A stretch of 64,000 bases of DNA. Source: Thalia democratica (taxonomy: Eukaryota). How positions within the stretch are numbered: the first letter of the stretch is position 1; every line of letters starts with the position of its first letter. Shown in pieces: positions 1 to 64,000 of the stretch. The notes under the pieces are model-generated. The model did no database searches and had not been told where the DNA came from. It saw nothing but the letters and a program-made list of their open reading frames with translations. The position numbers and the translations under genes were made by a program. Location of the stretch: positions 75,206,001-75,270,000 of the forward strand of contig OZ241830.1 of NCBI GenBank assembly GCA_965202585.1, in the 5' to 3' direction.

Positions 1-1106
1 TGACAACTAAATAAAAAGAAATATTTACAGTTTATAACTTAAAGTTTTAAAAAGGCACAAAATTTTCGTTGGTTATAGCGTAATCTCCATTGCTAAGAAC
101 AATAATAATATAATTATGATTTTTAGCACTTTTTAATAAGTGTTGTTTTTTTATAATTAAAACGCAGCACTTTTAATCAAAAATATTTTTATTAAAAGTT
201 GATTAATTTTTTTTCTATTTTTTATTATTTTTAACTGTGGATTTATTAATTGTTTTAAGAAGTTTTATGACATTATTTTTATTTAGACATTATTTTTTAA
301 ACTAGAAGTTTGTTAAAAATTTTAAACAAAGACACTAAAATTCAAATCAATTATACTTCATATTGGTGTGAGTTTAATTTAATTACATTAAAAATCCAGT
401 TTCTAACATAAATTATATTAAATTTAGATTTTTTTTTTGCTTTTTGTATTTCCTATTCATCTTGGGTTAAATTAGAAATCGGAATTCTGGCAAAACTAGT
501 GGTTTTATAAATTATTTGTATGCAGCTCTAACTGACAAACATTCCAATACAAAACTTCAACAGAGACTTTCTGCTCATGCAGTAATAACATTTTTGCTGT
601 TAGTTTCTACTTAATTTGTCTTATGCGGTGTGTAAACTAACTAGTTTTCTTCAAATTAGAAATATTTTTTTAACACACTAGTTTAAGTCATAGCAAATGG
701 TATGGCTAAATTTAAAGTTACCAAGAAATCTTTCTCAATTTAGACACTAGTAAAAGTTTACTCAACCTTTTTGACACCTTATAAACTGTCTTTCTTTTTG
801 AAATTGCTAGTTTATTAAGAATACGTTTATTACTCAAGAATAATATTGGTTCTACCAAGTCTATATAATCTAATTTTAACTTTAGAATTAAAAAAAAAAT
901 TAAGAAAATAAAAACAAGTTTGGATATTTTGTTACATCTAATTTGATTGAAATACTTTTTGTTAATTTTAATTACCTAATTCATCCCCTAAAACATTTAC
1001 TTAAAACTTTATCTTATTTCAATATAATTTGTATATATAAATATACAGAACTTTAACCTATTTCTCAGATGTTTATAAAGATCGAGTGAAATAAATTTTT
1101 ACTCAC

Positions 1107-1246
1107 CCATCTTGCGTTGAGGTTATTTGGTCTTATGTCGTCACCGCATCCACACATTGTGACGTCATCACGCTTACATGCCTTCCCAACCGCAACAACG
1201 ACACCTGCTGCCGAAATTGCCGAAATAAATGCCGTTTCTCTTGATC
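1107..1246 (-). CDS. WNT5: Wnt5-like gene, third coding exon (gene continues off the left edge)
   Basis: atttcag acceptor, TGG|GTGAGT donor. Encodes (G)SRETAFISAISAAGVVVAVGKACKRDDVTMCGCGDDIRPNNLNARW. RPNNLNARW parallels RPKDLPRDW of vertebrate Wnt5a, hence the Wnt5 call. Wnt identity is secure; the subfamily is less so. Confidence 0.93.
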
Positions 1247-3757
1247 CTGAAATCAAAATTATAAAATTTAAATATTTTTTTTTTGCATTTTGTTTTTCTA
1301 ACATGCAACTTTTTTTTTAACTAAATTAAAATTTGAAGTAAAAATAATAGTATGATAATAATAAAAACATAGTAAACTTTCTAAGTCTTTTTTTCAGTTT
1401 GGAAAAATATTTAAAAACACATACTCCTCAGAAATTCTTTAAAAGTATTTATAATGTTTGACTTGTTTGCTAAGAACGGTTAAACGAACTCTTTTTAACC
1501 AATGATATATCAATACTTAAAAAAACCTTGACTTAATTTGTTTTACAGAAACTTGTCACTTTTTGTTTCGAGTTTGTATGAAATTTTACTTAAACAACTT
1601 ATTTGGCTTCTTAACAACATTAATCAACCGCTTTTTTGACAACAAAACTACTTTTATATCACCTTGGTGAAAATATAGTACAGAAATTATTTTGATTTAA
1701 ACTAATGCAACTTAATGTTGTCACAAAACGAAAATTTATTTGATTTAAAATAAGGCGACCATTTCTTTAATCTAATTTAAAAAACACTTTGTTAGATAAT
1801 TGTTGAAATTTTGTATGGTAAAAAACCCATTTTTGTTTGTAATAAAAGTAAAAAAGGTTGCTTAACTTAAGTTAACACAATTTTATAAACTTATTGATAG
1901 CTTGTATGAAACTAGATATAAAAGCTTTTTATAAGAATTGTTTTATAAGAAAAGTAATTTTTATAACAACTTGTAATCTTTTTCTAAATATTTTTATTTA
2001 CATTTATTGACACTTTATGTTAATACTTTTGACTTGAGTTTGAACTAGAAGGTATTAGCAAAATATTGCATGCTTGACTGGTTTTCTGAAATCTTATTAT
2101 GACATCACATCTTGCTGCAGTTGTTTTGTAAACAAAAAATTATCTTGTTTCAGTGCAATTATTTATGTTAATACAATTAAATTTGCTTGACCTCTAATGT
2201 TTTCGAATTTGAACAAGATTTTCAATCAGTAATTTGAGTGAAATACAAATAAGGAACATAGTCTGAAAATAGCAAAAATAGTTAAGACCATATAACCTTT
2301 GAAATCAATTGATATAATTTTTTTTAATAAAACATTAAAAAAATAACGTATTCTTTAAAAAAATACAAACTAAGTAGTCTTAATCATTTTAAATTTTAGT
2401 TTACATTAAACATATTTTGTAATCTCATTATAAACATTACATTTAAAAATTCGCATTTTATAAAAGTTTTCTCATTATTCTTTTTCAGTTTTTTTTTAAG
2501 TTTTTCTATGTAAACCATAACTTTAAATTTTACATGAATATTTTTCACATAAGAATGTATCACATTAAACAATTTAGGAGCGCAATTACATTGTTTTTAG
2601 TTAAACATCGACTATTTTCAATTCTTTAGCATGCCCGAGGGAGAAATTTTAAAACAACAATTGACGTTTTTGCATGACTGTTTTGGAAATGAGACCCTCT
2701 ACATGCTTTTGATGTTCAAATTACGGTTAAATTTGTTTTCTCACTGAAAAGAAAGTGGCTCAAATAGCAAATCAATCAAGAGATTTTTGGTTTCAAGTTC
2801 GCGAAAAAACCAAATTCCTTTTTGAACTTGTTGTAAAAACATTTGCTGAAAAGACAGTTTAATGTTTTTTTAGCGATTATTTTTTCTTAGTGTTTTTTTA
2901 CGATTAATTGCGTAACTGTATGGGCTTATAAAAACTTTTTAAAGTGTGCAAGACATACAAAAAAAAATTATTTCTATCTTATCAATACCATTTTTTACTA
3001 GATTTTAAAAATTAGAGGATATCAAATTAAATTAAGTTTTCGCCAAAACCTCTGAAATATGATTTATCAAATTTTGTTTTGTTATGTTTTGACAAGTCTG
3101 CCAGAATGAACTTCTAGCTAGAACGTTTGTCAGTTTTCTCTACAGAGAAGGATATAAATGACAAAATTGGTATTAATCTCTGACACATTTTTGTAAATAT
3201 TTACACTTTAGTAAAGTTCTATCATTTCTAATCAGCTAAACAATGTTTTTGTTTTCATTTTGGTTTTTATAAATGCAAACTGCGTTTTGTTAATTTTTAG
3301 CATACTTATATATGTGTATAACAATTTATACACTATGTTTGTTTTTGTTCGCAGTGTTCTTTAGTGCTACGTGACGCTTTTGTGTATAAAAAGAAAAGTT
3401 TTGACCAAGAAAGTGTTTTACAATATAAATATTTACATATATTATCTGTGTTCGGACAATAAACATAAAATTAAAACGTAGTGTATACTTCTATTTAACT
3501 TAAGAACAACAAAACCATAGATAATGTGAATTTAAATATTTAATTAAATATAAGCGGGTTTCTTACATAAAAAAGTAGCAAAATATAAAACTTGTTTATA
3601 CGTTATTGTTTTGTTGACTATAACAAATTTATTATATAAAAATTAGCCTATCGTAAAAAAAACTTAACTAAAATGAGTGCAACATGGAGTTAAAAGGCTG
3701 TTCAAGTTAAAAAAAAATGAATTAAATAGTCTTTAATTAATTCAAAAAAGTACTCAC

Positions 3758-3996
3758 CAGTTTTGACGATGCCTCCAAATATGGATCCTTCCTTCGAAGT
3801 GGAACAGTTCCACCTGTTGTTCTTGAACTTGTCCTGACACTCTTCGATGGCCATGCTGGCTCCTTCGCTCACAAATTTCATCATGCTTCCGTACTTCATA
3901 CAAAGAGCTTGCTGGTTTCTCGTCAGTGAAGACAGCTGCTTGCAATCAGGGATCTGCTGGAGAGCCGCCTCTTTTAAAGAAGACGACGCTAGAGAC
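3758..3996 (-). CDS. WNT5: Wnt5-like gene, second coding exon
   Basis: tttacag acceptor, G|GTGAGTA donor. Encodes SLASSSLKEAALQQIPDCKQLSSLTRNQQALCMKYGSMMKFVSEGASMAIEECQDKFKNNRWNCSTSKEGSIFGGIVKT with the Wnt ECQxxFxxxRWNCS motif. Phases 2 in and 1 out match both neighbours. Confidence 0.96.
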
Positions 3997-5997
3997 CTGT
4001 AAACAATTTTAATTTAAAGTAGCTTTAGTGCATGCTTAGTACCTTGGTACTTTATACCTCGAAAAGCTATGAAACTAAATCTGTTTAAATTACGATGAGT
4101 ACACTAAAGACAAGTTATTTTTTTATTTAAGAATTACTAACTGTAGAATAAAAGTATTTAACAACAGTAGAAAAAGCACACTTAATATTAACAGTCCTTT
4201 AAACAGTTCTAATAGCTTTCAATATACGTAGAGTAGGTATCAAAAAATAAGAAACAGTAAGCTAGAGTCTTTTAAGTGAGCTTTGTTTTTAATTAACTTG
4301 TGAGCCTCTTTTAGTCAGAATTTTTCAATGGTGTGATACCGCCAACGAGTGAGCAAATACTATTTCTACATAAACTTTTTCAAATGCCTTTTAAGTTGAG
4401 TAATATTTCTTAAGTTGAAAAACTATTGCTGAAGACTTAAAATTAGGTAAACAAGTTGACAATAAAATGTATGTCTAAACAAGTTTTTTTTTATAATTGT
4501 CGCAGTCGACTGCTTTTTGTTTTTTAAAAAAATAGCTCCTGTACAAACAAATATTAAACATAAAGTGAGGTTTTTACCATAAATTCTTTTGTCTTTCTAT
4601 GTAAACAAGATAAATTTATTGTATATAAAAGTAATATCTTGCGAACAATGGTGTTTTGTGGTAACTCAAGAGTATTCTTTGTTACTTTGTACAAAGTTTT
4701 TGTATAAAGATAACGTTATATTTCAAAAGTTTATTTTCATTACTGAAACAATATATTTATTAATAAAATTTTTAATAACCGTATGCACTTTGTCTGGTAA
4801 AAAAACGCTATAAAATTTTCCAACCTATAAAGTAATTATTGCACATAAACTTTACCACTGTATATATTTCAAATACATCAACAGTATGACTATCAAAAAC
4901 AACTCTTAACGTTTCATAGCTTTTCGTAAAATCAAAATGAGTTTTTAACAACTTTTTTTTGCTATACTTTTAAATAGCTTTTTATCTAAAATATTGGCCA
5001 GTAAAAATTAATTAGCATAGCTTCAAACACTTATTTAAGTTCACACCGGTAAACTTGAATAAAATAAAACATAATTTAATTATTACTTTTGATACTACGA
5101 AGCAAAAAATCTGTTCTGCAATAGAATATAAATATTTGCTTGAAATTTATCTCTAAGCTTTTATAGATTTTAAATTTTGAACAAAAGGTATACAAACAAA
5201 CCAACTAAGCTGTTAAAATTTGTATGTTGTTAGTTATTTAAAAAATAAACTGAAAACTATTTTATTACTATCAACTAGTAAAAACAACAGGTCTCATAGA
5301 AAACATAGAAAGTTTATGTAATGAAAATACTCTGTTTAACATTAGCAGTAAGAATATTTCATTCTTGTTCTATAGTTGTTTTTTGGTGTCTAAAAAACTT
5401 ATAAAAGTTCTGCTAAATAAAAAATAATTTCAAAGATTTAAGTTTTGAAGAAAAAAACTTTTTAACACGTTTAAAAATAAGAACAGTTCTAGGTGAAATA
5501 CTTGTGGTAGATTTTTAAACAAAGTATTTGAAAAAAAGCTGTCCTTTAATGAATAAAAAATAACTACTTATATAATTCTAACTACAACTTGCTTTTTAAG
5601 GGTCACTTCTCTTTCTAATTGTCTTAGAAGTAATATAAAACTTGTAATTGGAATTTTTTATTAAACTATTATCTTCAAACTAAACTATTTTTAACCGACA
5701 AAAGCTTTTGTTCCATATTTCTTATATATACGCATTTTTATTCAAGTAAGTTGACACGCGAAAATGACTTTGAATGATCTGTTTACTATCTTTTGCGTAG
5801 ATTAAAAGACTAAGAAAAATAGTATTGAATAAAACTAGATCATTTTGATGAGAAAATAAAATTATTGTATAAAATTTGAAGAAAATAGCCATGCCTATAT
5901 TTTGATAAGTCATGATCGATGACTAATAATTTTTTTATTATTTAATCCATCTATAATTTATTTTTCCTCAAACTAAATAAAATTAATTACAACTAAC

Positions 5998-6077
5998 CAC
6001 CAATATCCTTCTGCGTTTGTTACTGTCGTCAGAAGAAGCAAAAGGACGGACAACTTCGTAAAAACTCTTTGAAACAT
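5998..6077 (-). CDS. WNT5: Wnt5-like gene, first coding exon (signal peptide)
   Basis: ATG at 6077 reads MFQRVFTKLSVLLLLLTTVTNAEGYW + TG|GTTAGT: hydrophobic signal peptide and the typical Wnt xWW motif. The phase-2 donor joins the 3996 acceptor to give W-SL. Not in the supplied ORF track in this frame. Confidence 0.9.
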
Positions 6078-6636
6078 TATTTTTCAATTTAAGCTGGCAA
6101 TAAATAGATTTAATGGTTCTGAAAAATAAAGTGAACTTAAACTTAATGTAAAGTTTATCGTCTTTTAAATCTCGATAAAATCGATCAAAGTTCAGATAAA
6201 CAACTTTAAAGCTCATTTTGCACAAATCTATATCAAAAGTAGCAAATGCTGTTCTCCTTACTAACAAACTCGCTAATCTTCAAAGCTTTGAAAAAAAAAC
6301 GATTTAGTTCAAAGGAAGTACAAAATATAATAAACTTCTTCTTTCGCGTTTCATCTAACGACTGTAAGAAAACAATTTTCCTTCTGAACCTTTTAAAAAT
6401 GTTTCATTTTTCAAAGCCGATGTCGAACCTTTGTTTAAGCTCTCTAGCGCCGTTGGGTGGCCAACAAGCCTTTTTAATGCAAATCTCTCTTCTGCTTTTC
6501 TTCGAGTAAACTTGGTATGACTTGTGCTGGCGGTAAACAAAAACTCGCACCTGTATAAACACATCGTTTGCAGTGCGAATGAAGGCAAATCACTTTCTAA
6601 TTATCTTTGTTATTTGAAGTTGCGGCATATTACTAC

Positions 6637-6678
<42 letters not shown>

Positions 6679-6739
6679 CAAAACAACAAAAATGCTAGAG
6701 CTTGCCTTTTTACTGTCTTCCGGTCAAAAAACCTTTGAT
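6067..6739. promoter_or_regulatory. Cluster of TCF/LEF (HMG-box) consensus sites over the Wnt 5' region
   Basis: CTTTGWW on either strand at 6067, 6184, 6279, 6286, 6308, 6410, 6429, 6605 and 6733. Includes CCTTTGATC (6732-6740) and the palindrome TTCAAAGCTTTGAA (6279-6292). Confidence 0.55.
6641..6675. repeat. (AT)17 microsatellite upstream of the Wnt gene
   Basis: Perfect AT dinucleotide run. Confidence 0.98.
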
Positions 6740-9700
6740 CGAATAGGAAAATCAGATGTGTTTTATAAACTATTGAAGCTTAAGAGAAGTTTCCTCTTAG
6801 ATACTTGTGGTTATTTAACCTACTTGTAGCTATACTACCCACCGACTTAAAAGTATTTCTTATTATTTTGACTAATTGAGTGAAGTTTGTTAGAAAAATG
6901 TGTAAAATAAATCTATACACAAGTAAAATACACAAATCATTGTAAAGTGAATATTTGAAACTAAAAAATGTCTAATGTTTCATTGTTATAAATTTAAATA
7001 ACTAGATAGTTTAAGCACTAACTACAACTATGTGTTTTATAACTTTAAAGCTCACTTGCTTAACAAAAACACCTACTAAACAAAAAGCCGAAAATCTCTA
7101 AATATTAAAATTTAATACTATTAGCTATTCATATTTTACAAAAACTTTAAACAAGTAAGAATATTCAAAAAAAAAAGTTAATTAGTATTTAAAACTACAA
7201 TGAAACTCATTAGTAAAAAAAACTCTGAAACATACCGATTTAAATAAAAACTCGTGGCAATTTACTCAAGTATGGCAAAGGTGAGAAAGATAATGAAACT
7301 TGAAAATAAAAACTTTGCTTTCTCCTAATCTACTTGAAATAACTCTAAAGCAGAATATTCACAAATTATTCGACTAATTGACCTCAAACAGAACTTACAC
7401 TGACCTCTATGAACTTTTATTAAATTTTAATTTCGTCTGACTTATATTTGATATAGCACATAATTTAAATCTAAGATGTTTTTATCATTTTAATTTTATT
7501 ATTTCCGGTGAAATTAAAGGGTTTATAAATGTTTATTTAAATTAAATTCACTACAAGATTTTACAATTTTGTTTTCTTATTCTTTTAAGGTTAATAAAGT
7601 TCGGTATAAACCAGAAAACTAAATTTTGTATAACAATTAAAGTTTTTTTTTAATTAACAAAACCTGAAAACTAAGTTTTACCTTATAACTTGATTAATGT
7701 TATTTTTGAGTGATGTAATGTGATATTAATTTTTTATTCAAGCTAATGATTAATAAAATATTAATTTACTTTTCTAAACAAACTTTAATTACAGTCAACC
7801 AAAAGTTTTAATTAATTACATGTCATTTACTTAATTTGAAGGTTATGTAAGTTTGTTTTCAATTTTTTTTGAAGTGTAAATATTTTCTTAAAAAAGTTTA
7901 CTAAAACGCATTATAGAAAAATAAGCGTATAAGGAAACTTAAAAAAAAATAATCTTTGATTAGTTTTATAATGTTAGTAAAAAACAATAAACAGTAAAAT
8001 ATATAATATTTCCTTTCATAACTTTCGCATATACTATCTACTTAAAAATAATAAATGAAAATTCGTATACTTTATAAATGTTTTAAAGCAACCTTTTTTT
8101 TTTTGCTTTATTCAAGAACTAAATAAACAAACAAAGTTTTGAATTACCACAAAAGTTTTATGAGTAAATTTTCTCAGAGGCTTGAATAAATAAATACTTT
8201 AAGGAAACTAAACAATTAGTGTCAACATCATCCTAGAGATTTCAATTAAACAAATAAACAGCAAGAACTTTTTAGAAAAATTTGTCAAACTAGTTTAAAC
8301 TTGTTACAGTTACTATTAACTTCTAGAATAAAAATAAAATTAATACTATTACATTTGTGTTTTGTGACCAATACAAGCTTTTTGACTGTTTTTAGCTCGG
8401 ATACAATTAAAAATTAAAGTAGAAATGTCACGACTAAAAAAGCCGGTATGTTTATAAAATATCAACTACTATCAATTATTACTTTTCTAAGAATTTAATC
8501 TATTGTTATTTTATTAAAAATTAATTTATAGAATTACAAGTATTTCTTTCGTACATAAAAGAACAACACTTTGATCATTTCCTTAAAGCAAACTTGGTAT
8601 TAGCAAAAACAACACAAAATAAGTTTTACCAAGTGGTTAAAACATTGGAAATTATTTTTTTGATACTTTATTTCATATTTGAACAACATTAATAAAAAAT
8701 CAGTAACGCTAATATGAACATTAAATAACGTAATGCTAGTTTCAAGTACAATGAAAAACAATCAAAAATTAGTACATGTGTTTGTTATAGCAAGCGTTAA
8801 AAACACTACTTATATTTCAAAATGGTTTAATAATGTGTTTAACTGTATAAATCAGATTTTAAAACTCGGATTGATGTTAATTAATTTTAAGAAGTTGCTG
8901 TTCAAAAATCTTAAAAAAAAATTCAAAAGCTTTAAAGCCAAAATGCTTGAAAAGTATGTTGATTTTTTTTAACTTCGTTTGTAAAAAGTAATTTAGATTT
9001 TTTTTAATGTTTTTGGCTGTTGACTAACATTTTACTTTCTCTTAACTTAACTTCTTTAAAATTTATTAAAACAGTTTTGGAAAACCCAAATAAAAATTAT
9101 TTTGCAAAACCTTGTGTAAACTACTCCGCAAAGTAAAAAATTATATGATGTTAATTGGGTTTTTTCAATGATTTTAGTTATTTTCAAACGAAGTTTTGAA
9201 AAAAAAAAAGTATCTCTCAATAAAAAGTTTTTGAAAAAATCATCAAAAAATATCAATTAAATACTAATAGAAATTAATATTTAAGTACTCATGTAACAAG
9301 TTTCACCTATTTTTTTAGATGATTACTATAAAAAAAATATTAAGACGATCTATACTTGTTCGAAACTCTTACTAAAAACTTTTACAAAAGCTTATAAGTT
9401 TTAAAATTGCGTTTTGAAAATGTTTATTAAAGTCAAGTAGATGTTTAGCTTATAAGCATTTCCTTTAAGAAACCTGGTTTTACAATGAAAGCGTTTTAAA
9501 CTTTCATTTGAACTTTTTATCTCTTAAATCACGTCAAAATAAAAGTTAAATGGCCAAAAATATACAATTTTAACTATAATACTTCTGTAATCCACCTTAA
9601 GTACAAAAAAGCTATTTTCAAGCATTTTAATATATAAAGCTATCTGAACAGTCATAGAAAATTATTGTCTAGTTTTGTTTTTTTAAATATTTTTTTTTAA

Positions 9701-11136
9701 TTAGTTCGTTTTGTTATCGTTTAATATTACATATTTAAGGTTAAACAGCTACAAACCATAAATTTATTTCAACTTAAGTTTGCAGTCAAATTTAAAATGT
9801 ATTTTAAAAAATATGCCGTTATATGAATCTTCTGGAAATAAAAGAAATCTAAAACTTTCAGTATTTTACACTGAGTAAACCAAGATTTCGATATTTTGCA
9901 TACACTTTAAAATAGAAAATTATTTCTACAATACAAGAACACAAAACTTACAAGCAAGCTTAATCTAACGCTTTTTAACAAACCTTAACTTAAAACCCTA
10001 CCCGTCAATTTTTCACCCTTAAAGTCAACTTATAACTAGTTTTAATCACCATAATGACAATAGTATAAAGTTTACTTTTAAAAAACAACTTCATACATTC
10101 GTCTAAAGTCAAAAAATTGTTTAAAACTTTAAAGACTGTTAGAAACTTGATTAATCGAATCTAGATAAAAGTTTTAATTAAATTATTTACCTGATATACA
10201 AAAAATATGTTTCTTACTTGTATGGATTTATATGCATCAAAAAAAGTAGTTAATAACCATTATTACTAATAAAAACATAATTAAGGGGCAAAAGACACTT
10301 AATACCTAAAATTGTATAGAAAACAAATAAGTAGCTTTTCAAAAATGTTATTTTACTAGAAATATCACTAATTAACTACTTTTTATATATCTCTGTGACA
10401 AAAATTAAACAATCAGTGTATTTACAACTTTTTATGTGATGTCATTGTTAGAAAGTTGACGTCACCGATCAGGCCAGCAAGCTGTAACTTCATAAAACTT
10501 TTGTAGATTGACTACTGCAGGGATTTCCTTTGTTACTGACAACGGGTTTCAATAAAAAAACAAAACCCGGGTATTAGTTTACCGAATGTTTGTGGTCAGA
10601 TGATCGAAATGGAACGGTTCAACCTTTATCTTAATTTTCTTTGTGTATGTAATTACTTTAATTTTAAAGTTGTAAGACTTAATTCAAACAAAGATTTTTT
10701 TAAATTTATACAGTTACTTTAAAGTTACACATAAACTACTCAAAACTTGTTTTTTAAAACTAATACAAAAGCAAAATAATGTTTATTGAACGATTAAAAA
10801 AAGTTTGGTCTAAGGACTTGGTAGGCCAAACACCCCATCAGTTATTGAGTCGTACACAACATGCTTTAACAATTTCTTACAAGATATAAAATTAGAATGT
10901 TTAATCTGAACTTTTAAACCTTAAGATATAAAGTGATCAATAATATAAAGGAAAAGAAAAGTATGTTACCGAAAAAAAATAAAACAACGTTTTCAGCAGC
11001 ACAGTAGAATTGTCACTAAAAAACAAATTAGTATTATTTTTGTTATAGCCAATATTTATTTCAGTCATCATCAACAAAGTTGAGATGGTCGCGCTATCAA
11101 AATAAAATAATGAAGTTCAACACACGACCAACATCA

Positions 11137-11211
11137 ACAGCATCTGAGACAACCTACGACCGATTTGTCCTTACTGGGACTCATCAGGCACGCATAGTCG
11201 CTAGATGCCGC
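11137..11211 (-). ncRNA. Type I hammerhead ribozyme, degenerate paralog
   Basis: CUGAUGA-GUCC(CAGUAA)GGAC-AAA-UCGG-UC|GUAG: the G of the conserved GAAA is missing and the helix III palindrome is broken. Confidence 0.82.
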
Positions 11212-11880
11212 TTTTTTGATCTTTCGAATCGGGCTTAAGTAGAATCTACTAAAGGGACTCTTTGTGAGCAAAGTTGAAAAAGTTTTCAAACATAAAAAAA
11301 GTAAAACATTTTTTTTCATAAGGCTTTAACTTTAAAGTCTTTTTAAGCTTTAAGCATCTTAAGCTGCAAAAATAAAGTAAGTCTTAAGCTTTTATTAAAA
11401 TACCTTCCCTTTGAAACTTTTTTAAGTGAGATTTCAGAAAAAAAATATCTGTTTCATTGAACATGTTTTTGACATTTTGAAAAATTCGTTGATGTGCTGA
11501 CTTTGTACAACTTGTTTGTTAAACCAAAAGTAAAGCTTTTTTGGTTATGATATGTTTCTGAAAATTACATACTTATAGGTTATTTCCCTTAGTTTCAGTA
11601 AATCTATTTTTAATAATCTTAAAACATAATTAATTGAGATCTTAATTGGACACTTGTAAATGTTTTGCAATTAGTCACTTTTGAATGGTTATATTTCTAT
11701 GAAGATAAATTGAGAAAATATCATTAAATTTACCTGCATCTTTAATACTTTTCAGTTAACTTTTAAACCATAATTAATTATAAAACATAATTAATTATGT
11801 CACTCCAAAACTTGCATAGGTTATTGTCATATGTAAACTTACCTTTTTTGTACATATTTTGACCTTTGGGTTTCAATATT

Positions 11881-12283
11881 CAGGGTTGCCACTTTACCTG
11901 GAAACCTGGGAAAACCTTGAAAAACCTTAAATCGACAATTTAGGCAAAAATAACCTGGAATTTGAGAAATTTTGAAAAAAGACCTGGAAAAACCTGAAAT
12001 TTTTGATAATTTTAACATTTTCAGTACGTAAATTTCAATTTGACACAAAAAAATCTATCATATAAATAACTTTTTTTTGACATCATCAAAAAATATTTCT
12101 ATTAAAAAATACATTTAAAGTAACTTTACAGCATCTTTTAAATGTTTTTGTACTATTTAACACAGCTTCTTTTATAGAAATTAACTTAAAACTAAAAATA
12201 GACTCAAACATTTTTACTTTTAAAAACCTAGAAGAAATTTGGAAAACCTGGAAATTTTTTTGAAAAAACGAGTGGCAACCCTG
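11881..12283. mobile_element. MITE with CAGGGTTGCCAC TIRs and 6-bp TSD (AATATT)
   Basis: TIRs at both ends; AATATT at 11875-11880 and 12284-12289; empty site in repeat copy 2 (near 57145); internal CCTGGAAA direct subrepeats. Confidence 0.92.
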
Positions 12284-12308
12284 AATATTGTGGTCCAACT
12301 AATTGAAA

Positions 12309-12735
12309 CAGAGTTGCCACACACTCAGGGAATTCAGGGAAACTCAGGGAATTTTAAAGTTACAGAAAATCTCAGGGAAACTCAGGGAATTTTGATTCTT
12401 TTTTATTAACTCTGGGAAACTCAGTTTTGGTTTTTTCTAAAAATTTTAGGGAAATTTTAAATAGTCTCAGGGAAATTTTTCTTTAGATCTAGATTGTAGA
12501 ATAAGATTTAGTTAATCGAGTTTCAATATTTTGTTCAAAAAAGTTAATTTTATTTATTTTAAGTGCTTATTTAGGAATTTTTTAGCCTTGCGGCTACTTT
12601 TTCAATATGTTTATTGATAAATATTTTTTTAAGAATTAAAAAAAGACTCAGGAAAACTCAGGGAAGTTTAAGGTTACTCAGGAAAGTTTCTGGTCACACA
12701 GGGAAGATTTTTTGACTCGAAGAGTGGCAACCCTG
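12309..12735. mobile_element. MITE with CAG(A/G)GTTGCCAC TIRs and 6-bp TSD (TTGAAA)
   Basis: TTGAAA at 12303-12308 and 12736-12741; empty site in copy 2; CTCAGGGAA direct subrepeats. Confidence 0.92.
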
Positions 12736-13949
12736 TTGAAATATCAAACCATCATGAGAACCATATGCAAAATACTTATTATTTTAGAAAGAAAAAATTT
12801 TATCACATATGGCAAACACTCATTTTGGTGAAAACTACAAAATCAAACATCACAATTTTCTATAAAATAAAATTCTAAACCAGCCACTCTAAAATAAATT
12901 GTAAAAATTACCTACTTAAAACACAAAAATAGCATTATTAAGAAACAAAACAATTTTAGGCTTTTGTGGTGTCCAACATTTTATTTAAAAACTGGCTCTT
13001 ATTTAAAATCTTATTTAATTTTATAAGATACTTTTTATTAAATAAATAAAAAAGTAAATTTTAAGAATAACCAGTCTTGACAAATGTTTCCTGGACAAGA
13101 GGTTTAGAGGTATATGTGGTGTGCCACAATTAACAAGAAGGTTCTTAGTGGACAAGGTCTAGAACAAAATATTTTAATTTTTTTTTTTTTGTGGTTTGTC
13201 CTATACAAATGGTAACCATTTAACCTCAAAATATAGAACTTGAAATTAAATACAAAATAAATAAAAAAAAACCTGAGCTTGTTGCATTTTTGTAAAAACC
13301 TTACTTTTATGTACTTCTTGTGGAAATAAAATTAGGTCTTTAGTTTTATATGCACAGACTGATCAAGATTACAGGAAATTTTAAGCTTTATTTTCAAAAT
13401 GAAATTTTTGCTTTGCCCTGCTAATGACATTTTTATAGTTAGCAGTATATTTGCGGGTTTATATTCATATTGTTTTATCTTGTGTACCAAACCTAGAAAT
13501 TACATTATATTTTTTTAGTAATTTGTTTTTGTATTCTTGTACATCATCTCAACATGACTTACTCTTCCTATAAATACTTAGAAACTTTCAAAAGAAAAAT
13601 CCGTTTATGATGTCATAATCAACATAAAAACACTAATAACTTAAATTTAGTACAAGTAATACAAGTATGAATATAAAACACAAATATGCAGCTAACTATA
13701 GAAACATATTCAACAATAATTCTTATAATAGTTGAAATGACATTCATTTACATCATTTTTCATGGTTAGAATGGCACTGTCCTTCATAAGTATTGTCTTT
13801 ATTATTCTGATGTAAATATGATCAAAATAAACAGAAAAAAATTATTAGTTAAAAAAGCTAAAATTTAAGTTGAGAACAACACTAACTTAAAATTATCTTT
13901 AAAAGCTGAACATAGACCTAACAAAACAACATTTTTAAATAAAAATAAA

Positions 13950-14521
13950 GGGCATAGGGGGGGGGGGGGTAAAAATACTTTTTTCACAATTTTATCTTGT
14001 TTTATATATTTTTTACTGAGCTACATGATGTAGCTTAAAATTTTTTTGAGATATTGCCAGTCAAAGTCGGAGGCAACAGTAGGTTCTTTATAGGAGGCGC
14101 AAACTAAAACAACAAATAGTTAAAAATCACTATAAATCTATAACTTACGTTTTTTGAGATAACTACCTTAAATTTTTAGGAAATGTTCTTTGCTTTTTTT
14201 GTTTATTTTTATATAAAATTTTCAACTTTTATAAAATTCTTTTTAACGGAATCTTCTTAATATATCAAAGAACACTTCCTGAGATTTTGAGGCAGTTATC
14301 TCAAAAAACAAAGATGAAGATAAATTTTTAGTGATTTAGTCTATTTTTGCTGTTTTAGTTTGTGACTCCCATAAAAAATCTTTTGTTGCCTCCGACTTTG
14401 ACCAGCTATATCTCAAAAGTTATTTTGAATTTTTAAATCTGTTAAAAGCATCTTGTAGCCTAGCAAAAATATATAAAATAAGATCAAATTCTGAAAAAAG
14501 TGAATTATCCCCCATATGCCC
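13950..14521. mobile_element. TTAA-inserting MITE (GGGCATA...TATGCCC), Kolobok-like
   Basis: GGG...CCC termini flanked by TAAA/TTAA. Sits inside an older related element whose remainder is at about 14526-15098. Paralog at 58388-59034. Confidence 0.8.
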
Positions 14522-16477
14522 TTAACATTGGCTCTTATATGAAAGCTTAAACTAAAGTCAGTTTTTATAGATATAAAATTTTTAGTTATATTTTGAAATA
14601 ATGATGTTCTTGTAAAAAGATTCCAATACAAACTACCACAAATTTTTCAGGTTCAATTTTCTTGGAAGTTAAAAAAATCACTAAAATTCTATCTCTTAAA
14701 TTTTTTGACCACAAATTTTCAGCAAACATTGCTTTTATAATTTGAAAGACTTATAGTGTTAGGTTTTAGATAGAAAAATCAAAAAAATAGATGGTTTTTT
14801 TCAGAAAATTTTTATTTTTCGAAGTTAAAAAAATTGCTGCACTAAATCAAGTAAAATATTAGTAATGGAATTACTATGAAAATTTGAAGAAGATTCATTA
14901 AAAAAAGGAGAAAAATCTTTTTACGCGCTTTTAATTAGTGCCTTCTATTAGCAACCTAGTGAGGTCACTACCTTTGATTGCTTATATCTCAAAAATTACT
15001 TTGAATTTTGATAAGTGGTTCAAAACGTATGATAGCTAAGAATAAACTCTACAAAATAAGATTGACTTGTAAAAATCAAGAAGAAATCTCTCTATTCCCT
15101 TACTGAAGTGACACTATTATTAACAGTTTAAGAGACACCTAAGTTTCCAGATAAAATGAAATTCAGTAGTATATGTTCATTAGCGTTATAGTTCAAGTGT
15201 TTTTATTTTGAAAACAAAGCTAAAAATTCTTTTAAATTGAATTTTTAAGTGTAAATATAAAACTAAGGATAACCCAAAATTACTGCACTTATAAAATTTA
15301 TATATGTGCTTTTATTGATAATAGCAATTTTTTTCTACTTTCATAGCTTTGTTGGAGTGTGTTATCTTGTTAACTCACAGAAGCATGGGTTTATTTTTAT
15401 AACGAAAGAGTACTGTTAAAATTTGTTATTAATATATGTGCTTAGTAGGTAGACTTTTGTCTCAGTTTCTAGTTTGTACATGATCCAAGTTATGACAGTT
15501 ATGACATCTATTTGCTCATGAATAAATAGAATCCCATTTTATTCTTCTTTCATAAGTGAAACTTAGTCACTGTCTGAATTAAGCACTTAATTAAAATAAA
15601 ACTTAGTTCAAAATAATTTATACAAGTTTACAATTACAGACAATGTTTGTCAATAGATTAATAATTTTTTTTCTAGAGTCATCTACCATAGGCTATGAAT
15701 CATATGCAACTAGTGTGAAAATAGTTGGAGTGAAGCTAGAAGCTGAAATATTCTACATTTTTTGAGAATTGCAACCAAAATTTCAGTAGGCAAAAAATAT
15801 GGAAAATTATAAATGAGTTAGTTTTCGTGAAAATTAAACGATAAGTATTTTTAAAACTAAATTTTTAAACTTTTATATATTATAGTTCGGTCAACTATAA
15901 ATTATCAATAAAAGAAGTTAGTGATACATATACTTAATGCAAATTAGGCATTTATGATTTCAACTTGATACTTTTAGTAGTAATGGCTGTTTTTATTCAT
16001 TTTCTATTTCTATACATGTTTAAAGTTTTAGGTAACTGATAGTATTTAATTTTACTAGTTTAAGTACTTGAAATTTTAGGACCTCCTCTTTGTTAAAAGA
16101 GAATTTACACTTTTTGTTAGACCAAATGCTATTTATAAAAATTATCCTAATTGTTTTTATTACTTATATATGGTTATATTTCCTTGAAATAATATTGAAG
16201 TAATTGTCTAAAAGTTAAAAAAAAATTATCATTTGTTGGTATATTTTTGTGTTTTTATGATCTAAGTTATTAATTACTATTAAAAAACTAAAATATGTAG
16301 CTAGTGGTTTGGAGAACGTTATTGAAGACATAAATTGAATAAATAAGGCTTTTAATATGAACAGTTTGACCTCAAATTTCTGATTATTCTTTAGAAAAAA
16401 TTAATGAATATTAGTTTTCTAGATATTTCAAAAAATAAACTTTTTTTGATTTAAATTAAAAATGTTTTACTCTATAT

Positions 16478-16770
16478 CAGAGTTTCCCAAACTTTTTTAC
16501 AAATGGCCTTCTTCAAAGAAATAAAAAATCCATGGCCCCATTAAAAAGATTTTATTACTCAAATATTACTGTAAAAATCACCTAAGACCTTTTTTTTGCT
16601 TTTCATCTGCAAATCGAGAATATCCAGTGTAAGTTTTAAATTATGGCCTAATGCCCCCTGTGGCTCCTTTACTGCTCATGCCCCACTCTTACCCCTTTGA
16701 TGCTTGTGGCCACCTGAGTATCTATCATGGCCCCAAAAGGGGCCACTTGGCCCACTTTGAAAAAACCCTG
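16478..16770. mobile_element. hAT-type MITE with perfect 8-bp TSD (CTCTATAT)
   Basis: CAGAGTTTCCCAAA...TTTGAAAAAACCCTG; TSD at 16470-16477 and 16771-16778. Confidence 0.9.
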
Positions 16771-17907
16771 CTCTATATTATTATTCTGTGTATCAAATTA
16801 TCTTATATACTATTTTTATATATTCTATTAGATATAGCCCGCAGTCTGTATGTTGCCCATACACTAAAAAGAAATTTCATATACTTTGCTTTTGAAAACA
16901 AAGTAATAGTAATGCTGTTCATCTTTATATGAATATAACAACTTTTATATAACTCTACTTAAAAATAATTTAAGGACTATATTTTTTTTTTATAATTTAG
17001 CTTTAATACTAATCCTAAGTTTTGTTACATAAATTCTTGGAACCTTCCGTGGTCTTAAAAATATTATACTGTATTTAATATGTTTAGTTCATAATCTTAG
17101 CCTATTAGGAGGGTCATAATTAATTTATACACTAAGTGACTCAGTTAGTAAAATATTAAATATGCTTCTGTTGAATTGCTTCTGTTAAATAAAGCTATTG
17201 TAAAAGATTCATGGTTATTGTCTCAAAATTTGTTTATTGACACAATTGTCACACACTCAGACTACCAAGACTATCTGAAAATTGCAGAAAAACTCACGCT
17301 AACTTATTGAAAATGTTTAATATGACTCTGATTTCTTTAAATTTATTGTAAAACTTAAGCAAATTAGTTTTGTTTTTTACTAACTATCAGGCTAGTTTTT
17401 ATTATTTTAAAACTAAATTTTTATGAGAATAAGGTATTTCTTTTTATGTAATTAACTTTTTTGTTAATGATATAATTTTAAGTATTCAAGCTTAATTAAC
17501 AGTTCTTTTTTAGCTTTTGAGTCTTACATAAAAATAAAAATCACAAACTCCTAACAGTTTAATTTAACTCAAGCTTTTTTTTTTGCCTCAGAGAATGAAT
17601 ATAAAACAGAAAACCAAAAAGTGCTATTTTTATAGCCGAGTTACAATATATCCTACTAGTTTTTTATAAGTTTACCTTGAATGCTTTTTCATACATAAAT
17701 TTATGGGCATAGGGGGGGGAAACACCCTTTTTTAGTTTTTGATTTTATTTTAAAAAATTATTTTACAATTGAAGTTTAAATAAATAGTTTCTTTAAATGT
17801 TTAAAAAAATATTGCCATTTATATGTCTTGGTTGGTTTATTACGTTTAAAAGCTAAATACATAATGTTAAAAAAGTCTATTTTAAACTTATAATCAAACT
17901 AAATTGT

Positions 17908-18510
17908 GGCCATAGGGGGGTGTTTCAACAAATAAAAAAATCTTTGTCTTTTATTTAAAATCTTCAAGTACAAACTACAAGCAATTTTTTATAGAATTCA
18001 AAGATATCTGTTAAATTTTAGATATTTTATTTTTGTAAAAAGTTTATGATACAAATGTATGGACCGCAAATTTTTTGGAGTCAATTTTCTTAGAAAATTA
18101 AAACAACACTAAAAATCTATCTCCTCCTTCATTTTTTAAGCAATCTTCTTCATGTTTTTTAGAAGGTTCCTTATATTATTATAAAAAACATACGTTATTA
18201 GTTTTAGTAAATTAAAAATTAAAATAAGTTGTTTAAAGTTTTTTTTGTTATTGTATAAAGGTGAGAATATATAAGTTAAAAGAAGATTGCTTGAAAAATG
18301 TATGAGATAGAATTTAAACAAAATAGTCATTTTTTGCTGTTTTAGTTTTCCCTCCTCATAAGGAGCCTATTATGCGGCCCAACTTTGACTGGTCATATCT
18401 CAAAAAACTAATTTGAATTTTTAAAGAATGGTAAAAAGCAACTTTAAGTTTAGTAATAACCCAATAATATAGGATCAACTTGTAAAAAACATGGCCTATC
18501 CACTATGGCC
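17908..18510. mobile_element. Kolobok-like MITE, GGCCATAG...CTATGGCC subfamily
   Basis: Inverted termini with TTAA on the right; paralog at 63093-63685. Confidence 0.72.
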
Positions 18511-19063
18511 TTAATACTGTTTAGTAACATAAAATTTACATTAGAAGCCCTACTAGTAAAAATTTATGCACAAAGCTTTTTAAAGTAGATTTTAAAAAAT
18601 TATAAATGATCTCTATTTTATTTATAGAAAAGCAATGAAAATAACAAGTAGACAAATTGTCACGCCTTTTAAGAATTGCACTTCATATAAAAATGTTACA
18701 TGTACAATTCAAAATAAAATATACAAACCATTTTTAACTAAAATTTTCCAATTTTCCAAATAATATATGAGCTTTACAAGTATTATATACATTTAGCAGT
18801 GAAAAAATAACGTTTATACTTTTTTAAATCCTTATTATTTCACAGCCTAACAAATAGCACTGTTTAAAACAATATAGGGTAAAATACAAACATTTAAAAA
18901 AAAACTTTTAGAACAATAAATCAACACTGCCAAGAATTGTCTAGTAATTTAAATCTTGAAATTGCCAAAAAAATAAAAACTGTTTTAACTCATCTCATAC
19001 ATTGTAGAAATACAATAAAGCTGAGTAAAACAGTCACAGGTCAAATTGCAGTTGGAGAAACAT

Positions 19064-20174
19064 CTATTGAAGTTTATATATTCTTTCATCTACGCTTTGC
19101 AGGAGGGTGGCAAAGTGCTTCTTCCTGATGCTCATCATGTCTGGATCAATGTTCAGCTTGTCAGGAATGTCAGGGTGTTCTTCCACCAGCTGAAGCGCAA
19201 ACTCAATGCAGAACAACCCGCAGCTGGTCCCATCCTTCTGCAGGTCGTGCTCAATGCACTCAATTGACCAATCAAAATCCTCAAAGTTCCAACCGGTTGG
19301 TTCAGGGTCGCAAGAGTGCACATCTCTGGACTTTTTTCCAGCGTAAATGATTGGCTTATTTTCTGGACCCTTTCCTTTGTCATCTTCTTGTTTTTTGTGG
19401 TTGATCTCAGTAAACCACTGAAGCAGATTATTACCAAGGGTTAACTGGCGCTCTCTGTTTTCACTGGCCAAGGAGTCAATGATGTAAATTGTCCTTGTAG
19501 CCTTGCAAAGCATGAACAATATCCAGTGATGCACGTCTTCGCTCAAACTGAGGTTGTACACGCCCATCACCCGCTCCTTGTCCTCTTCAAATTTTGGAAT
19601 ACCTTCCCTGGTGACACTAATCAACTCAGTTGTGGATGTCTCAATGTAGTGCACGGGAGTGTCCTTGCACTTAAATTTGATGATTATCAAGTCCAACACG
19701 TTGCCTATGAGTAATGAGTAACTTGTCTTGGATGGCTAGGCTCATTAAGTCCAAGCCATTGAACGTGTAGGCGCTCTCTTCTGCCGCCCTGCACTGGATC
19801 ATGACCTCCTGTGCAAATAGCCTGTCTTGGTTTTGGTTGAAGAGGTTGTACCACTTCAATTTGAGGTTGTATGGGAGGTGCTGATTGTATACAACACATT
19901 CAAGCAGCTTTTGAATGTGCCAGTTTCTTAACATCTGCCAGTGAGCCATTTGTTGCCTATGTTGTTCCTCTAAAGCGAGTTTCTTCTCTTCCTCTAAGAC
20001 AGCAAGTTCCCATTCTTCATCCTCATCTGAGTCAATGGAGACTTCATCTGCTTCATACTGAACTGGGTGAACTTCATCATGCTTTTTTTCAGCAACTTCA
20101 GCTTGGTTGGCTTCCTTGTTGGCTAAATCCTGTTCACCTTTTTCTTCAGAATTGTTGATTGGTTTGATAGTCAT
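19064..20174 (-). pseudogene. Ulp1/SENP-family (peptidase C48) cysteine protease, frameshifted by a 7-bp tandem duplication
   Basis: Catalytic signature HW-IL...IIDSL...QKDGTSCGLF. The ORFs 19671-20174 and 19064-19699 fuse into one 367-aa ORF if one TGAGTAA copy (19708-19721) is removed. Spot GC counts of 43-55% against AT-rich flanks. Possible short 5'UTR intron 20253-20210. Confidence 0.85.
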
Positions 20175-20475
20175 TGTTATGAAATTACTGTAACTATTGG
20201 TCTGAAGATCTGTAATTTTAAATATGTTTATGTATCATTTTAAGAGCCCTTACTTCGTTATTAGTCGTGATTAGGTTAAAATTGTTTGACCATTTGTTTT
20301 AGGTTCTATTCATGTTCATGAAAAATTTTGCTAATTTTGCAAAAAATGAAACCATTTTGTTGTAATATTGTAGTGTAACTGCAAGTATAAAAATAAATAA
20401 TCATAGTTTTTAATTTATACCTCAGCAAGCAACATAACATGACATAATAGGGGATTAGAACAATACAGTCTACAA

Positions 20476-20686
20476 CAGGGTTTCCCAAAGTGGGTTAAGT
20501 GGCCCCCTTGGGGACCATAAGGTTATAACTTGAAACTTATACTAAATATTTTGAAGTTGATAGTGAAGAACTAATTAAAAGGTCTTAAGCGTTTTTAATA
20601 ACATTTTTTTGAGAAATCTTGTTGGAGGAGATCAAGCTTTTTTGTTTTTTTAAGGCGGTCTTTTGAAAAAAAGTTTGAAAAGCCTG
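20476..20686. mobile_element. hAT-type MITE, degenerate 8-bp TSD
   Basis: CAGGGTTTCCCAAAG...TTTGAAAAGCCTG; flanks GTCTACAA / GTTTGCAA. Confidence 0.7.
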
Positions 20687-20938
20687 GTTTGCAACTACAC
20701 ATCATCTGTTGCAGTTTTTTTAATTTCAAATATACAATTTGTGCACAAATTGCTATAGCGTTTAAATCGGATGATTTGACAACAAATTCATGAGGTATTT
20801 TTGCTACACCCTACCTTATAATGACTTAAAACAACACCCTTGCTACCATAAGTTTTTAACATGATTAAAACTTGTATTCACTTATGAGAAATAATAGTTC
20901 AACTTTTTTAAGCTCAATAAACTGAAAACTTAAATTAA

Positions 20939-21587
20939 GGGCATAGGGGAGATCCAACTATATTTTTAACTAAAAATAACTCTAGCCTCTATCTTAGTTT
21001 AAGTACAAATTACAAGCCAGTTTTTAAGGAATTAAAAAATCTTAACAAACTTTTAATATATTGTAATTTTTTTAAAAAGCTTTTGATACAAACAAAATGG
21101 TCCACAAGTTTTTGGGTTCAATTTTCTTGGAAAATTAAAAAAATACTAAAAATCTATCTTCTCCTTCATTTTTTAAGCTAATCACCTCAAACTGCTGGGA
21201 AATATTCATTTTTTAGTTTTCATTTTTTAGTTTAAAATATATTTAATATGCAATTATAAAAATATTAATTTTTAGATAATGAAATACAAAACAAATAAGT
21301 GATTTTTTAATAAAAGTTTTGTTTTTTAGATTTAATAATGGACTTTCTGTGAAAGTTTGAAGAAGATTGCTTAAGTAACAAAGGAGAAAATAGATTTTTA
21401 ATAGATTTTTTTTTTGTTTTTTGTTTGCCCTTTTATTAGGAACCTATTGAGGTCACATACTTTGATTGCTTATATCTCAAAAATTACTTTAAATTTTTTC
21501 AAACATTAAAAATGCCTGATAGCTCAGATTAAACACTATTAAATAAGATCAACTTGTAGAAATCAAGGTGGACCCCCTAATATGCCC
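20939..21587. mobile_element. Kolobok-like MITE with perfect TTAA TSD
   Basis: TTAA|GGGCATAGGGG...CCCCTAATATGCCC|TTAA. Confidence 0.85.
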
Positions 21588-21858
21588 TTAAATAAGTAAA
21601 ACTCATTCAAGGCCATATAAAGTGGTTTAGATACACAAAAAATCCTTTCAAGCAAAACATATTTCATTCAGTGGCCTTAAGTTATACAATTACTTTGAGT
21701 AAAATGTAGTGCTGGTGATTGAAGTTTAGGAGAACATATGTTACTAGTCTTTTACTCTTAATACCATTGTTTATTTATCTTTTACTTAAGTTTGTTTAAC
21801 TTTAAGTAGATAGGAGATAGTAAATAAAAATGAGCAGAATTGTAAAAAAAAATATTAA

Positions 21859-22526
21859 GGGTATAGGGGGAATCCGACATTTTTTTGCTAAAATTAACAT
21901 TACATCTTATATGAAAGCTTGAAGTACAAGCTGCAAGTCAGTTTTTATAGTACAGAATAATCTTATTTAACTTTTAAGATATTGTAATTTTTATAAAAAG
22001 TTTCTGATACAAATATATGGACCGCAAACTTTTTGGGTTCAATTTTCTTGGAAATTTAAAAATTTTCTAAAAATATTTCTTTTCCTTCATTTTTTGAGCT
22101 TAAGACCTCAAATTTTCAGGAAACATTCCTTTTATAGTTTAAAAGACTTTGAATGTTGGATTTTAGAACATTAAAAAATATATATTTTAGATAAAAAAAA
22201 ACAACTGATTCTTTTTAATAATAAAACAATTTTTTAAAATTAAAGAAAATCCTGCATTCAATTTTTTTAATTTGATAATAGACTATCTGTGAAAATTCGA
22301 AGATTACTTAAAAAATGAAGGAGGAGATAGATTTTTAGTGAAATGGTCTTTTTTGGCGTTTTTAGTTTGTGCCTTCCATTAGGAACCTATTGAGGTCACC
22401 AACTTTGATCGCTCATAGCTCAAAAATTACTTTGAATTTTTTAAGCGGTTAAAAATGTCTGATAGCTCAGATAAAACTCTATAAAATAAGATAAACTAGT
22501 AAAAATCAAGCTGGACCCTCTATGCC
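21859..22526. mobile_element. Kolobok-like MITE
   Basis: TTAA|GGGTATAGGGGG...CCCTCTATGCCC; internal sequence homologous to 20939-21587. Confidence 0.78.
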
Positions 22527-22914
22527 CAAAAGTTATATATAAAATACAGCACTTAAAGTAATAGAACTAGTTAATGACTTCACCTAAAAATACTTACTAA
22601 TAGCATTAGTAATAGTAACAACTTATTGAGAAACTTTGGTATGTGGTATTGGTAGTGGAAACCCTGGGTTAAACAATTTTTTAGTGAAAATTATAAGCTT
22701 TCTAGAAACTTTTTTTTCTTTTTACAGATCAAACGAAAGCTAAGGGATACAGTCTAAAACCTCCTCCGTCAGCTAAATTGCAACTTTACTACCAAAAGTT
22801 TTACAAACTGTAAGTTTAGCATATACATTGCTATACAACTATACATTGCTATTTACTAAACCAGGTACTGACTTCATAAATTTACTTTATACTCTGCTAT
22901 ATTCATGATATTTA

Positions 22915-22957
22915 CTCTGGGCATTCAGACTTTTTGATTCAAAGAGTGGCAACCCTG
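22915..22957. mobile_element. Solo right end of the CAGGGTTGCCAC MITE family
   Basis: TTTTTGATTCAAAGAGTGGCAACCCTG matches the right ends at 12735 and 60653; no left end seen. Confidence 0.6.
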
Positions 22958-24593
22958 AATAAATATAAAAATGATATTTTACAATACTTTTGCTTGAGCA
23001 ATATTTTTTTTTGGTATGTGGTATTGTAAAATATAACTTTACTTCTATATTTGTTCATGGTTGACATTTTTTGAGTCAAGAAAAGCTGGCCTAAGTGACT
23101 AAAAAACAAGCCTGTGACTTTTAAAAATTGTAATATAGCCAAAAAATAAAAATATGACTGTTAATCAAACATACTACCAAATAAATAGCAAAAATTATAA
23201 AGAGAACTCAATATTTTGAAAAAAAAAAGATTTTATGTCAAAAAAATTAGCCTGACATTAAAAAAAAACATCAAAACCAGCTTGAATTTTGTAACAGAAA
23301 GTCAAACTTGAGTTTTTCAAAAAAGTTCAAAATGCTTAAGTTTTAATTTTTTTAAACTGGTCTGAGTTATCTTGAGCAGCTTGAGTGTATGAACGTACAA
23401 CCCTGTTTACTGATATTTAAATATATTAAAGTATTTTTAGAAGTTTTCTTATTACAAGTATAAAAGACAAAACTTGAATTTAGTATTTATTAAATCATGT
23501 GTTTCAGCAAAAAATTAAACTAATATGACATAAATTTCCAGAAACATTCTCAACAATAGGTTTTGAAGTTGAGTAGATAGTTGTTATATAAAATAAATAT
23601 ACTAAATCTTGAAATAAAAATGAATTTTTTTTTATACAGACTTTCTATTATTATTTTTTTATTATTTCTATATACTTTTTATAAACTATTTTGTACAATT
23701 CTAATGTCAGAGTTGCCAATTAATTTTAAAAAATTCTGTGTGGGAAAAAAAATGTTTTTTTTTAATTCAATATTTTTAAAAAGTGCAATTATCCACAAGG
23801 ATACAGAATACTGCTAGCTGCTGTACAGATAAGTAAAGGGCATTTTTATTTGTTCTGTCTACTTGTGGCTTATTCTAATGTTTTCTAAACTGTTACTGGT
23901 AGTGTGTACAGAAATTATTTTTATATTACAAATTATGAATCTTGATAATTAAAATTGTATCTTTGATTGAAAATTATCATGCAACATTAAAAAAGTGAAA
24001 TAAAAGGTTTTCTTGTGTTTTTAAATGCCACTCTTAGTGGCAAAGAACCCAGCTTTAATGAGCAAAAATAGTATGAGCTACATCAAGCTAGTTTTGGGTG
24101 GCCTTAGTTTGAATCACAATTTACAACAATGAGCTAAAACTATTAGAAAACTTGAAACTTATTTTAAGTATATAATTTACCTAAATATTGACAATAGTGT
24201 TTAATTACAACATGATTATAAGAAAAAAAGATAAAGGTCACAAACACTATCAAAACTGAACTGAATTTTTCATAAAACTTAAAAATATTCTGAGATGGTT
24301 TGAGTCAGCCTGAGTGTTTTCAAAATTCCCAAACAAGTCAGAGTCACCTTTTAGCAGTAAACATATAAAAAAATTTCTCTCTTCCATTTGTTTTTTCTAA
24401 AACTGAGATTTTCTACAGGTTTCTATATTTTACTAGTGCAGAGGGAACATACTAAAAGTGTGAATACAAATCATAATACTTAATTGGGAAAAAATTCAGT
24501 CTGAGTGACGAAAAACTAGACTAAGAAAACAAATTTTAAGGGAAATTAAAAAAAAAAAAAAGTAGGAGCAAATAACTAAAAGAATAATTTTAA

Positions 24594-24930
24594 GGGCATA
24601 GGGGTAGGGTTAGGACATTTTTTACAAATTTCAACAGCTGTTCTATGATCAAAGTTATTAGTAAACTTTGTATAAATTAATTATAGCTTTTTTTAGAACT
24701 AAAAATAATAAAATTTGTGATATATTACTTTTCACTAAAAGTTTTTGATACAAATGTGTAATTTTTTCATCTTCAGTTTTCTTGATTTTTATAAATTCAC
24801 CAATCTATCTAATATATTAGATATTTATCTATCTTATACCTTTTGATTGCTGGGCTAGATACCTTAAATTTTCAGGAAAGATTCTTTATATAATTTAAAA
24901 GAACTGACAAGTTTAATTTTCAAAAATTTT
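24594..24930. mobile_element. Truncated Kolobok-like MITE (left part)
   Basis: TTAA|GGGCATAGGGG followed by family internal sequence; right end not found, end coordinate approximate. Confidence 0.55.
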
Positions 24931-26676
24931 AAAATCATACATCAACTAAATAATATTTTTTTTTTTTTGAAAATATGTACCTAATTTTAAAGTGAAACAT
25001 GATGCAAGACAAACCTAAGCGTTTAAATGCAATTTAACTCTTTTTACACATAAAATGAACGTTTTGGGTTTTTCATTATCAGGGCTGGTATAATACCAGG
25101 GACTAAAATGTTCTTAATGCAAAAAAAGGTTTTCTAAAACTTTTATTATTTATCAAAAATAAAGCATGAACATTTTTTAGATTATCCAAAATTTAAATAA
25201 ATTTAGGTCTTTTTTGGAATAGTTATAGAATTTTCATAATGTTTGATTTAATAGACATCATTGTGCTTCAATTTTATATCTTGTAAAACAAAATAATTAT
25301 TCTTATGAATTTTACATTTAATTTTTTCCTCTAAAACTATAATTTAAAAAAAATCAATTTTAAAATAAAACCAATTTTTTTATAGTTATTTTATGTTTTA
25401 TTTGTTGAATTATAAATGATTTAATGTATACTTTTGAAATATTAGTTGCACTGTTTTGTAAACATTCAGTATTCAACATTCTTTTTAGTATCAAATTAAA
25501 GCCATATTCGAACAAACTATTCTAACTTTTTAGGAAAATTGTATTTGTATTATAAACTTATAGATAAATATTTTACAACCAGTAATATAAAATTGTATTA
25601 AGTAAGTTCAACTTAATATAAAAATATGTAAATTAAGTTACACAAGCAGATTCCAACATTTTTTCTTGCAACTTATTTCTGTCAAATAGTTTCTAGTTTG
25701 TTTAATGTTGTATTGTAAATTTATCGTATTTGTATCGTAAAATTAATTGTTTTATGTTTCTTTTTATCCTTTTCATGTTATTAAAGATTAAACTTTTAAA
25801 TTAAAAACAACTAAAATAAAAGTTTGAGTTTTTGCTGTCATGGTCAAAAAAATCCTTATTATTTTTTTAACTACAACAAACTAAAACCTAATTTATTTAA
25901 TAAATAAAACTGTAACTTGATAAGTAGTTCTACCGAATAAACAAGTACTTCATTAATTTTAATTTATTTATCACAAGAGCTTTTGTATAGTAACAAACTT
26001 TAAAACTCATGAACCACAAGATGATTTAAATAAAAAAAATCTGGGATTTGTAAAAGATTATTTGAGCTAAGAGTATTATAAAAATTAATGTTCTTATAAA
26101 AAAATAAAAATGTACTAAGTGACATAAATAAGTTTATTGTTCTTATAATTGACCAAAACTCTATTTTAAAACCTATTCGTAGAAAAAAAAGAGACTTATT
26201 TGAATTTTAAGTTATATCTAAATATTTTTAAGATAATATAATCTATGTATATATTACTATTGGATAAATTTTGTTCATAACTTCTCATTGTTCTCTAAAT
26301 TAAGTTTTAATATTTATTCTTTAAAACTTAAATCGAGTTTAAAAGCATTGTGTAAAATGCAAATAATTATTATTTCGTAACTGTTGTTTAATAGATAAAC
26401 AACCAGTTTTAATTTGAATTTAATTTAAGTAGAAGTACCCATGTGGTGTTTGTTTTTGTCAAAAAAAAATTTTTTTTTTTCCAAATTCTTAAAATCTAAA
26501 CATTTTTACTGTACCATTTATTAAATTCATAAATAAAAATATTTGTTTAGTAGAGTTAAGTAATATTTATGTACAACTATGGTGTTAAACATTTTTTACT
26601 AAATACTATTCATTATTAAAGTAGTTAAGTTAAATTTTAATTTAATTTGTTGTATCATGCTAATAAAAAAGTCTTT

Positions 26677-27212
26677 AAGTAGTTCAATAAATAAAACCTA
26701 ATTTTATCCATTTAAAATTGCAAATACAGTTTATACAAATATGTTAACAAATATACGAGTAAGCTTAAATGATATATATAAATTTTAAAGTAGCCATAGC
26801 AGGGCAGTAAGTTTTAAATTACTGTTGTTAATTTTTGATCACATTTAAATTTAGTAGAGTTTGTAAAATATGGAGATAAATTTCAAATGAAAAAACACCA
26901 GTTTTATAAACAAAATCACTTGAAACAAAAGTGAAAGTTATAAGTTTAATCTTGAAGTAGCTCAATAAATAAAATCTAACTTTTATCCATGTAAAGTTTC
27001 ACATACAGTTTATACAAAATGATTACAAATATACGAGTAGGCTTGAAACAAATCTATAAAGTTAAAAGTAGCCATAGCATAAACTTTTAAATATGTTGTT
27101 AATTTTTGATCACATTTAAATTTTGTAGAGATTGTAGAATATAGAGACAACTTTCAAATGAAAAAAACATCAGTTTTATAAACAAAATGACTTGAAACAA
27201 AAGTGAAAGTTA
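26677..27212 (+). repeat. Two-copy tandem duplication, period about 278 bp
   Basis: 26677-26940 aligns with 26955-27212 (AAGTAG...CTTGAAACAAAAGTGAAAGTTA). Confidence 0.9.
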
Positions 27213-29171
27213 AAAATTAGAAGACTAATATAGCATTGAGACAAACTTTTCTTAGATAAAAGTTTAGATTAAATAATATTAGACGTGCTAATTTTAAACT
27301 TTATCAAATATTTTTTACAGGATGTAAAAGGAGCAATAACTTGAATGTCAAATTGAGATCGAATGACGTGTTTCTATTTCGTGCAAATTTTACCTATTTC
27401 GCGCCAAATTTTACAGCAAATTGTTCTGGACTGTAGTAAGATCTATCTAAATTCCACTATTTAACTTGAAATAGCTACACTACATCAAATAAAATATAGG
27501 TAATTTTTGAAAATATTCACTTTTGAAATTTGCTTTAACTGTTTTGTAATGATACAGGTTACTTAAACTTCAAAGCAGTTTAAGTCTTTTGAGTAGGAAG
27601 TTTTGAATTATTTTAAATATTTTGCACAAATTTAAAATTTCATATAACTTTTTACTGGTTCAAGTATTATCCACTTTAACCTTTTTTATTACTCAGATTT
27701 AATATGGCAGAGCGACATGCACAAGTTTGATGTCATTCTTGAAATCAAACAAAGAATTGCTGTTTTGCGCCAAATGTTGCTACAAACGTCTTTGGACTTA
27801 AAAAAGACCTTTCAAACTTTCACAATTCAAACGCAGTAGCTATATTGCAGTAAACAAGGGATATAAAATTTCCACAATTTTAAAATGTGCACTTTCACAT
27901 CAAACTTTCTACTCGAGCTAACTTTTTTTTTTTTTGTTGTTGTCGCTAATTTAAAGTTAGAAGGTTTTTTTTTTGTCTTTTTAGTAAAATTATATTAAAT
28001 TGTTTTGAATTTTTTACCTGCACTTCATATTTTCATAAAGTTTTGAAGGTTAAAAGTTCTTTTTTTTTAATGTTGATTTTCCTTAATTATTCAAAATTAA
28101 AAGTATTAGTTATTAGATTTATATATTTTGGTACAATTCACCATTTCAAAATTTTCTACAATTGTAATAGGTTGAAATTGTATTTAGGAGATGATTTTTG
28201 TAATAGTGTTTTATCAACAAATTTTGAATTAAATTTATAGCTTAGATTATTTAGCTGATTATTAAACTATTTCGTACTTGTTTAGAGTTTGTATGAAGTA
28301 ATTCAAAGTGCTTTTAATGATAAATTTTAAGTATTAAGTCAATTTAGATTTAAAGTTTTGAACAATTATTACTTTATTTTCTTCGTTATTAATAAGTAAG
28401 TTAGCAAGTAAAAACATAGAGTACCAAATTTAAGTTCTGTGAAAGTATAATATTTATTTTTTTAGATATAAAAACGTTGAAATATTGTAAGAATTGGTAA
28501 AAGTAACTAATTCACTTTTTGCATTTATCAATTAAGGCACATACATTTTTAATTAGTTTTGATCACTAATTAACTAGGTCTGTAACATTTAAGAACTAAG
28601 ATTTGTCTTTTTTATTAGACATGAAGTCTTACAAGTTAACATTAAAAAGAAAAAAAAATGATATTGTTTGCTGGCCAGATTACAGTCATTAAAATTTTCG
28701 TTTACTTCAAACATTTATAAAATATTTTTACATTTCTATACGGTCGTTGTTTCAATATATATTTAATTGTGCTACTCTTTGGTTCACAATATATATATAC
28801 GAGTCTTCTTGGCGATTCTTACGATAGGTATATTGTTTATGAAGGACTAGATTTTCATGATAAATATTGATTTTAAATTAACATGCCAGCAAAGTTTGAT
28901 CTGCTTTTATAAATATACACAATAACTGTTCAACATCACAGAATGTCTTGTTAATTTCTGCTATCATATTTTTATATCGAAGTAATTCATCGGTTTGCCA
29001 AAAATATACATTTTAAAATCAACAAAATTTAAAGATTTTGTAATAAAAACTTACATTAGGCTCTTAATCTAATTATTACTCTTTATAAGTGGTCTAATAT
29101 TGCCTAATTTATCATAATTAGATTTTAAATGATATTTTTATAGTGATTACTATAAATTTTTTGTAAATAAA

Positions 29172-29267
29172 TGCGGCGCTGAATGATCTTTTTCTAAATG
29201 GTGCGGCCCGCGAGCAATTTTTCCTAAGAAAATAAGCCCGCAAGTTACATAAGGCTGCCGACTCCTG
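29172..29267. mobile_element. Right end of a hAT-like MITE just upstream of the 729-aa ORF
   Basis: GCGAGCAA...GCCCGC...AAGGCTGCCGACTCCTG; similar end at about 35850-35907. Confidence 0.5.
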
Positions 29268-29415
29268 GTCTGGGTAAAAATTACACAATTAGATATTTCA
29301 AAATCGAAATTTACAGAAATTCGTGTCAAATTTTTATTTATGACGTATTTACTTAAAATTTAAAATCCTCATAAGCTGTTTTTTATTTCTTTCTAATTAA
29401 ATAAAAAATAGTAAA

Positions 29416-31605
29416 ATGCAAAACAAAAAATTGCAATTTATTGTTGCTTTTACCTGCACAATTTTACTTGGTGCAGGTAAGTTCGTTTACGATGCAAAAG
29501 TTTTTCAAAATGAAAACAAATCGACATACTGTAAGCTGCTAGGCTTTGTTGAAAGCCTTATAGAAGAGGAAGAAAAAACGAGTTTCCAATCTTTTATGGA
29601 TGCCCTTTTCTACAAAAAAAGTTGCGAAGAAAAATCGTTGTATGTCTTGCTGCTCAAACTATTTAGTCAAACGACGGCGAAATTAATTCGATTTGTCGAA
29701 AACAAGGCTCACGATGACTCCATTAATGTGTTGGTTTTTTTACTTTTCTGTCTACAGAGTTTATACATGCTAAACAGTTTGTCGATAATCTTGGAAAACA
29801 AACTAAAAAATTTTTGCAAGTTGAAACAAAAAAGTTCAAACACATTACAACTCAGTGAAGCTCCAAACTTGAAAGTTGAACTTAAAAAAGACGGATTAGA
29901 GGAAGAATCTGTTTTAAATGTTAATTTGAATAAAGAAAATTCACCGAACTCGAAAACAAATCAGCAGACAAGTTTATCTTCAAAAACCAAAGTTATTCCT
30001 AAATCAAGTTTGCAAGGAAGTCAGTCCAAAGACAGAACACCTTCAACTATAGATGGTACTTTTAATACAAGTTTGCAAGTTCCTCCATTAGACCTCAGCA
30101 GTTTGAAACCAGGTCCTTCAGAAGAAATAGCATCAGCTGGAGAAACGCTAAACGAAGATTTTACAAACTTGCAAAAAAGTACGTCTGATTTGATAGTTCA
30201 AAAGCCGATATTAAAAGAGACGGAGCAAGATATTTTGTCCTCAACAAATACACAGGAAAAACTATTAGGATCAGAACAGGATACTTGTAAGAAATTGCAG
30301 AAAAATACTTTTGATTTTAAACCCACAGCTCTCGCTTCTAAAACCGAAGTTCTTTCTAACACAAGTCTAAAAGGAAACCAGTTGGAGCGCAAAATATCAT
30401 CTTTAAGTACAAACAATAATTCTGATTTTAAAAGTTCGGCTCCCGTGTTAACTATACTTGATTCTTGTATTCCAAATTCTGCCAGCAGTTTGAAAGAAAA
30501 TATTCTTTTAAAGTCCAAGAATCTTTTAAAAGTTCCTCCGGGATTCAAGGAAATTTCAGAGCAGACTTCTACCAGTTTCTCAACTGACACCTTCACAGAT
30601 ATGAAGAGCACTGATGGTTTTCGAACAAACCAAAATAAATCGTCTGTTCCACCCGGCTTTGAACCGATAATTAAAAATACTGACAAAATGACGACTGAAA
30701 GCAGGTCATTGAAAGATTCTCAAACAAAAAAATCAAACGCCCCTCCAGGTTTTGAGAACTTTGAACCAAAACCACTAAGTTTCACATCATCATCGTCTCA
30801 AACCAGTGTTGGGAGAAAAACGAAGTTTGGTGTACCTCCCGGGTTCGAGAAAATGAAATCTCCATCGGAACCGAAACTGAGGGAAATTTACTCCTGTATT
30901 TCGAAACAAAGTAGTCTGCTTAAAGTTCCGCCAGGCTTCAAGCCTTTACCTGACACATCAAAAGTAGATATGATTCAAAATGCGGAATTTATCAACAATG
31001 AAAGCAAAACTTCAAGTTTGTTTAAGCCAGTATTGTCTAAATATGCAGAACAGATAAACGATAATACCAAAACTGAATCATTGAACGTCCCACCCGGGTT
31101 TAAAACTATCAATAATTCTGTTTCAACAAGCTATGACAATTCAATCATAAAAGTTTCTCCACCAGGGTTCGAACCCATACCTAGTTCTGGTACCTTTTTC
31201 CCGGGATTAGAACAAACTCTGTTGAATGATTTCAGCTTAAAAACTTTGCCTGTAGCAAAACTTATGTCTGTTCCACCTGGATTCGAGTGCAAAGACCTGG
31301 CAAGAAATAAAAAAATAAATGATTTAACAGAAGCATCTTGTGTTGACCTCAATTACGAAGAAAAGAATACGAAAAGAAAAATATTACCACCACCCGATTT
31401 TAATGGAACTAAACATTTAGTCTCGAAACATACTAACTATCTTACCTTAAATGTACCACCTGGTTTTAAAAGCAGTGAACTGCCACAAAGCATTCCACAA
31501 CCTGCAAACTTTCTAAGCAACAGCTGTAAACAAACAAAAACACCGCCTGGTTTCAAACCACATTTAAAGGTGCCTCCAGGTTTTCAACCTAAATCTAACG
31601 CTTGA
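29416..31605 (+). CDS. Uncharacterised 729-aa protein with hydrophobic N-terminal segments and 11 PPGF motifs in a Ser/Thr/Lys-rich disordered tail
   Basis: 2190-nt uninterrupted ORF in AT-rich DNA. PPGF codons start at 30535, 30649, 30742, 30835, 30928, 31090, 31159, 31273, 31456, 31543 and 31573, with 10 different encodings. AATAAA signals lie downstream. Confidence 0.85.
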   Translation: MQNKKLQFIVAFTCTILLGAGKFVYDAKVFQNENKSTYCKLLGFVESLIEEEEKTSFQSFMDALFYKKSCEEKSLYVLLLKLFSQTTAKLIRFVENKAHDDSINVLVFLLFCLQSLYMLNSLSIILENKLKNFCKLKQKSSNTLQLSEAPNLKVELKKDGLEEESVLNVNLNKENSPNSKTNQQTSLSSKTKVIPKSSLQGSQSKDRTPSTIDGTFNTSLQVPPLDLSSLKPGPSEEIASAGETLNEDFTNLQKSTSDLIVQKPILKETEQDILSSTNTQEKLLGSEQDTCKKLQKNTFDFKPTALASKTEVLSNTSLKGNQLERKISSLSTNNNSDFKSSAPVLTILDSCIPNSASSLKENILLKSKNLLKVPPGFKEISEQTSTSFSTDTFTDMKSTDGFRTNQNKSSVPPGFEPIIKNTDKMTTESRSLKDSQTKKSNAPPGFENFEPKPLSFTSSSSQTSVGRKTKFGVPPGFEKMKSPSEPKLREIYSCISKQSSLLKVPPGFKPLPDTSKVDMIQNAEFINNESKTSSLFKPVLSKYAEQINDNTKTESLNVPPGFKTINNSVSTSYDNSIIKVSPPGFEPIPSSGTFFPGLEQTLLNDFSLKTLPVAKLMSVPPGFECKDLARNKKINDLTEASCVDLNYEEKNTKRKILPPPDFNGTKHLVSKHTNYLTLNVPPGFKSSELPQSIPQPANFLSNSCKQTKTPPGFKPHLKVPPGFQPKSNA

Positions 31606-32784
31606 GTACCAATCAATACTTTTGTGTATAACCCGCAGAAATCAAAATTTTGTTTTTAATCATAAAACAAAATTATGAAGAACTTTTCAACAAAAAGTTC
31701 TAGCAATCTAATCTCATCCAGTTGGTAGCAAGGTACAACAGGAAATCCAGAATATATAAAAATAAATTATAAAAACAATTTAATTAGAGCCAGAGGCGAG
31801 GCAACTGGCTAAACAAACTGCCTCTTATAAATAATAAAATAAATATCCGGTATATTTTGTCTCATTTGTATAAATTAATTACTTTATTTTTTCCTAAGAA
31901 ATAAATAAATATGAATAGTCTTAAATATCTTTTTTTTACTACTTATTGAAAATATTCACTTCTATTTTATTAAAATACTTAACTATGTTAAAGTACAGTT
32001 TACAAACTAGCATTTTAGGTAAATTAATATTGCAATGTTTAGCTTTTTAAAGTTATTTAACTAACCAAACTAGTTTTAACAGTTGCTTGGCTTTTAACAT
32101 GCTCATCATTTAAACTTACTCAAGTCTTTTTTTATTTTAAAAACTTTTTAACATTATCAGCTGTAAACTTTTACGCTTAAAATAATGAAAATATTTAAAC
32201 CAGTGAATTTTCATTAAAGTATTTAGAAAAATAAAACCTTATTCGTAATAGTTCAAACTTAAAAAAAAAATTTTTTTAAGTAGATATTTTTAAGATAAAA
32301 CTGAAAATTTTACACTTATTTAGAAATTTAACTTTATGTAATATCATAAACTTAGTTTTAGCTACATAAGTTATATAAAGCCCGAAAGATTATTTCAGTG
32401 AGTACATTGTAGTTATTGTGATTAGTAAAAACTTTTAAGTAGTGCTAAACTTTTAGGGCAAAAATTGGCCCAGCAGGCAGAAATCAGTAGTTTGTGTCAT
32501 ATTTTAAACTTGTGTAGTACTATCAAAACTAAGCATTTATACAAAAAATAATTCTAAATGTGCTCTATTTTATGTGTAGGTAGCAGTAGGATCCTTTTTA
32601 AGTTAATTCTAATGTAATATTTTATTTACAACCCAACCTAACCACTTAGTTAAACAGTCTACAATTTGTGTAGTATGTTTATGAGTCTTGCTATAATTTT
32701 AGTAGTGCTTCACTCCTTGTTAGCCAAGATATCGAATATAATCATAACCGGGAACTAGCGACACTTATCAAAAAAATATTTGTT

Positions 32785-32838
32785 ATAAAGATACACGCAT
32801 ATCTATTATTTTATAGGCATAGCAAAATATGTTTTCAG
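32785..32838 (+). pseudogene. CAND1: Degenerate CAND1-like segment
   Basis: IKIHAYLLFYRHSKICFQ aligns by eye with IKMLTFLMLVRLSTLCPS of human CAND1 (recalled sequence); flanking codons are decayed. Confidence 0.45.
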
Positions 32839-33169
32839 GTTAGTTGTAAATTAAATCATGCTTTATTATTTATAGCTATCGTTTTGAAATTAGTCACTGT
32901 TAAAAGAATTAGTACAATAAACCGCGTTTTGTAGATCTTAAAAGCTTAAGGGGATCATAAGTTTTATTTAATACAAATAATATTAATGTAAAATGTTCCA
33001 ACATGACTTTATTTTAACTTGTATATTAGTTTTGTTTTAACTTACTGTTTAATGTAAAAGTGTGAAGCATTTTCTGTCGATTTATTTTTTTTCTATTATC
33101 CTATTTGTTTTTAAACTTTTAATTAAATAGTTAAGTAAAAAACGTAATTAACTAATTATTTTATAACAG

Positions 33170-33265
33170 GTGAAAGTAGACTCCGTTAAGCAGGAATTTG
33201 AAAAACAAGATGAACTGAAGAAATATGCATTGAGGGCTGTTTATGCTTTACTGCAAATTCAACAA
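33170..33265 (+). pseudogene. CAND1: CAND1 (TIP120) C-terminal exon
   Basis: CTAAT branch and ttataacag acceptor, then [32 protein letters not shown] versus human [32 protein letters not shown]. Donor is weak or mutated. Confidence 0.85.
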
Positions 33266-33390
33266 GTTAAAAAAATCACAACAAATCCAAGATTTCCTCA
33301 CACAAGTTTGTTATACTTACATATTATTTTATGTTATAAAGTAGTTTTCTTTATAAGTTTAAACTAGTTTAGTTCATTTATAATATCACG

Positions 33391-33553
33391 ATGTCACAAA
33401 AAATTAAGAGTCTTCACCTAAAACTTAACTCTTGTTATTTTTGTCAGTATTTATTTCGGCCATCATCAACAAAGTTAAGATGTTTTATGCCATCAATAAT
33501 AAACAATGAACTTCACCGCACGACCAACAACAACAGCATCCGAGACAACATCC
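33391..33553 (-). repeat. Third, truncated copy of the sequence downstream of the hammerhead cleavage site
   Basis: Homologous to about 11005-11157 and 56290-56424 (catcatcaacaaagtt...cacgaccaacaacaacagcatccgagacaac). Similarity stops at 33553, which aligns to 56424. Confidence 0.8.
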
Positions 33554-33831
33554 AAAATAAAACGTTTTTTTTTTTTTTGATTTTTGTTTAATGGTTGTTA
33601 TTGAAATTTGTTTAAATTATTGACAACTTTATAAGTCTTATAAATAACTTTAATTGTATCTTTTCTTATTACTTAAAGAAACCCTTTACCATCTTGTTTA
33701 AAAACTTCGTACAAAGTTTTAGTAATTCATAATTTGTTATTTTATAGTAAAGTTTTTTATTTTAAAATAGTTAAAACAAATATAAATCTTAAACAACAGT
33801 TATTTCTTATAATTAACAACTTCTATCACAG

Positions 33832-33933
33832 ATAAAACCAAATTCTGATCTTCAAAAAGTGTTAGATTCGATACATAAAGACGCTACTCAAGTAAACAAT
33901 CAGATAAAAGTTGAGTCAATGGACCTATCTTGA
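33832..33933 (+). pseudogene. CAND1: CAND1 terminal segment with stop
   Basis: IKPNSDLQKVLDSIHKDATQVNNQIKVESMDLS* versus human ISSNPELAAIFESIQKDSSSTNLESMDTS*; preceded by tcacag. Confidence 0.8.
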
Positions 33934-36900
33934 TTAGTTTTAAAAAAAAAATCATAAAAATTAACACTGTTTATGTTAAGTGTTACTTTGTGATTAGGAA
34001 AACATACTTCTAGCTTGCATACTAATATATTGTTTTTAATTTTTAGATATAAATATTTAAATTATTTAAAGATTATTAAAAAAAAAATACTTTCAACAGT
34101 CATGAAGGTATTTAATTTAAATTTAAGTTTTTTATTATGACTTCTTTGATTAAAATAATCTTTTTTTAGTGAATTTTTTATGTTACATTATTAATTCCTT
34201 TATATTTTTTCGTTGCATAATTTTCTTTGTAGCACAAATACAATTTACTACAAAACTGAATTGTGTTATATGTTTTAATTAAAGTTTATATATATCTGAG
34301 TTTCAATATGTAAGTTTTGTTAAAACTCGATTACACAAGGTTTTTGAAGCTCTTAAATGTTGTTTATCTTAAACTTTCCTAAAAAAATCTAAAACCCTTA
34401 TAGTATTCTAAATTTGTTCATGTGATAGTAGCATAATTTAAAAAAAAACAGCTTTTCTAAAGTAGAACTGAGATTAAAAATGTAAAAATACATAGAGCTT
34501 TAGTAGGGAATAACTAGCCTGGGTAGGATTAGTCACATGTAACAAATATAATTTAAAACTAGCATTCTTAACAAAATTTAGCAAATTAGTACTATTTGTT
34601 CGTATAACTTGTAATTATATGAATATAGAACAAATACTAAATGAAAATGAGTTGTAAACAAGGGGTAACTTAAAAAATCTAAGCTAAACATATACTGATC
34701 TTAAAAATAAAAGCAAAGTCTATCAACAACTTTTTATTAGTTGTATAAGACAACAAATATTTATATAGACAAAAAGTATATGATTTTATTAAGGAGCCAA
34801 AAGTACTTGGCAATATTCATTTCAGCAATTTTTTCACCAGTTTTATTTGTTTTAAAAGTAAAAAAAAATTATATCATTTATTTTATAAACGTAAGAATTA
34901 AGCCAAAAGAGATTTTAGCACTAGTTCTAAGTACATATGCAATTTGAAAAATAAAAGATCGATCGCAAAAACTAGCTTTTAGATCTTATTTAAGATTTAC
35001 TGTGGAATTTTTTTAAATTTCATTTAGTATGATTTTTGTGTGGTTCTTAACAATACGTGTTTTTCTATTAATTACTTTGAAAAAAACAAAACTTTTATTT
35101 GATATATTCAAGGGTCGCTAAACCTGAACTTAATATTTCCAAGTCTTTTACTAATTAATAAAACCAATATTAAAACAAAACATAGTATTTTATGGTATTA
35201 AACTAAAAAATAAGCCAATTGCTTGAGGCAACTTGATTTAATAAATTTTTTAATAAGTTCTAATAAAACAGTATGCAATGATTTCTTAATAAGAATTAAA
35301 AACTTTGACTATTTATGATACTTTGATTATAATGTTATGTATAAATGTTTATCTTTACTCTTAGCTGCTCTCAAAGATATTCAGTTTGATATATTTTAGT
35401 TTTATCAAAGGCAAACTAGTATTTATCGAAGCCATTCTAGTTAGTATAAGTATACAATGAATCAATATAACAGTCTAAAAAGGATTCATTCAAACTTTTA
35501 GAATACTTATAAAAATATTTGATAGTTGCAATAAAAATGATTTTAAAACGCCTGTAGTTTTAAATACTCTTTCTAATCTTAAGTTTCATTGTTAGTAAGA
35601 CAGTAAGTAAGTTTGTTGAACAAAAAAAAAGGCGCTCAAAAAAACTTTGCTCTAAGTAACTGGGAGCCCAAAACATACCTATTTTTTAAAAGTAATAAGT
35701 TTAGTCCTGTGGTAAAGACTTACAATTAAGACCTTAATTTAATAATTACTCATTACTAGTGCTTCTTCAATTGCTTATCTTATCACATTTTAGGTTTAAA
35801 ACTTTATTTTCCTGTCTATTATTACAAGAAATTTAAAATAAATACATCCTGCGAGCAACTCTTTCTATAAAAATTGGCCCGCGACTTATAAAAGGCTGCA
35901 TACCCTGGAGTAGCACACCGTGTTAAATTAACCGCAGTGTTAAGTTAAGAAGGATTTAAAATACCACTTCGAAGCTTGTTATTAAAACCAATTAAAGACA
36001 CACTTAAACGCTGATATTACGTCACGATTCAAACCAACATTGCATTCTGTATCTATATATTTATATAGTTACTGTTTAACTGTTTATATAAAAATTTAAT
36101 TTTTTTTGAACTAATATTTAGATTTAACTTATTAAATCAATTGACTCTAAAAAACATAAACATCTAAAGTACATAACTCTAAAAAATGAAAAAAACTAAA
36201 CATCGTTCAAATATTATAAATTATATATTGTTTTGATGATATTTTGTTTTAAATCAAAGTTTTTAAAAGGCTAACGCTAATATCATAAAAAAGTAATTCT
36301 AATAAAATCAAGTTAGATTAAAGGCCTTAAATTGAATTATCGTACAAAATATTAATATAACTTGTTTTTAGCTGAAGCCTTACTTTGAATTATAAAAGTT
36401 CAAATTATCTAAAACTAACTCTTAAAACATATATAAACTTAAAACTAACAAAATACCAGGTATGTTCGTAAACTTGGAAGCACTTTTTTTAAATGCAAAA
36501 TAAATAGAAATACATTCATCTAAACCATTTTATGAACAGTTACTAAAGTATAAATAACTGGTAGGCACAAAAATTTGATTAGCTTTTTGTATAAGTAATA
36601 AAAGCTTTTTTTAACTAAACATCAAAAAAGCCTTTATTATCTTATTAAAGAAACTTTCAATTATTTTTGAGTAAACTTTTATAAACTAGTTTTGTTAATT
36701 ATAAGTTTCTAAAGCTTTTTTTTATTATAACTTAAAAGACTTAAGTTATTTTCATTTCTAAAATAATGACATCCATTTTGTAATTATTTTACTTGGAGTG
36801 TTTCTAAATTTAAGTTTAAATAAAAACAAGCTAAAAAAAATTTTTAATTAGTTGCTAACATTTTAATGCAAGTTTAACTATTAACAATTTAACTAAAATT

Positions 36901-39900
36901 TTAATTAAACCTTTAAAACTACTTTTACGTTTAATTCATATGTATATAGTAAAGTTTAAAAATCAACAATAACTTAACCTTGCTATTTGATAAGCTCTTA
37001 GACTGCTAATAAAAAGACTTTATATTCATAATTAATGTCTTAACTTATAAAAACTTTATTAAACAAAAGTAAGCTGTATAAAAAAACTAACTTTTTTCAA
37101 ATACTTAATCATCTTATGTATGATTAAATTTAGTTTAAATTTAAATGGCTCGATACATTATTTAAAAAATCTATAAATGAATAAACATCTGTAAAACTTT
37201 CAGTTAAGTAACGTAACTAAAACTTTTTATTGAGAGTTAAAGATTGTTTTTGTCAGGTTTATTGCAGACTTTTGCAAACTAATAGTTTTGTTTTTACTTC
37301 AAACAAAACTGATTAATATGCGTAAGCCAACAAAAAAGTAAAACAATCTTTAATTTCTTAATAACTAAACTTTTCGAACTAAAAAAAACGATCTAGTAGT
37401 TAAACTTTCACAATACTTAATAACAACTGTTAAAGTCAATATTCATTACTGGCTTTTTGACATGCTATAAACTACCTAACAAAATAAAAACTGATGTTTT
37501 TAAGTAACTATTAAAAATCTTCAGTGTGTGTTTATCTGTTGCGGACTAAAGCAGTTTAAAAGTTCTGTTTTAATTTCAAACAAAGCTTTTATTCTGCTTA
37601 AGCCAAGAACAATATGTAAATCTGAAAATTATAAACACAAGTTCGTTCATAGTTCATAATGAGCTTATACTGAAAATTCCTATTATCCTATTTTTAATGA
37701 AATACCAGATAACAGCAGTTTACTTAAAAGTAGAATGTATTCTGACAAGTTACATCTACAAAAGCAACTCACATATACTAGTTGTTTGTGAATTGTTTTT
37801 GTAGATAAAGCTTATCGAATATTTTTTTTTGTTAAACTGCATGTAGACATTTGAATTTACTTTTATAGGTTTAATAAATGCCATACATGCAACAATCTCA
37901 TAAATGGTATGTATTAAACTATAAAAATAAACCAACAGCTTAGGATTGCTTAATTCTCAATGACTTTTGAAAGATTGGCGGTAGTTTTTATCTTCAGTTT
38001 TATTAAAGTGAAATAACCAGGTATGATTGGTTGATTTTTAGCCCACGTGAACAGTTTAAGATATTAACTCGTGTTTGGAAACTGTTATATTCTTATACCT
38101 TCTTTAATTTGAACTCAAATATACAAGTTTTTCAGATTGTAGAATCGTGACAAAATTTCTCGTGCCAGAAAAATTTAAAACTCGACTTTTGCAGTTTTAA
38201 ATTATTCAGGTGCCAAAAAGCTTGTCAAATTTTTTAATTTTAAAACGTTTTATACACTTTTCTGCTTTGAATTGATCGCAGCCGGAAATAAATTAAAGTA
38301 AGGTTTGTAGAAATTTTATTTACTTAAATAAAAACAATATACCGTAGCAATTTATTGAAACAAGTAGAATGTATGCTAACAATCTCTTTACTAAAACATA
38401 TCACAAACTTCAAATGTTTGTCTGTGAAATGGGCTAGTAAAAAAATTATCGCACATTTTTTATTATAACTGCTGCATAAGAATACCTGTTTAAAAACTAA
38501 TCTCCAATTTTTAGTTATTTAGAATCTGAACTTGTATAGAAAGATAAGCTGTATGGAGTAGACTTTAGAAAGTTTTTTATTTAAAACAAGTTTATAAAAC
38601 TACATATCAACGAGTCTTCAGAAGTAAAGTTTTTGCAACCAAAAAGTAATTTGTAACTGGATTATTATATACTTTATTCTTATAATCCAGCTAAAAATTA
38701 CTGCTGGTAACAAAAATATTATCATAGTAAAAGTATTTAGGTTGAGCAAAATCAATGTTTTTAAATTCACTTGCAAATTCAAAACGAATAAACTAATCGC
38801 AAATTAAATAAAAATACTAAATTGTCTTTTAATACTTTGTTTTATTTTAAATTACAGATAAAAAATTTACCGTCAGAGAATGTTTCAAGTTCGAAATTTA
38901 AAACTAAAAATGAATTCTTTATCCAAAAGCTGTTTAATCTTAATAAAGAATTTTCTTGCCAAGTTTTTTACTGCTAAACAATTTAATTTTTTTCTTTAAA
39001 CAAAATATCTAAACCAACATAGTTAACAGCAAATATTCAATCTTAAACTCAAAAATATTAAAGGGTAAACTGCTGCCCGCGGGCCAAATTCTATTTTCCA
39101 GCGGTTATTTGTTCAACTGTTTACTAAATAACAATAAGTAGAGGTGATTGGCTTTTTACAATTCAGGTTCACACAACTGTAAAATATTACAAAAACTAGT
39201 AAACGTAGAAAGTTGAAATAGTTTACGTTAACTTTTAAAGTAATCATGTATGCAATATTCTCATTGATGATTACTTAAAAGTTTAAAAAAGCCAAACAGT
39301 ACAGTCTCTGTTTCAAACAACAATCTGTAAAATTTTTGAAGAAGCACTGACAAGGTAGTATGATGTCACAATTCAGATCAAAAATCGAACACGTCACTAT
39401 TTGACGTTGGAAAAAAAATTTATGATGCTCATAAAGTAGTTATTTTATGGACAATATTTATCTCAGTATTATACTTTTTCTTAGAGTAATTTTGACTTAT
39501 GATTATAACAGTTTAACAACTCTGTTTACCACTTGAAACATAGTTATTAAACTGTGATAGCCAAGAGCAAATTGTAAATAATTTAATTTTTGACAACCGA
39601 ACTGCTTGACTAAAAGACCTTTTTTACTTTCTCTGCGGTCTATAAAACTTATGAATACTAAAAAAATATTCAATTAAATTTTTTTTATACTTGAAGCATA
39701 CTTAAATACCAAATATAATAGTTTGATAAGGTTTTCCGAAATATTCTTCCTAACACTTCAAGTCATCTATAATTAGTTTTTAAATCCGTATTAAGTAACT
39801 TGACTTGTTGTTAAGTTTTGTTGAAAATTCAACCAATTGCTTCGGAAAAGTAAGAAACACATATTATTTTAGTTTCAAATATTTTTTATTTGCTTTTCTG

Positions 39901-42900
39901 CATCAAGTAGCAATGTATGATAGTTTATTAGTATTTATTGTTCGTTTTTAAACTTCACCGTTATAAGTTCCCTTTTTTGTTTTGTAGGAAGTTTTTTTAG
40001 TTTCTAAGCAATAGTAACTGCCTGATTTCTTTTTAAATTAAAAAATATGGCAGCTGCTCTTGCTAAGAAATTATAAAAAAATTAATAACAGTTCTGTTTT
40101 ATGGATCAGTTTGTTATAAACCTTCAAAATATTAATTTTTCAGTATACTACAACAATATAATCAATATTAAAAAAAATATTAAAACACTTACCCGTTTTA
40201 CTGACATCAAGTTTTGTTGATGATTTTTATCTCTATTCTTCACAATAGTAAGCAACATATAATAAAGTACAAAACGAAATATGTTAATTACCATTGTGGA
40301 GAAATTAGTAAAATATTTCAATATTAAGTTTGAATGAATAAATACCAAATTTAGTCATCGAAACAACAACTATAACAACAACAACAACAAGAGTTTTACA
40401 TTTTATTATTAGACAACTAATAACTGACTTGATATCAAGTATTTTTAAAAGCTTTTGCTAATTTCTACACAAAAGTAAGTATCATTTTTCGTTTTTATCT
40501 AGAAATATGGCATCAACTCTCGTAAAGAAATAGGAAATATTTTAACAACAAGTGAGTGAGTTTTTACCTTTTAATATTTAATCGCTTTTAAGCTAAATCA
40601 AAAAATTCATAAACTATTTTACAAAACTTTACCAAACTACACCTGGTAACTTGATTCGACCTCAAGCTTTGTTGAAAATGTTCGAAAATTTCTGCACAAA
40701 AAATAGTAACACAATTTTAAAATCAATACGGAATATTTTACGCTTACCTTTCTGAAGAAGTTATCTAAACATTTTGCTACGTTTTTATCGTTTGCTATTT
40801 GAAACCACTATTTCTAGATCACAAGAACAACTTTAAAAATATTTTATAAAGTTATCAAAGTACTCACCCGTTAGGCTGTCAATGTGTTCTCAGTAAAGCC
40901 CATTCCGTTAATTTCCAAAGTTACCTCCAAAGTCCATCTTAGAAATACCGCAAACTAAATTATAAGTCTCAACATGTTATGAATGTACAACCGAATACAC
41001 GGTTTTTTATACCTGAAAAAGTGAGAAGTGGCGAAAAAAGAGAATTTAATGAAACAAACAAAAAATAAGTTGGTTTCCGCGTCAACGTCTAGAATACACG
41101 AAAATTTTATATTTTAATCAGACGCGTCGTCGTCAATTCTTTTGTGTGAAAAAGTCGCTGAAATATTTTCGATGTTTTTTCTATAAGAGCTTCTCGTACC
41201 AACTTCTGAAATTTATCATAAACAAGTTTTTTTGAATACATTTATTTTGCTGACGTCTATTTTAAGTTTAAAAATAGATATGTCATAATAGTTTATTTTA
41301 CTTGTTACTCCTTAAAACTGTAGTTAATAACTGTATCAAGTTTTAATGTATAAAACTTGTACTTATATACATATAACATTTTAAATGTTGACATAAATAG
41401 GAAGCATTTTCGATATACATACTTTGGTTGCGGACCTTAATTTCAAAATAGACTTTTTTAATTGTTAAAGGTTATTACAAAAGCACTTTTATTTGCCTTT
41501 TTAACCGTTTAAAATTCTTAGATACTTACATTTAGAAAATAATACAAAGTTTTTTAAAATAACAGCTTCACTACATGCTGTATAATGTTTTCACAAAATC
41601 TCATTTTTTGCTAAATCATATTACTAGCTAAGTTGAAATATTAATACTATACACACTTTTAAACAAAATTGAAAGTATCTAGAAAGTAAAGCTCATCAAA
41701 TAAACAATGTTCTAAAATAATAAGTTTATAATTTACAATGCGTTTGCTTTAATTCTCGATATTTTGGTTTTTTGAAAGTTTTAACTTAAACAATAAGTGT
41801 GATCAAAATCTTGTATTTAGTAAACTTTAATAAATTTTTTTGATCAAATATTGTTGATGAATTGTTTTTTCGAGACATTATATTAAATAATAAAGTAAAC
41901 AAGTTTAACTGTTATCATTTATACATTTTAGTTATGTAGCTGTTTGTAACTAGTTTATAAAACCTAAGGAGCAAATTTCTTTAACAACTGTCAAAATAAA
42001 GAGTTTTGTGTTAATTTTTAAAGTTTTCTGTTATAAACATCCCAATATAAAAATTTTATTACTACTTATACTATTCATTCACATAACAATTAACTCAAAA
42101 GAAATTCGAATTGTCATAAACTTTCAGTTTACCTAGTTTAAATATGATTAAAAATATCAATCTTCGATTTGGTCGTACCTCTTACAATTTACTTTAACTG
42201 TATTTTGGTAAAACTTATTGTTTACTGAATATTATCAGTACTTAACTTCAAACAAAATCGTACTAATGTAGTTAATTGGTAATTAAGCATTTATCGGCTT
42301 GAAAATTTATTATTATAGTTTATTTTAGTCTAAATTTTTTAATTTCGATAAAGTTCTGCTTCAGTTTTAGAGCTCAGTAGTGACATCGTTGTCGGCCAAA
42401 TTCGAAAAACAAATTTTCAAGTTGCTCAGACTGCAAATAAAGCTAAAATGAAAATAGTTCAGGCCTACACAGATTTCAACTTATATGTCTTGTAGAAAGT
42501 GCAGAAAACTTAAAATTAGTTATTTAAGTAAACTTTTAGGAAGTAAGATGAGGTTTGTGTTTTATATAAAAGTTATTACATTTTTTATGACACTATAGTA
42601 TGCTGTTAATGGCTGGATCTTAATCATTAACTTTATTCATAAATTGACACATTAAGTAATGCTTTAATTATTTTTTATCGTTATATAGGATAACTTAAAC
42701 AACTGTAATTAGATGTGTTTTTACAATTTAACACAAGTTTTTGAATAAAAAATACTGTCCTAAAATTTTTATGTAAGAATTTAATTTAACTCATTTAGTT
42801 GCTAATGTTAAAAACTTTGAAAATCAATCCAACAAACTTTTAATACTACTGAAAAACTGTGTTAAACTTTATAATTTTCTTTGACTTGTGTTAACATTAG

Positions 42901-45900
42901 TACGAAAAAAAATTAAATCAAACTTGGTATTAATTGAAACCTTAACCTTTACTTGTTGAGAAGTGTACAAACTGTTGTAAAAATAACTTTCTTAATTTTT
43001 AGATGAATTTGTGTCTACATTTTGCTGATTTATAACTTTTTTTTGTTAAAGCCTAGTTAAAAACACATAATTTTTCTTTTCGATAAACTTGTAATTTGTG
43101 AATAATATTAAAAACTTTAGAGTAAAGTTTATCATTTTTAAAATCACTTTTAGTTTGCACAAAACAAGTTATATATAAAAAACTGACTTTATAAGCTGAA
43201 ATCATTAAAATGTACTTATTAGGAAATATTGGTAATTTTTCAGGTGTTTAATAATTTTACGACAAACTTTTTTTAAATTTTGTAGACTGAGATTAAAAAT
43301 TATGATCTAGAAGCTTTTATTGTCTCATTTAAACAAAAAATGATTTTCTATAGAACAGATGTTAACTTTCTTTGTTTGTATGTTGTGCAAATGTTTTTTG
43401 TTCATAACAACTAAGCCTCTCAGTGATAAATCTATTCAAATCATGTCTTTACTGCTTAAACAAAAGATAAATTTCTAATTTTACATGTCATACAAGTACT
43501 TTTTCTTTGTGCAATAATTTTAGAAACATAACAAAAAAACATTTAAAAATATTCTTAAGCATGAAAGTGTTTATGTAAAGCTTTATAAATTTATTCTTAG
43601 AATAGAAAATTCTTTGTTTAAAAAGTCAATTAAGTTTTAAAAAGTTTAGAAAAGAATCAATAAACACCTGTACAAAATATTCATATTTCTACATATTTTA
43701 ACGGTGCTTCAAGCTTTAATTAAATGCTGAAAACTTTTTAATACTATAAGTTTAAGTACTTTAATGTACTAAGTTTTTTGAAAGACCGTTCAATGAAAAG
43801 TAATAAAAATTGTTCAGTTTTTACTGAGATTCTTAACTTCTACAATACTCACCTGAGACCTATGTGTTATAATTAAGTGAAGCAAACTGAGCTTTCAACA
43901 TCATAAAATTAGCTTTGATATCGCAATGGAGTATAAAAATAATTAATTAAAACAAATTTCATAACATACGATATATATTTCTTGCTTGTTTACTGACAAG
44001 TTTTATGTCATCATTGTACTAACTAATTAATAAAACAAATGTTTTACTCACGGAAGTAGTTTCTTTATAAGTAATGACGTTTTTCTGCCCATAATATTTG
44101 AACAGCTCTACGCAGTGAATGTTATAAAAATTACAAAATTAGCTTGCAAAGAATTTTTTGTTTAACGTATATACTGCATTTAAATATGTCTTATTTGTAT
44201 GCCAATGAATTTTTGAAATTAAAAACAAGAGTTTGTTTAAAGGACGAGGTAAACTGAATGTTAGTAACTTAAAATGCGTTTTAATCAACAACCTAATATT
44301 TTGATAAACGCATACTTCAGATTTAATAAAATTTGTCTTTATCAAGTAGTAATAAAAAATACAATACATTTAGAACATGACGTACAAAAATGGTTTGTGA
44401 AATCGTGTGTTGTAGAACGTACTTTATAAGGTTTCAGATTTTTAAAGCAGCTCACTTTTTATGAACGGAAAAACTTTGTTAGTTAAATTATCTTCTACAT
44501 CATTGTATATAAATTCAAAAGCATTCTGAAATAAAAATAAAAGATCATTTTAAGTTTGTTAAGGTTTTTAATTAGTGCTAATACACGTATGAAACCATTA
44601 TATTTTATAAAATTAGCTAAAAACTTTTATATTAATTTATTTTTAGTTTGGTTAAATATGTAAAAAAATATTTTAAAAATAAAATTTATTTTTTAAAACA
44701 ATTTGTTTAAACTGTATTTTTTTAAATATACATTTTTAACATAAAACGAGGAATTATGAATAAAATATTTGTGTTTTACATAAAGTTGTAGTAAATTGTA
44801 AGTAGCATGTAAATCTAGAGTAAAATTTCATGTTCGTTTAAACAACTTTAAAGCTATTTTTTTCTTACTAAAATAAAATGAAGTAGCTAACATAAACTTA
44901 AAAGGTAGTGTGAATAAGTGTTAGGCAAATTCAAAGGTATTTTTTGATCAAATAGAGTTTTTACGATATCTGATTTATATTGTGTCATATGTATAAAAAC
45001 AGCTTTACTTGATAATAGAACTTCAACTTTTCGTTGTGCGGATATTTTTGAACAGATAAAAATTAATACAAAAAGCATGTAAACAACAAAAAGCCATTAA
45101 AATTATTTTTCACTAAACAAACGGCACACTCAAAATTTCCACAAATGTTTTTTATCTTTATTTATTTTTGTAATTTTCCTTTTTTATTTATTAAATATTT
45201 TCCATTTCCCTCAGTTGGTAAGAAGTTCTTAGATTTGATTGGGTGGGAACTGGGCGCAGGTTAGAGAGTGGCTTCCGAATAAACAACAAGTACCGTTCTA
45301 TATGTCCGACTAGTTATTTTAGCAATATACTTTTTAGGTTGTGGAGTTTCATCACATTTAGACCTTTCTAAAGTGTTTTTTAACAAAACATACTCATATA
45401 AAACTGTATATGGTAATGTTTTTTTTTTTGTGAAAGTTGTTTGAGTATTTGGTGTTGAAAAGATTGAAATTTTTTTGTTTCTATATAACTATATTTCAAA
45501 TGTTTTAAACCTGAATAACAGTGTTGATATGTATCAGTATTTACTATAATTACTTTAAATTTGTTTTAACAAAGCATTTTTATCAAATAAAAAAGAAAAC
45601 TGAGTTGTAAATTGTTAAAATTGTAAATTCAAAAATAATTGTATACAATTATCTAGTTATAAATCGAATTGTTTTATGATTGACAAAAAATAAACGCTCA
45701 AAACGTTTAGTCCAAGGACCTGGATTACAAAAATATCAAGAAATTAATTAATTTTTCTAAATATAAACATAAGAAACTTAATTAGCTTTTATTATATCTA
45801 TTTGTCTTTTTTAAATAGTATTTACAGTAGAATAGGAGTGGATAACGTACAATCGTCGGTATACCTGATGTGTTTGTTAACCTAAAGTAACTTGTAAGCA

Positions 45901-46435
45901 AGTTTGAGTTTCTATAACTATTTTGAATTGAATTATATAATCGTTTTCAGTATAATAGTGTTGCTTACTAAACAATAATTTATTACAGCTTTAAATTTAA
46001 ACAGTCTTTTTAATTTATATGAAATACTACGTTCTATTTATGCATTATGCTGCGTGCCCACAAGTTAGGGCCATGACATTAAATAACAATTACCATAACA
46101 AATTTCTTTGAATTCTGATCACATCCAATGGCCTCGCATCATATTGGAAACTATATTATTTTGGATGAAGGAAAATATTAAAATGAACCTAAAAGTTCTG
46201 AATATTTGTCACTAAAAGAGCTTCTGATATTTCATTAAACGTTAGTTTGATTTGATAATACTTTGGAAACATTAGTTTAGCAGATTTTTTTATTTAAAAA
46301 TTCCGATTACTTTTATACTAAACTGTCACAAAAAGTATTAACAAAACTTTGTTTATTATTATTATTGTTATTATTATTATATTATTGTTAATAACTTTTG
46401 TGGTAAAACATTGGTTGTACTTTATATAGGTAAAA

Positions 46436-46604
46436 NNNNNNNNNNNNNNNNNNNNNNNNNNNNNNNNNNNNNNNNNNNNNNNNNNNNNNNNNNNNNNNNN
46501 NNNNNNNNNNNNNNNNNNNNNNNNNNNNNNNNNNNNNNNNNNNNNNNNNNNNNNNNNNNNNNNNNNNNNNNNNNNNNNNNNNNNNNNNNNNNNNNNNNNN
46601 NNNN
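46436..46604. other. Assembly gap (169 N)
   Basis: Run of N, preceded by (TTA)n low-complexity sequence. Confidence 1.
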
Positions 46605-48454
46605 ATCTTTTTTTATTTGTAAAGATTAATTTACTCAAAATTTAAAAATCTATTAACTCTCTCAATAAGAAATTATTTTGCATTAGTTTTTTCTTAAAGC
46701 TCAATTGGTTTTTCAAACATTTGTTCATGAGTTAAGCTTTTTTTTCAGTTTAATATCAAACTTTCAGTTTGTAAACTTTTTTAAAATTGTTCAGTTTAGG
46801 TTGAACCTTAAAAAAAATTGATAAAAATACGAATTTTTTTTAAAGATTTTAAGGTATTTAACTTTTTTAATACTTTATAACTGAAAGTTTGCTAATTTTG
46901 CTTCATTTAAAATAAAATTCAACTTAATAATCATTGTTTAAAACAAAATTAAAGTTAAGAAACAAAGTATAACTTTAATACTGTAAATCTAATTTCTATA
47001 ATTTTGCCTTTTTGCTGATTGGGCTACTTAATAATGTTTTTAGTGTTTCCAATTACTTTATAGAATTAGTTTTATGAGTTTGTCAAAACTAAAGATACTT
47101 TTTTTGTGAATTAAACTTTGTTTCACATTAAAATTTGACTATTTTCTAGAAAAACTTGTTTAAACATTTTCTAAAATTAACTTTTGTGTTTAAGTAGAAT
47201 AGTAAAGACTACTAGCAGCATAATTAGCTTTATTAAAAGCTTAATTATATTTATCATTTTTAATAAAACTTTTAAAGAATTAAATACTCTTACTTTTTTT
47301 GTGTTATATATTTGAAAAATATTTATATGACTAATTTTTATTTAAAAAAATAATACATATATGTGCATGATTTTATTTTTATACTCTTTCTATATAACAA
47401 TATACTACAAAAATATGTTTCACTTTTACATAATATACATGAGCTGTTTAATTAAAATTCAGAAATTAGAATGAAGCTGCAAATACGCAAATAGAAAACT
47501 TTTAAACACTGTAATTAATTAATATAGTAGTTTGAGTATTCAAACAATATATAACTAAGATATCAAATGATAAGTTTCAAAGTATTGGATGATTATAATT
47601 AATGTTCTAGACAAAACGTTAAAAGGTATCTGTGGTGTGAGACTCGAAAACCATAAGATTCTTTGTGCACCAGGTCCTAGGAACAAACTTTTTGAGCTTT
47701 TGTCGTTCAATAAACAATATATAATGTCATAATGTTTAGAAGCATAACATTATTTATAAATAGTTTGTATATTTTACTTAAGAGCTTTCTTTATTGGAAT
47801 AACGCTACTTGTGTTTTTTTTTTAACTATTTTGATGATTCTTTTGTAAATAAATACATCTGTAAAGTATTTAAACATAAAATGTTGTTTATTACTTCACT
47901 TAACTACTACAATAAGTTGAGAAGCTTAATTTTATATTAAACTTATTATTTTTACGTAAACATTTTTTTAGTTGGTGTTACTTAAAAGTAACATAGATTT
48001 TTTTAATTTTATTCAAGGTAACTTTTTGTATTGTGCTTAAACTAGTTAAATCTTTTATTTAAAATAACAAGTTTTTATGAAAAAAAATGTTATGCTAGTC
48101 TAAAAAGTCTAAATTGATATGTTTTAAAAGTTTAATAACTTTTAAAATTAAAAAACTTAATTTTTTCCTTTTAAGATCATAAAACATCATAAAATTAATA
48201 TTAAAAGTATTGAAATACTTAATTTGTTATTAAGTTGTTTCTATTTAAAAACTATTTTTGTTTTTTTAAACAACTTGATTCTGTACGTATTTTTATAAAG
48301 ATATTTAAAGCAAAACAAAATATAACCTTTATATAATTATTGTTAACTTTTTAGTTTACAATATAACTAAAGTTTGTTATTATTATTAATTATCTCGCTA
48401 AACTTAGTTTTGAGCATCAATTAAATATTAATTTGTATTGTTTATTAAACGACC

Positions 48455-48995
48455 AAAAAAGACGTTCAAAATAATTGGTCCTAGGACTTGGTGCACGAGA
48501 AAACATTTCGGTTATCGAGTCGCACACCACTTGGATACCTTTTACGTCTAGTTCCGGACAATGTGACAAGTTAAACTTATCTTACATGTATACTTACATT
48601 ATGTTTAAAAGCTTGAATTTTTTTAAGTATAAACATTTTTATCTTAACTGTCCTACTTTAAAACATCATTTACGTTTGGCCTCCAAGTTGCGTACAAACG
48701 ACGTCTTTGCTACTATGTGTATATTAAAAATAAAACTAATAGCACAAAAAGGTTTTATCTGTTTGTTTTTTAAAACTTCTTCAAGCTGAAAAATACTACT
48801 TGGCCAGGTACGGTTTGTAAACAACTGTAATTTTTCTAAAATTAAACCCCCTTGTAAATTAAGCAGTCTAGAAGCAAATTTATATTTAACAACAAAAAAA
48901 GCGCTCAAAATATTTTGTCCTAAGACTTGGTGCACGAAACCTTTCGGTTATCGATTCGCACACTACGGATACCTTTTAATATCTTGTCCAGGACC
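48455..48995 (+). repeat. Two copies of an unclassified ~110-bp dispersed repeat
   Basis: Consensus gcgctcaaaa..ttgtcctaggacttggtgcac...ttatcgagtcgcacaccac at about 48455 and 48900. Other copies near 10800(+), 13085-13175(-), 35635(+), 45715(+), 47600-47700(-), 56070(+) and 57515-57600(-). Confidence 0.75.
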
Positions 48996-50234
48996 TATTT
49001 AAATTTTTAAATACTAAACTTAAATATTAAATAAATCAAAAATTAATTTTTTAAATTATAGAATTAGTGTACACATTAAGTTTAACATTTATTACCTTTA
49101 ATATTTGAACTTTTCTATAGACTTTTGTTATGATTTGTTGGTATTTAATGGTTTTACTAATATTTTATTTACAAGTAAAAGCTAAAAACAGCCTATAGAT
49201 AAATAAATATTCAAGCTTTGTAGGATGCTATGTTATTAACATAAGAAGCAGTTTAAAAAGCTAGGTTATTTTACTTTTATAAAAATGCTTTATTTAGTTT
49301 GTTTATTGGCCATAACTAAAATGTTTAATTTGTATCAAATTAAAATGCTCTTTAGTTTTATTTCTTCAACATGGCTTTATATACTACAGACATTGTCAAA
49401 TAACTATTTTATATTCATATTAACAGATGTTAACATTTCATTTGGTCATCTGAATGTCTTCTTTGTGTCCTGAAGCCTGCATAAGCAACATTGACCAGTT
49501 GGTAGAACCTCTCAAAATTACCTGCATGTCTAAGGTTTGTTTGTTTATTTTTGATATATTAAAGACTGCAGCTTTTATCTAAGCTCTTCTCTATTTTCAA
49601 CTTCCAAGTAGAATTATAATTGAAGGTACTTATTACAAACCAAATATTCTGTTTAAAAGTTATTAAAAATTGAATTTTTAACATTAGGTCATTGTAATAT
49701 TTTTGCTTATTTTATTACTATAGTTTTGATAATTTATAGTCAAAACTTTAAAGCTAAGTTTTTTTATAAATAGAGGTCGGGAAATTTTATTTTTATGGTA
49801 CTTACTACGTTATAAAAGTTTTAAAGGCTAATACTATTTAAACTTACCAAAATTTACACCACATTTTTACTAATACAGAGAAAATCAACTTCTTACCTGC
49901 ATAGAATTTTCGATTGAGCTTATAATGATGCGAATCAATAAAATTTCAGTCTATGGATATTTCCTGATCAGTATCCTACTTATCATAATAGTTGAACACT
50001 GTTTTTGTGTTGAATTGAGATTTTTAAAAAACATATTTCTTACTTACTTGTGTATTTATTTTACATTTTATATTCAATTTTAACTTTCATCCAAGACAGT
50101 TAAATAGTAAATACTTTCTTATAAGTATATATGGAAAAATAGTATTTTAAAGATCTAATACCTTTGCCTGTATGGATACTTTATGATTAATTATTTATCT
50201 CAAATAATAATTGAAAACTGGTTTTGTTAGTGTT

Positions 50235-50600
50235 ACTTAGTAATTATGAAAATATATTTCTTGCTTGCACACTAATATATTATTGTAACTTTTTGGTAAT
50301 CTTTTTTGTGTTTTTCTTAAACAAATAAATGGTCTTAGAAACTTTATTTTTTAAACTTGTACAAAAAGATTTTTAAGTGTTAAGTTTTACTTATATAATT
50401 ACCTTTATCCCTATTTTCTGATTAATATTTTATTTATAACATCAACTATACGTTGTTTTTGTTGAATGTTATTTTATGACTATGAAAATATATTTCTTGC
50501 TTGCATACTAAAATACTGTTTTTACTTTTTAGTTAACTATTTGCATTTTTTCAAAATTATTAAGTTTTAAATATTTTATTTTGAAATTTGTTTGATAACA
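50235..50600 (+). repeat. Diverged tandem pair of an AATATATTTCTTGCTTGCA motif repeat
   Basis: Motif at about 50250 and 50488; related copies near 34005 and 43975. Confidence 0.55.
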
Positions 50601-51852
50601 TATTTAAAAATAAAGTCTTCTATTATTGCTGACTTTGCTTTAAATGTTGTTCAGATTTTAGTATTTTAGCTAGCTATTTTATAAACGATAAAAGTTTGTA
50701 TTTGAATTAACACTTATACTCGTGTTTTTCGTTATCCGTATATTTAACTTTTTAAGAGTTTATACGTTTCAAAATCCGTAAAACACAGCAATACCCTTAA
50801 GTTTCATGAATTCAAAATGTCTTAATTAAAACTTTTTTACTTAAAATTTTTATGAAGCACTGCTAAGCTTGTTTAATTTTTTTTAAACAAAAGGTTATCA
50901 CTTTGAAAACCTTTATTTTTAGCGGTAGCAACAAATTAAAAAAATAGTTCGTTAGCCAGGTGTTAAATTAATTTAACTAAAGTAGATCATTATAAAATTT
51001 TTTTAATTGTTTATAAGATATGTTCTATAAAAATAGAGATTTATAATATGTAACTCTATTTTAGATACAGTAAGCACTAGGTGTTTTAAAAACATCCTTA
51101 ACTTTGTTATAATCTGAAATTTAAAGTTACATACACTTGTATTTCGATATATCTATATTCATATTATTTATTTACATCTTAGTGAAACTATTACATACTG
51201 GTATATTTTAGTTCGTACTTCAAAAAAATTTAGCTGTAAAGTATGAAAGTACTTTAAATGAAAATTGTAAAAGATAAAAGCGTTTAAGATTTTTATAAAG
51301 CTTTAAGCATTTAACAAACAGCAAACTATAACTTTTAAATAAAAGATATGCTGTTGTACAGATACATTTAAAAAGCAATTTAGTAATATTTTACGAGGCA
51401 TATTTTAAATTTTTGCTTCTTGTTTCATATAAATTAAGAAAACAAAAATACAAGAATTTTTAAATATTTAACATGCGATCTTTTTGTGTGTGATTCAATG
51501 TAACTTTCAAAAAGCCTACATAAAAGATGTATAAGTAGTTAAAAATTTAAAATACACGATCATAATACTTATGTTTGTGTTACACTTTGGTATTAGTAGT
51601 ACAATCTGTTTAAAATTATTAACTCTTGAAAAAGTTTCGTGTTTTTAAGCATCTAAACGTTTTATATATGTAGAAAAACTAGTTTAAAAATTGTATAAAT
51701 AAATACTTTGATAACACAACGGAACGATATAAACGACTTAGAACAAAATAATTGTAGAAAATAGCGTAAGAAATATTTTAACTAAAGTGTTAAAGTTATT
51801 TCCTGAAGCACTTAAGTTAAAAGAAAGGTTTATTGTATAAGCTTACACTTGC

Positions 51853-51931
51853 ATGACAGTTAATAAAATCATTAAGTTGTTGTTTTCACTTGCATTTTGT
51901 ATTCTTTTGTCGACTGCTTCTTGTGATGAAG
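51853..51931 (+). CDS. Candidate signal-peptide exon of a secreted protein
   Basis: MTVNKIIKLLFSLAFCILLSTASCDE + G|GTTAGT, the same donor sequence as Wnt exon 1. Confidence 0.55.
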
Positions 51932-53361
51932 GTTAGTTTTAAAGTGTTCAGTTTCTAAACATTTAAATTGTTTATAAAACTTAATTAATGTTAGTTTTTA
52001 AATATTCAGTTTTCTACTTATTAAGAACTTTATTATGTAAAGATTTTGCACTACCTAATATTTGTAGTTCACTCAATTTGAGTAAAAAAGTTTATAGTGT
52101 TTTATTTGTATCTTTTATTAAGTTCGAAATTAAGTTGTGTTTTTCTTAAAGTAAGTAAATAAATGTTTTAATTTGATACAAAAAGGTTAAAACAGTTAAA
52201 TACAATTCACACAATTCAGTATAAAACTAAAGAATCAAAATCTTGATCTTAATTCAAAATAAAGCAAGTACAACAAAGTTTTTTTAGTTATAAAAAAAAA
52301 TCAATTGACTTTGTAGTATTTTTTGTATAAAATAATTATTTTACAAGATAAAGTCGCTAAAATAAACTATAATATATTTTTTTTCAACTAAAAGATAGTA
52401 GATATTAGCTATTATTTGGTGTTAAAGGGTAATTTTTAATACATCCCCCATAGTATTTTTTCTAGTTTGAGCGAACAGTTATTGATCACAACTTTAAGTA
52501 ATATAAATAAACACCTAGTTAAAAACCCTGACTTAGTTTTTTTAATCGGTTTTGAAAAATTTAATAAACTTAAGCTCAGTACGATAAAATTTAACGAAAT
52601 GTATACAGTAAAAGTTTAATAAACAAACGAAAGTTTTGTGTTTAAATGTGCGAAAGTTAGCTAACAAAACTTAACCTAAGTTAAAGAATTAGTTACAATG
52701 AATTAGTATACTTTTCATTAACAATAACAACTTGTAGAGTTTTTGTCATAAAGTTATACTTTAATTGTTATTTGTATATGTGTACATTTAATAATTTTTA
52801 AGTTTCAAAGACTTTATTACTATTTTTATTCTTAGTATTTGGCTTTAAATAAAACTGGTTCAAAACATAATAAAAACGCTAAAAGTGTTCCTTGAAGTAT
52901 ATTTACAACTAAACTTTTTGTTCTAGTAATAATAGTTTTGATTATTTTATGTGTGTGGCTAACAATTTTTAACTCGTTTTTTAAGGATTTTTAAGAAACT
53001 TCTAACTCAATATGTCTACTCAAGACATTTTTTTTTTAATTTTTACAAGTTTTTACCCAAAACACTTAATTACTCAAGTACTTTACAAGCTAATTGTTTG
53101 ATATTACAGATCCTAACAAAGCAAGTTCGATTGAATGTATAATAAAAACAATTTGCAATTTACTTTTCTTTGTTGAACTTACATATGTTTCTTTTGTGTA
53201 AAACAAGTAATCACAATTCCACGGATTTGTTAATATATAAAAAGCAACACCTTGGATCCAAACAACTCCGTGGAACGGTGTTAAATAAGTTAAAACAAAA
53301 AGACTTCTGTTAGTTCAGTGAAGAAAAAGGTCTGCGCAAGTTGTTTTTACCAAACTTATAG

Positions 53362-53716
53362 TCGAACTACTATTCGATTATAAATCACCACCGAAAGATC
53401 CCCAACTATTACGGCTATCTCGGATCTCCCGATGTTACCAAGGGAAACACTGGTGACGTCACACTGCAAAGAAAAGCCACGTCGCACGACAATGACGTCA
53501 CACCAGAAGGCGATGACGTATCCGATAACATCGAGGAGGTACCACCTAACGTCACAGAAGAAGAGACGACAGGTGAAAAGCTGCGACGTCGCGGCGAAAA
53601 CGTTCTTTGAAAGCAATGACGTCATTAACGAGGAAGTAGACATTAGTGACGAAAATGACGACGTGGATGAAGAAGGTGATAAAAGTTATGACTTTACCAA
53701 TCTCACACGGTTTTAG
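53362..53716 (+). CDS. Candidate terminal exon, acidic low-complexity peptide with an apparent frameshift near 53605
   Basis: GC/CpG-rich island after a ttatag acceptor. Reads SNYYSIINHHRKIPNYYGYLGSPDV...EKLRRRGENVL* (53362-53610), continuing in the next frame as FESNDVINEEVDISDENDDVDEEGDKSYDFTNLTRF* (to 53716). AATAAA near 53762. Confidence 0.5.
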
Positions 53717-54214
53717 GAGAGCATGTTGGAAGACGCTTACTAAGTATGAAGAGTGATAGTGAATAAATAAATATGAGGCCATTACCGCCCTAGTGGAGAT
53801 GTCTAAAGTTTAAATATAAAGTTCACGCATTTTTATTAAAATTAATTTATGGTTTAGTTCATGTGCTCAATTTTACTTTTATTTTTGCATAATATCGACC
53901 CTTTTTATTTTAATCATTTCTCACCAAAAACCTTTGGATATTTTAAAGCCGTTGTTTTAAGATGCTTTTGTAAAACATTCACAACTTTGTTTTTGTTTGT
54001 AAGTAGTTTGTCTAAAAATAAAAATAGTATATTATTTAGTATGTTTATGTTAAACGAATCTCAACCATTGTGTACAAATGCTGTCACATCGAGTAGACAT
54101 GTTAAAAAATTTTGTTGTATAACTTTGAAAATAGTTAATTTAGAAATATAAAATGAAATTAAAACAGAATACTTCAAAAACAGGTATGTTGGAAAGCAAA
54201 ACTTTTGAGAACTA

Positions 54215-54828
54215 GTACAAATTGCACGAAGACAAAATTGCAAGAGGTTACTAAATTGCACGAGGGGACTAAATTGCACGAGGGAACAAAATTGCACGAG
54301 GGCACAATATTCCATGAGAGAATAAAATTCACGAAGATAATTTTGCACCAAGTGTCTGATTTGCACGAGTTACATTTTTGCAAGAGAGTAAAAAATACAG
54401 AAAAAATAAAATAAATAAAAGATAATTTTATTACAAAATTAAAAATACTGACTGAGGGTAAGGGTAACAGTCATCGTAAAAATAAAAGTATTAATTTTTT
54501 TATTATTATTTTTTTAACAAAAAAAAATTATAAAGAAATAACTCACCGACCGAGGGTTAGGGGTAACAGTGATAGTTAAAAACTATATTTATTTAAATAA
54601 ATTAAAATTTAATTTAATAAAACAATTAAAAAAAAAACCGTAAAAAAATTTCTCCGTGCATAGTTGTCTGCTCGTGCAAAAGTGTTTTCGTGCAAAAGTG
54701 TTTTTGTGCAAAAGTATCTTCGTGCAATTTTATCCCCTCAAGCAAAAGTATCCTCGTGAAATTTTGAGCACTCATGCAATTTTTCCCCTCGTGCAATTTT
54801 GTACGCTCGCGCAAATTTAACAGCTACC
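54215..54828. mobile_element. Foldback-type non-autonomous element with inverted arrays of AAATTGCACGAG units
   Basis: Left arm has tandem AAATTGCACGAG units, right arm CTCGTGCAA(A/T)TT units; AT-rich centre with GGGTTAG/GGGTAAC motifs; right end CTACC followed by TTAA; left terminus eroded. Confidence 0.75.
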
Positions 54829-56403
54829 TTAAACTTTTATAATTCAATCAACATGCCTTTATTATTAGTCAAATTAAAATAAATTATAAAAATATTTTTT
54901 TGTTTTTCATTAAAGCGTTTTTGACTTTTTTAGGAAACAAGAAATATTAAATAAAAATTAAGCCAATAGTATGCATTAACTACAATTTAAATAGTTTTTA
55001 AAATTGCAGATTTTTTTTTCCTTTAGGAACTTTTTGAACAAATTTAGTGAAAAATTTATAATTTTAGAATTTTTTTTCAAAATTAAGTAACTATTACAAT
55101 TTTTAAGTAATTGGATACGGATCCGACCGGATTTTAGGATACTGATCTATTATTTAAATTAAGATCTTGCTTTTATGTTACATCAATGTTCTTTAATTTG
55201 TTTTTAATCGGGATATTAACAAAAAAGGCTAGGTTTTGTAGATCACTACTGCTAACACACATTAAAAAGTTACTCACTGTTTTGTTCTAAAAGCAACACT
55301 ATTTTACTTATAAGTTTTTAAATAGTATTTATATTAATATTTGTTATAAATAAGTTATATCAGAATGTTTATAAGAGTATGAAGATAAGAATACTTTACT
55401 TAGCTGAAATAAGAAACACAAGAATTAGTTTTAACAGCTATTATTAATAAAAAAACGCTTAAAATTTGGAAAAAACGCTGTATGGATTTATATGCATTAA
55501 AAAAAGTAGTATCACTAATAAAGACATAATTAAAGTTCAAAAGAGACTTAATACCTAACGTTTTTGAAATAATTATAAAAAACAAATAAGTAGCTTTTCA
55601 AAAATGTTATTTTATTAGAAATATCACAGATTAGTTATTTAATGTATATTTGTGTGACAAAATAAAATAATCAGTGTATTTACAACTTTTTATGTGATGT
55701 CATTATTATAAATTTGACGTCACTGATATGGCCAGCAAGCTATAAATTCATAAAACTTTTGTAGATTGACTACTGCAGGTTTTTTTGTTGTTACTGACTA
55801 CCAGTTTCAATAAAAAACAAAACCTGGGTATCAGTTTACCGAATGTTTGTGGTCAGATGATCAAAATGGAACGATTCAACTTTTATCTTAGTTTTCTTTG
55901 TGTATGTAAATATTTTAATTTCAAGGTTGTTAAACTTAATTCAAACAAAAATTTTTTTAAATTTTATACAGCTACTTTGAAGTTACACATAAACTCCTCA
56001 CAACTTGTTTTTTAAAACTAATACAAAAGAAAAATTTATAATATGTATATTGTTTATTCAACGATAAAAAAGCGCTCAAAAAGTTTAGTCTGAGAACTTG
56101 GTAGGTGAAAAAACCTATCAGTTATCGAGTCGTACACAACATGCTTTAACAATTTCTTACAAGATATAAAATTAGAATGTTTTATCGAAACTTTTAAACC
56201 TTAAGATATAAAGCAATCAATAATATAAAGGAAAAGAAAAAAAGTATTTTACCGAAAAAAATAAAACAATGTTTTCAGCAGCACAATAAAAAATTACTAT
56301 TATTTTTGTAATAACCAATTTTTATTTCAGCCATTATCAACAAAATTGAGATGGTCGCGCTATCAAATCAAAAATAATAAAGTTCAACACACGACCAACA
56401 TCA

Positions 56404-56482
56404 ACAGCATCTGAGACAACCTACGACCGGTTTCGTCCTTAATAGGACTCATCAGGCACGCATAGTCGCTAGATACCGCTGT
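56404..56482 (-). ncRNA. Type I hammerhead ribozyme, intact catalytic core
   Basis: Minus strand reads ...GCGACUAUGCGUGC-CUGAUGA-GUCCU(AUUA)AGGAC-GAAA-CCGG-UC|GUAGGUUGUCUCAGAUGCUGU. All core nucleotides are present, with a 5-bp stem II, GUC cleavage triplet, palindromic helix III (ACCGGU) and extended bulged stem I. Predicted cut between 56425 and 56424. Confidence 0.9.
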
Positions 56483-58387
56483 TTTGATCTTACCAAGCGG
56501 GCTTAAGTAAAAACTACTAAAGGGACTCTTTGTGAGCAAAGTTGAAAAAGTTTTTAAGCATAAAAAAAAAACATTTATTTTCATACGGCTTTAACTTTAA
56601 AGTCTTTTTAAGCTTTAAGCTTCTTAAGCTGCAAAAATAAAGTAAGTCTTAAGCTTTTATTAAAATCCCTTCCCTTTGAAACTTTTTTAAGTGAGATTTC
56701 AGAAAAAAAATATCTGTTCCATTAAAAATATTTTAGACATTTTGAAAATTTCGGTGATGTGCTGACTTAGTACAACTTGTTTGTTAAACCAAAATTAAAG
56801 CTTTTTAGGTAATAGTAATATGTTTCTTAAAATTACACATTTCTAGGTTATTTCCCTTAGTTTCAGTAAATTTAATTTTAATAATCCTAGAACATAATTA
56901 ATTGAGATCTTAATTAAAGACTTGTAAATGTATTGCAATTAGTCACTTTTGGATGAACATATTTGTATGAAGGTAAATTTAGAAAATTACATAACATATA
57001 CCTGCACCTTTAAAACTTTTCAGTTAATTATTAAAACATAATTAATTATTAAAACATAATTAATTATATCTTTTCTAAACTTGTATAGGTCATTGTCATA
57101 TGTAAAGTTACCTTTTTTGTACATATTTTGACCTTTGGGTTTCAAAATTGCGGTCCAACTAATTTAAATATCAAACCATCATGAGAACCCTAAGCAAAAT
57201 ACCTATTATTTTAGGAAGAAAATATTGTATCGCATTTGGCAAACACTCATTTTGGTGTAAACTACAAAATCAAACATCACTATTTTCTAGAAAATAAAGT
57301 CCAAAACCAGCTACTCTAAAATAAAATGTAAAAATTACCTACTTAAAACACAAAAAAAGCATTATTAAGAAACAACACAATTTAAGGTGTTTGTGGTGTC
57401 CAACATTTTATCTAAAAACTGGCCCTTATTTAAAATATAATTTATTTTCAAAACATACTTATTATTATACAAAAAAAAAGTTAATTTTTAAGAATAATCA
57501 GTCTTGACAAATATTTCCTGGACAAGAGGTTAAAAGGTATCTGTGGTGTGCCACTATTTAACAAGAAGGTTCTAAGTGGACAAGGTCCTAAAACGAAATA
57601 TTTTAATCTTTTTTTTGTTGTTTGTCTTATACAGATGGTAACCATTTAACCTGAAAATATAGAACTTGAAAATAAAGACAAAATAAACAAAAAAAAAACC
57701 TGAACATTTTTACATTTCTGTAGCAACCTTACTTTTATGTTCTTTTATGGTGGAAAAACTTTATTTAACAAAATTGGGTCCTTAGTTTTACTTGCACAGA
57801 CTTTGATTAAGATTACAGGAAATTTTAGGCTTTATTTTCAAAATGAAACTTTTTGCTTTGCCCTGCTAATGACATTCTTAAAGTTAGCAGTATATTTGCA
57901 TCTTTACATTCATATTGTTTTATCTTGTGTACAAAACCTACAAGTTACATTATATTTTTTTAGTACTTTGTATTTGTGTTCTTGTACATCATCTCAACAT
58001 GACTTACTCTTCACTCTAAATAATTACAATTTTTTATAAGTAAAAATCCATTTATGATTTCATAGTCAACATAAAAACACTAATAACTGAAATTTAGTAC
58101 AAGTATGAATATAAAACACAAAAATGCAGCTAACTATAGAAACATATTCAACAATAATTCTTATAATAGTTGAAATGACGTTCAATTACATCATTTTTCA
58201 TTGGTAGAATGGCACTGTCCTTCATAAGTATTGTCTTTAGTATTCTGATGTAAATATGATCAAAATAAACAGAAAAAAATTATTAGTTAAAAAAGCTAAA
58301 ATTTAAGTTGGTAACAACACTAACTTAAAATTATCTTTAAAAGCTGAACATAGACCTAACAAAACAACATTTTTTAATAAAAATAAA

Positions 58388-59034
58388 GGGCATAGGGGGG
58401 GGTAAAAATACTTTTTTCACAATTTTATCTTGTTTTATATACTTTTTACTGAGCTACATGATGTAGCTTAAAAATTTTTTGAGATATTGCCAGTCAAAGT
58501 CGGAGGCAACAGTAGGTTCTTTATAGGAGGCGCAAACTAAAACAACAAATAGTTAGAAATCACTATAAATCTATAACTTACGTTTTTTGAGATAACTACC
58601 TTAAATTTTTAAGAAATGTTCCTTGCAATATTTAGAAAATTCTGTGTAAATAAAATTTAGAAAAATAAAGAAATTAAAATTTTGTGATAAAAAAACAAAA
58701 AAAACTTTTTTTGTTTATTTTTTTATAAATTTTCAACTTTTATAAAATTCTTTCTAACGGAATCTTCTTAATATATCAAAGAACACTTCCTGAGATTTTG
58801 AGGCAGTTATCTCAAAAAACAAAGATGGAGATAAATTTTTAGTGATTTAGTCTATTTTTGCTGTTTTAGTTTGTGACTCCCATAAAAAACCTATTGTTGC
58901 CTCCGACTTTGACCAGCCATATCTCAAAAGTTATTTTGAATTTTATAAATCTGTAAAAAGCATCTTGTAGCCTAGCAAAAACTATATAAAATAAGATCAA
59001 ATTCTGAAAAAAGTGAATTATCCCCCATATGCCC
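58388..59034. mobile_element. Kolobok-like MITE, paralog in repeat copy 2
   Basis: Same termini and site as 13950-14521, with about 75 bp of extra internal sequence. Confidence 0.8.
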
Positions 59035-59847
59035 TTAACATTGGCTCTTATATGAAAGCTTAAACTAAAGTCAGTTTTTATAGATAAAAAATTTTTAGTT
59101 ATATTTTGAAATATAGATGTTTTTGTAAAAAGATTCCAATACAAACTACCACAAATTTTTCAGGGTCAATTTTCTTGGAAGTTGAAAAAATCACTAAAAT
59201 TCTATCTCTTAAATTTTTGACCACAAATTTTCAGCAAACATTGCTTTTATAATTTAAAAGACTTATAGTGTTAGGTTTTAGATAGAAAAATCAAAAAAAT
59301 AGATGTTTTTTTTTAGAAAATTTTTATTTTTCAAAGTTAAAAAAATTGCTGCACTAAATCAAGTAAAATATTAGTAATGGAATTACTATAAAAATTTGAA
59401 GGAGATTCATTAAAAAATGAAGAAAAAACTTTTTTTGTGCTTTTAGTTAGTGCCTTCCATTAGCAAACTAGTGAGGTCACCGCCTTTGATTGCTTATATC
59501 TCAAAAATTACTTTGAATTTTGATAAGTGGTTCAAAACGTATGATAGCTAAGATTAAACCTACAAAATAAAATTAACTTGTAAAAATCAAGAAGAACCCC
59601 TCTATTCCCTTCATGAAGTGGCACTATTATTAACAGTTTAAGAGACACCCAATTTTCTGAATAAAATGAAATTCAGTAGTATATGTTCATTAGCAAAGCA
59701 ATTGTTTTTATTTGAAAACAAAGCTGAAAATTCCTTTAAATTGAATTTTTAAGTGTATATATAAAACTAAGGATAACCCAAAATTACTGCACTTTCATAG
59801 CTTTGTTGGAGTGTGTTAACTTGTTAACACACAGAAATTATAAAATA

Positions 59848-60653
59848 CAGGGTTGCCACACTCTCAGGGAACTCAGGGAATCTCAGGGAATTTTCAAACT
59901 GTAGAAAATCTCAGGGAAACTCAGGGAATATCAGGGAAACTCAGGGAATTTTGGCATTTTTCTTTTAACTCAGGGAAACTCAGGGAAGTTTTGATTTGTT
60001 CTCTAAATTTCAGGGAAGTTTTTGAAAATCTCAGGGAATTTTTTTTCTAGATCTAGAATGAGGTTTAGTTAATCCAGTTTCAATATTTTGTTCAAAAGTA
60101 GTAATTTTTATTATTTAAGTGGTTATTTAGAATTTTTTTAGCCTTGCGGCTAGCTCTTCAATATTCTTAGTATTAACATTGTAGTTTTTTTAAGTTTTAA
60201 GTTTATATTTACTTAAGTAAAATAATGAAGTTATTATGTATGCATTTAAGTGAGTTCTTCATGTGAAATTATTACTGTAGTATAATTAAATTTTGTCAAT
60301 TAAAATGTCAAACAAATTAAACTTTATTCTTTTATGTAGAAAGTTAACTAACAAGTTTACACAAAGTTGTGCAAAAATTTAGTTTTTAAATTTTAATTGG
60401 TTTAAACATTTTAAGATTGAGTTTTTGAAAACAGTTTTTTTCATAAATTTAATGCAGAAGCATACACATACAACCTTCCTTTTATTATTAAAGAAGAAAA
60501 TGAGAATGAGGTATTAATAATTTGTGTTAGAAGAGAAAATTTTTTTTTTAAGATTTGAAAAATACTCAGGGGAACTCAGGGAATTTTAAGGTTACTCAGG
60601 GAAATTTTTGGTCACTCAGGGAAGATTTTTTGGCTCAAAGAGTGGCAACCCTG
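59848..60653. mobile_element. Longer member of the CTCAGGGAA-subrepeat MITE family, 6-bp TSD (AAAATA)
   Basis: CAGGGTTGCCAC...GTGGCAACCCTG; AAAATA at 59842-59847 and 60654-60659; absent from copy 1 (near 15380); about 15 CTCAGGGAA-like units. Confidence 0.92.
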
Positions 60654-61779
60654 AAAATAATAACTTGTAAATACACAGAAGCATGTGTTAGTTTTATAAA
60701 GAAAGGGTACTGTTTAAATTTGATTTTATTATATGTGCTAAGATAGACTTTTGTCTCAGTTTCTAGTTTTGTACATGATCTAAGTAATGACAATTATGAA
60801 ATCTATTTGCTCTTGAATGAATAAGAATCCTGTTTTATATTCCTTTCATAAGTGAAACTTAGTAACTTTCTGAACTAAGTACTTAACAAAATAAAACTTT
60901 GTTCAATATAATTTATACAAGTTTACAATTACAGACAATGTTTCTTAACAGATTAATAATTTTTTTCTAGAGTCATCTACCATAGGCTATGAATCACATG
61001 CAACTAGTGTGAAATTAGTTGGAGTGAAGCTAGAAGCTGAAATATTCTACCGTTTTTGAGAATTGCAACCAACATTTCAGTAGGCAAAAAATATGGAAAA
61101 TTATAAATGAGTTAGTTTTTGTGAAAATCAACTGATAAGTATTTTTAAAACTAAATTTTTAAACTTTTATGTATTATAGTTCGGTAAACTATAAATTAGC
61201 AATAAAAGAAGTTTGTGATTATATACTTGATGCAAATTTGGCAATTTATGATTTCAAATTCATACTTTTTGTAGTTATAGCTGTTTTTATTCATTTAATC
61301 TATCTCTATACATGTTTAAAGTTTTAGGTAACTGATAGTATTTAATTTTACTTGTTTAGGTACTTGAAATTTTAGAACAACCACCTTGTAAAAAGAGAAT
61401 TTACACTTATGTTAGACCAAATACTATTCATAAAAATCAACTTAATTGTTTTTATTTTTACAGTTACTTGTATACAGTTATATTTCCTTGAATTAATAGT
61501 GAAGTAATTGTCTTAAACTTAAAAAATTATCATTTGTTGGTATATTTTTCGTTTTTGTATGATCTGAGGTATAAATTACTATAAAAAAACTAAAATATGT
61601 AACTAATGATTAAGACAGCGTTATAGAAGACATAAATTTAAAAAATAAGGCTTTTAATATAAACAGTTTAACCTCAAATTTTTGATTAGATTCAGAAAAA
61701 AATTAATGAATATTAATTTTCTTGATATTTCAAAAAATAAACTTTTTTTGATTTAAATTAAAAATATTTTACTCTATAT

Positions 61780-62055
61780 CAGGGTTTCCCAAAATTTTTT
61801 ACAAATGGCCATCTTTAAAGAAATTTAAAAATCCATGTCCCCATTAACAACATTACTCAAATATTACCGTAAAACCACCTAAGACCTTTTTTTTTGCTTT
61901 TCATCTGCAACTCGAGAATATCTAGTGTAAGTTTTAAATTATGGCCTAATGCTCCCCTATGGCTCCTTTACTGCTCATGCCCCCCTCTTACCCATTTGCT
62001 GCTTGTGGCCACTTGAGTGTCATATCTGTAATTGGCCCACTTTGAAAAAACCCTG
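61780..62055. mobile_element. hAT-type MITE, paralog in repeat copy 2
   Basis: Same TSD CTCTATAT at 61772-61779 and 62056-62063, so the insertion predates the duplication. Confidence 0.9.
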
Positions 62056-63092
62056 CTCTATATTATTATTCTCTATATTATATAATTTTAACTACTATTA
62101 ATTTATAAATTCTATTAGATCTGTCCTGTAGCCTGTATGCTGCCCATACACTATGAAGAAATTTTTTATACTTTGCATTTGAAAACAAAGTGATAGTAAT
62201 GCTATTCATCTTCATTTGAGTATAATTACTTTTATCTAACTTTGCTTAAAAATCATTTAATTAATATTTTTTTTTTACAATTTAGCAATTTTAACAATTC
62301 TAAGTTTTGTTACATAAATGCTTGGACCCTTCCATGGTCTTGAAAATATTATACTGTATTAAATATAATTAGTTATAGTAGTAGTAGCCTACTTAAGAGG
62401 GTCATAATTTATTTGTACACTAATTAAATCAGTTGTTGAAATACTAAATCTGCTTCTGTTAAATTGTTATTAAGCTATTCTAAAAGCTCCATGGTTATTA
62501 TATCAAAATTTGTTTATTGACACAATTGTCACACACTCGGACTACTAAGACTATCTGAAAATTTCAGAAAAACTCACGCTATCTTGTTAAAAATGTTTAA
62601 TATGACTCTGATTTCTTTAAATTTATTTTTTAAAGCAAATTTGTTTTGTTTTTTACTAACTATCAGGCTAGTTTTTATTATTTTCAAACTAAATTTATAT
62701 AAGAATAATGTATTTCTTTCTATGTAACTAACTTTTTTGTAATGTTATAATTTAAGTATTCAAGCTTAATTAACAGTTTTTTTTTAGCTTTTAAGTCTTA
62801 TATAAAAATAAAAATCACAAACTCCTAACAGTTAATTTTAAGTCAGGCTTTTTTTTTGCCTCAGAGAATGAAAATAAAACAGAAAACCAAAAAGTGCTAT
62901 TTATATAACCGAGTTATACAATATATCTGAAAGTCCTACTAGTTTTTTTATAAGTTTACCTCAAACGTTTTTTTATACATAAATTTAACTATGATTGAAG
63001 TTAAAATAAGTAGTTTCTTTATATGTTTAAAATAATATTGTCCATTAATATGTCTTGGTTGGTTTATTACGTTTAAAAGCTAAATAAATCAA

Positions 63093-63685
63093 GGCCATAG
63101 AGGGGTGTCCCAACAAATAAAAAAAAATCTTTATTTAAAAGGTTTAAGTATAAACTACAAGCCAGTTCTTATTGAATTCAAAAATATCAGTTTTGAGATA
63201 TTTTTTTTTAAAGTTTCCAATACAACTGTTTAGACCACAAATTTTTTGAGGTCAATTTTCTTGAAATTTAAGACAACACTAAAAATCAATCTCCTCCTAT
63301 TTTTTTAAGCAATCTTCTTTATGTTTAAGGAGGTTTTTTACATTATTCAAAAAACATAACTTATGAGTTTTAGTAAATTATAAATTAAAAAAAAAGTTAT
63401 TTTAGTCTATGGTAATGTTTTTTTTGTATTGTATAAAGGTTAGACTGTAAAAGTTTGAAGAAGATTGCTTGAAAATTGTAGAAGATAGATTTTAAACAAA
63501 ATAGTCATTTTTTGCTGTTGTAGTTTTTACTCCTCATAGGAACCTATTATGCGGACCAACTTTGACCGACCATATCTCAAAAACTGATTTGAATTTTTTT
63601 AAATGGTAAAAAGCAACTTAAAGCTTCGTAACAACTCAATGATTTAAGATTTACTTTTAAAAAACATGGCCTATCCCCTATGACC
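63093..63685. mobile_element. Kolobok-like MITE, paralog in repeat copy 2
   Basis: TCAA|GGCCATAGAGGGG...CCCCTATGACC|TTAA. Confidence 0.72.
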
Positions 63686-64000
63686 TTAATACTGTTTAGT
63701 AATAGAAAATTTACATTAGAAACCCTACTAGTAAATATTTATGCACAAAGCTTTTTAAAGTAGATTTAAAAAAATTATAAATGATCTCTATTTTATTTAT
63801 ACAAAAGCAATGAAAATAAGAAGTAAACAAATTGTCACGCCTTTTAAGAATTGCACTTCATATAAAAATGTTACATGTACAATTCAAAATAAAATATACA
63901 AACCAATTTAAACTAAAATTTTCTAATTTTCCAAATAATATAAGAGCTTTACAAGTATTATATACATTTAGCAGTGAAAAAGAAACGTTTATACTTTTTA

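Follow-up and report, generated by a model that had tools for sequence, protein, structure and literature searches.

A putative membrane-anchored protein with an array of conserved PPGF motifs, encoded by an apparently undescribed gene family of Thalia democratica, is a candidate multivalent GYF ligand

A long intronless ORF in the analysed window, a stretch of 64,000 nt of Thalia democratica DNA, belongs to a multigene family in which PPGF motifs are maintained by selection at the protein level. With a probability of roughly 45%, it is a functional single-exon gene encoding a membrane-tethered multivalent GYF ligand that docks GIGYF at the membrane. The original prediction, which had read the ORF as such a ligand, is partly supported, with each element accessible to in silico analysis borne out, and, as judged from sequence, appears to be the best explanation. 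Coordinates are window positions, and all features described lie on the + strand.

The ORF (29416-31605, +) is listed among the ORFs of the window as one frame of 729 aa plus stop, and the origin of a frame of this length by chance is effectively impossible at a GC content of about 25%, the value in the surrounding DNA. In four sequencing runs, short contigs were found over the ORF and its flanks alike, as is the case with DNA. The 11 exact PPGF motifs claimed for the protein were confirmed by counting (aa 374, 412, 443, 474, 505, 559, 582, 620, 681, 710 and 720), and 20,000 shuffles of the protein gave a mean of 0.009 and a maximum of 1. The array occupies 30535-31584 (aa 374-723), with spacers of 6-50 aa. 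A recount of the codons also gave the numbers first reported, namely 10 distinct 12-nt strings and all four Gly codons for the 11 motifs, CCTCCAGGTTTT being the sole string used twice, and no DNA repeat was detected in the window array by Tandem Repeats Finder. The motifs are flanked by conserved residues (hydrophobic at -3, Val at -1, Glu/Lys at +1, Pro at +2 and Ile at +3), and the extended consensus is [L/F]-x-V-P-P-G-F-[E/K/Q]-P-I.

Two variant motifs had also been named. The PPDF variant is present as PPPDF (31387-31401, aa 658-662) and is regarded as a decayed twelfth motif, with Gly changed to Asp, because PPPGF occurs at this place in the close paralogs p2, p4 and p5. The FPGL sequence is likewise present (FFPGL, aa 594-598), but its status as a PPG-φ variant was rejected, as it forms a separate conserved patch in which the paralogs read IPGL, FMGL and LPGS.

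Seven intact family genes were found in the genome, encoding proteins of 657-769 aa with 5-18 PPGF each, together with at least six pseudogenes; the open frame of the window ORF is kept in the six other paralogs. All members share a common layout of signal-like segment, helical domain, transmembrane segment, linker and PPGF array. Even between paralogs with as little as 25% identity, and in Tara homologues from other organisms, PPGF is conserved, and four of the motifs are invariant in all seven paralogs. The sole relatives outside this genome are Tara Oceans metagenome fragments, of which P0006 and P0009 carry PPGF arrays. The lack of a recognisable family, stated in the original prediction, still holds after searches of Pfam, PDB, ESM Atlas and billion-scale protein collections. 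Pfam gave no match above cut-off for the window protein and only weak or compositional matches for all seven paralogs, such as Extensin_2 for the repeat of paralog c2. A word-index search of 5.8 billion clusters (E up to 0.01) returned nothing for the whole protein or for residues 365-729, ESM Atlas gave no usable match to the queries aa 1-150 and aa 365-729, and a PDB profile search gave no match at E up to 1. This is apparently a previously undescribed orphan multigene family, restricted to a group of marine zooplankton.

The segmental duplication that contains the window copy spans at least 25 kb. Collinear flanks are shared for 10-25 kb among the C6 copies, and the sequence in common with distant paralogs is confined to the gene and short flanks. 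The idea that the ORF is cargo of a compact mobile element was rejected on these grounds, as the C6 copies represent segmental duplication.

To separate the motifs from the remainder of the protein, substitution rates were compared between paralogs. At the motif columns, dN was 0-0.054 at dS of 0.19-0.80, compared with ω of 0.44-0.79 in the spacers. Among the window gene, p2 and p5, 0 non-synonymous versus 6-18 synonymous differences were observed in these columns, where the spacer rate would predict about 26 non-synonymous changes. Whole-ORF ω against the paralogs was 0.46-0.58, with lower values for aa 1-140 within the C6 group (0.13-0.28), and in the C8 and C2 subfamilies the sequence outside the motifs is almost neutral (ω 0.6-1.2). 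The near-zero dN in motif codons, the conservation in paralogs and Tara homologues and the lack of a DNA repeat bear out the proposal that the motif is maintained at the protein level, and the pattern of substitution indicates that the PPGF motifs are functionally constrained and not a by-product of composition or repeats. The arrays have expanded independently: that of c2 is a 51-bp × 20.3 tandem repeat, and that of P0009 is built from repeats of about 34 aa each.

Conserved elements were found on both sides of the ORF; neither these nor the multigene nature of the family had been part of the original prediction. Upstream, a box with a CRE/ATF-like TGACG core, TTATGACG (29338-29345), is located 71 nt before the ATG and occupies the same relative position in 7/7 intact paralogs and in the Tara contig L020, amid diverged surrounding DNA; it is probably a promoter element. 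A TATA-like patch, CATAAGCTG (29370-29378), follows at about 40 nt before the ATG with an invariant TAA (alignment columns T78, A79 and A80), and it may function as its sequence suggests. Downstream, an invariant, family-specific 37-nt 3'UTR element, GCCAGAGGCGAGGCAACTGG..AAA.AAACTGCCTC (31789-31825), occurs 13 times in the genome with up to 3 mismatches, compared with 0 for the reversed control. All 13 genomic copies are downstream of family members and always gene-oriented, with none elsewhere in the 800-Mb genome, and both Tara contigs carry it as well. It is followed after 8-13 nt by two overlapping AATAAA poly(A) signals (31833-31843), and AATAAA is at approximately the same distance in 12/13 aligned copies, the exception being Tara L021. 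Rfam holds no family for the element, its folding z-scores were only -1.8 to 0.0, and in a hairpin-plus-pseudoknot model 97.7% of cells pair, without covariation.

These results bear on the reading that the window ORF is a decaying or non-functional duplicate, for instance a passenger in a large repeat. The pseudogene copies and the location of the window copy within a segmental duplication are in line with it, but seven ORFs of 657-769 codons stay open at 25-34% GC, ω is below 1 with motif dN near 0, and the short flanking elements are invariant amid diverged surroundings, which makes such decay extremely improbable.

The two hydrophobic stretches of the original prediction are both real by Kyte-Doolittle hydropathy and are conserved among members. 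In the window protein, stretches free of charged residues extend over aa 6-21 and aa 102-126, and the 19-residue mean is 1.77 for the segment starting at aa 6 and 1.86 for that starting at aa 107. The first segment (29431-29478, aa 6-21), identified from hydropathy and its charge-free run, resembles a signal peptide or signal anchor; the run is 15-17 residues long in 8/9 members and longer in c2, with 1-2 Lys/Arg in front and small residues at the end (GAG, IA, ITA). It is followed by a conserved helical N-domain (29479-29718, aa 22-101; about 80 aa in the family), predicted to be lumenal or extracellular, in which Y38, Q85 and E95 are invariant. AF2 with an 11-row alignment modelled this domain entirely as helices at a pLDDT of 48.5, an unreliable model without a confident fold, so that membrane insertion is predicted from hydropathy. 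The predicted transmembrane segment (29719-29793, aa 102-126) has a KD mean of 1.81-2.23 and 19-25 charge-free residues in 9/9 members. In 8/9 members acidic residues equal or outnumber basic ones in its N-terminal flank, and its C-terminal flank is basic (4-5 K/R vs 1-2 D/E); in c2, the exception, the C-flank is charge-balanced. By the positive-inside rule, this change from acidic to basic across the segment predicts a cytosolic tail.

A cryptic in-frame intron, running from a perfect-looking donor (CAG|GTAAGT, 29478/29479) to a CAG resembling an acceptor (29755-29757), was rejected because the stretch is open in all paralogs and is the most constrained part of the protein (ω 0.13-0.28). Behind the transmembrane segment lies a fast-evolving linker rich in Ser/Thr/Lys/Asn (29794-30522, aa 127-369; ω 0.51-0.69), which can hardly be aligned with its counterparts in the C8 and C2 subfamilies. 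The tail is likely disordered, as its composition and the rapid evolution of the spacers suggest.

The same features were weighed against a reading in which the second hydrophobic stretch does not span a membrane and the product, secreted or with a lumenal or extracellular tail, has a structural or matrix role; PPG might then be, for example, a site for prolyl-4-hydroxylase. The N-terminus does resemble a cleavable signal peptide, the family is multicopy, fast-evolving and lineage-specific like many secreted structural proteins, and the compositional Extensin_2 match in c2 points the same way. This reading is nevertheless quite unlikely, given the length and hydropathy of the second segment in every member and the basic C-flank in 8/9 members, from which the positive-inside rule predicts a cytosolic tail. 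In addition, the tail has few Cys and lacks Gly-X-Y repeats, its S+T+P fraction of only 0.22-0.31 is not mucin-like, and the invariant Phe is not needed for a hydroxylation site.

For a membrane-tethered GYF ligand, both the motif and its presumed reader can be compared with known systems. The ligand core of Smy2/GIGYF-type GYF domains is PPG-φ, where φ is not Trp and Gly is structurally needed (PMC10187677), and PPGF motifs of Drosophila HPat directly bind the GIGYF GYF domain (PMC6648886). Over the seven family genes (n=79 PPGx), 76 PPGF and one each of PPGY, PPGL and PPGA were counted, with 0 Trp, a spectrum that fits this consensus. In the same genome, PF02213 scored above cut-off at two loci on C5. 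The GYF domain encoded there, WFYRDPQGQVQG|EFSSDQMLEWYSSGYFMNDL, is split by a GT-AG intron, and after splicing it keeps the signature G-x-F-X4-M-X2-W-X3-GYF and the Smy2-class Asp. The GIGYF2 contact positions are present in 8/8 cases (Y538, D540, Q546, F549, W557, Y562, F563 and L567), indicating that a GYF domain of the Smy2/GIGYF type whose PPG-φ pocket is intact is encoded in the genome itself.

The motifs might instead be read by another module that recognises Phe and proline, candidates being ALG-2 and a lineage-specific partner, with the same membrane scaffold organising trafficking or signalling and not translation. GYF pockets also accept Leu, Ile, Met and Val besides Phe. Since φ is Phe in nearly all family motifs (76/79 PPGx) and the conserved flanks run past the GYF core, another or additional Phe-specific reader is possible. 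ALG-2 is a Ca2+-dependent adaptor whose type-2 motif, PxPGF, occurs at ER exit sites in Sec31A and PLSCR3, with the consensus [P/hydrophobic]-P-x-[P/hydrophobic]-G-[F/W]-large residue. PxPGF is matched only by the PPPGF motifs, which belong mainly to the subfamily of c2 and P0006. Among the motifs of the C6, C8 and P0009 members, the position in front of PPGF, which corresponds to the initial Pro of PxPGF, holds Val in 42/65 cases and Pro in only 9/65, so most motifs do not match the type-2 consensus. No other known consensus for proline recognition (WW PPxY, EVH1 FPxxP, Homer PPxxF, SH3 PxxP) accommodates all four invariant residues. Overall, a reader other than a GYF domain is somewhat unlikely.

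A further possibility is that the array acts without a dedicated partner, as cohesive Phe stickers like the FG domains of POM121 and other membrane-anchored nucleoporins that form a selective phase or condensate at the membrane. The predicted transmembrane anchor, the long, probably disordered Ser/Thr/Lys-rich region and the regular spacing of Phe motifs would agree with this, as would the FG in most C8-subfamily motifs, which read FGVPPGF. On the other hand, the window protein contains 1 FG versus 13 GF dipeptides, and both prolines and Gly are as invariant as Phe, which argues for a shaped ligand of polyproline II plus turn and not a generic sticker. No match to the nucleoporin family was found in Pfam, and the sticker model is very unlikely.

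Multivalent docking of GIGYF is the likeliest mechanism for the membrane-tethered protein because Smy2/GIGYF-type GYF domains have PPG-hydrophobic as their canonical ligand. The protein would enter the membrane through the N-terminal signal-like segment and the downstream transmembrane helix, so that the small helical domain would stay on the lumenal or outer side and the probably disordered tail of about 600 residues would lie in the cytosol. The tail may serve as a scaffold in which strong selection acts on nothing but the 5-18 PPGF short linear motifs. Through avidity, GIGYF would be docked onto the membrane and 4EHP, DDX6 and CCR4-NOT would come along, and translational repression would be concentrated or sequestered there. 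We infer membrane insertion, tail orientation, GYF binding and this downstream effect; the sequestration or condensate seeding raised in the original prediction would be purely conjectural.

The family has the four-residue core in common with ZNF598, tristetraprolin (TTP), TNRC6/GW182 and HPat, where it is found in a disordered region and is recognised by the Smy2-type GYF pocket, as is predicted here, and the exact PPGF form occurs in ZNF598, TTP and HPat (PMC10187677, PMC6648886). Those recruiters, however, are soluble, RNA- or ribosome-associated proteins with 1-3 motifs, whereas the present family has 5-18 motifs and two conserved hydrophobic segments, without an RNA-binding domain or sequence kinship to them. 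The membrane setting recalls CD2, a type I membrane protein with GYF-binding PPG motifs in its cytosolic tail, which forms with CD2BP2 the founding GYF ligand pair. CD2 carries PPPGHR twice, has an Ig ectodomain and pairs with a GYF domain of the CD2BP2 type, whereas the window protein has 11 copies of PPGF followed by E/K/Q and a predicted small helical ectodomain without detectable homologues. Motif arrays in disordered tails are known from Eps15 (DPF, binding AP-2), GW182 (Trp, binding Argonaute) and the FG nucleoporins, including membrane-anchored POM121. They share a design principle with the present family, namely many copies of a motif of 2-4 residues, fast-evolving spacers, variable copy number and function through avidity, but they differ from it in motif and presumed reader and are not homologous. 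The ALG-2 ligands Sec31A and PLSCR3, membrane-associated proteins of the early secretory pathway, share the Pro-Gly-Phe core but carry one motif, compared with an array here that usually has Val in place of the Pro required two residues ahead of the Pro-Gly.

Whatever the partner, the family is a clean natural case of short-motif array evolution, in which arrays expand independently and the motifs are frozen while the spacers change at ω 0.44-0.79. The 37-nt 3'UTR element is unusually sharp and family-specific and is open to direct reporter assay. If the GYF-ligand reading is true, a membrane-anchored protein whose 11-18 motifs are under near-absolute selection would position or titrate the 4EHP-GIGYF repressor in a way unlike that of the soluble recruiters, and a natural high-avidity GYF ligand would be usable as a tool. 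An unlikely, more far-reaching version is that zooplankton-specific scaffolds pin GIGYF-4EHP to a membrane such as the cortical ER, with their own mRNAs controlled or localised by the 37-nt element; if true, this would be a lineage-invented, self-contained circuit for spatially restricted translational silencing.

The PPGF ORF (29416-31605, forward strand) is a single ORF of 729 aa in a window whose GC content is ~25%, rising up to 34% at 30-32 kb. Its protein contains 11 exact PPGF motifs spanning aa 374-723, while in 20,000 shuffles of the same protein the mean was 0.009 and more than one motif was never obtained. The 11 motifs are encoded by 10 different 12-nt strings using all four Gly codons, as stated in the original prediction, and no DNA repeat was detected in this array by Tandem Repeats Finder; the array is old, and its DNA sequence has become scrambled. 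Of the two variants proposed earlier, the PPDF form is present as PPPDF (aa 658-662) and is better described as a decayed twelfth motif, since three paralogs have PPPGF at the same position, and FPGL was discarded as a variant because it belongs to a separate conserved patch. Ahead of the first PPGF, at 30421-30447 (aa 336-344), lies the position of a F/Y-D-F-E-x-x-x-P-V patch, which is found in the three other C6 paralogs p2, p4 and p5 (aa 329-335) and in the C2 gene (aa 293), and has degenerated to SDFK in the window copy; the patch resembles the FDF motif, a binding site for DDX6/Me31B. A LREI[YF]S patch at 30877-30894 (aa 488-493) is common to the C6 and C8 subfamilies (aa 364 and aa 379 in the two C8 genes), amid an otherwise unalignable tail.

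The PPGF ORF does not stand alone but belongs to a gene family. The species' own 802-Mb assembly gave 30 matching segments in a six-frame search and 16 in a profile search with the N-domain, together comprising four intact genes on the chromosome-scale contig C6 (724-769 aa, including the window copy, with the other three at 81%, 67% and 70% identity), two on C8 (657 and 660 aa), one on C2 (741 aa, N-domain 25% identical), and at least six pseudogenes or fragments with stop codons on C6, C2 and C5. All members lack introns, with 5-18 PPGF in each of the intact genes. A tandem segmental duplication of at least 25 kb (window 18826-43823 against G000:C6:75270001-75298026, 82-92% identity) holds the window copy and its closest paralog, and ~10 kb of flank is common to a third C6 copy, which lies inverted near C6:75.86 Mb. 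A compact mobile element carrying the gene was rejected, since the C6 copies lie in segmental duplication and distant paralogs have nothing in common beyond the gene with short flanks. A Ulp1/C48 peptidase-like ORF (19064-19699, reverse strand; Pfam PF02902, E 1.3e-6) lies within the duplicated block as well. Within the same pairs of C6 genes (L001, L002, L004 and L005) dS varies by region, for example from 0.20 (N-domain) to 0.62-0.80 (array) between the window copy and p5, which indicates that these copies have undergone gene conversion or recombination with one another. Immediately upstream of the gene, a very high-copy repeat with GCGGCCCGCGAGC-like units was observed at 29002-29335, where the summed contig depth in three genome runs was 6,000-30,000 against ~300-800 in adjacent DNA, and to which numerous junctions and loose ends map. 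Contigs from four sequencing runs cover the flanks and the ORF alike, as DNA does.

Outside this genome, an exhaustive HMM search of 1.84 billion cluster representatives with the N-domain profile returned five short proteins and no others, all of them ENA records, and the contigs of two of them come from marine metagenome assemblies of project PRJEB4352 (Tara Oceans). Two longer members of these clusters, P0006 (390 aa, N-domain 63% identical to the C2 paralog) and P0009 (311 aa, of a subfamily absent from the species' own genome), show the same build of hydrophobic N-terminus, helical domain, second hydrophobic segment and PPGF arrays. A further cluster member, a bacterial GGDEF protein, was an obvious mis-clustering. 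No homologue was found in Pfam, PDB, the ESM Atlas or two word-index searches of 5.8 billion clusters, in keeping with the earlier statement that no family was recognised.

Conservation extends to the flanks of the gene. A 37-nt 3'UTR element (31789-31825, forward strand), 184 nt past the stop codon and 8 nt ahead of two overlapping AATAAA, has 19 + 9 positions that never vary among all intact genes, pseudogenes and both Tara contigs, unlike the adjacent UTR, which has diverged past alignability. Besides the window copy it was located at L002, L004, L005, L013, L014, L015, L016, L020 and L021; it is kept across paralogs with just 25% protein identity, and in Tara contig L021 it adjoins the last PPGF and provides the stop codon. 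Its 22-nt core (≤3 mismatches) has 13 sites in the 802-Mb genome and the reversed control has 0, each site being downstream of a family member, in the orientation of the gene and with AATAAA just after. The element has no match in Rfam; a hairpin-plus-pseudoknot model is paired in 97.7% of cells, a value that cannot be judged as structure because the sequence never covaries. Upstream, a CRE-like TTATGACG box (29338-29345, forward strand, 71 nt before the ATG) is kept in all seven genes and Tara contig L020, and a TATA-like patch (29370-29378, forward strand, ~40 nt before the ATG) in all seven genes and Tara contigs L020 and L021; together they are probably the family core promoter. Taken as a whole, the upstream and 3' elements favour a compact gene that is transcribed on its own and has post-transcriptional control specific to the family.

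The comparison of dN and dS at the motifs, suggested in the original prediction for orthologs, was run among the four C6 paralogs by region, using Nei-Gojobori estimates. Between the window copy, p2 and p5, the PPGF codons showed 0 non-synonymous against 6-18 synonymous differences (dS 0.19-0.80), and dN was 0.054 in comparisons with p4, which has one PPVF and one PPGY. Omega was 0.44-0.79 in the array spacers, 0.51-0.69 in the linker and 0.13-0.28 in the N-terminal 140 residues, and for the most distant motif-intact pair ~26 motif-codon replacements were expected at the spacer rate and 0 were observed. For the C8 pair, and likewise for C2/Tara, omega was near neutral (0.6-1.2) everywhere except in the array. 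That the ORF is non-functional is hardly credible. Four PPGF motifs are invariant in all seven genes, among them the last one (LK-x-PPGF), which in five of these genes immediately precedes the C-terminus. C2 carries a 51-bp tandem repeat of 20.3 copies, the repeat unit is ~34 aa in P0009 and ~18 aa in P0006, and the arrays expanded independently. Independent growth together with frozen motifs points to selection on the PPGF motif itself and, apparently, on many copies.

The two hydrophobic stretches noted originally were recovered in every member, with Kyte-Doolittle 19-residue means of 1.47-2.23. The first has a charge-free run of 15-17 residues in 8/9 members, preceded by 1-2 basic residues and ending in small residues, resembling a signal peptide. 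The second has 19-25 charge-free residues, and in 8/9 members its N-flank is at least as acidic as basic (0-3 K/R vs 2-5 D/E) and its C-flank is basic (4-5 K/R vs 1-2 D/E). By the positive-inside rule the long tail is predicted to be cytosolic, both for a cleaved first segment and for one that serves as hairpin partner; a secreted protein or a lumenal tail is unlikely. The tail has few Cys, lacks Gly-X-Y periodicity, and is not mucin-like given its S+T+P of 0.22-0.31. The AF2 model of the N-domain consists of helices with a pLDDT of 48.5.

As presumed reader of the motifs, Pfam GYF was found above cut-off at two loci on C5, ~26 kb apart. The exon of the GIGYF-type GYF domain is present twice, inverted (L018, G000:C5:71797430; L019, G000:C5:71770945), which suggests that the GIGYF gene was recently duplicated, in whole or in part. 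The exons read ...KVKWFYRDPQGQVQ-G and then EFSSDQMLEWYSSGYFMNDLELR..., across the intron CAAG/GTAAAG ... ACAG/GA, and the spliced domain fits the GYF signature with the Smy2-class Asp. Counted from the first Tyr, Y, D, Q, F, W, Y, F and L occur at the exact offsets of GIGYF2 Y538, D540, Q546, F549, W557, Y562, F563 and L567, which hold the two prolines, bar a side chain at Gly and make up the pocket that receives the hydrophobic residue, accepting Phe and not Trp (PMC10187677). Since PPGF motifs of Drosophila HPat directly bind the GIGYF GYF domain (PMC6648886) and these contacts match, the family motif is a textbook ligand of a domain present in the animal, consistent with the SMY2/GIGYF-type ligand originally proposed.

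The seven genes contain 76 PPGF, one each of PPGY, PPGL and PPGA, and no PPGW, and with its flanks the consensus reads hydrophobic(-3), x, Val(-1), PPGF, Glu/Lys/Gln(+1), Pro(+2), Ile(+3). Near-exclusive Phe and conserved flanks exceed the GYF core, which may count against GIGYF docking or allow an additional reader. Another Phe/Pro reader such as ALG-2 is a rather improbable alternative; its PxPGF is matched by PPPGF-type motifs only, whereas 42 of the 65 others have Val at the required Pro.

The best-supported reading, at a probability of about 0.45, is that the protein is tethered to a membrane and serves as a multivalent docking platform for the GYF domain of GIGYF. The analysis shows a gene family, the selection acting on it, its pattern of hydropathy and charge, and a GYF pocket that matches; membrane insertion, orientation, binding and consequence we infer. 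The anchored tail would present many PPGF to the GYF domain, and the platform may concentrate or titrate GIGYF at the membrane with its partners 4EHP, DDX6 and CCR4-NOT. In its working the family is likened to the PPG-phi recruiters ZNF598, TTP, TNRC6 and HPat, without sequence kinship, and in predicted topology to the CD2 tail with CD2BP2, unrelated in sequence; from all of these it is set apart as predicted membrane-anchored and 5-18-valent. The design also resembles Eps15 DPF arrays, GW182 Trp arrays and FG domains, and that the motifs form an FG-like sticker array without a partner is very unlikely. The family is an orphan in which a known motif-domain code is put to use within a new architecture, and it provides, in a non-model organism, an unusually clean in-silico case that is open to direct testing.

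Follow-up and report, generated by a model that had tools for sequence, protein, structure and literature searches.

A type I hammerhead ribozyme in a dispersed family of ORF-less repeats from Thalia democratica

The window, a 64,000-nt stretch of the Thalia democratica genome, contains on its minus strand a motif at positions 56404-56482 which, as judged from its sequence, is a real hammerhead ribozyme with an intact core, for which self-cleavage is predicted. We consider it probable that the motif belongs, as its hammerhead, to a family of non-autonomous retroelements without ORFs, the units of which are about 327 nt long, and that this family is an animal non-LTR retrozyme whose insertions carry the marks of Penelope-like elements. 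The sequence-only reading of the window had proposed a type I hammerhead from a retroelement of the Penelope or retrozyme kind that possibly acts as a dimer. This proposal was borne out by the thousands of copies in the genome, the ORF-less arrays with a period of 327 bp and the TSDs, and also by compensatory changes in stem I, a helix III of six base pairs that can form between two ACCGGU stretches and a match to the Rfam model HH9, with cleavage itself standing as a prediction.

The hammerhead motif in the window

The motif is read on the minus strand from position 56482 to position 56404. It starts with the 5' strand of stem I (56482-56456), followed by the CUGAUGA box (56455-56449), helix II (56448-56435), in which GUCCU and AGGAC form five of five pairs around loop 2 with the sequence AUUA, the GAAA box (56434-56431), the palindromic loop 3 CCGG (56430-56427), U16.1 and C17 (56426-56425) and the 3' strand of stem I (56424-56404). 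The predicted scissile bond is located between 56425 and 56424. The core shows zero deviations at C3 U4 G5 A6 N7 G8 A9, G12 A13 A14, A15.1:U16.1 and H17. Helix II is closed by the pair G10.1-C11.1, helix III consists of the single pair A15.1:U16.1 around CCGG, and the core is flanked by helices I and III, where helix I forms the open end. A loose core pattern gave one match in the window, as compared to 0.03 expected by chance per window, and there are 1864 exact matches to the 31-nt core (loop 2 unconstrained) in the AT-rich genome of about 800 Mb, as compared to zero for the reversed control. Thus, the earlier claim of a full hammerhead core on the minus strand, with every box present, is confirmed. 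The description of the motif as intact applies to the catalytic core, but not to the element copy, which is truncated at its 5' end and contains a single ribozyme.

All of the pairs previously listed for stem I of the window copy can form, namely UGC:GUA, CGAC:GUUG with one bulged G, and GCGGUAUCU:AGAUGCUGU with three G-U pairs, and the distal pairs are present in the MFE fold (z = -3.9 vs shuffles). However, the UAUGCG bulge that was read as part of the design is not a feature of the family, in which a proximal stem I of six base pairs is followed by a UAU bulge. A C-to-G change in the window copy turns the fourth stem I pair into G·G, which leaves three pairs, a mismatch and two pairs, so that the bulge of six nucleotides represents a defect of the window copy. 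The register of the distal part of stem I is ambiguous: a few single changes favor the register that was given earlier, and the MFE fold of a young full unit pairs ACAACAGC with GCUGUUGU. An alternative register for the motif, which appeared in the first HH9 alignment and in the RNAalifold result, places ACC/GGU in helix III and cleavage after GGUU. It was rejected, since stem I is then unpairable, and it is also broken by a subfamily with an inserted A.

The MFE fold of the window copy as a monomer is an inactive rod of -30.5 kcal/mol, as compared to -17.7 kcal/mol for the fold that is constrained to the hammerhead, and the corresponding values for a young copy are -21.2 kcal/mol for the inactive rod and -13.1 kcal/mol for the active monomer fold. 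The helix III of such a design is too weak in the monomer, and two motifs make a double hammerhead (PMC4209133). The self-duplex of ACCGGU has a predicted energy of -8.3 to -9.7 kcal/mol and would provide a stable intermolecular helix III of six base pairs. The folds of the unit gave z = -4.2 (327-nt unit) and z = -3.5 vs shuffles, and the monomer is closed by stem I.

The window copy matched no Rfam family at the gathering score, and with permissive settings the best match was Hammerhead_HH9 with 23.1 bits (E=0.0033; cut-off 52). When the Rfam hammerhead models were used as a check on the motif, as had been suggested earlier, young copies of both families described below matched HH9 over its full length and in the correct register (38.8 bits, E=1.7e-7), which supports the assignment, but the gathering score of 52 was reached by none.

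A dispersed family of ORF-less repeats

A first look across the genome gave between at least 1478 candidates for fragments of the family, when the 121-nt motif region was considered, and 1953. Neighboring core matches in direct orientation have a period of 327-328 bp, and there are also inverted pairs. Unit coordinates refer here to a 327-nt reference, a young unit that extends from cleavage site to cleavage site (L031:816-1142). To describe the architecture, we used about 60 independent insertions among 80 loci. The copies consist of 0.5-3.8 head-to-tail units with a variable 5' start, while the 3' ends are discrete and located at unit positions 56-59 or 111-116, that is, 57 or 113 nt past the cleavage site (L004-L080). 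These two 3' ends are about 55 nt apart. In many insertions, an inverted and 5'-truncated partial copy abuts the 5' end, and many simple insertions have TSDs of 7-20 bp. The units of the young family are 95-100% identical. The mean identity of units within an array is 98.5%, inverted units included, as compared to 93% between arrays, which indicates that the arrays were born as multimers from one template. The unit contains no ORF, the longest stop-free stretch being 72 codons in a dimer, and its GC content is 44%, as compared to about 25% for the genome and the window.

The idea that copies start at the cleavage site was not supported. About seven of the roughly 60 independent 5' ends fall within unit positions 1-29, as compared to about five expected, and the apparent starts at unit position 1 in L036, L066 and L069 are BLAST splits of copies that in fact begin in helix II. 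A start no more than 2 nt from the cleavage site is seen in L068 alone, while L029 and a fragment in the window start at unit positions 5-8. An identical 31-nt core is also present in a single metagenome contig from JGI (L083:194-224), the flanks of which cannot form stem I. This contig may contain a truncated copy from a related organism.

A short, non-coding and dispersed repeat with TSDs and 5' truncation could also be a SINE-like element mobilized by a LINE, or a small satellite that spreads at the DNA level, with the hammerhead as a passenger that has no role in propagation. Consistent with a passenger role, the Penelope-like elements Naiad and Chlamys thrive without hammerheads, and it has been suggested that hammerheads may parasitize such elements (PMC8557442). 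However, a tRNA search identified no tRNA-like part in the unit, and neither of the two 3' ends has a poly(A) or microsatellite tail. Moreover, the upstream inverted, truncated copies and the partial tandems are not LINE products, the arrays are short, with no more than 3.8 units, and scattered rather than organized in satellite blocks, and the ribozyme is the sole block that is identical between two nearly unalignable families. We consider this explanation very improbable.

Compensatory changes between two families

The second of these families has a unit of 328-335 bp (L037, L039 and L042-L048), and its core, helix II and loop 3 are identical to those of the first. Stem I is formed by GACUGA/UCAGUC in the second family and by GCCUGC/GUAGGU in the first, while a UNU bulge, located on the 5' strand directly after the sixth pair of stem I, has been kept in both. 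In a joint alignment, the stem I pairs 7:49, 8:48 and 12:44, which represent three of the six proximal pairs, have changed on both sides and stayed paired. Paired cells make up 95% of all cells in this alignment, with a covariation score of 0.209 vs 0.089, and none of 500 shuffles gave as high a value. The compensation in stem I involves only two to three lineages and thus few events, yet these are clean. In addition, the sixth stem I pair has changed from G:U to U:A in one subfamily, by a G-to-U substitution together with an inserted A. There is only one double change in helix II. No covariation signal was obtained within a single family, where both of the distal stem I registers are at the level of the control, because the copies are too similar (91% column identity). 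The covariation among genomic copies that had been called for is therefore present in stem I across subfamilies and families, but absent within the single family.

The ribozyme represents one block that is identical between two families that can otherwise hardly be aligned. Outside it, they share only two short, colinear blocks, AAAACGAGCGU and a 7-bp hairpin; the shared segments are L031:974-992 with L037:1300-1318 and L031:938-948 with L037:1269-1279. The hairpin is CAAUGUC-UAA-GACGUUG in one family and CAAUGUU-UUA-AACGUUG in the other, so that the loop is closed by C:G in the former and by U:A in the latter. Recognition by a reverse transcriptase or a ligase is a possible role of this hairpin.

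The window copy is a decaying relic

The whole element copy in the window (56312-56549, minus strand) has a length of 238 bp and covers unit positions 203-327 followed by 1-113, which corresponds to one 5'-truncated insertion with one ribozyme. The copy is 75-83% identical to the young unit, and no clear TSD was found around it. It is included in a segmental duplication of at least 4.3 kb, in which 55479-59836 is 86-94% identical to 10219-15382. A third copy of the duplication (L002), with 97% identity in the 121-nt region of the hammerhead, is located about 56 kb further along the chromosome. Within the window, the paralogous hammerhead in the other arm (L003; 11128-11222, minus strand) has a deletion of G12 and a loop 3 with the sequence UCGG, from which its core is predicted to be dead. 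The loss of G12 in this paralog suggests that there is no host-level constraint on the duplicated copies. A third fragment of the family (33435-33549, minus strand) contains only the part downstream of the ribozyme, without the hammerhead, and begins about 5-8 nt past the cleavage site. The window also contains two short tandem arrays of 16-18 bp units similar to AAATTGCACGAGGG, at 54219-54337 and 54672-54801, which are mutually inverted and form a 150-bp inverted repeat with the arms about 300 bp apart.

Roughly half of the older copies sampled by BLAST have mutations in the core, and the conservation of the core columns in older copies is 0.967, as compared to 0.939 elsewhere. Since the core is mutated in about half of these copies and its conservation barely exceeds that of the other columns, the older copies appear to decay neutrally. 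The intact core at 56404-56482 is therefore not evidence of a host function. That the core has remained intact in a copy with only 75-83% identity to the young units would fit co-option by the host for the processing of a minus-strand transcript, similar to HH9 in amniote genes. However, a paralog from the same duplication has lost G12, and about half of the old copies retain the core by chance alone. Furthermore, stem I is weakened, no second ribozyme on the same strand with which a dimer could be formed was identified near 56404-56482, and the locus was found in none of the RNA runs searched. Co-option is thus an extremely improbable explanation. By its sequence, the copy at 56312-56549 is instead an old and truncated relic, in which stem I is weakened and the ribozyme is present only once. 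This copy would at most nick a read-through minus-strand transcript, while the release of unit-length RNA from this copy is predicted to be impossible.

The young unit is partly covered by marine metatranscriptome RNA libraries from two studies (L031:480-1260 against runs X4-X7). The metatranscriptome contigs are many and represent both families, which suggests that the host is a marine planktonic animal. Some pieces span the cleavage site, and there is one joint with a backward step of 325 nt, which tandem DNA would equally give. The unique flank has a depth of about 12 in the same metatranscriptomes, for which DNA carry-over is possible, and contigs carry no information on ends, strand or circles, so that these libraries are weak evidence of transcription.

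Penelope-like elements and the proposed mode of propagation

The genome contains 567 GIY-YIG candidates, many of which are arranged in inverted pairs. A young Penelope-like element is represented by two ORFs that are 98% identical over 825 amino acids (L081:2373-5126, minus strand; L082:1920-4490, plus strand). Both encode the YIDD motif of the reverse transcriptase, a CxxC linker and a GIY-YIG domain, and in L081 an inverted copy of the element's own 3' end is located upstream. No hammerhead was found in the 3' UTR or in the 2 kb flanks of this family, and no similarity to the retrozyme unit was identified, including at the 3' end, in this comparison with one autonomous family. Likewise, none of five GIY-YIG matches on the listed part of contig C1 is located near a core match, and no autonomous partner with a hammerhead was found in the comparison with the one young Penelope-like family.

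These data also bear on another explanation, in which the motif would be a pLTR fragment from an autonomous Penelope-like element rather than part of a separate non-coding element. Hammerheads are known from the pLTRs of Penelope-like elements (PMC4209133, PMC8557442), the insertions have a Penelope-like architecture, and ORFs of the Penelope type are abundant in the genome. However, the repeats have a 327-bp period without an ORF, none of the sampled copies adjoins an RT ORF, and the young L081/L082 family, which has no hammerhead within its 2 kb flanks, has no sequence in common with the unit. We therefore regard an origin of the motif as a pLTR fragment as very improbable.

For the preferred explanation, a separate retrozyme family, we propose the following mode of propagation. 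The type I hammerhead would make one cut per unit in multimeric or read-through transcripts. Because helix III in the single motif consists of only A:U and the CCGG loop, a double hammerhead is most likely the active form, with a helix III of six base pairs between two ACCGGU stretches. The resulting unit-length RNA would be closed by the long stem I and probably circularized by a host ligase. It would then be copied by an enzyme with a Penelope-type reverse transcriptase and GIY-YIG domain, presumably from one of the two fixed 3' sites. The resulting insertions would be truncated at the 5' end, would often contain several units, and would have a TSD and an inverted partial copy upstream.

A more specific version, which we regard as speculative and rather unlikely to be correct, is that the retrozymes are mobilized in trans by a Penelope-like element that has a C-terminal endonuclease and lacks a ribozyme. 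The circular unit RNA would then be reverse transcribed by a rolling-circle mechanism from the sites at 57 and 113 nt, and the conserved hairpin, CAAUGUY-UWA-RACGUUG, would serve as the recognition element for the enzyme or the ligase. If true, this would explain the multi-unit arrays and why direct and inverted units are near-identical at birth.

Comparison with known systems

Both the ribozyme design and the class of element are already present in the literature (PMC4209133, PMC7229834, PMC8557442, 10.64898/2026.07.22.740005), and the kind has been described since 2014-2020. With the Thalia family, the list of animal genomes that contain thousands of retrozymes with hammerheads grows by one. 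Since the family is young, with units that are 95-100% identical, it would be a convenient system in which to test how retrozymes are copied. Features that are useful for such tests are the fixed 3' ends, the arrays born as multimers, the upstream inverted copies and the ribozyme-less Penelope-like family. The copy at 56404-56482 is an ordinary decaying insertion that matters mainly for repeat annotation.

The metazoan non-LTR retrozymes (Cervera and de la Pena 2020, PMC7229834; 10.64898/2026.07.22.740005) are ORF-less units of 170-400 bp, as compared to 327-335 bp here. They are similar to the Thalia families in having one type I hammerhead per unit, a head-to-tail arrangement, a GC content below 45%, highly self-paired RNA and TSDs longer than 4 bp. 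In contrast to what has been emphasized for retrozymes, the arrays are short here, with at most about four units, the 3' ends are fixed at two positions, and inverted partial copies are located upstream. The window copy differs in being a single partial unit, and the family is known here from DNA arrays. An origin of retrozymes from the pLTRs of Penelope-like elements has been proposed in a preprint by Li, Clavereau and Pollet 2026 (10.64898/2026.07.22.740005).

Penelope-like elements have the same 5' truncation, partial tandems, adjacent inverted and 5'-truncated copy and variable TSDs (PMC8557442). Among these insertion marks, the window copy itself shows only the truncation, the others being features of the family. 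The non-autonomous derivatives of Chlamys also make head-to-tail multicopy insertions (PMC8557442). However, unlike in Penelope-like elements, the unit has no ORF for a reverse transcriptase or endonuclease, and the autonomous L081/L082 family has neither a hammerhead nor a 3' end in common with it. The spacing of about 55 nt between the 3' ends also differs from the "tail" of 30-40 bp in Penelope-like elements (PMC8557442).

The ribozyme resembles the canonical metazoan type I hammerheads, such as those in Schistosoma Sm-alpha, newt satellite 2 and HH9 (PMC4209133), with which it shares the core and the G10.1-C11.1 pair. The likeness includes a stem I of six base pairs with a bulge that starts with U, a helix II of 4-5 bp with an A-rich loop, and a helix III of one base pair with a palindromic loop of four nucleotides, for which a dimeric active form is expected. 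HH9 differs in that it has a helix III of three base pairs and is located in conserved amniote genes, while stem I of the window copy is interrupted by a G·G mismatch. The min-HHR of metazoan Penelope-like elements (PMC4209133) are similar with respect to the Penelope-type insertion and the need for a dimer. However, they lack loop 3, combine a long helix II (7-8 bp) with a short helix I (4-5 bp) and have an additional nucleotide ahead of helix II. Based on these sequence features, the motif in the window is assigned to the canonical metazoan type I design and not to the min-HHR.
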